A stretch of DNA of 64,000 nt. Origin: Eledone cirrhosa (lineage: Eukaryota). Under the pieces are notes generated by a model. The model had not been told where the DNA came from, ran no database searches, and worked only from the letters and a program-made list of their open reading frames with translations. The first letter of the stretch is position 1. Every line of letters begins with the position of its first letter. Positions 1-64,000 of this stretch are shown here, piece after piece. Location of the stretch: NCBI GenBank assembly GCA_964016885.1, contig OZ024746.1:45694001-45758000 (forward strand), in the 5' to 3' direction. Position numbers and translations under genes: made by a program.

Positions 1-1574
1 GCCTTCACCTGGGGAACAAATGATCATGTATGAGCGAGGGCAGGAAGAAAGTATCGTTTCTAGGGGACAGCCAATGACTAAGTTGACGGAATATTTTCAG
101 GCACAAAACATATTGTATATTGATATTCCTAAATATTTCACTTGGACAAACAAAAAGTGGCTTCTGATTTAGGCACAAGGCTAACAATTTTTTTTTTGTG
201 TGTGTGTGTGGGGGGGGGGGGATTGATTAAATTTACCCCTGTCTGTGACTGGTAATTTATTTTATCTACCCTGTAAGAATGGAAGGCAAAGCCAAACTCA
301 ATGGGATTTGATATCATAACGTAAATGTCCATAGCTCTATTCAATGAAGCAGGGTGCCTGATGCACTACCATTACATAATAATGGTTTCATTTATTAGCC
401 ATAAGTACTTTCATGCATAAAACAATGTATACAAAGGGAAGGATGTTATATAATAAACAGTCTGAAAATTTAATAAAACATAAAATAAGTATAAAAAATA
501 TAAAACATACAATAATTAAAACAATATATAATGTTATATATAATAATAATAATAACAATAATAATAATGATTACTTTATTGGCCACAAGGGCTGACATCA
601 AGAAAAACATTACAGACAGTACAGGAAGGTATGATGTGGGTTTTGTGTGTGTAAAGATTTTTATTATTTATATAAGAAACGAAAAAGAAAAAAGACATAG
701 AAACATATATATATATAAACAATAAAAATGAAAATTCAAATAATAATAATGATGCTTTCTTTATTTAATAATAATGATAATAGTCTTTTTTCATTGCTGT
801 TCAGAAATGACTACATTGCTGTTTCCGTTAAAGGTCATATGAAAGCAATTCAAGTTTGGTGTGAGCTGTCTAGGTTGTTTGTCCTTATCTGGATGATTAT
901 AAAGATAGAAATCAGTAAATAGAGCAAGATTAAAGAGTTTGGGAATGATTGGATCTAGCTTTGTATCTATTATATACAAAACTAAGTAATTCTACACACA
1001 ATATCACAGAGAATATCTTACCTTATCTTAATCATAATGGGATATTTTTTTGCCATGTTACATGATGACTACTTTGTAAAAACAAAAAGTAGAGTTAGCA
1101 AAATAATACCCTAGACATGTGTGATACTTATCTGTATGAATGAAAGGAAAAGTCAATTCCAGTGGGATTGGAACTTAAAACATTGGGAGACATAACTAAA
1201 TACTTCCAGGCTGATAAAATCAGCCAGTCTATGATTTTTAAGTCTTTGCCACCTTCAATAAAATAGTATAATGGTTTCTAACCTATGCATAAGGAGAAAC
1301 ATCTCGGGTGAGGATGTAGGAGATAAGATCAGTTGCATTACTTGATTAGTACTTTATATTATCCATTTCTAAAACAATGAAAAGCAACAATTAATCCTCT
1401 CAACTCATAAAATAAAGAGTCATAACTAAATACTGTATGATATTTTGTCTATGGCCCTATCTATCTATCAAGCTCCTTTTTACTATTTTCAGAAACTGAC
1501 ACATAACCTTAACATTCTGGTGAAAGGCCTTTTTCAATTTGATTGGGCTCAGTACAACTTGTCTGGTAGGGATT

Positions 1575-1985
1575 TGAACAACCATGGAGAAATGAATGGC
1601 AGTAATACTGTGCAGGCAATAAATGCCAGACATTGATGTATCAATCACCACGGTGACTATATCTACCAAAGAAATGGAGAAGTTATCCAAATATAAACAT
1701 CTATAGATAGAAATAACCTGAATGTGGATAATGAAAACAGAAACAATATCTATGATAATAGGTACTCTGGAAATGATTAAAAAAAAACAGACACATACAT
1801 AATCAAAACTCCAGGACTCACCAATATATACAAAGATTAGCATTGCTAGGCACTACACATATTACGAGGAGTATTTTCAATACAATAGAAACAACACCAC
1901 CAAAAACCACACTGCACATATCCAAGGTGCACAGATCTGTGCTCAGTAATGCAGTTAATGTGCAATGAAAATAATACTAATAATA
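1575..1985 (+). mobile_element. Dong/R4-type (RLE) non-LTR retrotransposon, internally deleted 3' fragment
   Basis: Translated pieces GEMNGSNTVQAINA (cf. LNGxNxIxAIN), EKLSKYKHL*IEIT*MWIMKTETISMIIGTLEMIKK (RLE endonuclease region) and QRLALLGTTHI, followed by a short 3' UTR and a (TAA)-like tail. Confidence 0.75.
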
Positions 1986-2284
1986 ATTGTTTCTGGTGCT
2001 TTATTTCATTGATCTTGTAAGGTTGAAAGGCAAAGCTACCTTCAGCAAGAATTGAATTCAGAAAGGAAAGGACCGGAAGAAATATAAAAAGGCATATATC
2101 CACCGCTCTAATAATTTTACCAATCTACAAATAATAATAACAATATGATAGCAATCAAAATTTAAAATATGCCAAAGAAACAAAAATAATTAGATGATAA
2201 TAATAATAATAATAATGATAATATCGATAATGTTAATAGCAATAACAATAAAAATAAATCATTCTTATTTCTAATGTTGTTGAG

Positions 2285-2510
2285 TTTATTGTTGTTCATT
2301 GTTGATGTATTGTCTGCCCATTATTCAATTATTATTTGAAAGGAAGCAGCCACATCTCAATGTCAAAAGTTCTAAGCCAATGTTTTATTCTGTTGTTGTT
2401 TTTGTTTTAATGCATATTCTATGGCTGCTGAAACATATAAACCCTGGTCTTTATGACAGCAATAATTATCGAGTCAGCCTTCATCTGCAGTTCTGAAAAG
2501 ATGCAGCAGT
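2285..2510 (-). mobile_element. Dong/R4-type LINE relic (Zn-knuckle region)
   Basis: Minus-strand pieces ELQMKADSIIIA..KDQG (cf. LKxETEGxIIAAQDQ) and GQTIHQQ (cf. VAKIIHQ); heavily decayed. Confidence 0.45.
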
Positions 2511-4099
2511 TAGGTCAGACAGCAGATAAAATAGTAAAAAAAAAAATATTTAAGAAAACAAATAGAAAATAAAAAGAAAGAAACCATAAATAGAGAAATA
2601 AGATAGGAAATAAAAACAAATGTAAATAAAATAAATTAATTAATGTATAATTAAATAGAGGAATAACAGGAGGTCACAGAATGGGGAGGGAAAACATCAT
2701 TTAGTTGAAGTACTTATTTTGAAATAAATTCATTCCCAACTAAAAGAATTAAAAGTGAAAAAAATGAGACAAGAATCAATAAAATGAATTATTAAAAAAC
2801 TAAATAGATGAAACTATTTAACGTGAATGGAACAGATAGTAAAAATAAGTTGGAATGCTAACTGAAAAATCTAATAATGTGCATTCAAGTACTTAGTTCA
2901 AATTATGTTACGGATATATGTTTTTCCTAGTTTTTGTTTTGTGTCTTCTAGCGGAACTGATTATTACTGTAGAGCATTGGTCAGTTCTTTTTTTCTTGCC
3001 AGAAAATGGAATTATACCATTGGGGGGGGGGGGGGGGGGGGATAATTATGTTAAAATTCAAAAAAATATAAAACATAATATCGATTTTTAATAGCCCGCT
3101 AAAATTAAAGAAATCCCACCCAACTTCTTTTGCTAAGGTAAACACATATTGGTGGAGTATTTCAGTGGCAACCTCCCAATTCATTGTTGCTTGTATTACA
3201 CAGTTTAACAAGCTACCAGGATCGAATCAGCTAATCAACCATAATTACCCATGTCATCAGAGATGTTGTGACATCAACAACAACTTACCAAGCAACAAGT
3301 TGAATAACAACAAGAAAGCTGGATTTAAACTGAAGAATAACAGTGGTATGTCAGACAACAAGATCTACAACAAAGAAGGTAAGGAGCCAAATAAGAACAT
3401 CATTGCTCCCAACTTAATGAAAATAAGGTTGAATGTCAAGCCACATTACCTATAATAACATTGCAAATAGCAGCAATGAAATCTAACAAACCAACAACGG
3501 AATCCACTACACTTATCAAAAGAAGTCTGTCTGTAGCGTTCTTCACCCAACAAAATTCAAGCAGGCAAATATACACAAATTAAGACTTACTACATTCACC
3601 AACCTTCACCTCAGATCACTTCCTCTCTCTGACCACACCGTGCAAGTAGATAAAAGAAGCAAAAATGATTGCTTTTAACCTGGAAGCTGGAAAGTACAAG
3701 AAAATGCAGCATCACTTCCAGCACAACAACAAAAATATCAAAAGAAACCAAACCGAAAAGAACAACCTTAACAATAACAGCAGCCATACCTAAATAGAAA
3801 GACACAAAACAAATCAGAGAAACACTTCAGCTTCACTGTTGTAGATAGAAACAAAAGGGAGATAATGTATGTCATAGAAAGAAATGCACAAAAAATACAA
3901 AGATCGGGATGGCTATGAAATGGGCATTGTCAGGATACTTGCAAGTAGATTTATTTTAAGGATGTAAAAAGAAGTCTACTGGCACTTAAGGAGAAAATTG
4001 TCAGATGATGTAGACATTTTTCTGTGGTAGAATGAACATAAACCTTTTTGGAGAGGCCTTTGAAGAAACACTTCTTGCTAAAAAGACTAGATTGTCTAT

Positions 4100-5420
4100 T
4101 GTTTTGTAAAACCAGGTTACATGACCTCTTTCATTTCTTTTCTCCAAGAAACGTATGCATGTTCAGAATAGGATGTAAAAATGTACATGGCCTGTAGCCA
4201 GCTTTGATACAAGGTCAACTGCTCATTTCGAAGTCACTAAATATGACCAGGATTTCCAGAACACACCCACACACATTCCCATCTTTGAAGACTACAAGGT
4301 GTAAGCATCTACTGTGTAATAGACTGCAAGTGTTGTTACACAAGAGTTTTGATCTCAACGTATGGAAAACAATAACTTGGATGTAAAGTCAATTTCTCAA
4401 AGACATCGGATATAGATGTGTGTGAGGATGTATTTATAGATATCATCACCATTGTTGGAACATTAAAGTCAAGTAGTGTGTTTCAAAGTGACTAAAAATG
4501 ATATGTATTCAATCAGGAGGAGCAAGTATAGACATTCCTGTTTTAATGACATCCTTTCTTCACCACTGGACTTTACAGAGCTATTTCAAAGCTTTGTCCC
4601 ATGGGAGTTACAGGGAAAAAAACAATGAGATTAGTAGTACAGCTCAGGAATTTTAGCTGTTATATGTATGCGTCATTTCAGAGCTTTCTACTCTGAAGAG
4701 CTAGAAGGATAGAGCAGGAAATACTGCAGAAAAGCCAGCAATAACAGGATCATGTTGTAGAAGCTGCTGTTTTCAGAATATCGCCAGTCTCCACGCCAGT
4801 TGCAGCTCCAGTGGTGGTGAAAGAAATCGCTTCCTCTTCAGTACTTGAAGCCACCAACCAGAGTTTCTTTCTTCCCACAACTAACAGTATTACACCATCA
4901 TTTGAATCAATGAAAGAAGAGTAAAAAATAGAAATAAAAGACAAGAAAATTGTAAAAGAAACAGATCTAAACAAGAGATGAGCAGCACGTACAAAGAAAA
5001 GCCTATCAATCCATGAGAAGTTATGAATTTTAACGTCTTGGCTTGTTTGAACGTACTGTAGGAAAACAAAGCATAATATCTGGACTAAGAAAGAGATTTG
5101 TTTCAATCTAGTGGGACATACAAATGTTTGTTCATAAAAACCCAAAGCAATATAAGGATATTGTGTTATCTACCATATAAAGAAGTATGAGGCTCTTTCT
5201 TATCCACTTCAGCATCTGAGTCAATCACAAGAACCTTCAGGATTAATTATTTTGAATATCTTGATGTAGACGACATGGTAACAGAAGGTAGTTAGGGCCA
5301 TGGGATGCTCTGAGTAACCAAAGTGGTGACATCTCAGCAGTACATGGATAGAATGTACTTATTACTTGCTTAACACATTTGTAACATGTTTCCATGGGTC
5401 CTAGTAGCAAAAATAGAAAG
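4100..5420. mobile_element. Possible DIRS-like (tyrosine-recombinase) retrotransposon relic
   Basis: Plus-strand RT-like remnants (LQETY/MHV; LKDIGYRCV..VFIDIITIVG) at ~4140-4460; minus-strand YR-like remnants (FFLFLLL; VCPTRL; AISFTTTGAATGVETGDILKTAA) at ~4750-5420. Very degenerate. Confidence 0.3.
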
Positions 5421-5506
5421 AATTGTTATCGTTATTGTTGTGACAGTAATGTTTGTACTGCAGGCTTGTGAAGAAAAAATGATAAAATGCTTTTATAGGT
5501 CTAGAA

Positions 5507-6072
5507 CAAAAGTTCTCAAACTTTTGCCCCCCCCCCCCCTCATGGTCACGTTATACCCTCGCCGCCCCACAATCCTATTTCCAGAGAGACCTGCCTACAC
5601 TGAAATTGTAAATAATATATAATAAATCAGTAACTTATATATAATGAATAATATAATATATACTATGTATAAATAAATGTTATATATTTTTTATTTTAGG
5701 GTGGTGGATTGGCAGTATTGGTAGAGCGTTAGACAACATGCTTTCCAGCATAGAGTTATGGCCCTTTACGTTCAGAGTTCAAATTCTGCCGAGGTTAACT
5801 TTGCCTTTCATTCTTACGGGGTCGATAAAATAAAGCACCAGTAATGCACTGGAGTAATTGCTGGCTTTGTGCCAAAAGTAGAAACAATTGTATATTTTAC
5901 TATATTTATATATAATACTATATTTTACTATATTTATATATAATACATATCATTTGATATTTAATATACTGTTATATCATCTCTACCCTCCTACTGTCGC
6001 CTTAGACCCCAGCTCCCCCTGGACTTTCTCAAACTCACTGGAGTGCAGTAGTACCCACTTTGAGAACCACTA
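5507..6072. mobile_element. hAT/Charlie-type MITE interrupted by a SINE
   Basis: Imperfect TIRs caaaagttctcaaa / tttgagaaccacta; left flank gtctagaa resembles the nTCTAGAn Charlie target; SINE nested at 5699-5888. Confidence 0.55.
5699..5888 (+). mobile_element. tRNA-derived SINE (main family of the window), full length
   Basis: A-box-like tggcagtattggtaga, B-box-like gagttcaaattc, conserved core gccgaggttaactttgcctttcat...ggggtcgataaaataaag, 3' end gtagaaacaatt; more than 15 homologous copies in the window. Confidence 0.9.
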
Positions 6073-6176
6073 TTTAAAAACCCCATCCTATTTTTTTACA
6101 AATATTGCTGCCATCTATCTCATTACATCTTCTCCACTATCCTCATCCAGTTAACCAGATGTCCTAGTCTAGTAAT

Positions 6177-6338
6177 AATTGTTTCTACTTTTGGCACAAG
6201 GCATTACTGGTACTTTATTTACCCAGTGCATTACTGGTACTTTATTTCATCGACCCCGTAAGGATGAAAGGCAAAGTTAACCTCGGCGGGATTTGAACTC
6301 AGACCATAAAGGGCCGCAACTCTTTGCGTCAAAGCATG
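6177..6338 (-). mobile_element. SINE main family, 5'-truncated
   Basis: Reverse complement of the 5699-5888 copy; small internal duplication of gcattactggtactttattt. Confidence 0.9.
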
Positions 6339-6931
6339 AATGAATGCATCTCTTTTCAAACTAACACACTGATGCATACACATGTATACACTTTATTTAT
6401 ATACACATACACACACCTTTACATATATACATACACACACACACTCACACCTGTTGGCCTTAGAACAAATGCAACTAAGAAATAAGAAAAAATATATAAC
6501 CTTATATATATATATACACACATATATATATGCATATACATATATATCATGTATACGTATACACATATATATCATATATATATATACGTATATATATATA
6601 TATATATATACATACACGCACACAAGAAATTGAACTTCACTTCTCTTCAGTAAACAGTATCTCACACTAAATGTGGAATAATGTCTGTCAAAAGCATTTA
6701 TATCATAATCTTCTATAATCTGACTGGGTGGGATAGGACAGACACTATCTCCAACATATTCTCTTATTTTCTTCTTTTTTTCCTTCTACTTTTTTTTCTT
6801 TATACTTCTGTTTATTTAAGCTGAAGATGATTTTCGACAGTGTTTTGTAACAAAGTTCTATTTCTCTTTTTGGATCATGTTCTTATGCTTCTTCTTTTTA
6901 TTTTTATTTTTGCACTTTTTCTTTTTATTTG

Positions 6932-8212
6932 TCTTCTTCTTCTTCTTCTTCTTCTTCTTCTTCTTCTTCTTCTTCTTCTTCTTCTTCTTCTTTCTTCTTC
7001 TTCTTTCATTCTTCTTTTTCTTTTTCTTCTTTCATTCTTCTTCTTTATCTTCTTCTTCTTCTTCTTCTTCTTCTTTCTTCTTCTTCTTTCATTCTTCTTT
7101 TTCTTTTTCTTCTTTCATTCTTCTTCTTCTTCTTCTTCTTCTTCTTCTTCTTTCAATCTTCTTTTTCTTCTTCTTCTTCTTCTTCTTCTTCTTCTTCTTC
7201 TTTTTCTTCTTCTTATTATTCTTCTTCTTCTGCTTTCATTCTTCTTCTTGTTTCATTCTTCTTCTTCTTCTTCTTCTTCTTCTTCTTCTTCTTCTTCTTT
7301 CATTCTTCTTCTTCTTTCATTCTTCTTCTTTTTCTTCTTTGTCTTCTTTTTTTTCTTTTTCTTCTTTCATTCTTCTTCTTCTTCTTCTTCTTCTTCTTCT
7401 TCTTCTTCTTTTTCTTCTTTCATTCTTCTTCTTCTTCTTCTTCTTCTTCTTTTTCTTCTTCTTCTTCTTTCATTCTTCTTCTTCTTCTTCTTCTTCTTCT
7501 TCTTCTTTCATTCTTTTTCTTCTTTCATTCTTCTTCTTCTTCTTCTTCTTCTTCTTCTTCTTCTTCTTCTTCTTTCAATCTTCTTCTTCTTCTTTTTCTT
7601 TTTCTTCTTTCATTCTTCTTCTTCTTCTTCTTCTTCTTCTTCTTCTTCTTCTTCTTTCAATCTTCTTCTTCTTCTTCTTTTTCTTCTTCTTCTTCTTCTT
7701 CTTCTTCTTCTTCTTCTTCTTCTTCTGCTTTCATTCTTCTTCTTGTTTCATTCTTCTTCTTCTTCTTCTTCTTCTTCTTCTTCTTCTTCTTCTTCTTCTT
7801 CTTCTTCTTTCATTCTTCTTCTTCTTTCATTCTTCTTCTTTTTCTTCTTTTTCTTCTTTTTCTTCTTCTTCTTCTTCTTCTTCTTCTTCTTCTTCTTCTT
7901 CTTTTTCTTTTTCTTGTTTCATACTTCTTCATCTTCTTCTTCTACTTCTTTTTTTATTCTTCTTCTTCTTCTTCTTTTTCTTCTTCTTCTTTCATTCTTC
8001 TTCTTCTTCTTCTTCTTCTTCTTCTTCTTCTTCTTCTTCTTCTTCTTCTTCTTCTTTTTTCATTCTTCTTCTTTCATTCTTCTTTTTTTTTTTCTTCTTC
8101 TTCTTGTTCTTTCATTCTTCTTGTTCTTTCATTCTTCTTCTTTTTCTTTTTCTTCTTCTTCTTCTTCTTCTTCTTCTTCTTCTTCTTCTTCTTCTTCTTC
8201 TTCTTCTTCTTC
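6932..8212. repeat. ~1.3 kb compound (TTC)n/(GAA)n tract with TTTCATTC interruptions
   Basis: Direct inspection; source of the spurious 459-509 aa poly-S/F/L ORFs. Confidence 0.97.
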
Positions 8213-8671
8213 AGGTCATTACTTTTATTTTTATCTCATTTTTGTGTTTTTGTGTTTTTGTTGCTGCTGTTTTTGGTTTTGTTTCTTTCCCTCTTTTTAA
8301 TATTCTAATCATGTTCTTACATGTTTTTGTTGTTGTTTTTCTTCTTGTGGTCATTGTTGTTATTTACATTGTTTTTTGTTTTTATTTGTTACTTTTTTCT
8401 TTTTAATATTATAACATCTTATTTCTACATCTTATACTTTCTCATCTCATCATTGTTGAGGGTATTTGTGTGGTAGTAAATTTTGTTGTTGTAATTGTTG
8501 CACTTACTATTTCAATGAAATACTAGTTTTTGTATTACCCCCCACTCCCCTTCTTAAGCTTTCTAGTTGTGCTATCTTATTATTGTTATTGCAGCAGCAG
8601 TGGTGGTGGTGGTGGTGGCAGCATCAGCAGCAGTATTATTATTATTGTTATTATTAGTAGTAGTAGTATAC

Positions 8672-8972
8672 GTGGCGAATTGGCAGAGTCGCTAGAACAT
8701 CAGATAGAATGCTTTGTAGTATTCATTTGGGGTCTCTGCTATCTGAGTTCAAATCCCGCCAAGGTCAACTTTGTCTTTCATCCATTCTTGGTCGATAAAA
8801 AAAGTACCAGTCAAGTACTGTGGTCGATTCTTCATCTATATCTCTTTCTCACACTCTCTCTATTCTTCTCTGGAAGAAATCTGCTGTATTCAGACCTGGA
8901 GAGGATATGGGCTCTGCCAAATGCTGTATGTCAATATGGCACCCCTACAACTCCCTCAGGACTTATAGGATC
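8672..8972 (+). mobile_element. SINE variant with ~150-bp 3' extension
   Basis: SINE head/core at 8672-8828, then a CT-rich linker and tggaagaaatctgctg...tgtcaatatggcacccctacaactccctcagga, shared with copies at 24345-24645 and 60133-60452. Confidence 0.8.
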
Positions 8973-10619
8973 ATAGCATAGTAGTAGTAGTACTAACAAA
9001 CACCAAAAATTAAAATAAAACAATCGGTGAATTATATAGAATTGGTGGAGCACTGGTTTAAATAACCTATATTATTTATTTTCATCTCTTTGCTCTGAGT
9101 TCAAATCTGACACAGATCAACTTTTTTCTTCCTCATTCCACAGTTAAAATTTCTAAAAGTCAATTCAATTAACAACCTTCTTCCTCTCCTTTCAAAATGT
9201 TTAAAATTGTATCGATACAACAAATCAATATTCAGACATTACACAACTTATGGAATTAATACAGTAGTATTGGCAATAATCACATTAGCACCAGCAACTG
9301 TTGTTGCTGTGAGGTGAAATTATTTTCACTTGTAATTTAATAGTTTTAATATCAGACATCTTCTCAGATTAGAATAAATAGGATTCTACAGTCTTGATGC
9401 AGTTTATATTATCACATATTTGGGTGTATACAGAGTCCAGCTGAAAAGTTTATAGGCTGGCTAAGAAGTAGTGATGCTAGAGCTATGAATTTTTTTTTTT
9501 ACCTTAATTTACTTTCATCAATTAAACTAAAGTTTCATAAGCATTTTTATGTGTATGTACATGAATATTTTTGGGCTTTCTTGCATCAATTGGATAATGA
9601 ATCATAAATATTTACATATGTATTTTCTTGTTTTATAAAAGTCAACAAATAATGTATTGTAGCATTGAATATATATATAAGCTGATAAAAGGTTACCAAT
9701 TAAGAGAAAAATCAAATAAATGTATATGTATTTAAACTGGTAGAAATTGTTATGTTAAGGTAAAAAATATGTGTTATCAAGGAAGTATAAAATGCGAGAA
9801 AAACATGGTTGCTGTCAGATTAAGAATCAGAGGCAGAGAGACAGACTTGCCTGCTGTCAAAACCAATGCACTAACAGTGAATTTTTACACATTTTTTTTG
9901 TGTTCTCTTAATTAGCAAGTTTGTCTCAACAGAATATTGGTTTCTGATTACCCAAATATTACCCATGACCGTAGTAAATCTGTAAAAAATTAACATATCA
10001 AGTGCATTCATATAAATGGGATTTTGAAAGGTGAAAATGAACGTTGATATTTTCATTTAGTAGGGACTAAAGATGGAATTTATATACTGTAAAAAGCCTA
10101 TTGTGCTGCATAACTTAGTTATTGTGCCTGTATTCATGGCAATATGTGAGTGTGTGTGTAAAATATGTCAAAATTGAATTTATAATAATACACCCAAGAG
10201 AAAGAAAATCTAAGAAAATATTTGTCGTTGGGTGGTAGATTATAAATATATGTGCTTAAAACACTTAAGAAGTTGAAATGATTAATTGAAATTGAAAAAA
10301 AAAAAAAAAATTTTTAAATAAACAGTTCTGCTGGTAAGAAGAATTATCAGAATATAGAAAGTATCGAAGTCATTGTTCGTTTACATAAACCAGGAATTAT
10401 AACCATAATTCTAATTTTGATGTTTCATTTTTCTTGAAATTGTAAAGAGATTATAATTTCTCATTTATCATAATTTTGTTCTTGGGCTATTTCATTCTCA
10501 GCAAAGCTGTTCTACTAGGGAGCGGGGTGCAAGTAGCAGATAGCAATACAGCCACCAGATATGATGGTTAGTTATGATATAAGCAGGCAGTGTCCAGACA
10601 AATAAACAACCCCAGACTA

Positions 10620-11085
10620 ACAGCAGTATTCATTCCATGCCTTAACTATTGGTTATGAATCTTGGGTAATGATCGAAAGAATATGATCACAAATACAAGC
10701 AACCAAAATGAGGTCCCTTTGAAGGGTCCTTCGAGCAATGTTACTCAATAGAGTGCAGAGTTTGGAGATCAGAGGTCATTCCAGGTAGAGATGATACTTT
10801 TCCGAATTAAGAGATCACAGCTCTGATACTATGAGCATGGGGTTAGAAAGTCTCAGAAAAGAATTGCTGGACAGAATTTATGAGCAAATCCAACCAGCAG
10901 GCAACCCAGGAGTAGACCCTGAGCAAGATTGTTGGATAACATCCATTAACTCAGTTGGTCTCACTTGGGGATCTAGCTGGATCAATTGAAAAGGGTTGCT
11001 TTTGACAGGATCCACTGGAAGAAATGTTTGAGGACTCTGCCCCCATGACCCTCTCAGCAATAAGCGGGCAAAGAAGATGAAAGCT
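10620..11085 (+). mobile_element. RTE-clade LINE 3' fragment
   Basis: GYESWVMIERI*SQIQATKMR...LNRVQSLEIR...RIKRSQL*YYEH remnants; homologous to 36355-36670. Confidence 0.75.
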
Positions 11086-12249
11086 ATCTCATAGAAGAAA
11101 TCGGGTACTGCTGTGTCACCTTTGATTTTATCAACTTGCCACATGACAGTTGTTTATAATTGGTTACTGTTATTCTTGGCTGAATGTAAGCAGTACAGAT
11201 GTGATGGTAAATAGACAAATGAAAACAGCTGTAAGCTAACAACTGACTGAGAACAATGTAGTAAATTGTTAAAAAAAAAGGTGTGCTGGTCGATGATTGA
11301 GAGAATTCTGGCCAGATACAGCCAGTTTAAATGCTAAAGGGTTAAAAGTCAAATTTGGATCAACAAGCTACAGGTTTCTGATTTGCTCAAATAACACATG
11401 TGCAAGCAAGAAGAAGCGGATGTAAAATGATGATGATGATGATGATAACAATAGTTAAAATAAGATGTCTCCATATGCAATTAGTAGAAAAAGCTTTCTA
11501 CAAACATGTTTTTAAATCTAATAAAAACAATGAAAAAAATAACTCCAATAATATCCTCCAATCATTTTCTTTTAAATAAAGACAATGCATGCAGAAATGA
11601 ATTTTTTAAAAAGAATATTTCACTTCTGTTGGCTAGATTTAGAGGTGATAAGTATATATAGAAATAATGGGCATATAGGTTGACCTGAAGTTATGGTAAA
11701 TACTTTCCAAATGTGCCATACAGTGGATTAAACATGAAATCACATTGTTGTGAAGCAAACTTCTTAACCTCGCAATGATTTCTGCACCCATAAATATATA
11801 CTGTATATCATTCTAAATGTGCAAACTGTATTCCAATATAGTTACACTATGCTTGAGGCTAACATATGTTCATGACTAGAATATTTTCTTGCTTTAGAGA
11901 ATATACTACTTTGTCCTTGTAGAGATTATTGGGCAAAATATAGGAAAAGTTATCCTAATCGACAAAATAGACCACTCAGTCTAATTCTATAACTAAAATT
12001 CGTATATATTTATTAATTGTATAAAACATTCTTTAAAATCAGAGCATAACTGGGACTTTATAGAATTCTTGGAAAATATTCTGCATTGTAGTCTATACTG
12101 GTTGGATTCTAGAATCTCCATTCAACAACATATGATTAACATTATAACAAATAATATAGCAAATTCCATGCAGTAGAAGATCCCTCCAAGCCAGGTTTGT
12201 GATCTATTAATAATCAAAGCTATTAATTTTATCAAAGCTATTTTATTTC

Positions 12250-12600
12250 ATTTAGGCAGTAGATGCTTTTGGCTGGTGCCTGTATTTTACAACTTTGTTC
12301 CATCCTAAAGCTTGTAGCTTTATTCTTAGCCAAAAGAAATGAATATTCCAATAAATATTTGCAAAGCTTTGGTGATCTGTAGATTACATTTAATATTGTC
12401 GATCATACAATTCTCAAAGCTAACTTAATGTATTATGGCATTTGTGATGTCATCAACTTTTGGCTCAAATCTGACTTATCATCATGATCTTAATTTATCA
12501 ATTTGATTGTCTTTGAAGAGATAAATTAATGGTCCTTAAACCATTTATTCCATGCATACACTAATAATCTCCAAAATATGCACTATAACATCTATTACAT
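12250..12600 (+). mobile_element. CR1/L2/Jockey-type LINE RT relic
   Basis: DL*ITFNIVDHTILKANLMYYGICDVINFWLKSDLS matches the DxxKAFDTVDHxILxxKLxxYGIxGxxLxWxxSYL RT motif. Confidence 0.6.
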
Positions 12601-13084
12601 TTATTAATATATGAAATCAAACACTTTTTAATAATTGACTTGAAATAAGGATTGAATGTATATATCAATACCAGTAAACTGAAGACAATACTATACATCT
12701 ACATACAAGTTAATCAGAGTGTTATACCACCATAGGCTGATTGCTATCTGCTTAACATTGAAAATAAATAGAGTGGAAATCCATTTCTTGTAATCATATC
12801 AGATATGGTGTATGGGACTGTTGGTTACCTGTTATGAAAGATTAAATGCATTGAAGGTATTTGGCAAACTACACTCATTAACAATGCCATATTTACTATT
12901 GTGCTTAAGCACAGGGCCCCGTTGGCCAGGGGAACCCCTCTTCCTGCTAAAATGTTTTTTTTAGGATGAATTTTTCTAATGTTTTTCAAATGTCAAAAGT
13001 TCAAAGGGGCCTCATAACTTAATTAGCACAGGGCTCCATTTGTCCTAATTCTGACACTGTTCATTGAGAAACTAAAACTATAAT

Positions 13085-13265
13085 AATTGTTCCTACTTTT
13101 GTCACAAGGCCAGTAATTATCCCAGTGTATTACTGGTATTTTATTTTATTGACCCCGTAAGGATGAAAAGCAAAGTTAACCTCGGCAGGATTTGAACTCA
13201 GACCATAAAGGGCCATAATTCTTTGCTGCAAAGCATGGCATCTGACCTTCTACCGATACTGCCAA
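13085..13265 (-). mobile_element. SINE main family with 15-bp TSD
   Basis: TSD taaaactataataat at 13073-13087 and 13266-13280. Confidence 0.92.
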
Positions 13266-14574
13266 TAAAACTATAATAATATATGTGTATTATACTACAA
13301 TAAATTGTACATATATCTTATAACTAAAACAAACACTGTGAAATATAATGTAGAATCTATAAATAACGTCTTCAGAATAATATTTACTTCTTTTTATAGT
13401 CAAAAACAAAATCCAATTTTCTGTAAGTTAAATATTTATATGTTCTTGATCTATGATGTCTAAGTATATTACTTAAACATAGTTGTCAATAATAATGTTT
13501 CACTAATACCCCAAAATACATCCTTTACCTAATCATATTATTTCTTCTCACCATACAAGAAAGACTCAATACCTTTCTTAAAAAAATAGTGTGAAATAGC
13601 TCCAAGGTCATCATCAGACCATTGAATACAGCTTCAAAAATGTCTCAACTAACCTCAAAATATCTTATCTAAACCCAAAAATGTCTTATACAACATCATG
13701 GAAAAGTGGGCGTAAAAGGTGGACAATAATGATGATGAATCTTAATAATAATCCATAACTGAAAACATAATTACTAATAACCTTGGCTAAAATAGTTGCA
13801 CATGATGTTAGAGGAGCATTTCATAAAGGATTTTAATTACTTAGACATAAATGAACATATTTGCTTTCTTTATATCACATCTTTATCAAAACAGTAAGAT
13901 TTTCATTTTAAAATGGAACACATTTTGATATGTCTCTACACTCTCCTTTCATTTCAGTTTGCAAACCTCAAATGAGGATGTTAAGCATTCTCATCCCCTC
14001 ATCAACATAATCATTAGCATCATTATTTAACATCCATTTTCCCTGCCTGTAAGGGTTGAATGGGTTGTCACAGACCATGTCAGTTCTTAATCAGAGCTAT
14101 TGACCACTCAGACAAACTGGGGCTTGCTTCTCATTTACATAAGTTCCCAGACTCTACATAGTATACAGAGTGCATTTTATCATGGCACCAGTATTAAGGA
14201 AGTTGTCATATCTTTGGCTCAACTGAAAAGTCCTCCTGACATTTTGTTTGGCAGGTTTTCTATAGTTGGATGCTTTTCAATCACTTTACAAAGTGTACTG
14301 GGAGTATTTATCATGTAGATCACTAACACTAGAGAGGTTATCATGCCCTGGACACATATGAAAATTTCCCCCACCTCTTTTTTGGCAAGTGGACAGGTCT
14401 TTTCATTTATAGCTATTTTTTTTTACATAAATCAACACATATTTAGCTATTTTCTTCCAAACATCTTTTCAATTTTAAAAGTAATATTTTCTGTATTTAT
14501 ATCTGTATTTAAATCAGCTAAGAGAAAATTTATAAAACCATTAGTTTAAATGAAGTATTAAAGATTGACAAGCA

Positions 14575-14865
14575 TCAGAGTGTGGTCATTTTGGTGCCGT
14601 GACAGTGCACCCAGTCCACACTGTAAAGTGATTGTGTTGATGCCACAACAAAAAGCATCCAGCCCATACTGTAAAGTGGTCATGTATGTGACAGAATAAA
14701 AAGAAACCTGTCCACTCTGAAAATGTGGTTACCATAGAAATCTAGCCAGAATCAGTTCTGTATGAGCAAGATATGGTCATCTGATCTGGCTTGTCTCACA
14801 ATGGGACAACTCATCTAACCCATACCAGCATGGAAAAATGGACGTTAAATGATGATGATGATGGT
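14575..14865 (+). mobile_element. RTE-associated 3'-end repeat with (GAT)n tail
   Basis: aaaagcatccagccc..ctgtaaagtggt...ccagcatggaaaaatggacgttaaatgatgatgatg; same 3' end as the RTE at 63440-64000; an opposite-strand relative lies at ~14010-14340. Confidence 0.7.
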
Positions 14866-15762
14866 GTTGTTGTTCTTGATGCTGTTGTGTATCCCCAGGA
14901 CAGTTCTGATTGAATAGAACTATGGGCCATGGATAGTTAGCTGGAGTACTATGTGTGACCTATAGCTAGGCCTAGCCGGCAACATCTTTGATCATAGGTC
15001 TGCCATATCAGGACTGATCCAAGCCCAAACAAGAACAAGATGGTTAGAAATAGTGTTCCATGAGTTGCAATTCTGAGAAAGAAAAAAAATGATATTTCAG
15101 TAATAAGACATGGAAAAGGTGACAAGAGGGGAGATAATGAGGGGAACATTTAGGAAGTATAGTTTAATGGATAGTGTTCAACACTGTTGTTGTTCTTTAG
15201 CCTCAAGTGAGCTCTGATCTGATCACGCAGATTTATTATCAAAGTGATCCAGCCATGACCATCCAATCTTATTTTCACACAATGTGTATTCTCCAATAAA
15301 ATCTTTTTTTGTTTGTTTAATAGTAAGCAAAATTCAACAGCTATTTTTAGCAGATTATTTACCCATGTAGAGGCTCCCTTGTTAGTTGGCATTGTGCACT
15401 AGAAAATGGATGGGGTAAGGGAATAGCATAGCACCATAGTGATCAAAGATTTATCAATATAGCTAAATTTCAAAGGAATGTTAGTTTCTATCTTGAGACT
15501 GTGACTTATATTAATATTTCAACATTTCCATATTTAAATGTTGCCTGTTTCATTTATTCAATTTGTAGATGGAGAAACATTCTGTTTAACACCACATGGA
15601 AGTAGGAGCATTAATTTCATAATGCCTATTATTAATAACTCTTAATATTTCTAACACTATAATCTCATATGAGGAAAACAACAAAATTGTAAACTTGGAT
15701 GAGTTCTAAGGATTATTTACATTAGAAGAACATTATTGCCTGCAAGCAATTATAATATCTGA

Positions 15763-16112
15763 CAGTTATTGCTGAATTATTAGCATTTGAATAATTTACA
15801 CACACATGCACGTATGTATGCATATGCAAATACATGTATTATGTGTGTGTTTGTGTGTGTATATATACATTCATATAAGCTACTGCTGTGTTGGCAGTCT
15901 TGTTTTATTGTTATTATATATCAAGGAGTACACTTAATAGCTTTTAGGCAATACTACATGGAATAGAAAGATGTAAACACCTTTTTTTTATATAGAATAT
16001 CTTTGCAGGCAAAAACTTAAACGGGATCAGACAGACCAGTTGCAATCCTTTGCTGGTATTTTATCAGTAACTTAAGTACGCAGTTATTGCAGAATTATTA
16101 GCATTTGAATAA

Positions 16113-16143
<31 letters not shown>

Positions 16144-16356
16144 GCATGTATGCATGCATATGCAAATACACGTATGCGTGTGTATGTTTATACATATATA
16201 TGTGTGTGTATGTTTATACATGTATGTGTGTGTATGTTTATACATATATGTAAACACCTTTTCTTCATATGGAATATCTTTGTAGACAAAAATATAAAAG
16301 GGATCAGACAGACTAGTTTCAACCTTTTGCTGGGATTTTATCAGTAACTAAGTACA
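15763..16356. repeat. Diverged tandem duplication (units 15763-16080 and 16081-16356)
   Basis: Both units start cagttattgc.gaattattagcatttgaataa and end gggatcagacagac.agtt...ttttatcagtaact(t)aagtac. Confidence 0.85.
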
Positions 16357-16383
16357 CTTCTGAACTGCTAACAGAAATATTGG

Positions 16384-16630
16384 TTAACACTTTTGATACC
16401 GAATAGCCTGAAACTGCCCCTGTTCCTATGATACAGAACTGTTTGCTTTAATGTGTTTCTATGTATCTAAATCCCTTCCACCTTAAAGTTTATATAGAAA
16501 CCTGTGTTAAATTATATTCCAAACACCAGCTGAATATTTAGTTATTTTGTTAAATCCATGAATATTTTCAAAATTATTTGAAAATCATCAACAACATATT
16601 TTATTAGAAATTTAGTAATGAAAGAGTTAA
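16384..16630. mobile_element. TTAA-flanked piggyBac-type MITE (family 2)
   Basis: Ends ttaacacttttgatacc / agtaatgaaagagttaa; homologous copy at 39731-39946. Confidence 0.6.
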
Positions 16631-16725
16631 GAAAATCAGTTGCATATCATAATGCATTTTAGGCAGTTACTTTCATTTCAATGTTGTTATATACTACAAA
16701 ATATTTGTATAGATATTAACCAAGA

Positions 16726-16944
16726 CTATGTTAATGACAAATATAAAAACCTTGTCATTATATACAATATCCAAATGAACAGAAAAAGAGAGATCAATTG
16801 AACTAATTCAATCATGTGGGAAGATTTCCTTGGTGACTGAATATCAAGATGGATACCTCTCTCACTGGCCTCTGTATTTTTGTCTTCAAAGATATTGTGT
16901 ATGAAATTATGGTGTTTACTTTTGTCTATTGCATACTGTGTAGG
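16726..16944 (-). CDS. Candidate terminal coding exon ending in a hydrophobic (TM/GPI-signal-like) tail
   Basis: Acceptor tattttag| followed by 72 open codons PTQYAIDKSKHHNFIHNIFEDKNTEASERGIHLDIQSPRKSSHMIELVQLISLFLFIWILYIMTRFLYLSLT*; no homology recognised. Confidence 0.35.
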   Translation of the reverse strand, partial: PTQYAIDKSKHHNFIHNIFEDKNTEASERGIHLDIQSPRKSSHMIELVQLISLFLFIWILYIMTRFLYLSLT

Positions 16945-17949
16945 CTAAAATATAGTCATATACTCTTTAGTATATCATAGCAAACACACACAAATACACA
17001 CACATATGTACACACTAACCTACATACTCATCAACACCCACGAGAAAATTGAACTTTTTTACACCCACATATTCTTAAATATTGATATTTTCTTTATGCA
17101 TGTGTTCAAATCCCCCCAAGGTTAGCTTTATCTTTCATATTTATGGAGCCAATAAAATAAAGTACCAGTTATGCAACTTTTCATTCCTGCTAAATTGTTG
17201 GCCTTGTGCCTAAATCAGAAGCCATCATAAGAAACAGTATTTAATACTATATACATCTAAAGAAAAGTCTGTCACTAACGAAATTTATTGATATCTATTA
17301 AGTTATATGATGTTTTTGAATAAATAAACAACAAACAAAAGGCTAGGGGAAGATATGAAACATAGGAAGGAACATCTTAGGGGGAAATAAAGGCAATAAT
17401 ATTTAATTGAGTAGAGATCAGAGAAAGTAGCAGTAGTGGTGGTGGTGGTGGTGGTGGTGGTGGTATTATAAATGAAGTGGGTCAAACAGGGAATAAAACT
17501 ACATCACAAAATTTGTTCATTAAAAAACTATTTTACACATCATTGACTTCCCCAAAATAATAACAATGATTATCTACCCAGGCATTAAACCTTAAGTATA
17601 TATATGTGTACGTATGTATAGATAAATACGTGTGTATATAAACATATGTGTGCGTATGTGTGTGTCTATACACACACATGAACACTCACACACATATATA
17701 TATAATCCAATCCTTGCTGAGGAAATGGCCAGATGATGATTATGATGATAATGATAATGATGATGATATATGCATGTGTGTGTATGTGTAATGTTTGAAC
17801 AAAAGTTCTGTCCAATTTTTTAGCCAAAATTATTGAAAAATATCTATTAAAATTCTTTATTTATTTGATATTTAGTTATGCCACCATAAGTGATATATCA
17901 CTCCGTATTCAAAATTAAGAATGTTATTTATGTAAAGGCTCTCTTTAGA

Positions 17950-18200
17950 ACTGCCAACTATGCAACCATTACTGTGAGACATTGTATGTACAATGTTTCC
18001 AATGGCTAATTTGGACAGAGTCGTTACTGGAGATGATAATTGGATCCTTCATCAGTATGTTAAGTGCTGTCACTAGTGATATAGTTGTCGTGATAGACCT
18101 ACCCAGCAGCCAAGATGAGACTGCATCCAAGGAAAACCCTGCTAAATATGTAGTTAGATATGGAAGGAATAGTTTGTTGTGAACTGCTAAACTATACTCA
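17950..18200 (+). mobile_element. Mariner/Tc1 transposase relic
   Basis: NLDRVVTGDDNWILHQYVK (first catalytic D, cf. IVTGDEKW) and DMEGIVCCELL. Confidence 0.75.
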
Positions 18201-19741
18201 AACCATCACATCTGGCAAGACAAGGTTGCAGACATGGAAGTACTCCAATAAGTAAAACTTCTTTCAATACAAATATTTGAAAGTAATGTTTCATAGTTAG
18301 CTATTTAGAGTAAAACTCTGGGGTCTACTCATTAAAATCTATTGACATTATATACTGGGTAAGTCTAAATGTTTTTATCATTGTTCATCTGCCACATGGG
18401 AATATTTCAGTATTGTAACAATGGGAGGTAATTCAAGCAAATGTTTTGATTTTTTATATAATGATCTTATACATATAAATAATGTAAATATTTAATTATT
18501 GAAAAGAAAGAAAATTAAATGTTAAAAAAACATTTGTGTAATATTTTTTCTGTTTCAGTATAATGGCTAATTCCTGAAGCTTACTGAATGAGCAGATTCA
18601 GCAATGGAAACCCGGAGGGAAATCAATGAAATTTTACAATTTATGGAATATTCTTCTAAAGAATTTGAAATTGTAATTGAATCTATAAAAAAAAAATTAA
18701 TTGGAGTCGCTATCATTTTTGACAGCATTGACAGACTACTACAAGTAGTAGTAGTAGAAGTAGTAGTAGTAGCAGCAGCCGTAGCAGCTGTAACAATACT
18801 TATAGTATTGATTAGCTAATTTAGACCCATGAAAAGCAATTTTGGGGAAGGGATAGTCGATTAAATTGAGACAGTATTTGGTTGGTACTTTACTTTTCAA
18901 TCTCAGAAGAGTAAAAAGCAAAGTAAAAGATTTGAATTCAAGATGCAATTTTACTTTGCATTTAAATTCTGATAGGAATGCAAAATAAAAAATCTCCACT
19001 TCCTTAGCTAAATTAAAAGTGATAACATTAGATGCTCTCTAAAGTGGGATATTATTAATACTGCCAAACCACTTTGGAGGAGGGAGAACTAAATGCAATG
19101 TTTATTTAACTGAGGTGTGGGAAATAATCACTTCAAAACTTAACATGCTAAGTTTTAAAAATTAAATATGAGCCAAAACAAATGTCACAAAGCATTTGTC
19201 TAATACCCGAGTAATTCTGCACCCCCCCCCCCCACCATTAAAGTGTGGATTTTTTTGTGTAAGAATATAACCAAAGGACCATGTAAAATTAAAACAAAAG
19301 AAAATTCCCCAATAGAGGGAGGTTTTTGAGAAAGCCCACAATAAGTCATGGTCACCATGACCAATAGAAAAAGTTGCCCCTTCCACAGGTGTATATTCAG
19401 AGCAGGTCAATTCATTCAGATCAAGTCTATATTCTCAGTTACCTTTCAACAAAATACCTGGAAGACAGCACTTCCTTCTCCACCCTGATTTTTCTCTTTA
19501 TGTGAAATTTTAAAAATGTTAATCACTGCCTCACCAAAGACGTAAGTTTCTGTCTTCAACTCTTTCAACCATGTCTGCCACACAAACTCTTTTGCTATGG
19601 CCCCAAGCCATTTCAAGACTACTTGCTCTAACTGACTAAAAAATACAGCATGGCTATCTTTATGCTGAACTTAGTTGGTAGCCACTTCCCTCCTGAATGT
19701 GACAACTGCTGGTTGACATAGCTCCATTACTATCACCACCT

Positions 19742-19970
19742 TTAACCATTTAACATTTAAACCTGCCACATCTGGCCAGAATTCTCTCACGTCTTTCTGT
19801 TTAAACTGATCATAACCAGCCACTCATACTGATGTTAAGGTATTGTTCTCAAAATAAATGATATCAAAATCTCATAGATTCGATATTATGTGAGACAATT
19901 ATGTGAGATAAAGCCTTTACTGTGAAAATACAATAGTAAATATAGAGTAATGTAAATGCTAAAGGGTTAA
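19742..19970. mobile_element. TTAA-flanked piggyBac-type MITE (family 1)
   Basis: TIRs ttaaccatttaacattta / taaatgctaaagggttaa; inverted full copy at 32000-32228 and partial copy at ~11300-11344. Confidence 0.8.
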
Positions 19971-21876
19971 AGCAAACAACAGTGAAACAACTGTCAAAAG
20001 TGTTGCATTTACAAATGTAACAAACACATTAGAAAAATATATCATGAATGAAGAGAAAGAAGCCAGAGATATATGTCCTATTAATCCAAAAGCACTATAT
20101 GATATACTGCAATTTTTAAAATTTAGATAAAAACATATAGCAATAGGGATAAAATACACAAAATGTCTGTATATATGGATGGATGCATATTTGCTAGTGT
20201 CCAGCCCTTGTTAGCAGATAAAATGGACATTAAGTGATGCTATAAATATTCCACACCACTGGACACTTCTCCAGCCATCCACTCCATACCATGGAAAATA
20301 TCCAGGATCTCTTCTCACACTCGATGGAATTACCTCAGGAACTTACCTATGAACATATACTCACATTTTTTTTCGCACCACGCCACCCACATCCACACCA
20401 CATATAAACACAAACACACACGTGCGTACCCCACTTATTTACAATCTCAACCTCCAGAATCCAGAACATGGAACCTCGTCCTTCTTCTCACATACACACA
20501 CACACACACTCACGTACACCTATACACATACACAAACACCACCTTCAGCCTTCCCAACTCCACCCGCCACCACCCTTACACGCCTTCCACCCTTCCACCA
20601 CTTGCTCATCTTATTGTTAATTCTTATGTTTATTTTTCGTTTATTTTTATTTTTATTTTTATTTGTTCTCCTTCCCCCTTTTTTCTAAATGTATTTCCAC
20701 ACACACTTGGAACTCTCTTCCTAACCTATTTATCACTCTCAAAAGCGTGAACCTAATAAACCTTTATTTGTCTGCCTCTCTGTTTTGTTCCCGTATAAAT
20801 TTGCACTATATATATATATATATATATATCTTCTAAATTTTTATTGATTTTTTGCTGTGACCTGTTCTTCCTCTCCGTTTCCCTTGTTATTATTAACTCT
20901 TTTCCTTCCCCCCTCTCCCTTTCTTTCTTTCCCTCTCTCTCTTCCTCTCCCACTCACTTATACTCTCTTTCTCTCTACTCCCTTACTACTTCCATTTTCT
21001 CTCCTCTCTGCCTCTTTTCGCCTGGTCCTGCCGAGGTTAGACTTGTTTTTCTTCGCTCTCCCTATCTTGCTGTCAATAAGGCCTCAGACTTATGTCCAAC
21101 CACCGGTTTGACTTCTCTCTCTCTCCTGGTTACTTACATACATGTGCTTCTCCTCATGTCCCCCCCCCCCTTATCGGTATGTTTTTTGTGCCTTTTTTTT
21201 CTCTTTTTTCCCTTCGGTTTAATTTATTTTTCACTCTCCTTTTTTCCTTCCCTAATAACTTACAAAAGTTATTGATGCACTGGGGATAGACTTATTGTCT
21301 TTAATGCATTGAAATGTCTGAGACCCCCAGCAAACAACTGAAGAGGGGACCTGCCCCTTGTTTGTGCTTTGCTTTTATTTCTAAATACACTTTATCAAGT
21401 AACCACGCAGCCCCTTGTTCCTTCTAAACTTTTATTAATACATATATATATATTTAAGCATGCAAACATATATACATACTTACATATACTATTTGTATAG
21501 CCTGGTTCACTGATATTCAAATTTTGCCAATGCTGGTTAGTCATCCAATGAAGACATTAGTTGATGCAATTTAAAAAACATTGTTTAATCTAGGAGAATG
21601 ATGAGAGTTTGGGAAATTTGTTTGAATGTGAAAAGGTTGAAGGGCAATTTTGTTTGGGTGTGATTATTGTTTTGAATGAATTAAATTTTCTCTGTGACCT
21701 TTGCTTTGTAAGCATATTATGTTAATAAAGATATCTTTATTTATCATGAATGACCCATTCCTGCATATATTAGTAAACGACTTGCACATAGAGACTTCAA
21801 TTGTGTTGGGATGGGGAAAAGGTTATATAAAAATAAAGGAAGGTAGGGAAACTGTATAAGACATATATATATATAT

Positions 21877-21918
<42 letters not shown>

Positions 21919-21923
<5 letters not shown>

Positions 21924-22784
21924 TTGAAAAAAATGAAAACGAAAAACGAAATTTCATTTCTCACTCTTAGTATGGCACTTACTTAAATGTAAGTATGTAT
22001 GTATACGTACATACATATATGTATACAGACGTACAGTAGCATGTATATATATATATATATACATACATGCAGGTACACATACATATATGCACGCATCAGT
22101 TTAGCAGACGCTTATTATAGCGCTGCTTTGTTCGTTTGTCAACAAACTGAACAGCCTGAATTTATGCCATACGGTGTCAGTGTTGAACAAAAAGGTGACG
22201 TGGTTGCCTTAACACCGTATGGCATAAATTCAGGCTGTTCAGTTTGTTGACAAACGAACAAAGCAGCGCTATAATAAGCGTCTGCTAAACTGATGCGTGC
22301 ATATATGTATGTGTACCTGCATGTATGTATATATATATATATACATGCTACTGTACGTCTGTATACATATATGTATGTACGTATACATACATACTTACAT
22401 TTAAGTAAGTGCCATACTAAGAGTGAGAAATGAAATTTCGTTTTTCGTTTTCATTTTTTTCAACTTATCGTTTTCGGTATGCCTGACCGATTTAACTCAC
22501 TCAATATGCAAATTAGGCTGCTCAGCCGTTAATTTTCATAAGGAAAGTATATACTTTCGAACGTTCAACTATCTGGCAGATGGGTAAACGGTGCTGATGA
22601 TAGCTAACAAGCTTGAAACTAGTACATCGTTCCTGTGTCAGTGTTGAACAAAAAGGTGACGTGGTTGCCTTAACACCGTATGGCATAAATTCAGGCTGTT
22701 CAGTTTGTTGACAAACGAACAAAGCAGCGCTATAATAAGCGTCTGCTAAACTGATGCGTGCATATATGTATATGTACCTGCATG

Positions 22785-22821
<37 letters not shown>

Positions 22822-22868
22822 GCTACTGTACGTCTGTATACATATATGTATGTACGTATACATACATA

Positions 22869-22869
<1 letters not shown>
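21919..22869 (+). mobile_element. HHR-bearing PLE-type/retrozyme-like insertion: inverted arm plus tandem units (period 461 bp) in (TA)n
   Basis: Arms 21919-22177 and 22212-22468 are reverse complements apart from one TA unit, with a 34-nt spacer; sequence from 22174 recurs at 22635; (TA)n on both flanks. Confidence 0.85.
22587..22631 (+). ncRNA. Minimal type I hammerhead ribozyme
   Basis: aacggtg-CTGATGA-t-agct-aaca-agct-t-GAAA-ctag-TA^catcgtt: 7-bp stem I, 4-bp stem II, palindromic ACTAGT stem III, GUA cleavage site after 22624. Confidence 0.85.
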
Positions 22870-22931
<62 letters not shown>

Positions 22932-23015
22932 ATAAGGTATTGTTAAAAATATGTTATTCCTATGTAATTGTATTCTTATGTATTGAGACCGCACACATAT
23001 ATTATAGATTATATG

Positions 23016-23063
<48 letters not shown>

Positions 23064-23090
23064 ATATATATATGTATTTATAAATATATG

Positions 23091-23121
<31 letters not shown>

Positions 23122-24344
23122 GTACACATATATATCCATATGTAGTTGATGGACAAGAGAAAAGAGTACTTGATGTATATTATATATTCTAATATATATA
23201 TATATATATATTATATGTGTTCAGTAAAAGTTGTTTTGGTAAAAAACAGAAGTAAGCAGGAGAAAGCTCTCTACATTCGTAATTTTGTCTGCTGGGTACA
23301 CAAGAAGAAGGACGTGTTTTTTTTTTTAACTGCGGCATATAACATAACCAGATTTTCATGTGAAGATACCATTCCCAAACCAACAACAAATGCATACATT
23401 ACATCGTGGATGACATAAGGGAACCATTGAGATAATTATAATGAATAAACGATTTATGTAACATCAGCATCTTTCTTACATTTAATATATCTTTTTAGTC
23501 AGTTAAAATATTACAGAAAGGCTTGGACCATGTCTTGTTAATGATTTCTTATAAGACCAAAACATTTCTTGAGTTGGCACCATAGTGCTAAATACCAGAC
23601 ATGCTTCCCACTGCATCCATATTTAAGGAATTTTAGTTAATTAAAATTTCATGGTTGTCTCCTTTATTTTTTTTTTTAGTTTATAATTAACAATTTAGAT
23701 AATAATTAGTTTACTTCCAAGGGTACAATATTAATTAATTAAATCTTGCTACATCAGTTATGTTAGTGTGTACTTTTCTGTTAAGTTTTCTTGCAGCAGG
23801 CATTTTTGGGTATCTTTCCCCTTAGTCATTTCTGTGAAGATAAACTGTAGAGAGTGTGAAGATGGTGAAGAAATGATTAATCCCATCTTCACAGAGTTTG
23901 AGATTTCATACACATGAAATTATCCCAAGTTGTACAACTATACACTGCAAAAGATTTCAAAAACAAACATATGTTACACAAGGTTTCTAAGTGTTACACA
24001 GATAGGGAAAAATAAAGTAAATTCTAAGACATAATTATAAAAGATCAATAAGACTTGAAGTTGTAAAGGATGGTTAAGTTGCTAGAGTCCTTCAGGGAAC
24101 ATTTATCTAATGAAGAGCTGATGCTATTAGATCAAGTGTAAATATAAATTGTGTTTTACAACTCTATTACATAATGATTTTTTACCACTTCATCCATTTT
24201 ATAAAATTTCAACGAGTTGCTAGACCTTTTTATTTACTTCCTTTCAGCAGACAAAAATAATGATATTTTCTGAATGTAACAGGATTTTATTTAACATACA
24301 AATCAAATGAAACATGTGTATATGTAAAATAAATATCTATACAT

Positions 24345-24645
24345 GGTACCTTAACTCCTGACAGAGTCATAGGTGCACCATATTGACATAAGGCGCTTCT
24401 TGGGCATTCGTAAACTTGGTGGAGCTCATCCCTATCTAGGTAGGAATACAGCAGATTTCTTCCAAAGAAGGATAGAGAGAGTGAGAGAATGGAAGTGAGA
24501 AAGAGATATAGAGGAAGAATTGATCCCTGTACTAGACTTTTTTTATCGACCTCAAAAGGATGAAAGGCAAAGTTGACCGTGACAGGATTTTTAAGCCAGA
24601 GACCAGATAGCTGAAACTAATACTGCAAAGCATTCTAACTGCCGA
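24345..24645 (-). mobile_element. SINE variant with 3' extension (copy 2)
   Basis: Reverse complement homologous to 8672-8972 and 60133-60452. Confidence 0.75.
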
Positions 24646-24660
24646 TTATATATATATATA

Positions 24661-24766
<106 letters not shown>

Positions 24767-25297
24767 TAAAGAGATAAAAGGTTGCAAATTAGCAGAGTAG
24801 TTGGAACTTCAGATAGAATGATCTACAGGTAATATACATATATATACATATTATATATATATATATAATCCTAATCAAGCCCTCTTTGGATTTTAGTCTT
24901 CATAATTATTATTACTATATATATATCAGTGGTGAAGAGTGACATGGAAAGTAGGGCATGCAGTCCATGATGCAAACCAATCAGTGGATAATTATCAATA
25001 GCACTGATACAATGTTTCAGAATAAGGGTGTATATAAACCTATATATAACATGCTTATATATGATATATATATACATTTTGTCTTGTTGTGAGTATTTTA
25101 GTCTATGTTTATATCACAGCTAGTTCAGTATCAGGATAAGAATGCTGGGTGTAAGTCACTGTTATTACAATTCATTAACACTTGCTTAGACCCAGTTGCT
25201 AAGGTAGTGAAGATAATTTGTTATAGGTTGTGTAAACAAAATATACTTGGTGAAGGTTTATTTATATATATTTAAAGCTTAACCAACTAGTTGTAAT

Positions 25298-25517
25298 TAA
25301 TGGTTTCTGATTTAAGCACACAGTCAATAATTTTGAGGGAGAGGAAAGTTGATTAAATTGACCCCGGTGCATTACTGGTGCTTTATTTTATTGAACCCTT
25401 TAGAATGAAAAGCAAAGCTAACCTTGGCAGGGTTTGAACTTAGAATATAAATGGACATAACTTTATGCCACAAAGCATCTTGTCCAATGCTCTACAGATG
25501 CTGCCAATATACCACCC
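25298..25517 (-). mobile_element. SINE main family, older copy
   Basis: gcattactggtgctttattttattgaaccc...gaaaagcaaagctaaccttggcagggtttgaact...gccaatataccacc. Confidence 0.85.
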
Positions 25518-26494
25518 TAGTAGTCATCATCATGGTCCCCTAACCCTTTTCAGGATCGTTGGGGCACTGCACTGTTGAACGTTGCACCAACTGCTTCCAT
25601 CTCTGACAGTCATGGATGAGTACTTGGGTTGTGGCAAAGTTCTTTCCTGTCCACCCAGCTACGTTATCTACCCTAGGAGTAACAAATGATAAAATTAACA
25701 GGATGATTCAGAATAAAGTCCTATATGAACCCATATACAATATGATTACATATAATTAATAAACATACATTTAGGCACACAAAATTTATAAGATTATATC
25801 ATCATCTTCCATATCTCAGGATCTCTGTGTGAGTGAGTGCTGATAAACTGTAATGACAGTGAAATGCATCCACCAGTCTTTCTCCAATGATGAGATTGTT
25901 GTAACATGGTCACTTCTATGGCTTGTAGTGCACCTGAGCACAGTACACAATAATTTCATTATTATTCTTAAAATACTTACAACTAGACTGCGCGTATGTT
26001 TATTATATGTAAACATATTGTATATACGCTTTTATTATTTCTTAACTTTGCATAAGTTATTCATTCTGTATGCAAATATTGATGGTAATGAACTATAGAG
26101 CAGATGATAGTGTCCTTCATCTTCCCAGTAACTTCCATTGCACCAACACTTCTCAGACAACAGTCAACATTTTTTCTCATGAGAATATATATACCCTATT
26201 ACATTTATTATCAATTCCTAAATGTATTTTGCTACAAATGTTTTTATGTATACATACTATGTGCATTTAAAAAAATGTTATTTTGATGTCTAAAAGTGGT
26301 TGTATTACTTGTTGCTTTACTTTGATTTCTATTTTATTTTCCTTCCAAAAACATTCTGGTGGAATACTTCACAATTTATGCCATGAAAATTAATGGGAGA
26401 ATTGGTTTCGCATAATGGAATTTCGCATTGTGCCAAACTTTTCAGGAGTGCTATGCTTCTATAATGCAATGGATGTTGCCATATATTATATGAC

Positions 26495-26539
<45 letters not shown>

Positions 26540-26606
26540 GTAAATATATATAGATATATAAATGAAAGGTATAGAAAGTATTGTAGCAAGAAGCCAACAG
26601 TATTCC

Positions 26607-26640
<34 letters not shown>

Positions 26641-27082
26641 CATCATGAGATTCTCTTAGTATACATATTTCACTAGTGCAAGTGTCAGAAGTGTCAATAG
26701 TAACAGGAGTAATAATTTATTTTTAAGTGCTAGAAATCAATAACTAATAGGAATACATGAATATGAAGACACTTTTACAGATAAGCAGTTGGGGGAAAAG
26801 CTTGGCATTTTTCAATTTGACTTGCAAAATTATAACTCATCAATCAATATGCACTATATTAGTCAAAACACGTATGGTCAAACAGTGGTGATCTGAAATA
26901 GCACTTCTAACAATATCTTGTTATCATTTTAAACCTCTAGTTTTCTGATGCCTCTAAAAACATAAGGTCAGACAGGTTATATAGGAGTGAAATGGTTGGA
27001 ATGAAAATGTTGACAGGTCTAAGGAAGGCATCAAGGATGATAGCATAAATCCTCAATGCATTTTGATTCATTCTTTCAAGTA

Positions 27083-27165
27083 GATTGACTTTGCCTTTCA
27101 TCCTTACGGGGTCGATAAAATAAAGCACTGGGTAATTGTTGGCCTTGTGCTTAAAGTAGAAACAA
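27083..27165 (+). mobile_element. SINE main family, 3' fragment
   Basis: gactttgcctttcatccttacggggtcgataaaataaag...gtagaaacaa. Confidence 0.85.
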
Positions 27166-27894
27166 GTATATTAGGGAATATAATCAAAATACTCATGCTG
27201 ATAGTGAGGGACAGCATTTTTGAACTTATGTTGGTGATAGGTAATGTACTAACCTTTGGAAACCTTAAGTATGCCTGATAAATATGATGAACAGCCAAAC
27301 TTAAGGACAGAATTGTTTCTACAAAATTCTTATGAGCAGTATCAGATTATTCTAGGAGTAGCAAATGTTGCACACAATTCTATCATATGCTACAGAGTCT
27401 ACATTTTCAGGGGTCTTGTGTTAAATGTATTATTACTATATTACTATACTGTTTTCAACTTTTATGAATGACTGGGAGTTTAAAGTTGATCCAATCCTGG
27501 TAATATTTCTGAGATCCAATAAATATTAAATTGTTTGCAAACTATCAATTCCAATCCAGTTATTCAGTCCTTGTTTTATTATTATTGTATTATGTTGCCT
27601 TCAACTAATTAATAGACTAGCCATTCTATTTCTCCATTCCAATCCATTAAATTTGTCATATAATAATTGAGCTTAATTATTCATTTCCTCATAAGATCAG
27701 TTAAATGAATTGGATAATTATTAATATACCATTGACAACATAATGCTAACAAATCTCGTTAAATCAAATAAGAATTTTCGAACAGGAAACATTTTATTGT
27801 GTACAATTTCTACTTTAACAGTATGCTTGCTGTTAAGCAAGATATAATTTAAGATATAAATTTAAATTAATGCAGTCACATGTTCAAAATTGGA

Positions 27895-28693
27895 CCATAA
27901 AAACAAATTTACATTATATTAAGGTGTGTATTAAGAGAAAATATGTAACTAGTACATCTTAGTTGCTTAAGTAAAAATGTTATATGGCTGTAACTGGTCA
28001 CTCATACTGACATTAAGTTAGATAAAAAAAAGTCCTTTGTCTGAGGATAATAACCACTCACCAATACTTGTGTGGTCTGATGTGATATTTTGATTTAGTG
28101 CCTTATGCGCTTGCCCTTATATAAGGTAAAATCTGAAGCTGTCTTAATGTAGACTGCAGCAGACACAAACAGACTTGCACAGAGACACAGACCAGCAAAC
28201 ACTAAATCACAGACTTGCTATCCTCTGCCTTGCTCAATCGCTTTGGCAAGGCCATGTATCTTAATCACAAGTTTAGTGATTTTGTATTTCATCTCCTGCA
28301 TTCATTTCAAAGATATTTTAACGATGATGCTAACTGCACACTACTTCACCACATTATTCAAAGTGTGCCTTTTTTCCCCTCAAGCATCTGCCATGTTTTC
28401 AGATTCATCACATGGTTTTAGCATAAATCGTGTCAACAAATAAAAAATATTGATGTAGCAGCTTCAGGGGGTGGGGGGATTTGTAAACTTCATATCAATG
28501 TGATTGGGGAAAGTTATTTTTATTGCAAGGAAGGCATACCAACTTCACAAGTAACTACAACTACTGGTTCCATCAACTATGGCAAACATCATATCTACAA
28601 TTCCATAAAAACAAATTTACATTATTTTAGGATGTGTATTAAGAGAGAAGATCTAACTAGCCCATCTTAGTTGCTTAAGTAACAATGCTATAT
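27895..28693. repeat. Pair of ~90-bp direct repeats (27895-27985, 28603-28693)
   Basis: ccataaaaacaaatttacattat...catcttagttgcttaagtaa.aatg.tatat occurs twice, ~620 bp apart. Confidence 0.85.
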
Positions 28694-29593
28694 ATTAGTG
28701 AATTTGCATAAAAACATTTAAGCTTTGTATTTTTAGGTTTGATTTAAAATGAAATCAGGATCTATAGAGGATGGATCTATTCAAATTCCCTATATAATTT
28801 ACCATGTCTAAGATGTCATCTTCCTGGCTTAACTTTTTTAATGTCTTAAACACAGGCTACCAGGAAAATATCAAATATCAGGTAAAATAATAAATGGTAA
28901 AACCATTGTGTTCATGTTGACTACCTACTCCCCTTTCCATGATAGTTGCTCTATATATATATTGGTCCTTCAAAAATGAAATTGAATCAATAAAAAATAA
29001 TTAAAATTCAATAATATAGCTACTTTTTTTTATTTAAGGCTTCTTTATAACACATGTTACAGGCCCCACAGTAGCTTCATCGAGTCCTACTTTACATTAA
29101 AGGAATATATATAATAGTAATAGCATAATTAAAAGAGGATTTTTAATGAGTGGGTTGGCTCGTGTCTGGATATATACATTGATGAGGGAATTCAATGAAC
29201 AGGCCATAATAAATGGACCAGAAACAAATCTGTTTGAAGTGAAATCTATAATTTATATCTTTGGAAAATAAAAGCATCAGAAACAAGATATTTAACTATT
29301 CAAAGAAATTAACTATAACTTTGGCAAAATATAGGATGAAGTGCAAATCTTTTCATAAATCCCATCAAATAACTTTGCCAATAATGTAACATAGGACTAC
29401 TAAAGAAAAAAGAAAGAAAATTAATAGAAGCAATCGTGGTGTGATTATGCTGTTTGTTCTGGTGTTTATGTTTGAGTAAGATGTGAGTCGTGTTATGGTG
29501 ACAATAACAGTAGTGATGATGGGGGAGATCATGAACATTTTCTAGTATTTATCTTTCTAAGTTTTGTCCTTCCAGGAGACCATCAATATTTAC

Positions 29594-29656
29594 CATTCTT
29601 TTCTATACATGCACCCAGTTTATTTTCCTCCTCAGCTCTAATACAATATAAATAGG
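29594..29656 (-). CDS. Candidate 63-nt internal exon (phase 1-1)
   Basis: tgttttccag| xYLYCIRAEEENKLGACIEKN(g) |gtaaat; canonical splice sites and an open frame, no recognised homology. Confidence 0.3.
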
Positions 29657-31124
29657 CTGGAAAACATATTGAAATATTAAACTATCTCTGTTTTATCTTT
29701 ATTCAATGTTCATATAAGTTCTGATGTTGTTATGGATAATTTGGTTTCGATGGTTGTTTTTTTTAAATCTGCAGTCGATAGCTCTATTTATTTGTAATCT
29801 ATGTCACTTTCTTTACAGTCTTCATTTTCTTTTTCACTATTGCTGACATTAGAAATATTTATGTTCGTGTTGCCAGAAGTAAATTATTAACATTTTCTCC
29901 AAACATTTTCAACATCTCGAGTGACAAACGTTCAACTTTGTCGTTGGAACAAGATGACAAAAATTGAGTAGCATGTGTTATTTTCAGAAAATTGTGCGTG
30001 AGAGGAAATCACTAAAACTAATTATTATGAAAAAAGATTCACCAAATGTTACTAATATCAAGTTTCACTTAGTCCAATATAAGGAATTTCCATGTCAACT
30101 AAATATACAAACCAATAAAATAAAGTTTTATAAGGGTACAAACACGAGATGTTGCATGATAGGTTGTCAGCAAGCATTTTTCTTGCACGAGATATCTCCA
30201 TTATCAAGACGTATCAGCATTTTAATTTTCAATTATCACGAGATATGTCGAATTCAGAACTTATAGACAGGAAGTGAGCAAACACACTCAAACGCAAAAA
30301 TAAATAAATAAATTTATCCAGGTAGAGTAGTTATTTATTTATAAATTTCTTGTGATTTAGTTAATAGATCAGTAAAGTAAGAAAACGTCACAATACTGAA
30401 TGAACAAAGAGAATTTTCATTGGGCGTGGTTTCATGAGGAATTTCCTACTAACTTTTAGGTTCTGAGTTCAAATTTCACCCTGGTCAACTTTGCAGCACC
30501 AATAAAATAAAGTACTAACCAAGTTCTACTATTAATTTATATTCCTATAATGTGACTTGGATGGGAATAGAATTATTATAGAAGACAATAAATCATCTTA
30601 ACATACTTAAAGATTGATATCATATTACAATAATGATAATCAGTTTTATTTCACACAAAATAAACATAATTTATATTTTTGGTAAAAGTGAAACATATTG
30701 GGAGAAGACATGAACACTCAGTAATATAGCAAACACACTTACAGCATTACTGCAGATGGCAGGGAAGGTAAAGTGCTGGAATAACCAAAACGCTCTCATA
30801 GGGAGCACCTGAAATGCTGGTAAGGCAAGCTGCCGTCAATGATAAAAATCTTGTTGTCAGCAGCCGAGCTCTTGCAAATGGCTTGAATGCCACAAGCTAT
30901 TACTCCCTAAATTTGGTTTTTTGTTTGGTTTTTGGTTTTGTTTTAATGAGGAGGAAGGACATCACTCATGACATTCTGCAGGAACTCTGAGACAGTTCAG
31001 ATAAATGAAAGACATAAATGGAAGACATTAAACATATTATAATGAAAACTTATATTTTAGGAAATATGTCATTAATGTGAAAAGTTTGGAAAGTTCTATC
31101 ATAGATGCATTGTATAGAGATCAG

Positions 31125-31310
31125 AGGTCAGTATGTTATTAACTGGTGTTTGACCTTCATTACAAACATATTTTATTGAAAGTATGAGTCACCATTATGT
31201 TATTAACTGGCACTGACCTTTATTATAGATACATTTTATTGGAATCACAAGTTAATATACTATTAATTGGCTTTTTGCTATATAGACACATTTTATTGGA
31301 ATAACAAGTC
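31125..31310. repeat. ~60-bp minisatellite, 3 diverged units
   Basis: Recurring tatgttattaactgg...gacct...cattttattggaa. Confidence 0.75.
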
Positions 31311-31999
31311 TGGATAACATTCAGAAAAATTGTAAACAAAGCTCTGATTAATAGTAACTAATTAATTGCTTCAGTTTTGTGAATTCAACAATTTCTTAGT
31401 TATCTAGCTAAATTTATAACACTGAAAATCATTGTATCATAACAAGAACTGACATTTATATTAGTCATTCATAGCCTATGTTGTATTGATGCTATAATAA
31501 CTATTATTGTCTAGACATAATAAACCTTGCATAATTACGCAAATGAGTGTGTTAAGGAATATAGTCATTGACATTTTAATGAGCGGCTTTGAACTATTTT
31601 GGAAGGAGAGTTGAATGAAACTAGACGAACTGTTAAATAACAATGCAACTGGTCAAATTAACACCAATGCTGTATGCCCTTTTTTCCTGTATATATTGAC
31701 CCTCAAATGGCAAGATTAACTATCAGCCACATCAATGTCACCAGCTTGAGAAAGTTTACAAATGTTATAGACACTACCTTAGCACTTTATTAAAAATAAC
31801 TTTTTATGATGACAAAATGAGTTATACTTTATATAGTTTGCTGGAATTCTGAAAATATAAAGGACTCAGGCAGCTTTGATATTATCGTTGATGGATCTAG
31901 TATATATATTGCACACTTCTGTTTTTGCTTCATTGTGTTGACCAAATATAGTTGGTGACTATGAGTGCATTTAAAGTGCTAGTAAATCATTTTGCTTAC

Positions 32000-32228
32000 T
32001 TAACCTTTTATCATTTACATTACTCTATATTTACTATTGTATTTTCATGGTAAAAGCTTTACCTCACATAATTATCTCACATAATATCAAATCTATGAGA
32101 TTTTGATATTATTTATTTTGAGAACAATACCTTAACATCAGTATGAATGGCTGGTTATGGCTGGTTTGAACAGAAAGAGGTGAGAGAATTCTGCGTGGAT
32201 ACAGCCGATTTAAATGCTAAAGGGTTAA
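32000..32228. mobile_element. TTAA-flanked piggyBac-type MITE (family 1, inverted copy)
   Basis: Reverse complement of 19742-19970, TTAA at both ends. Confidence 0.8.
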
Positions 32229-32999
32229 ATCTAGGTTTATTGTCTACAATGTAAAATTACTGTTGAGGAACCCTTGTATTTTTGTGAAGCTATAAGCTAA
32301 AAAGAGATTGAGGTTAAATTCTCATCTGTATTAGTTCCACGAACAAAGCTACGATGTTAATTTCAATTAATTTATGTATGAACTGTTGATAACATTTTTC
32401 TACAGTCATGTTATTAACAGTTCATACTGACAGTTAATATTTCAGTTACAGGACTCTAGGGTGAGGTTTTAAATACAGTTCATTTCATCAATAACAACAG
32501 TCATTAAGTTATGAGTAGATTCATAGTTGAAGGGTTGACATATATAGAATGCAACAGATACATAGATATAGTAATCTTACAGACTAAAGTAACATAGTTA
32601 TATATAAGAAACTTTCTTACTGTGTTTAAACAATTTCTAGTTCAGTTCTATAGTTCATGACATGTTCTGTTACAACACACTAATGTATCTGAATTCTTAA
32701 TTTTATCCGTTTTTAAACTGTGGTTAGACATATGGTGCTACATTAGTTGTGACATTTCTCATTGGCTAATTAGAACATATATTTAACTAATGGGTTTGAT
32801 TTTATGCTACATCTGAGAGGTAGAAAATAACTTTTTCACCTGCTCTAATTGGAGAGCTGGAGCAATGCTGGGATTCTGCCATTAGTGCCTTTTTGGGCCT
32901 TTCTCTGATGAAACATGTACCATAAGTTAGCGATTAGTGACTCCAGATACATTCTACAGAAGAGAGATATTGATACTAAAGGTTCCCTCTACCAGTTTC

Positions 33000-34365
33000 A
33001 GGGTCAAATAAGTAGTAGTTGTTACATATGACAGCAAGTGGGAGGAGATAGAGACTCATAACACCGATTACAGTTAGAAGTTTCTAAGAGACAACTTGCT
33101 GAAGGCTATGGGAACTGGTGTAAACTTTCACCCAGATGAAAGGAAGCATGCTGGTAGAATAGCACTGCAGGAAGAGCCATATAAGCTAGGAGACAGAATT
33201 GAAAAACAAATGAAGGAAGACAGCAACAGAGAACAATATCAAATATTTAGAAGAGAAACTAGATGTCAAATATATGTAGCAAAGGCAGAAGCAGAAAGTA
33301 ACAAGTGTGCATATTTTGGTAATATAAGAATCAGATGCATGATGTGTTCCAGATTGCAAGGTAGTGCACAAAAAAGAATTGAGAAGTAATTAATTAGAAA
33401 TATGTGTGTTCAAAATGGCAGAAGCATACATGTTCTTATTGCTGCCAAAAAAAGTAAAAACAGCATAGAAGTACTATTAAGTGGTTGAATGGAGAGAGTG
33501 AAGGTCCACACTAATTAGATTCAAAAGGGAGACTAATCATTGAAGTTGACATCAATATGATCAAAATTAATTGTTTCTACATTTGGCACAAGGCCAGCAA
33601 TTACCAGTTCATTACTAGTACTTTATTTTATCGACCCCTTAAGGATGAAAGGCAAAGTTAACCTCGACGGGATTTGAACTCAGACCGTAAAGGGACATAA
33701 CTATGCTGGAAAGCATGGCGTCAGACCCTCTACTGATACTGATCAAAATTAATGATATGTAGACAGACACATCAGGAATAAATGCTGATATTCTAACAAA
33801 TATCTAACAATGTAAGGCACATGCCAATCAGATGTATAGTTAATGAAGTAGTACAGGAAGGTGACATACACATTGTCAACTGCTATACACACAAGAAAAT
33901 GCATTTGACAGAAGCTACTACAGATACATTAAATTGTTATGGAAAGAATCAAATTATCAAAACCTGCATTAGCCTGCATGGGATACAGTCCAGCTTTGTT
34001 TCAGGAAGAGGTACCACAGATACCATTCTCCTAGTGAGACAACTGCTGAAGAATTACTCAGCTAGGAGCAAGCCCCTCTACTTAGCATTCATTAACATGG
34101 AGAAGGTCTTTGTTAGGGTTGCATGCTCAGTAATCTGGTGGTTGCTAAGAAAATTAGGTGAAGATCTATGCAAGTGATATATAAAGAAACAATCTGCAAG
34201 AGAAAGTCAGCAATAAGTTCAGTAAAGAATTTAGTGTGCAAATAGGCTTCGTTTTCCACTCTTGGTTATAAGAGGAGTTCTGCAAGCTATAACAGAGAAG
34301 TTTAAAACTGAACATCCATAGGAAGTCCTGTATGGCAGAATCTGTGTAAGATTTGAAGGTAACAT
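33000..34365 (+). mobile_element. RTE-clade LINE relic (linker and RT)
   Basis: NREQYQIFRRETRCQIYVAKAEAE and IQSSFVSGRGTTDTILLVRQLLKNYSARSKPLYLAFINMEKVFVRV..SVIWWLLRKLG (QxGFxxGRSTxDxIFxxRQL...FxDLEKAFDRV). Confidence 0.88.
33569..33741 (-). mobile_element. SINE main family nested in the RTE, 14-bp TSD
   Basis: TSD tgatcaaaattaat at 33558-33571 and 33740-33753. Confidence 0.93.
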
Positions 34366-34437
34366 GTGAATGTATATATGTATGTATGTGTGTATGTATA
34401 TATATATATATATATATCATCCAACAGATGTACAACG

Positions 34438-34572
<135 letters not shown>

Positions 34573-35239
34573 CGTGTGTGTGTGTGTTTGAGTGTGTGTG
34601 TGTATGAGTGTGGTGTACATATATAAACATATTTGTATTGGAAATTTGTATTATCTCTTATGACATGAACAAGATTTTATTTCATTTATTTTAGGCTCTT
34701 TTTATTATTTTTCTATATTTTCCTTTCATAAAATTTTTCATCTAATATATATTCAGTTGGAAAAGGAGAATTTGGTAATGTTCCATTAATAATTTTGGAA
34801 CTTCGTCATATCTTACAATAAAACCTTCTGTGTTAAAATCTCATATTATTATCCTAACAGCATAACAACTAATACTAGATCATGATATCTTGTTCTTATT
34901 CCAAGATTTTATTGCAAGTCTACTAGTAATCATTTACTATTCCTGCTTCTAATTTTGAAAACCACCATTCTTTTATAATATTTATCTTCCATTTCCAATT
35001 AGATAAAGCCATTTTGATATCATAGGAATTTTTATTAGCCTTTAGAAAAAAAAAAATCAGCTGAGAATAAATAAATAAATTAAAGAAAAAAACGATTCCC
35101 TTTCTTGATGTAAGAGTGATATTTTTTAGTTTGGATAGATTTTGGTTATTTATTTACTAATTCTTTTTTTGTTTTTGTTTTTTTCTGAAACTTTACTTGT
35201 TCAATATTTCACCCATCTCAAAACCATTGAATTTATATG

Positions 35240-35270
<31 letters not shown>

Positions 35271-35345
35271 TTATATATATATATGTATTTATTTATATAT
35301 ATATATATGTATATATTCATATATGTATGTATTTATATATGTATA

Positions 35346-35403
<58 letters not shown>

Positions 35404-35919
35404 TGTATATGTGTATATATTTATATATATATATGTTGTATATATTTATGTATATATATATATATATATATATATCCCTTAAACTACTTCTCTTTTTGTT
35501 TTGGTTTTTGAGGAAAGATGAATTCCAATTTTAATTTGATTTACGCTACACAGAATGAACAAAAATCCAGATATTGAAAATATCATCACACAAAAACATT
35601 GGTGATAAGAAGCAACCAGCCAAGATAGTTAAAAGTCTGTACTATATAGTCAGTGATATAACCTTTATACAAAAATTATTTCATAGAACACTGAATCTAA
35701 CCTTAGCAACACCTCACTTATTAGTTTATCTCATTCAGCAGTAACATGCTGATATATTATACTCTAGTAAAAATTCTAATAGAATTCAGTCATGGGAAGA
35801 AGTGATATGTATCATGCAGATAATTATCCGATAACATTTCACCTATATTAGTTTTCTCATCTATTGATTTTATATGCATAGATAGATACATGAAAATATA
35901 TAAATATACTATATATATA

Positions 35920-35964
<45 letters not shown>

Positions 35965-36354
35965 AATGTCATACTCTTTACACATTAGCCTGGACTAGAT
36001 AGATACATAATGCATCTTATAGGTCATCTCAACCTGGCCTCACCACATCTATAAAGTCCAATTTTATCACTACTCCATTGTACAATTACTTTTTTCCTCT
36101 TTATCTACATCATCTATAAGTATTTTCTATCATAGAGGTAGGGTATTTGCTAAACACCATGCATTATATTTTCTCATCACATCTACATATCAGCCCAATC
36201 ATCTCCTTCTCACATACATTAGCCAATACTTTTCAAGTCTACAATGTTTCTCCCCTCCCTGCATACATTCATCCTTGTGAGTCACCATTGTGTTTTTCAA
36301 TTAGTCTATACCCTTGAATTCATTTTCCATGTTATATTATTATAAGACATTTAT

Positions 36355-36670
36355 ATAGATAGGGTGCATAGCTTGAAGATCAGAGAGTCACTCCTGGTAA
36401 AGCCACTGCCTCTCCAAATTACAAGATCAAAACTCTGATACTAAGAGCATGTATTTAGAAAGTTTCAGGAAAGAATCACTGGGCAAAACCAACCATCAGG
36501 AGACCCCGATCATAAATGGTTGGATCACATCAATTACCTCAACTGGTCTCACTTGGGGATCCAGCTGGATCAATTGGAGATGGTTACTTCTGACAGGACC
36601 CATTAGAAGGCATGTTTGAGAGTTCTGTGCCTACAACCTGCCCAGGAATAAATGGGCAGAGGAGGATGAT
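36355..36670 (+). mobile_element. RTE-clade LINE 3' fragment
   Basis: Shares tggtctcacttggggat.(c)agctggatcaattg and flanking sequence with 10750-11085. Confidence 0.75.
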
Positions 36671-36938
36671 GGGAGGGAGAAGGAGGAGGAGAAGAAGAAG
36701 TCAATTATATTTTCTACACATACTCTAGACAGTTTACCTTTTTCTGAGGAGTGAAGATATTTTAGTTAACAATAGTCATTCCTCAATTTCTTTTATTATA
36801 TAGAAATTGGCCAGTATGTTACAACTAGCCACATCTTAAGCAATTTGTTACATAACAGAAATTATATACGTCAATCAATGATAAACATTGATTGAAAGCT
36901 AAATTATTTATAGAAATATAAAATTGTGAGTGTGTTTT

Positions 36939-37109
36939 TATCGGTAGAGGGTCGGACGCCATGCTTTCCAGCATAGTTACGTCCCTTTACGATCTGAGTT
37001 CAAATCCCGCCGAGGTTGACTTTGCCTTTCATCCCTACGGGGTCGATAAAATAAAGTACCAGTAATGCACTGGGTAATTGCTGGCCTTGTGCCTAAAGTA
37101 GAAACAATT
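36939..37109 (+). mobile_element. SINE main family, young copy (CpGs retained)
   Basis: gagttcaaatcccgccgaggttgactttgcctttcatccctacggggtcgataaaataaagtaccag...gtagaaacaatt. Confidence 0.93.
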
Positions 37110-37129
37110 ATATTTTTCTACCAATATTA

Positions 37130-37620
37130 GAACAACATGGCCCTGCACAAATATAAGAAATGATATACTACTTTCAGAAAGATTTTTTAGTAGACCATTA
37201 TTGTTCAGGCTTTTTGCTAAGCCAATATATTTATTGTGCTTATTGTTCCAGTAGCTTTGTAACAGCAATTATATACTACTTTTAGAAAGTGTTTTGAGTA
37301 GTTCATGCTTTTTGCTAAACCAACAGATTTGCTCTACCTTTCTAATATGCACATCTTTGGTCATGTTTGTTCTGCAATGGCTACACAATAATATATTCTT
37401 GTCTCTTTTTTCTGCATTTTAAGCAAGACCTTCTCTCAGATTTTGATCACTAATTAATACTTAACTCTTGGCTATATTCACCTTCTTATCTTTCAACTCA
37501 AGCCAACTTCTCTGAACTGCAAATTCATCTAGTTCTTCAATTGATTCATAAGTGAAAATCTAATCAACATACTAATGTTCTCATTGACATCCAGTTTTCA
37601 TTTCCTTTCTGATGTCACCA
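37130..37620 (-). mobile_element. RTE-type LINE RT relic
   Basis: ESIEELDEFAVQRSWLELKDKKVNIAKS (cf. ESxEEL..W..LExKGLxVNxAKT) followed by Cys-rich NILLCSHC. Confidence 0.5.
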
Positions 37621-38696
37621 AAGATTAATATGAAAGGAACCATGGGCAAGTTATAGCCAGTGGTACTTTAAATTCAGTACTGAATTTTCTGTGATCTTAA
37701 TTATAATCTTAATATCATCTTATATGACATGCAGAACTTTCGTGAACTTTGTATTAAAATTATCTTTTTCATTGACAATAGACATCTGAGTGTAAAGCCA
37801 TAGCAAAGATACTCTTTAAGTCAATAAATTCAAGATAGAATTGGTTCTATGGTTCTATACTGTAAAGAAAGCCATTAAATATAGAGATAGTCTGAGTCAG
37901 CAAAACAAAGTTCAACATAGTTTACCAATTAAATCATATCTTGAGTCAGTCTGATATGGTAGCTTGTGCTCAGAGCACAGTTTTACGTTCCATTCTATCT
38001 AGGACTGGTGTGTTTCTGGGGGAGCTGTTATTATACTTATGTAGCAAGTATTGCTACTCAGATTTAGAGTCATCTGGTTGTATAGAGTATAGTACTCTTG
38101 TGTTCCTGTTAGAGAAAGCTTTTCAATATTTTGCCAGCATTAACAGAGAAAGAACAGGTGTTAAATGATGATGATGACGATGATGACATGGTGGTGGAAG
38201 GGGAGTCTAGTTACAGTTGCAACAGTAGGCATGTTGGATTTGTAAGATACATCTTTGTGTTAAGCATCATACAGAGTGCTGTTGTGGTTCATAGAAGTTG
38301 TATACAATCAGAGACAACAAAGTAATACTCTGATTTGACCTTGAGAGAAAAATTTTGCTTTCACATCTGGATGATGAGCATCTTTAGGCATTCTACAGCT
38401 TTTCCAAATTGTCTCATTGTTTAATATTTCTAATGATTTATGCTTTGTTTCAGTTTGGTTTTATACTAGCTTTTGATATTAAATGACAAAAATAGGCATC
38501 CCCTTTCTCCTGAACATCACTGTTTTTGTAATTAATATAAACCTGGAGATTGAACTTGTATGATTCCACGAATGCTACCATTATTTGTAAGCTTGTGAAG
38601 ACTATGCCATTTAGTGCTCCCACACATCCAAGAAGTTTCTCAAATATCTCATTAATCTACTTTCAGAACATGTTCTAAGATGGTTGTTTTGCATCT

Positions 38697-38990
38697 CCCA
38701 CTGCATGGTACCTTGAGCAAATGTCATTTATCATAGTCTTGGATTGACCCATGTTTTATGAGTAAAATTGGGTTGCCACAAACTGTTTGGAAGCCTGTCA
38801 GATGGACTGCACTTGTAATTCAATAGTCTAGCCTTACGACACACTGTGTTCCACTGAATCTCCCTGAGAATTATGTTAAGGAAACATATGCCTGTGGAAT
38901 GTTCAGTCACTTACATGTTAATTTCATGAGCAGTTTGCTCTGTTGATCAAACAACTGGAACACCCATCATAAAAAATGACAGGTCCTTTC
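38697..38990 (+). mobile_element. Second tRNA-derived SINE family
   Basis: ccactgcatggtaccttgagcaaatgtc...tatcatagtcttgg...gtgagtaaaattggg-like core; a related head lies on the minus strand at ~11660-11790. Confidence 0.6.
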
Positions 38991-39148
38991 CATTATATTT
39001 GTATGTCTCTAAGAAAATGTTGAATGCATTCAGTAACAAGCCCTCATTGTCTAGTGGTATGTCCTAGTATATATTGTTTGCTCACAAAATAGAAAAATAC
39101 TTACAGCTAGCAAGTCATAGCAGAATATTCTCCAATGTTAATGTGCAG

Positions 39149-39339
39149 ACATGAGGTTAGGTTGAAAATTTCATAGGCTGACTATGAAGGATTGATGCTA
39201 GAACTATGAAATCTTGAATGCATTAATTTCAACTCTTCTTATTAATGTCATTGTTTCTTTCCAGGGACACTGATGAAAAATAAACCTTATTTGCTCATTC
39301 CATGAGAGCAACCTATGAACTTTTCACCAGATCTTCGTA
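39149..39339. mobile_element. Mariner-type MITE
   Basis: Imperfect TIRs atgaggttaggttgaaaatttcataggct / acctatgaacttttcaccagatcttcgta; a related 5' end is at ~9430-9490. Confidence 0.65.
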
Positions 39340-39730
39340 TCATTTTGTTTAGGCCATTTATGTATTTGTTTATGTTTAATCATGGATAATGTTTTCTTTT
39401 TGGTTTAATGACAACATAATTGTTCCCTAATGCTGTGATCTATTTTGTTAGGCTCAGAATCCTTTGTACCAATGAGTTGTGTTCTAATGAAATTATTACT
39501 CTACTAATAGTATATATCATGCAGGTGAATTTCATGTGGGATGATAGCCTCACAAAAATTATCCTCTGCCTGCAAATATATCATGGTTATCTACAAGAAT
39601 GTTTCTTTGAGCATAAGTGTTTCTTGTTGATTGGTATCTGTTTTGTGATGGTTTGTTTTTGTGTTTTTGAGCAGTCAGTGAGTATCTTAAAGTGACTAAA
39701 CCAAATGTGTAGCAAGTTAGAAGCCCAAAT

Positions 39731-39946
39731 TTAACCCGTTTGTTACCAACCTGACCATCTAAATCTGGTTCTATGAAACAAAACCATCCATTTTAAATCA
39801 AAATCTTCCAAAATTTTATTTAAGAACCATGTTAAGTGACTATTTAATCATGAAATGATTAATAATGTTAGTAAACCTCTTAAAATTACTCATTCATTAA
39901 TTGAAATAAAAGGTATTGCATTAGAAATATGGTAATGAAAGGGTTA
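39731..39946. mobile_element. TTAA-flanked piggyBac-type MITE (family 2)
   Basis: ttaacccgtttgttacc / ggtaatgaaagggtta; homologous to 16384-16630. Confidence 0.6.
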
Positions 39947-41428
39947 CCTTACTATTTGTCTATCAAATATTCTCACAGTGGGTGTAGATGGTTGTATATA
40001 AAAATACTACTACAAAAGCATACACTGTTATGATGGTGAATGTAAAATCAAATGTGCTTCCCTATTTGTAAATACACATACAGATACTAATTTTTTGTAA
40101 TTCTTAAGAAGAAACACATTCTTTTCTGTTCATGTGTGTAAGATACACTATTGATGATATTGTAGTTTTATTAGTAGTAGTTTCAGAAGAGATTGACTGT
40201 TCTCCCTCTACCTTAGGATGAATATTTTATGATGATTTATGATGACAATTTGTTGGCCATTAACAGTTTATTTAACTCCTGTTGTGTGACAGATACATTT
40301 CTACTGAGTTATTCTCATCACTGCAAATTAAATCTTTGTATATGTTGTAGTGGAAGGCTCTTTACTTCCAACATATTCTTGTATATGAGAGCCTTGCATT
40401 TCCTTTTGTTTTTAGTGTGATAACTAAGTCCTTATAGAACTGAGTTTTGTTTGACTGTTAAAGTCTGCAGGGCTTTTTTCTTTTTTTTTTTACGTGTAGT
40501 TTTTCTAGTGTTCGTTGAGTATAGATACATCTTTCTTTCATACTATCTTGGTTTAGACACGTTCAAATAGTACTATATGGATATGCCAAAGATATGTATA
40601 TTACTTAGTCAGAGGAGGAAGAGCAACACACATGACCATTTACAGGGCCTCTGAAACTGGTAAAATGAAATTATTCTCTGAGCAGAAAACTCATAGGAAC
40701 AATTTCAATAAAGGAGACTCTGCAAAAGGCACCCAAGTACTAGGTAACGACATTAAAAAACCAAGCAATAGATTTTTAGTGACTTATTTGTATTTACATA
40801 CAACTTATCATATTCAAGGATGGTAGTGAAGAAGGAGAAAGGTGTAATGATATTTAGAACCCACCATAACCATTACACTTCCCACTCACACATGACTCAC
40901 CTATCACCTTACTTCACTTAACTTTCCTCATCCAATCTACACCAGATTAGAAAGATAGACACATCCCCACAGTGTGCTCTTCATCACCATCCCATTTACA
41001 TCCCTAATGCACCTTCCTTGTTTAACTCATGCCAGCATGGAAAGACAGGAATGTTCCATAATATACTGCTAGACATCATTCACTTTCTTCAAGGCCACTT
41101 CCACGACTTGATAGTTACTCTTCTCCTTCATCTTCCACTGTGTGATGACCCCCCCCCCCCCTCTCAGAAAGCAGCGTGTCACTTGTTCCTCTCCTGCTTT
41201 CATCTTACACCCCCTCTTACTTCACTGCCTTCCCACCCTGCCCTAAAATGCAACAACCACTCTAGTGGTTTGCAGAACTTTTTACAACTCGATTCGTTTG
41301 CAGAACTTTTTACATTCCAACACAAGAGCAAGAATGAAGGGCTCATTCTACTGACAGGGCTTGAAAGAGGGTGTTTGCATGATTGCAAACGAATCGAATA
41401 TTATTACTAATATTCGAAAAACTCAGAT

Positions 41429-41476
<48 letters not shown>

Positions 41477-41807
41477 TTTTCAATTTCTTTCCCTATACTT
41501 TCACCTGTGTAGGACATCTCATTCTTTTTTTTATTAAAAACCCTTATTTTCTTATATATATACACACACACACCGTATACATACATTAAAAGAAACAAAA
41601 AGGAGAAAGCAAATTCAACCTTGAAGTTAGTGGGGGTAATTAAGAAAATAACAACAAGGGATAAAGGAGAATATAATAGGCAACAGCAGGGAATTCCACC
41701 AAGGAAAGTTCCAGAGACATTGAAAAGATGTTATGTACCTAATATGATAGTTACACATATAATTAATTAGGTTCATTTTCTTGAATTGCCTAAAGTAAAC
41801 TTAATGT

Positions 41808-43155
41808 ATACCACCAACGGCCATAACCTTGATAAATTCCTTAAAGATTCAATCAATACTTTTGCTAACCTAAACCTTAAAATTACTATAGAAAGTTACC
41901 AATGCTAACTTTCTTGACATTGATCTTGATCTACTTACTGCTTCTTTTAAACCTTATCATAAACCTAACGAAAATCTAATATATATATACACAAAGAGTC
42001 TAGCCATCCCCCTATAGTTTTTAAAAATCTTATTCCCAATATTAGCCATAGAATTTCTACCTTATCTTCGTCTCTAGACATTTTTAATAAAGCCCTTAAT
42101 AACAGCGGCTTTGCAGAACATATTAAATATTTACCTACTCCTCCCCCTAAAACTAATCACAATAAAAGGAAAAGGAAAATGATTTGGTTTACACCCCCAT
42201 TCTCTCTAACTGTCAAAACTAATGTAGGAAGGAAATTGCTTGACCTCTTAGACAAACATTTTCCCCCTAATCATAGATATTATAAGATATTTAATAGAAA
42301 TGTAGTTAAAATCAGTTACTCTTGCTGCCCATCAATGAAGTCTAAAATCACCAATTCTAATCGTACGAAAATAAATCCAGGATGCAGTTGCAGGAAGCCA
42401 GATGAATGCCCATTACAGGACAAATGTAATACCAAATCCGTTGTATATGAGGCCAAAGTGACACCTTTGATTAACAACCAGCCAGCCAGGAATGAACGAT
42501 ATGTTGTCATGACTCAGGACAGGTTCAAAACCAGGTTTTATGCACATGTCGTTTCTTTTAAACACTCTGATAAAAGAACAGCAACGGCTCTCGCAAATAA
42601 GGTGTGGGAATTCAAAGATAAAAACATCCCGTACTCAATCGATTGGTCTATTTTAGACCATTCGAGGGAATACCAAAGGGGCACAAAGAATTGTTCTTTG
42701 TGTACCACTGAACAATTTAGAATTCGACAAAACTTGAAAGCCACTTCAACTTGCCTGAACTCCAAGACCGAGATCTTCAGATGTTGTCCTCACCTGAAAT
42801 CACATCTGCTCTGTTACCTGGATTGACATTCCTATGATGACTCAACCACCTTGAACTTCTTCTCCGCTCTTTACGCCTTACATCCACTACGCTTTTTATT
42901 ACTCTCTGAACTCACTTTCGGTACCTTATATTCTTTTTCTCCCTTATCTCCCCTTATATTTAAACTTTTTCCTATGTTATTTATTTTCCTTATTCCCCCG
43001 TACTTTCTACCTTACCCTTTACATACCCACCTTTTTTATTTATAGACATTTATTTATGTGTGTATGTATGTGTTGTGTATATGTATATATGTGTATATAT
43101 ATATGTATGTATATATGTGTATATAATTATATATATCTGTATGTATATATATATG

Positions 43156-43230
<75 letters not shown>

Positions 43231-43530
43231 GTGTATATATGTGTATATATGTGTATGTATATATATATTTGTATGGTTGTGTATGTGTGTATGTATATAT
43301 GTGTATGTATATGCATAATTACATACAGAGTGATTTAATGTTTATTTTCATTGATTATTTGCTCCAGGAACTTGTTGAGTGCTCTAAATCAGCTATAAAC
43401 ATATATACCTTTATTTATTTATTTATTATTTGTCATATTCCCAACTATTTGTTTACCCCTTCCACCTTTTTATTTTTATATATATATAATATTTTTGTAT
43501 TTTCTTATATATATATATATACACACACAG
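41808..43530 (+). mobile_element. Penelope-like element A (5'-truncated; RT C-terminus, GIY-YIG, 3' UTR)
   Basis: NFLDIDLDL..FKPYHKPN..SHPP (frameshifted), then ORF 42179-42826 IWFTPPFS..KTNVG..KIFNRN..KISYSC, CxCx5Cx5C linker (CSCRKPDECPLQDKC), VVY..YVV GIY-YIG, CSLC..LN..E..CPH. Confidence 0.93.
42179..42826 (+). pseudogene. PLE A linker and GIY-YIG endonuclease reading frame (215 aa remnant)
   Basis: ORF track 42179..42826; upstream RT part is frameshifted and truncated. Confidence 0.88.
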
Positions 43531-43837
43531 TTCAAGAGTAACCAATCTTAAAGAGAGAGATGGAGATAGTAAAGGAGATATGAGAGGAAAGATTGGTGAG
43601 TTAGTTAGAAGCCAAAGCGTAACGGCATGTGCTCAATGTGCAATATGCAGTAGAAAGCAGCTAGGTGGCTGGGTTCATGCAGAGGTTAGGTGCGCAGAGC
43701 TGGAAATATTCATTAGTTAAGCAAAACAAGACCACAAATTTCACAAGGAAGACATTACTAAAAGATTGTCAACATATTTTAGTTTGATGTAAGGAATGTA
43801 GAGAATAATAATAATGATAATATTAATAATAATAATG

Positions 43838-43971
43838 TCCGTTTACAATTGTTTCGCTACTCCGTATAATATTTCTGGATCGGATGACTATGTATCATAA
43901 TTGATCTGGTTCAGTTGAAAATAATTAACATATTTAAAAAAACAGAGTGGCTCATCGGAACTCAAAGGAAT
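43838..43971 (-). ncRNA. Type I hammerhead motif in PLE B 3' UTR (left arm copy)
   Basis: Reverse complement of the motif at 48021-48154. Confidence 0.6.
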
Positions 43972-44307
43972 ATAAATTAAAATAATGTTACATAATATAA
44001 TGTTCCATATATTAGTTATTACTATGGTGCCTTGGTTGCATCAGCTGTCAGCCATAATCAAGCAGTACTCATCTGTCGAGGCTGCATTGTGTGAGATCTG
44101 CCTATAGGTAACAAAATGGCTGCCAAAGGGCATATTTACCTTACTAATTAGAGGGTGGTTTCAGGGGAAGTCACTTCTCGAGAGATTAGAGATTGTGTGT
44201 ATTTTATAGTTATGTGCTAGTATTTAAATTATTTAATTGAGAGACAATATAAGGGAGGTAACTTATAATTATCGAGTTCATAGCAATTTAACTTATTAGC
44301 TACAGGA

Positions 44308-46806
44308 CTAAGTTGGGTCAAAAACTCTATTGGCGAAGGAATTAGCCCTTCGATGTTGACAGCTAATGGTAACCTCCGTTCTATCGTTAATTGGTAGAGG
44401 TCGTGATAGAGTTATGTAATAGCTTCCGTAATACAGTGATCACAAGATTTCCTTCGTCCATTGAACGGTTGGGCCCTAGCTACGATATCCCATTTTAGTG
44501 AGTGTTGAACTTTGTTTAATTTAAGGTTTTTAATGAGCCTAGCTAACGATGTCGAACATCTGTTGCTAGGGTCTCGGAAGGAAAAAGAGTGCGCGTTATA
44601 GCGTACCTTAAAAGGGTTAGAGATAGACCCGATATAAGAGCTGGTATTCGAAGCAGTCTCAACTTTGCACCTATAGACTATGTTGGGTGTCAGGCAGTGT
44701 CCATTTAATGGGCATGCATTGGGGTACCGGCAGTTGCAGTTGCTTCTGCGGTTAGTGAGAGTAGGGTTATTTAACCTAAGCAGTTGGTCCGTGCTAGAAG
44801 GTTTAGATGGGGGAGGTGTGCTACTAGAGTAATTATTGGTGTAGTGGCTTGGTGTATTTGATAGGGGTGGTGGTACCGCGGTGTGGGAGTTATACTGTCT
44901 TAGCTCATGATGGTTACTGAACGCGATGTGGCAAGCTAGGTTAGGTGTTGTGGAGAATGAGGTTTTAATGTTGTTTTTATTAAAGAGTTTGTAATATCTA
45001 TGGTTGGGGGGAAGTGTTTGGATAGGATAGAGAAGAAGCGATTGGGGATATTAGTGGCTAGATTAGATGAGAATGGTGGGTTAAGCCAGGTGATATTTCT
45101 AGGTCTATTCCTTCTAGGGGTTCTAGTGGAGTTGGTAGGGGCCTTCCTAAGGTTATTATTACCTGGGGGTTTGTTATTTGTCATCCCATTTCTCATTGCT
45201 ATTCTAGGGTTGATTCTTAGTTTGCTACTAGGAGTGGGGAGCAGGCCCCTGCCACCATTAAAGTTCCCTGTATAGGTGCTGTTACTGCTAAAATTCCGGC
45301 GAATCTGGCTATATGCTAAGGTATTTCTAGTTCTAGTGTTAAGTTTATTATGGTGAGTTGCTGTGTTATGGCATTTTGGTATATAATAAATTGATTGTTT
45401 ATAACCAGATTCAGAGAGAGCCTTATTATAATATTGTGCGTGGTTTATAAATATCTCTTCATTTGCTGATAGCATTGAGATCCTATAGGAGATAGATTTG
45501 ATTACTGCTCTGATGACTGCCGGTGGGTGGTTAGAGTGTGGGCTAATATATGTGAGTATTTCTCCTGGTTTATGGTAATGGTTATAAAGGTTATTGTTGA
45601 GATCAAGGGTGATGTCTAGGAAGTTTACTACTTTATGGTTCAGCTCGATGGTGATAGAGAGACCGTTATTTTTTAAGAATCTATGAAATTGTTTCTTAAG
45701 CAACTCGATTCCCCGATTAGTGCAATTGTGGACTGCAAATAGGGCGTCGTCCCTGTATATTCCACCTTGCATGGGTTGGATTTCGGCTCTGATGTTACGT
45801 AATAAGTAAATCCCAACTAAATCGGTGATTTGCGCGGAGTCACTTGAGCCCATTGTAATGTCAAAGTTGTCTGTTCTATCTTTTCTAGTCCAGAGTGCTC
45901 CGTTGAATTCAATGATAGTCTGCCTAGCCATGAGTATGATGTTAATCTCATTATTGGTTATGTCCGAGTTGGTGGTGGCTCGGGCTAGTGCTTTGTTGAG
46001 CAGTTCCGGGGTTATTTACGCGTAATAACTGTCTATATCAAATTGGTGAACCTCATAGATTGCTTGGAACTTAGATCGGAGAACCATCTGATGACTTGGC
46101 CGGTGTTGGACCACAACTTGTAGGTGGTATCATCCCGTAGCCCAGGGATTATCCTATCAAGGATGTTCTTACTGATGCGGCCCAGGTCAGATGTGGTTGG
46201 GCTTATGAGTCTAATGGATGGGTTCTCTATAAAGTTTGGCTTGTGGTCCTTGAGAGAGAACCTTGGGGTTGTTGGTACATAAGGGTGGGTAAATCTATCC
46301 AAATGCAAGTCCTTAACCAAAGCCTGGGCTTTTCGGTTAAGTACGTTTACATTGGAGGGTGTAGTTTTTTTATAGTTTTTGTTGAGTTCTTTAAGAAGGA
46401 AAGAGTTGTAAATTTCAGGAGTCATGGTGTATAGATTTTTGGTTTTGTCAGACATAACATGTAAGAGGTTGCTATCCTTAAATTTTTTTATAGTTGTTGC
46501 TAATGTAGTGAGGAAGTTATTCCTGTGTCTATAATGCTTTTTGAACTTAATGCTCCTGACGAAGTTGAATAGATCTTTATCAAAAGGGTCCAGCAGGATG
46601 TTGTGTGGGGGGTTCTTGCATGTGGCAAATCCATATCTATTTGCTGTACTTCTGGCGTCAGCAGCAACCGCACGGTCAAAGTTGTACGCTTTCCATCTTA
46701 TTCTTCGGATGAAAGAGTTGACACTCTGTATTAATAGTTTGAGGTATGTCTTTCTCTCCGGAATAGGTAAGGACTTAAGTGGGATTCTGAGTTCCTGTTT
46801 CTTGTT
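44308..46806 (-). pseudogene. PLE B RT-GIY-YIG polyprotein, disrupted
   Basis: ORFs 46033..46824 and 44936..45931 plus the EN segment join through frameshifts at ~46030, ~45008 and ~44418. Confidence 0.92.
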
Positions 46807-48020
46807 TGAGAAATGGGATGACAAATAACAAACCCCCAGGTAATAATAACCCCTACCAACTCCACTAGAACCCCTAGAAGGAATAGACCTCGAAATATCA
46901 CCTGGCTTAAGCCAACATTCTCATCTAATCTAGCCACTAATTTCCCCAATCGCTTCTTCTCTATCCTATCCAAACACTTCCCCCCTAACCATAGATATTA
47001 CAAACTCTTTAATAAAAACAACATTAAAATCTCATTCTCCACAACACGTAACCTAGCTAGCCACATCGCGTTCAGTAACCATCATAAGCTAAGACAGTAT
47101 AACTCCCACACCGCGGTACCACCACCCCTATCAAATACACCAAGCCACTACACCAATAATTCCTCTAGTAGCACACCTCCCCCATCTAATCCTTCTAGCA
47201 CGGACCAACTGCTTAGGTTAAATAACCCTACTCTCACTAACCGCAGAAGCAACTGCAACTGCCGGTACCCCAATGCATGCCCATTAAATGGACACTGCCT
47301 GACATCCAACATAGTCTATAGGTGCACAGTTGAGACTGCTTCGAGTACCAGCTCTTATATCGGGTCTACCTCTAACCCTTTTAAGGTACGCTATAACGCG
47401 CACTCTTTTTCCTTCCGAGATCCTAGCAACAGATATTCGACATCGTTAGCTAGGCTCATTAAAAACCTTAAATTAAACAAAGTTCAACACTCACTAAAAT
47501 GGGATATCGTAGCTAGGGCCCAACCGTTCAATGGACGAAGGAAATCTTGTGATCACTGTGTTACGGAAGCTATTACATAACTCTATCACGACCTCTACCA
47601 ATTAACGATAGAACGGAGGTTACCATTAGCTGTCAACATCGAGGGGCTAATTCCTTCGCCAATAGAGTTTTTGACCCAACTTAGTCATGTAGCTAATAAG
47701 TTAAATTGCTATGAACTCGATAATTATAAGTTACCTCCCCTACATTGTCTCTCAATTAAATAATTTAAATACTAGCACATAACTATAAAATACACACAAT
47801 CTCTAATCTCTCGAGAAGTTACTTCCCCTGAAACCACCCTCTAATTAGTAAGGTAAATATGCCCTTTGGCAGCCATCTTGTTACCCATAGGCAGATCTCA
47901 CACAATGCAGCCTCGACAGATGAGTACTGCTTGATTATGGCTGACAGCTGATGCAACCAAGGCACCATAGTAAAAACTAATATATGGAACATTATATTAT
48001 GTAACATTATTTTAATTTAT

Positions 48021-48154
48021 ATTCCTTTGAGTTCCGATGAGCCACTCTGTTTTTTTAAATATGTTAATTATTTTCAACTGAACCAGATCAATTATGATAC
48101 ATAGTCATCCGATCCAGAAATATTATACGGAGTAGCGAAACAATTGTAAACGGA
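48021..48154 (+). ncRNA. Type I hammerhead motif in PLE B 3' UTR (right arm copy)
   Basis: gtt-CCGATGA-gccactctg-(78 nt)-cggagtagc-GAAA-caattg-TA^aac; palindromic stem III ACAATTGT; U4C core variant; cleavage predicted after 48148. Confidence 0.6.
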
Positions 48155-48461
48155 CATTATTATTATTAATATTATCATTATTATTATTCTCTACATTTCT
48201 TACATCAAACTAAAATACGTTGACAATCTTTTAATAATGTCTTCCTTGTGAAATTTGTAGTCTTGTTTTGCTTAACTAATGAATATTTCCAGCTCTGCGC
48301 ACCTAACCTCTGCATGAACCCAGCCACCTAGCTGCTTTCTACTGCATATTGCACATTGAGCACATGCCGTTACGCTTTGGCTTCTAACTAACTCACCAAT
48401 CTTTCCTCTCATATCTCCTCTACTATCTCCATCTCTCTCTTTAAGATTGGTTACTCTTGAA

Positions 48462-48636
<175 letters not shown>

Positions 48637-48891
48637 CAAAAATATTATATATATATAAAAATAAAAAGGTGGAAGGGGTAAACAAATAGTAGGGAATATG
48701 ACAAATAATAAATAAATAAATAAATAAAGGTATAAATGTTTATAGCTGATTTAGAGCACTCAACAAGTTCCTGGAGCAAATAATCAATGAAAATAAACAT
48801 TAAATCACTCTGTATGTAATTATGCATATACATACACATATATACATACACACATACACAACCATACAAATATATATACATACACATATAT

Positions 48892-48938
<47 letters not shown>

Positions 48939-49000
48939 AAAAAGTATGACCCCGATGGCAGAGCTCAAGCTGTTTCGACGGCTATTATATATATACATAA

Positions 49001-49031
<31 letters not shown>

Positions 49032-49055
49032 AATATATATATATATACACACACT

Positions 49056-49101
<46 letters not shown>

Positions 49102-49167
49102 TACATACATACATATACATACAGATATATATAATTATATACACATATATACATACATATATATATA

Positions 49168-49364
49168 CTCAGTGCTCCTTTGGGAGCCCCTACATGGACA
49201 CACTTGAAGAGGAAGACCAAGGTTAACATATGTTGATGCCCTAAGGACAGACACTGGTCTGTTGGAGATGCAGGATATGGCAGCGATAATGAGGGACAGA
49301 GACCGCTGGAGAGAACTCGTCCATGGATCTCGGGAATTTTACCCGCCTTAGATAGATAGATAGA
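49168..49364 (+). mobile_element. RTE-like LINE 3' end with (TAGA)n tail, inserted in the right arm only
   Basis: [50 protein letters not shown]...PP*; absent from the left arm. Confidence 0.85.
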
Positions 49365-49851
49365 TATATATACACATATACACATATACACAACACATAC
49401 ATACACACATAAATAAATATCTATAAATAAAAAAGGTGGGTATGTAAAGGGTAAGGTAGAAAGTAGGGGGGAATAAGGAAAATAAATAACATAGAAAAAA
49501 GTTTAAATATAAGGGGAGATAAGGGAGAAAAAGAATATGAGGTACCGAAAGTCAGTTCAGAGAGTAATAAAAAGCGTAGTGGATGTAAGGCGTAAAGAGC
49601 AGAGAAGTTCAAGGTGGTTGAGTCATCATAGGAATGTCAATCCAGGTAACAGAGCAGATGTGATTTCAGGTGAGGACAACATCTGAAGATCTCGGTCTTG
49701 GAGTTCAGGCAAGTTGAAGTGGCTTTCAAGTTTTGTCGAATTCTAAATTTTTCAGTGGTACACAAAGAACAATTCTTTGTGCCACTTTGGTATTCCCTCG
49801 AATGGTCTAAAATAGACCAATCGATTGAGTACGGGATGCTTTTATCTTTCA

Positions 49852-49957
49852 ATTATTATTCTCTACATTCCTTACATCAAACTAAAATATGTTGACAATC
49901 TTTTAATAATGTCTTCCTTGTGAAATTTGTGGTCTTGTTTTGCTTAACTAATGAATA
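49852..49957 (+). repeat. Third copy of a ~106-bp segment of the PLE B 3' UTR
   Basis: Direct match to ~48180-48286 and reverse match to ~43705-43810. Confidence 0.9.
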
Positions 49958-50015
49958 TATATATATATGTGTGTGTGTGTATATATATATAAATATATAT
50001 ATATATGTATATATA

Positions 50016-50068
<53 letters not shown>

Positions 50069-50373
50069 ATATGTGTGTGTATATGTGTGTGTATGTATAT
50101 ATTTATATGTATGTATGTGTGTGTGTAGATGCCTGTTTGTTTATTTATTTGTGTCCTTTCCTGTATCGCTCTCAACTTTATAATAATTTTTATTTTCTTA
50201 AGTCGTATATTTTTTTTTTTTTATGTGACAGTATTATATTTTTGTTCATTGTTTTTTTATTTTTTCTTATAATTAATTGTGTGTGCATATGTATGCATGT
50301 ATATATGTGTGTATGTATATGTGTGTGTATGTACGTGTGTGTATATATATATGTGTATGTGTGTGTATATATA

Positions 50374-50405
<32 letters not shown>

Positions 50406-50482
50406 ATGTGTGTTTATATATGTGTTTGTGTATTTATGTGTATGTGTATGTATGGACATATATATATCTATATATATATATG

Positions 50483-50514
<32 letters not shown>

Positions 50515-50630
50515 TGAAATATATATGTGTGTGTGTGTATGTATGTGTATATATGTGTGTATGTATATATATATATCATCATCATCATCGTCATCGTTTA
50601 ACGTCCATCTTCCACGCTTGCATGGATTTG

Positions 50631-50665
<35 letters not shown>

Positions 50666-51033
50666 ATATGTATATGTGTGTGTGCGTGTGTGTGCATGTG
50701 TGTTTATCTATTTTATATTTATTCTTTTTCCTTTCCTTCTTCCTTTTTCAGCCTCACTTTCATATAGATTATATTTTTGTTTTTAAAATCCACTGTCAAT
50801 AAATACACCAGAATTTTTTCATTCTGATGCATTCTGATTCATTCTGATGCATTCTGAAAGCAAAGTTTGCTTGCTTTCAAGAAACCACTGGTAAATGAAA
50901 TAATTATCTTATGTTGTTTATTACATAACTATGTTAATATATATATACTTGCGTACACACAAATACTCACATATATATATATGTCATCATCATCGTCATC
51001 ATGCGTTTTATGTTCATATATATATATATATAT

Positions 51034-51395
51034 AAATGGAAAAAATGAAACGAAATTTCATTTCTCACTCTTAGTACGGCTGTTACTTAAATATAAGTAT
51101 GTATACGTACATACATATATGTATACAGACGTACAGTAGTATGTATATATATATACATACATGCACACATATATATATATGTACGTATGGATTCACCAAA
51201 CATTTATTATAATGCTCGGTGTGTTTGTAACCAAACATCCCAAATTAAGCCGTACAGTGTCTAGCAACCATCGTTGCTCATTTGTTCAACACTGACAAAG
51301 GAACGCTGTACTAGTTTCAAGCTTATTAGCTATCGCCAGCAACATATACCTTCCTGCCAGATGGTTGAACGTCTGAAAGTATATACTTTCCTTAT
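51034..51395 (-). mobile_element. Diverged copy of the HHR-bearing unit at 21919-22869
   Basis: Shares gaaatttcatttctcactcttagta, cagacgtacagtag, ttgttcaacactgaca, gtactagtttcaagctt.ttagctatc and gaaagtatatactttccttatg; abuts (TA)n. Confidence 0.9.
51303..51345 (-). ncRNA. Hammerhead motif, core-mutated (CTGGCGA)
   Basis: atgttg-CTGGCGA-tagctaataagctt-GAAA-ctag-TA^cagcgt; A6G change, probably inactive. Confidence 0.65.
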
Positions 51396-51418
51396 GCATA
51401 TTATACTTATATATACAA

Positions 51419-51450
<32 letters not shown>

Positions 51451-52774
51451 GCACATGTTATAAAGTACCCTATTTTATATATATACAAGGTGCTTTTTCA
51501 ATTATTATCTTTTTCCTTATATATATGTACACACACATACATATATACATACACATATATATGCATACAAACATACATATGTATATACATACACACACAT
51601 GTATATACATATATATGTATACAGACACAGAAACAAATGCATGCACAAACACACACACACACATATATTTGTATACACACACATATATATATACATGTGT
51701 GTGTGTGTGTATCTGTGTGTACATAGTTGAACAGAAGATTGAAATCTATACAATGTAGCATTAATAAAACAGAACTCCTTTGTTTCTTTTAGATTATATT
51801 TCCATAAAAGTTCCTTTTCAAATAATACTTTGGAAGAAATACATTAATAAAGAAACAAAGAAAGAATTATCAACAACTGAATGCCAAGCTAATCTGAAAA
51901 CGTTCAAATTCCATTCTATTGCAAAATTACCATCAAAGTGTTGCTGTATATAAGCATCAGCCTTCTTTACTGCTAGCCATCACTCTTTCTCTCCATATAA
52001 CTCTTTATTGATATATTCCACTCTCTCTCACACTCACATATGTGCATATTACTTTTTCTTCTATTACTCTCTTTAGACATACATCACTCTCACTCACTTC
52101 CATTATTCCACCTTTGATCACTCTGTCTTTACCTATCATTTTCTCTTTCCTCCATACCATACTGTTTTATAATCAATCTCCTCATAAACAACCAGCATGT
52201 AGCTGGCGGCCTTTTTTTTCTTTCTCTCCCCCATTATTCCATTCCTGAGTAGATACTTATTCCTATGACTCTATCACACCACCCCCATTATTATAATAAT
52301 GCACTCTCTTTTTTATCCACATGGTCACTCCATTCTCTTCTACTTACTCTCTTGGTTATCATAGTATTAAATGAATGGAGCCAAAGTGGAATAGGGAGGA
52401 CTCTTGAGATTTTCAGAATACGAGTTAGCCTGTGTAATGTTGAAGACATGATAAAATTTACTCAATACATTCTGTAAAAGAATTGGTATTAGAAAGGGCT
52501 TCCAGGCATAAAAACCATGACAAAGTAGAAAATATGTTTGTAGAATCTTATGTGAATAATGTCTGATAATGTCTAATCCCTGGTTTAATTAAACTTATCC
52601 CTAAGGCTTCAACATACCATAATCACACTCCAGCTCACCTTTCTTATATGGGCTAGCCAAATTAATAATGTACCAGCTTAAATTATACCTTATATTTGAA
52701 TTGTGTGATATGCTAACAAATTTGATTTATATATAATATAAAAACATTCATTTAAAACTTTGTCATATTAAACT

Positions 52775-52818
<44 letters not shown>

Positions 52819-52891
52819 TATTGAGTTATAAACTCGAAATAGTCTTTTACAATTAAATAGCTCAAAGAAGAGAATATTTCCGAGCCGTGTA

Positions 52892-53134
52892 ATACAAATG
52901 TATATATGAGAGGGATGAACACTGATACAAGTATACATGTGTTCGAATTGCAAATGACCAAGTTAGCTAGGTTGAAAAATACTAATTTAAAATAATATGG
53001 TTTGCCTGTCTCGATTTAAAATAATAAATCAATAAAAATAACAAACCTATATTGGCAATGGCCATGATACCCGGACAATTTGAACACATGTATACTTGTA
53101 TCAGTGTCCATCCCTCTCATATATTCATTTGTAT
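52892..53134. repeat. 59-bp inverted repeat with 125-bp spacer
   Basis: Arms 52892-52950 and 53076-53134, about 3 mismatches. Confidence 0.9.
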
Positions 53135-54149
53135 ATATATATAGTTATGTGTAAGTGTGTATTTTTTAATGTTGGCAGTTGTAACACCTTAAGACCACTG
53201 GATGATTTCATTTGGTTGATTATTAAAAAAGAAGCTGGGTGATTATGGTTGGGAGCATGATGTGGGCAACAAAGAATAGCAGATAGTGAGAGAGAGATAA
53301 AGACAAAGAATGAAACTGAGAGTGCGTGAGAGTAAGAGGTGGTAATGCTATTAGACAGAGTGGAAATAAGAGGTAGTCATCTAAAGTATGAGGTGTGGCA
53401 GCAAAGAACCAAGCCACAGAGGAGATAGAATTGGACACACACACACACAAACTTTCTCAAATATGTAAGATACATTTACATAAACAAACATATACATACA
53501 CACAAATATACATACATACACACATATTTATATATATATATGTATGACACATGCATATATATATGTATGTGGAGGGTATACATTCACATGTATTCACACA
53601 TACACACACATTAGTAATGTGCAGTGAAATTTTGTCAGTCATGCTATATTTGAACATTTTGCAATTTAACTTAATTTACCTAAATTCACAGAAGTTTTCA
53701 AATAATAATAATAATACTAATAATAATGATAATAATAATAATGATGATGATGATGATGATGATGATAATAATAATAATGACATTAATTCAAACATATTTA
53801 TAAATAAATATATAATTGAATGTTGTTTTAATTTTGTGAAATAATCATAAATTTTCTTTTCATTTTTAAATAAAATATAAAAGAAAAGTTTATTAAATGT
53901 TATATCACTTATGCTTTTTTTTTAATAACCTGGGGTTTTGAAATCAGAAAAACAACTGGCTGTATCATGCAATATCTTCATTGCATGACAGCCAGTACAT
54001 AGCTATATATCTGTGACACCAGCGTGAAGTTGAATAAGTATCTTTTGTCTATAAATACAGAAATGTTAAAATATTTCAACTTGCCCAAGGCTAGTTAAAA
54101 TAAATTTTAATTTTTTTTCTTATCTTATTTGATTTATAATTTGAAATTG

Positions 54150-55500
54150 TGTTTAAATTATCAAGTGTTGTTCTAAACAAATAATTTTAGTATAAGAGTT
54201 CAGTAACCGCTGAAAAGAAATTAGAGAGATTTATATGATTTAATTAGTGCAAATTAATTGCAACAAATTTAGCTTAGATATGAATCCATTCAGATATATA
54301 TCAATTGATGTCTTATTCCTAGTGAGACAAAAGTAATCCTTTGATACTTATCTTTGCTGATTCACTGATAAGGGCTTGCAATCAACAAGACACAATTTTT
54401 TTCTCCATGGAAATCTTGCTTCCTTGAATGAGTATTGTATGCTTTTGATTATTTCTTTCATAGTTTCACTTAACTTTTCAGTACATTTCTGAATACTTCA
54501 AAGTTTTCTTCATTTCTACAGTTAGAAAGAGTTTCCTTGGTTACTGTAGCTGTTCTTCTTACTGTCTTCTACCATGGTTTTTACTTCTTCATATATACAG
54601 GAACATCTTTGTTACGCTCTGAGGTTTAACTGTCTGTGACCAACTTTCTTGATTACAAAGAGTACATATCATTTAAGACTAGTATCTAGAAATGATACTA
54701 CTGTGAATGATTCCTAAGGCATTGCTAAGAGGTTCAGTACTTGTCATGGTATCTTGGATATCAAGGTTTTGGAGAGGGGCTCATAGCAATGAACATAATG
54801 GTAAGTGGGGAAGATCCCTTTATTATTGTTGCCAAATACTGTTTATACCTGCCGTGTCATCAAAACATTGTCCAACAATTTTGTTACGTTTCATCTCTAG
54901 CTTTCCAAATATATTTTTTACTAATTCATAAATGGCATTTCCTTCAATGGAAGGTGTTGCATAGAATTCAATAAAAGGTTCCATAACTTCTCTTCCTGTG
55001 ATGAATCTGAGGCTTATTGCAGCTTGCTCATCCCTGCTCATGACTGACATTCCATCAATGAGGATAAATATTTTAAACACTTTTTTTCCCCCATCCTATC
55101 ATTTCCTATGCAGCCTTAAATAGGCTCAGCTATAATATCAAGAATTTCATTTTGCACTGTAGTTGAGGTCCACTGTAACTAACTTTACAGTTTTTTTCCT
55201 AACAAAGGAATATCCTTAGGCTGAAACTATATTTTGTTGAGCTGTATAATAATTTTTCAAGTACTCTTGACTCCGACTACTTACTGCTTATGTACAACCT
55301 TTTGTTGACCTAGCACTGATGTTTTGTGTTTTGCATTCACTTAATAGTCTATTCAATTTATCATGGCCTGCTGATTACACTTTTTGTATGATTTGTGAAT
55401 CAGTTTATCTTATTTCTGTTTTAGTTTTTGACAGCTTAATAGAATGTCAATCATAACTTCCTCTCACAAATCATTTAGTTTAAAAGACCTGAAATGGTGA
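54150..55500 (-). mobile_element. hAT transposase relic (ZMYM1/DUF4371-like)
   Basis: WTSTTVQNEILDIIA; FILIDGMSVMSRDEQAAISLRFI..EPFIEFY..GNAIYELV..IVGQCFDDTA (cf. DETTDxSxxEQ..LRYV..GQxYDGA). Confidence 0.85.
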
Positions 55501-55633
55501 AGGAATTTGATAGGTATAGTCTGGATTTATTGTTTCAAATATAGATGTGTGTTCTTACACAAGTCACGATAAGGAGACCAGACTTGAATCTCAGTTATGA
55601 GATGCAAGATAGCATCATTTTCACAACTTTCAC

Positions 55634-55870
55634 TCATGACCACTACCATCATCTACATCATCTTCACCATCATCATCTCCACCACAACCTCGTCATCATC
55701 ATTATCACCATCATCATCATCATCATCATCATCACCACTACCATCATCTACATCATCTTCACCATCATCATCTCCACCACAACCTCGTCATCATCATCAT
55801 TATCATCATCATCATCATGATCATCATCATCATGATCATCATCATCATCATTGTCATCATCGTCGTCATC
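55634..55870. repeat. (CAT/CAC)n compound microsatellite with internal ~96-bp-period duplication
   Basis: accactaccatcatctacatcatcttcaccatcatcatctccaccacaacctcgtcatcatc occurs twice. Confidence 0.9.
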
Positions 55871-56404
55871 GTTGTAGCCTACAGTGACAAATATATTAGT
55901 TGAAAAATGTTCTGCAGCCTCTGCAATGAGGAGAAATTTCATGTTTTAATTAAAACAACAGACATCTAAGAAGTAGCTTTCATTAGTAAATCTGATCATG
56001 AAAATAACTTATTTATGAAACCATAATAGACTACTCAAACTGAATTAAGTTGATGTATGTTAATTGTCACTCCACCGGAGATTAACTAACTGACAACCTT
56101 GATGAAACTAATCAGATGATTCTACTAAAACGTTCTCATTATTGTTATTTCATTCTATTGTACTGGAGTTCTCACCTCCCTCTGAAAAATAGCCCATAAA
56201 ACATATAATTAGTCTATATGATGATTTCATATCTAGCTTCATTTTGTGACAACAGCCATCTCCATTTCCTAAAATAATCTTCTTTGGACTATATAAAAAA
56301 TTCCTTTCAACCAATGATATTTCTAACTCAGGCAAAATCATGAGTACTAGCAGCCAATTGGGTGTTATTCACTACACTTTTTCTTAGAACTTAGTGGCTT
56401 ATAT

Positions 56405-56590
56405 CCTATGTTATTTTTAAAAAAAATATGGTGACGTAACTAATTCAATTCAATATTCAAATTCTAGTGGTAGATTCTAATCATGCGATGTTTTCATATA
56501 TATATATACCATGTGATGAATATATATCATGTGATGAAAATTGAATTGAATTAGTAACTTCACAAATTTTTTTTTTAATAATAGCATAGG
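56405..56590. repeat. ~50-bp imperfect inverted repeat (MITE-like fold-back)
   Basis: cctatgttatt..aaaaaaa..gtgacgtaactaattcaattcaat / attgaattgaattagtaacttcac..tttttt..aatagcatagg. Confidence 0.75.
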
Positions 56591-56781
56591 TAAACCATTA
56601 TGTGGTCGGTTGTTCCTGGAACAAAAAAGAGAAAAAAACTTTAATGCCCATATATATATATATATATATTAAAGAGTTAAACAATATTCAATGAGTATAT
56701 CAAAGAATGAGTTTTACAGTAGATTGGAAGCACTCTTGATTAAATCTTAACCATTTAACATCTCAGGGTATGTCATGTATC

Positions 56782-56844
56782 ATTATATTTTGTCTGATGA
56801 GGACGTACTGTTGTACATCTGAAATATGTATAATAAAATGTAAT
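56782..56844 (+). ncRNA. Minimal type I hammerhead ribozyme, solitary
   Basis: attatattttgt-CTGATGA-ggacgtac-tgtt-gtacatct-GAAA-tatgta-TA^ataaaatgtaat: 12-bp stem I (with G-U), 8-bp stem II with one mismatch, quasi-palindromic stem III. Confidence 0.8.
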
Positions 56845-56879
56845 TGACAAAAAGAACATCTATTTTATTAATATTTGTA

Positions 56880-56911
<32 letters not shown>

Positions 56912-57142
56912 GGTATTAAAGCTTTGTAGAAGTAGTTCCACAAAAGTTAATTCACCATTTCTCAAGGCACATGTAGCATATGATTTATAATGAACAAATT
57001 CACAGCATCAGTAGAATTAACTGCTTTCCCATTGGTCAGGTTTAGTTTCACCATTCCAACAAGTCTGCTGAATTTCTTAGTGGTGTCATTGTCCTGGAAT
57101 CAGGTCAGTCAGTTGGGGCTGTTTTTAGCAGCCAACAATAAT

Positions 57143-57287
57143 GATTTCTACTATAGGCACAAGGTCAGAAATTTGGGGGAAAGGGAAAGGCACAGCTAAC
57201 CTCGACGGGATTTGAACCAAGAACGCAAAGGGCCGTAACTCTCTGCCACAAAGCAAGTGTCCGACGCTCTACCAATACTGCAAATCC
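57143..57287 (-). mobile_element. SINE main family, internally deleted, 15-bp TSD
   Basis: TSD gcagccaacaataat at 57128-57142 and 57288-57302. Confidence 0.88.
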
Positions 57288-57439
57288 GCAGCCAACAATA
57301 ATAATGTATATATATATATAATGTACATATATATATATGGGTGTATATTTGAGTGTGTGTGTGTGTGTGTGATGGTGTGTGCGTGTGTATGAAAGTATGT
57401 ATATGTAGGAATATACTACACACATCCAAGTATGTGTCC

Positions 57440-57620
57440 CTCCCTCTTCTTATATATACAACTGCAACAAACCATTTTATCCATTGATCAGCTTCTGTTA
57501 CTTTTCAAATCATCCTGCAAATAACCAAGATAATCTTCAGGTTTACAAATGTTCATCCATTTGATGGACAAAGGTTTGCAAGGTGGAGTTTGTGGAATAC
57601 AATGGATACTAATCAATATA
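57440..57620 (-). mobile_element. CR1-type LINE RT relic
   Basis: ICKPEDYLGYLQDDLKSNRS*S (cf. IxSxEDxxxLQxDLxxLxxWS). Confidence 0.4.
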
Positions 57621-58249
57621 GATTATGCAAACAGTTTGGTGATGATTACAAGAACACATGACATGTAACTAATATGGTCTTGTTATTAACTGATCAAAGA
57701 CTGAAATTATTAATATAAACCATGCCTATCAATTCAATTGCAGTATAGTAGGAGAAATAATAAAAATCCCTGATTGCTTCAATACTATGGTTGCAAATAA
57801 TGGCTCACTCAGATTTGGGTGAGCTATTCATGGGCATGTTAAAATTTATGTATATGTTCAACAACTATATCATGAAAGACATTCATAATGACTATTATAT
57901 AGATATACATTTACATACATATTTTGTTAGTTCTACACTTTTGCCAAGTTTGTTCAGGTAAGTTTTTTATTTTGACTTGTTCACACATCCATTTGTATAA
58001 TTCCCTAGCAGTGTTTGAACTAATTTACAAAATTGCTGATACTGTCAATTGGAGTAAATGAAAACTGAATGAAGCAAAGAAAAGTGAATAAAACTGAATG
58101 AATATGATATGATGCTACTAAAATTCAAAGTTCCAGGACTGAGATAAGTTGTTATAAAATGTAGAAGAGATTTTGGTAGGTTACTTATTTAAAAAAGGAT
58201 ATCTCCAGAATGAGCGAATTCATTCAACTTCATATATCTAATTTGATGT

Positions 58250-58930
58250 TGAAGAGCTTTAATAAGTACTTGTGAAATTAATGACATCCTCAGAAATTTC
58301 TGGAAACCTTTTATAATGTTAAGTATTGTAGCTTTTACCACACATATTCGACAGCATTTTGTGTCTCTAATATGTAATTTGCATTTTAATCCCCTTTTAG
58401 CCTCTAAACGTAATTTGACCATAGTGTTGATGACCTCTTGTGTTTGTTTCTGAATATAGCATATTTTGTTTAAATATTCCTTCTATTATTGCACTGTAAT
58501 TTTTTAATTCTTGTTTGTGGAATTAAATTTGACCAAGAATATTGCTGGTTCAATGTTACAATATTGATAGTGTGAGCATATCTTTTCATTTCTACAGGTG
58601 CATTTATCAACTGTAATAGATTTTGTTTTATGTGGAACGGTTTTAGTGTTTGGTGTGCTCCTATATGTTACTTTTAAGGAACTTCTTTTGAGGATACTTC
58701 TATAACCAAGCTGGTTAAGTGAATGTTTATCTATTGCTCCTGATTGCTTAAGGAGAAAGGGAGCATGAACAAGATCATATTTCTGAGCCTATTCTTAAAT
58801 AATTAATGTGGTTCATTAGGTATATATCTATTTTTATGTTTGAATCCTCTATTTGGTAAGGCACTATTATATTGGATGTGGGTGAATTCTATCAAATATA
58901 TCTCAGTTGGGAGAAATTTTAGAGATCCTT
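58250..58930 (-). mobile_element. Penelope-like element C, old relic (linker and GIY-YIG)
   Basis: KVTYRSTPN, KCTCRNEKICSHYQYCNIEPAIF (CxCx5Cx5C), DTKCCRICVVKATIL. Confidence 0.65.
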
Positions 58931-58967
58931 GTGCTTATATTGTGTTGAATGTACTGATAGGTTTCTC

Positions 58968-59208
58968 TTAACCTTTTCAGTGTCGTACACAACATAACTC
59001 ATCCTAACATGTATGAACCCATTTCCACCAGTTCATAACTTCAAAGCTACATTGGATTACTAGTTTATTGATTTGACGTTTGACAATCATTCAGCTATGT
59101 GTTGTTAATAAATGTTTGTTTAAAAAGATAGTCAATTTACTGAAAAAAAACAAAAACACGCACAGCAACTGTAGTAGTGTAAAATATAGATGGCAGTCAA
59201 AAGGTTAA
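58968..59208. mobile_element. TTAA-flanked piggyBac-type MITE (family 3)
   Basis: ttaaccttttcagtgtc / ggcagtcaaaaggttaa. Confidence 0.6.
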
Positions 59209-60132
59209 ATATATCTAAAGTATTTCCCTTGACATGAATAGTCATGGCTAATCATTTCTTTATAAGCTGATGTTGGGTTGTTAAATTTTCTTGTCAGAGA
59301 ATCTAACATGTATACCTTGATGTGTATTAGAAAAGGAAGCTAATACTGATAACAATATTGGCATCCATTTTGTTCACAATTTGTTTAACTACTGCATGAC
59401 ATTATAGTTTTCTTTTATAGAAAGCTACTTTCCTTTTTATTCATTCAGTTCAAAAGTTATTGTATTTTGTTTGAATTAAAATATTTTTTTCTATTTCATT
59501 TATGTTTCATTCATATTTATTTTCTCCCATTAAAATATTAGTCAATTGTTATGAATTCAAATATATTATTACAACCTATTGATATGCTATTGTATATTTT
59601 ATTGTTATAAATATCATTTGTATCTATTAGTGACTGAAAAATATGGAAATATTTTATTAAAATACCAGTATCAAAGCAGGTGTCACAAGATTATCAGTAT
59701 CAAATATCAATATCACCAATTTTAGCACATATACACACACACAAAGTAATGTTTTATCCAGCATATTTCAACATGATATTTCAGAGCTGATACCCTCTTT
59801 TCAAATGTGAAATAGAAATGGTTCAAAACGAACGATTTATGTATTCTTCCTTACCTGATCACACACATATGATATGCTGACTTGATATTAAGTATAACCA
59901 TGCCTTGCTCTGCCTTATTTCTTTTTAAAGATGAAGTGCACCCAGCATGCCATGGTGTTCTCTTAAGATGATAAAGACATGTAACAATAGGGCACCATAA
60001 AGACCACATGACAAATGACTGTAGGAGGCACTACAGCTTTAAAGAGAAACAAAGCAGTGTAAAGGAGAGCCATACTTGTTAATTGTTAAGATAAAAAAAA
60101 AGCACCTTTTTGTTTTTATTGTTTGCTAATCA

Positions 60133-60452
60133 GGCAGTGAATTGAAAGAGTCATTAGAATGTTAGCTAGAATAATTTCTGATATTTGTTCTGACTCTCTG
60201 CTCTCTAAGTTCAAATCATGCCAAGGTTAACTTTGCCTTTCATTATTTTGAGGTTGACAAAAAATATACCAGTCAAGTACTGGGGTTGATTCTCCATCTA
60301 TAACTCTTTCTCACTTCCTCTCTTTCACTTTCTGTCTTTCTCTGGAATAAATCTGCTGGAGAGGGATGGGCTCCACCAGGTTTTTAAAAAATGCTCAAGA
60401 ACACACAATATGTCACTATGGCACCCCTACAACTCCATCAGAAGTTACAGGA
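60133..60452 (+). mobile_element. SINE variant with 3' extension (copy 3)
   Basis: Homologous to 8672-8972 over the core, CT linker and tatggcacccctacaactcc. Confidence 0.8.
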
Positions 60453-60479
60453 CTATACTATACCAAACCAATTTCTCAA

Positions 60480-62350
60480 AATGTTAATCAGTCTTCATAG
60501 AAATAAGAAAATGGATTCAATAATTGAAAAGCCCCCAAACAGCTTAGCAACGATACAAAAATGCACATAATGGAAGAAAATAGAAAGAAAATGTTCAGAA
60601 AATGCTCAAATTGCACAAGAAAAACAAAATTGCTGAGATATCTTGTATAGAATTCTCTATTGCATGAGATTTTTATTAGCTCAAAACCTTGTATTGAGTT
60701 GTCACAAACAATTCTATACACAGAAATAGGAAAGCAATTTTAGAGATTTGAGTTGTTACTAAAATTATTGGCAAACTTTGATCCTCTCATGAAAAACAAC
60801 ATCTCAATAATATGGAAAAGAACCTTAGAAGTATATCTTATTTACCTCCATTAGTGCTGTGCAGAATTAATGTATTTATCTTCTGTTCACCAGAAATTAC
60901 TTCATAGAATTCAAAAGCAAACTATATTGGCCCCATCTTTAACTCTACTTAAGATCAAGTGCATCAAGAGTAAATGGCTGAAACAGACTAGAGTATTGCT
61001 ATTATTTGTGAAAAAAATGTTTTTTTTTATGAAAAAGGTCTTATGCAGTTAAAATGAAAGGATTGCTGAAACACAACAGAAATGATTTTTAAACAACTTG
61101 TAAAAGATGAAACAAACCTGTTGATCTGAACACTGATAAAGTTGTTGCTGGTTATAAAAGTAGTATTAAACAGAAGACTAATGAAAAATATTGCAAAGCT
61201 ATCTTTGTAAAGTGTGATAATTATTCTCTCAGTTACTTTGAAGTGCATACAACTAACAATAATAAATGGACACTAACTTTTTTGGTGCAATTAATTTGAT
61301 TTTTCTTTTTCATGATTTTTTTTTTTCTTGTAAAAGCTGACAGATAGCATACTTGCTGGTGTTCCAGAATAAACTGTGAAGACCATGCAGGAACACTTTC
61401 ATATTATATTTAAGAGCATATATTTGATGAACAAGACCAAACATCTGGTACAAGGGGTGACGCAATGCAGGTACTGAATCAAAGTTTGACATATAATTTC
61501 TTGGTTTCGTTTGGATTTGGTAATAAAATTCTTATTTGGATTAAAAAACGAATTAAAGATCCTACTAAAAACTTTTACGATGGTATTTTGTATTCAAAAG
61601 CTTTTTGAGGTTACTGTGAATCATTAGAAGTTGTGCAGAAACTATGTGATGGATGGGATATTTAAACAGAAAAATATTCCAGAAAGACTAAATAAATGCC
61701 TTGTAAACCCTCTGGGGATGTAGAGTTAACTGAAAAAAAAAGAAGAAATAATAAGAATAACGAACAAAAATAATGATTGTTTCTTTAATATAATTGTTTC
61801 TACTTTAGGCACAAGGCCAGCAATTACCCAGTGCATTACTGGTACTTTATTTTATCGACCCCGTAAGGATGAAAGGCAAAGTTAACCTCGGCGGGTTTCT
61901 TTAATATAATGGAAGAAAGATTTGCCCATCTTCATTATTTTGATCCAAAATTTGAAATACTTTTATATGTTAGAGGATTACTGTTAGACACAAATGAAAA
62001 CAACATCATTCACAAAGAAAAGTTGTCTCAACTTTCAACAAATTCGTATCCTTGTTATTAGTGGATTTGAGCTTTACGAAGAAATCTTGGATCATAAGAT
62101 GCTTCTGAAAAATCACTTAAACACACACACTCACGCATACACACAAATGCACACACACACATGCACACACATACACACAAACAAATACGCACACACACAC
62201 TCACATACAAATGCACACACACACATACATGCTTACATATTCAATGGAAATCTCAATGAAATACATATCATTTTTATAGTATTTTAAGCATAAGTTGAAA
62301 TGCAAAGGTAAGATTTGAATATACACAAATACATGTTTACTGATATACAT
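60480..62350 (+). mobile_element. hAT transposase relic (ZMYM-like), interrupted by a SINE and a (CA)n tract
   Basis: DILYRILYCMRF..LAQNLVLSCH, ELLLKLLANFDPLMK, IFNST*DQVHQE remnants. Confidence 0.6.
61792..61895 (-). mobile_element. SINE main family, 5'-truncated, 16-bp TSD
   Basis: TSD gtttctttaatataat at 61779-61794 and 61895-61910. Confidence 0.93.
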
Positions 62351-63135
62351 CGATAAAGAAATGGATAAAACAAGATATTCTTACCTATTACTATTTTTAC
62401 TTTTATTACCATGCTCTCTGTCAAAAAACTTTCATGATTTACTATATCCTATAACTTTTGTCTACAACATATTTTCTCATCGATAGATATTCATAGAATA
62501 TATCTTCATCTCTTCATATTCATAAGCTTTCGCTCATCTTCTTGTACAATAAACCTAGAATCTCCTCATTATTTTTGCATTTAATAGTTTTTTTTAGTTT
62601 ACAGTCATAGCAAAGTTATATAATATCCAAAAGTTAGATATTCTTCCAAATTATTGTGAAATGTTTACACAAAAAATACTAAACAGCTAATAAAAATATC
62701 ACACAGCAGATTCAACCAATAATCATCTAAGTATTATTTTTGATTCTCCAATAAATCATGGAAAATTTCTTTTTCTGGTTATATTTTTGCAACTTCGTGT
62801 CTTACCCTTTACATGTGTACTTAGAGTTAAATCAATTGACAAAACAAAACTGACATGTGACAGAAGTTCATCTATTCCTTCAGGCATGAGATTTTGAAGA
62901 GAAATCCAATGATGGGAGTGTGGTGGAAATGAGAGAGATAGGAAAGCGGCATCTTGCTTTCTGGGGGTAGGGTGCGATCCCACAGTGGGAGGTGGAGTGG
63001 GAAGATGAAGTATTTGCATATATATATATATAAATACACACACACATATATATATACTATATATAGTATATATATATAATATATATATATATATATCTTA
63101 TATATATATATATATTATATATATACTATATATAT

Positions 63136-63320
63136 AATTGTTTCTACTTTTGGGACAAGGCCAGCAATTACCCAGTGTATTACTGTTACTTTATTTTATC
63201 GACCCCGTAAGGATGAAAGACAAAGTTAACCTCGGCGGGATTTGAACTCAGAATGGCAAGGGGCGTAACTCTATGCGTCAAAGCATGGTGTCCGACCCTC
63301 TACTGATACTGTCAATCCAC
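63136..63320 (-). mobile_element. SINE main family, near full length
   Basis: Reverse complement of the 5699-5888 and 36939-37109 copies. Confidence 0.93.
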
Positions 63321-63321
63321 T

Positions 63322-63376
<55 letters not shown>

Positions 63377-63439
63377 ACATATATATATGTGTGTGCGTAT
63401 GTATATATATATATATACACACACACACACGCATATGCA

Positions 63440-64000
63440 CATCATCATCGTTTAACGTCTATCTTCCACACTAGCATGGGTCAGATGGGTTAGTCCCACT
63501 TGAGGCAAGTTGGGTCAGGTGACCATGTCTCGCTTGTATAGAACTGTTTCTGGCTGGTTTTCTATGGCTGGATGCCCTTCCTAGCGCCAACCACACAGTG
63601 TGAACTGGGTGCTTTTTGTTGTGACACCTACATGACCACTTTAGTGTGGGCTGGATGTTTTGTCGTATCAACATAACTTTACAGAGAAAGGGTGGTGTCG
63701 GCGGAAGTGGGAGGATGGAGTAGGAGGTGTGGGATAGGGTGTACACTGGGTTAAGAGGTGCCTACTGACTGTAGGTTTAAGTTTGTAAGTAAGGGAAGGC
63801 GGGTCTTCTGTATTACTACATAGCGCCAAAGATCTCGATCGAGTGACATTGTCTTAGAGAGGTGCAAGTGTGCAAGGTCAGTTTTTATCACCTCGTCCCA
63901 GGTTTTTTTTATCCTACCTACTCCGTAGTTTCCATCAATTTTGATTGCCCTGCACATTTTTTATACAGCTGCTGTCCTTCATTCGCATCACATGACCATA
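63440..64000 (-). mobile_element. RTE-clade LINE 3' end (ORF C-terminus, 3' UTR, (GAT)n tail), runs off the window
   Basis: CRAIKIDGNYGVGRIKKTWDEVIKTDL...DRDLWR; UTR motif tggttggcgctaggaagggcatccagccatagaaa; tail gacgttaaacgatgatgatg. Confidence 0.88.

Follow-up and report, generated by a model that had tools for sequence, protein, structure and literature searches.

The palindromic locus at 21919..22869 of the window, the 64,000-nt stretch of Eledone cirrhosa DNA analysed here, is one insertion of an abundant, young, non-coding family whose 461-nt unit carries a hammerhead. Judged by its DNA features, the family can be assigned with high confidence to the non-LTR retrozymes, and it was very likely moved by a Penelope-like element (PLE). 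We hold with moderate confidence that this 461-nt retrozyme was copied into (TA)n by a PLE reverse transcriptase-endonuclease, probably from circular RNA. It is a further member of the non-LTR retrozymes, with unusually clear evidence at the DNA level on the mechanism of integration.

Results

The insertion lies between two (TA)n tracts (left flank 21863..21918, right flank 22870..22930), as the earlier note on this DNA had described. Monomer positions are counted from the base that follows the hammerhead cleavage site (position 1). The left arm (21919..22177, minus strand) comprises positions 49-305 and ends at the family's long 3' end. Its outermost 65 nt (21919..21983, minus strand; positions 241-305) form the tail by which the long end exceeds the short one; it is present only at this end of the insertion. 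The right arm (22174..22869, plus strand) comprises positions 11-461 and then 1 to about 230; it crosses the cleavage site and ends at the short 3' end. The arms meet head to head at 22174..22177, where we found the 4-nt gtgt microhomology proposed before. The near-perfect palindrome with its 34-nt loop was likewise observed, its arms 21919-22177 and 22212-22468 differing only by 2 nt of (TA)n. So was the second direct copy: 22174 is found again at 22635 (period 461 bp), and this copy, with one substitution and 14 nt of extra (TA)n, terminates near 22869. Along the plus strand of the right arm lie a hairpin with an AUAAUAA loop (22263..22285), whose stem sequence differs by subfamily and yet stays complementary in each, a self-complementary TA/TG-rich tract of variable length (22298..22403, positions 135-240), and an internal tail copy (22404..22468) that continues into position 306 through the junction caactt/atcgttttcgg. 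As the earlier note had stated, there is no long open reading frame; in a trimer of the monomer the longest stop-free frame of the sense strand has 60 aa. An older, single-arm copy of the family, 78-86% identical, lies on the minus strand at about 50990-51403 of the window, with its long end in (TA)n and its hammerhead core mutated to CTGGCGA.

The right arm contains the predicted type I hammerhead motif (22582..22634, plus strand), and all of its core and stem parts were located. Stem I is formed by AACGGTG (22587-22593) and CATCGTT (22625-22631) with 7 bp, the core by CTGATGA (CUGAUGA in RNA, 22594-22600) and GAAA (22615-22618), stem II by AGCT/AGCT (4 bp) with a U.U pair at its base, and stem III by the palindromic A-CTAG-T. 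Cleavage is predicted after 22624, and 22635 is indeed the 11th position past it. This is the single hammerhead of the insertion, and release of a monomer by the locus itself is therefore not expected. The Rfam hammerhead score was 18.5 bits, below the cut-off of 52; the only other Rfam matches were spurious miRNA matches on the TA tract. The lowest-energy fold of the isolated motif differs from the active fold (z -0.68), and the circular monomer folds with z -8.6, for which the TA tract is partly responsible. Comparison of family copies revealed that subfamilies 75-100% identical retain the catalytic core, with core position 7 variable (T or C), and that stem I covaries. Pair 3 of stem I is G.U in 209, U.G in 28, A-U in 17 and U-A in 3 copies, which are copies and not independent events.

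In the genome, where the window occupies 45694001-45758000 of C6, we counted 10,122 exact matches to the 40-nt hammerhead (reversed control 0) and 27,626 to a looser hammerhead motif (control 0). The 40-mer spanning the 22468 junction occurs 1,862 times with none in the control, so the recurrence that the earlier note had asked about is real. The long end joined to (TA)n was found 6,161 times. A genome query across the junction returned 1,814 candidates, and the 40 that were scored are full-length, about 100% identical and distributed over seven contigs. From the recurring junction together with the full-length copies, we conclude that 22174-22634 is the true monomer. Tandem arrays are present at many loci, with near 100% identity on several chromosomes, and 108 full monomers fall into the subfamilies just mentioned. 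We estimate that some 27,600 units make up about 12 Mb, or 0.4% of the 3.0-Gb genome. The unit was also found in six public runs (kind unrecorded, four organism codes), and contigs of three out of four runs matched it. The family thus has the characters of a retrozyme: dispersal at high copy number, a short tandem repeat with a type I hammerhead in every unit, and non-coding, head-to-tail units with no LTR layout. A plant LTR retrozyme, which has a type III hammerhead in two LTRs, was ruled out by the type I motif and the open tandem arrays.

The anatomy of insertions was read in two samples. The first comprised the 50 loci to which the first 100 exact hammerheads of C1 belong, together with 10 chosen arrays; the second comprised the first 100 loci on C1 with a long 3' end joined to (TA)n. 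In all, 21 loci are common to both, so that the tallies overlap. Because anchored x-drop mapping overextends in the self-complementary tract, arms were mapped by blocks, with no score given to 5' ends that fall in positions 135-250. An insertion is a concatemer of between one and more than 12 units set in (TA)n. The 3' ends of the insertions concentrate at about 228-244 (short) and about 302-305 (long), followed by (TA)n, and a few reach 308-317; the short and long outer ends are about 65 nt apart. Among the 100 long-end loci, 61 carry an inverted head-to-head arm and 39 have no partner. Forty-six of the 61 inverted arms are short, where 'short' was scored loosely as an end near 212-240 with no tail, and one is long; seven break in the TA tract, six break elsewhere and one runs beyond the fetched stretch. 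Two loci of this sample (L195 and L196) are a local duplicate. The 50 hammerhead-picked loci contain 31 junctions, 21 of them long/short, none long/long and none short/short; in the remaining 10 one end is ambiguous, and two of these could be short/short. Junction overlaps are often 1-7 nt, some junctions fall at palindromes and some have extra bases.

These results show that, where both ends could be assigned, the two arms nearly always use different ones of the two fixed ends. The window locus matches this layout, with a long left arm (49-305), a short right arm (to about 230) and a 4-nt overlap; its two outer ends coincide with the family's two fixed start sites, a point that the earlier note had overlooked. 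In the manner of PLE-mobilised elements, insertions have two fixed 3' ends with a tail on one end only, and partial tandems with an inverted 5'-truncated copy at the head. Collectively, the monomer, the copy number, the (TA)n ends and the arms support the earlier proposal of a retrozyme-type hammerhead unit of about 460 nt moved in PLE style. At two head-to-head junctions (L089:3167-3308 and L086:3304-3349) we observed short repeated snippets, like successive jumps of a polymerase before joining. Nests in which the retrozyme and further elements that target (TA)n sit in each other's TA tails occur at L043, L132 and L218.

PLEs were then sought in the same genome by a GIY-YIG search, which gave 10,596 candidates; 150 were scored, and 50 loci were compared with the unit. 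The fetched loci contain open reading frames with reverse transcriptase and GIY-YIG domains, of 938 and up to 1,096 aa, so that autonomous, endonuclease-bearing PLEs with (TA)n ends are present. In one of them (L121) the endonuclease is C-terminal and there is a CxxxxCxxC linker, which is described as a Neptune feature by Craig et al. (2021, 10.1101/2021.04.23.441226), and Atlas groups it with PLE-type clusters. By eye, the ends of each of four multicopy PLE families bearing hammerheads lie in (TA)n and come in a short and a long form; the tail measures about 40 nt, and 66 nt in the L121 family. Also by eye, 11 two-armed PLE insertions (L043, L102, L126, L130, L133, L136, L137, L138, L139, L163 and L186) each have one long and one short arm. 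In full-length L121 the upstream tail continues straight into the leader of the open reading frame, as the retrozyme tail continues into position 306. Within the 50 GIY-YIG loci, blastn and a profile of seven real monomers detected no unit-like sequence beyond insertions and noise: three loci (L115, L131, L132) carry independent insertions of the unit, and the other matches are noise on the TA tract. A search for a partner PLE with variant hammerheads revealed no new family; its 29 matches (8 in the control) are mostly mutated family copies or chance. The stretch 22467-22532 had been offered as the last stub of an autonomous PLE reading frame, and this idea fails, with no credible match in the fetched PLE open reading frames. 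The ATG is lost in older subfamilies, and comparison with L121 places the stretch where a PLE reading frame would begin, not end.

Several other observations concern further elements. Hammerhead-like cores with U3 and A8 replacing C3 and G8 (TTGAAAA, TTGATAA), presumably a compensated core pair, and with stem III A-CCGG-T, occur in several PLE families, at L121, L126 and L130 and in the L097 and L091 families. Recurrent hammerhead-like motifs unrelated to the unit were found at L126:7100-7400, L130:8645, L137:5962, L131:7351, L144:146, L166:74 and L047:5194, and one pair of such motifs stands head to head at about 300 bp or closer. The genome probably holds further retrozyme or PLE families. 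The window itself contains, at about 43500-48470, a head-to-head insertion of another Penelope-like family, with inverted arms of more than 1.3 kb, (TA)n flanks and frameshifted reverse transcriptase and C-terminal GIY-YIG-like frames. Its Atlas matches share HTH_animal; no Pfam match, no tblastn match to the L121 protein and no similarity to the retrozyme were found for it. A nested inverted stretch adjoins it near 43300. Ten open reading frames of the window had no Pfam match, and about 410 copies of a TCT repeat at 6932-8212 give rise to long low-complexity open frames.

Discussion

If a cleaved linear monomer were the template, 5' ends would be stacked at position 1, beyond which no arm would extend. 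The cleavage site was read through in 116 of 121 arrivals, and 46 of the 100 long arms pass it. Only 5 of 113 scored 5' ends fall within the 21 nt around the site, where 7.2 were expected (p 0.85). Hence the template was not a cleaved linear monomer but a circle or an uncleaved multimer. The template switch near the cleaved 5' end that the earlier note had postulated finds no support in these counts, and its occurrence near that site at the window locus is due to chance.

The units of one insertion are closely related, differing by a median of 0.4% as against 3.4% between loci (190 units), and in 28 of 28 loci the long arm is nearer to its own partner arm than to the median foreign arm (3.3% vs 11.5%). 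In one locus (L249), which was fetched for its spacing and thus picked for period, unit types of 500 nt and 544 nt alternate through 12 full units in both arms. The two types differ by 4 substitutions and 44 gap bases, and both arms begin in the same type. Such alternation is as expected of a dimeric, two-unit circle. Clear period-2 structure was seen in only 4 of 17 long arms, and periods of this kind can also be produced by local duplication. Both arms starting in the same unit was favoured in 5 loci and opposed in 5, with 14 ties among 24 loci, the window locus being on the opposing side, and at L087 the two arms have different private variants. Within-array variants of 26 loci showed no footprint of RNA editing (A>G 20, T>C 17). 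One unit of a homogeneous array (L084:5669-6019) carries a patch of another subfamily's haplotype, from a template switch or gene conversion.

At the DNA level, a circle and a long linear multimer lead to nearly the same expectations. The same element and PLE enzyme could have used an uncleaved, linear read-through transcript of an array as the template, with circles a by-product if made at all; we regard this as possible but rather unlikely. Reading through the cleavage site fits a linear template equally well, mosaic variants in long arrays (L082, L083) suit heterogeneous multimers, and stems II and III are weak, the lowest-energy fold being inactive. In vitro, moreover, the anole PLE worked mainly on uncleaved RNA, and hammerhead cleavage was dispensable there (Frangieh et al., 2024, PMC11167929). 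On the other hand, most loci have fewer than two units, so that few could template arms of 7-13 units, and strict A/B alternation over 12 units requires repeated copying at some step. Retention of the core across the subfamilies suggests that cleavage may matter, and circles are reported as abundant in coral, mussel and axolotl (Cervera and de la Pena, 2020, PMC7229834). Weighing these points, we consider a circular template about twice as likely as a linear multimer.

With the circle as template, integration may proceed as follows. Tandem arrays would be transcribed, paired hammerheads would excise monomers or multimers (the ACUAGU palindrome suits a double hammerhead), and ligation would yield circles. 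A PLE protein, probably a Neptune-type dimer, would nick both (TA)n strands. One subunit would prime at about position 305 of the RNA and the other at about 230-240, and each would travel 5'-ward round the circle over a random distance as it copies. Microhomology of a few bases, in some cases at a palindrome, would then unite the two cDNAs, and fill-in would follow.

The earlier note had explained the inverted arm by fold-back, that is, a cDNA that primes itself and is copied back toward the target, which is close to an idea in Arkhipova et al. (PMC3846280), where this head-to-head layout, tailed or untailed, is described and self-priming is favoured. This is feasible at the window locus, whose 257-nt long arm falls within the inner unit and matches the inner and not the outer unit. 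It would also account for the haplotype common to both arms. Mirror junctions exist at L056 and at L249, the latter nearly a perfect mirror and so compatible with fold-back, and mirror-like junctions (7 vs 4.0 expected, p 0.095) and same-phase junctions (p 0.081) are in slight excess. However, a comparison of the arms of 39 two-armed loci, those with 5' ends falling in the TA tract being excluded, refutes fold-back as the sole rule: in 11 of them, copying of one arm from the other is impossible in either direction, even if 30 nt of slack are allowed. Arm lengths are uncorrelated (Spearman 0.12, p 0.46), the phase difference between arms is uniform (Rayleigh p about 0.66), and 5' ends do not pile up at the cleavage site. 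As the main origin of the inverted arm fold-back is thus improbable. The impossible copies together with the uncorrelated arms indicate that two primings explain most cases, to which fold-back may add some, the window locus among them.

It is very improbable that the family is a satellite amplified at the DNA level by unequal exchange from PLE end fragments, or a stack of 5'-truncated pLTRs. Some higher-order periodicity (L034, L084, L260) can come from local duplication, and local amplification of terminal repeats is proposed by Li, Clavereau and Pollet (2026, bioRxiv 10.64898/2026.07.22.740005). Against both, arrays start and stop at PLE-type sites, both arms share haplotypes, the 22468 junction recurs 1,862 times, and none of the 50 GIY-YIG loci holds a homologous PLE. 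The pLTR reading, an alternative in the earlier note, fails in particular, as no parsed copy runs into a reverse transcriptase/GIY-YIG open reading frame. Long palindromes can be artefacts of assembly or sequencing, and the chance of this here is very small, as the stagger between the outer ends is the one fixed in the family, the same layout recurs with different junctions at dozens of loci, and contigs of two public runs carry opposite-strand joints in the unit.

Two primings are also familiar from L1, in which twin priming from both target strands, joined by microhomology, leads to inversion. In L1 inversion no sequence is duplicated and the second start is random, whereas here the two arms span one common sequence and each start is fixed. 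For the PLE protein, Frangieh et al. (2024) describe cutting and extension of both strands of AT-rich DNA, two adjacent internal RNA start sites that bound the tail, and a protein predicted to be a dimer. The two fixed ends of the family match these two start sites. The start site is given there with no difference between strands, and our near-strict long/short pairing adds an asymmetry to that picture.

Cervera and de la Pena (2020) define non-LTR retrozymes and name PLEs as candidate movers. Like the metazoan retrozymes described there, the present family is a non-coding tandem with one type I hammerhead per unit, in thousands of copies, with low GC and a self-paired predicted circle. Its stem III, with a palindromic tetraloop, resembles that of axolotl HHR_Amex1, and the U.U at the base of stem II that of HHR_Amex2. 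In contrast, its 461 nt are at or above the reported 150-450 bp, the family is described here from its DNA, and no target-site duplication can be read within (TA)n; inverted arms and microsatellite targets receive no mention in the passages of that paper covered here. Li et al. (2026) regard retrozymes as non-autonomous derivatives of PLEs, from co-occurrence and pLTR homology in Xenopus, where one of nine retrozyme dimers was cleaved in vitro. The present family is likewise non-autonomous and co-occurs with endonuclease-bearing PLEs. It differs in having no pLTR homologue among the sampled loci, so that the link is the integration signature, and its arrays look inserted ready-made instead of locally amplified. 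With Neptune-type PLEs (Craig et al., 2021; Frangieh et al., 2024) it shares partial tandems, an inverted 5'-truncated head copy, a tail at one end, a (TA)n target and a hammerhead with a 4-nt palindromic stem III. Unlike them, it has no open reading frame, a tail of about 65 nt where 30-40 is usual, many full units per arm, and no sequence similarity to the sampled PLE families. In the literature covered, which left aside most subscription journals and the repeat libraries (Repbase, Dfam), neither a cephalopod retrozyme nor a retrozyme with head-to-head arms is described.

How retrozymes move, and how the tandem, inverted and tailed insertions of PLEs originate, are treated as open questions by Cervera and de la Pena (2020), Craig et al. 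(2021) and Frangieh et al. (2024). We tentatively suggest, as a broader reading that is possible but doubtful, that a PLE dimer works on one circular RNA, with subunits obliged to start 65 nt apart, one for each nicked strand, and rolling round monomeric or multimeric circles. One rule would then account for the tail, the inversion and the tandem pseudo-LTRs of all PLEs; the autonomous element would also be copied from a circle, and the retrozyme would be the minimal substrate with no open reading frame, displaying the rule in thousands of copies.

In summary, the family presents the full PLE signature with no open reading frame in thousands of young copies, which makes the rules of integration countable: one arm for each start site, no halt of copying at the ribozyme cut, and both arms from one subfamily. 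At one locus, L249, a two-unit template was apparently copied many times. For the in vitro PLE assay that already exists, the family offers a substrate of 461 nt whose start sites are predicted, and it is a source of long palindromes in this genome.
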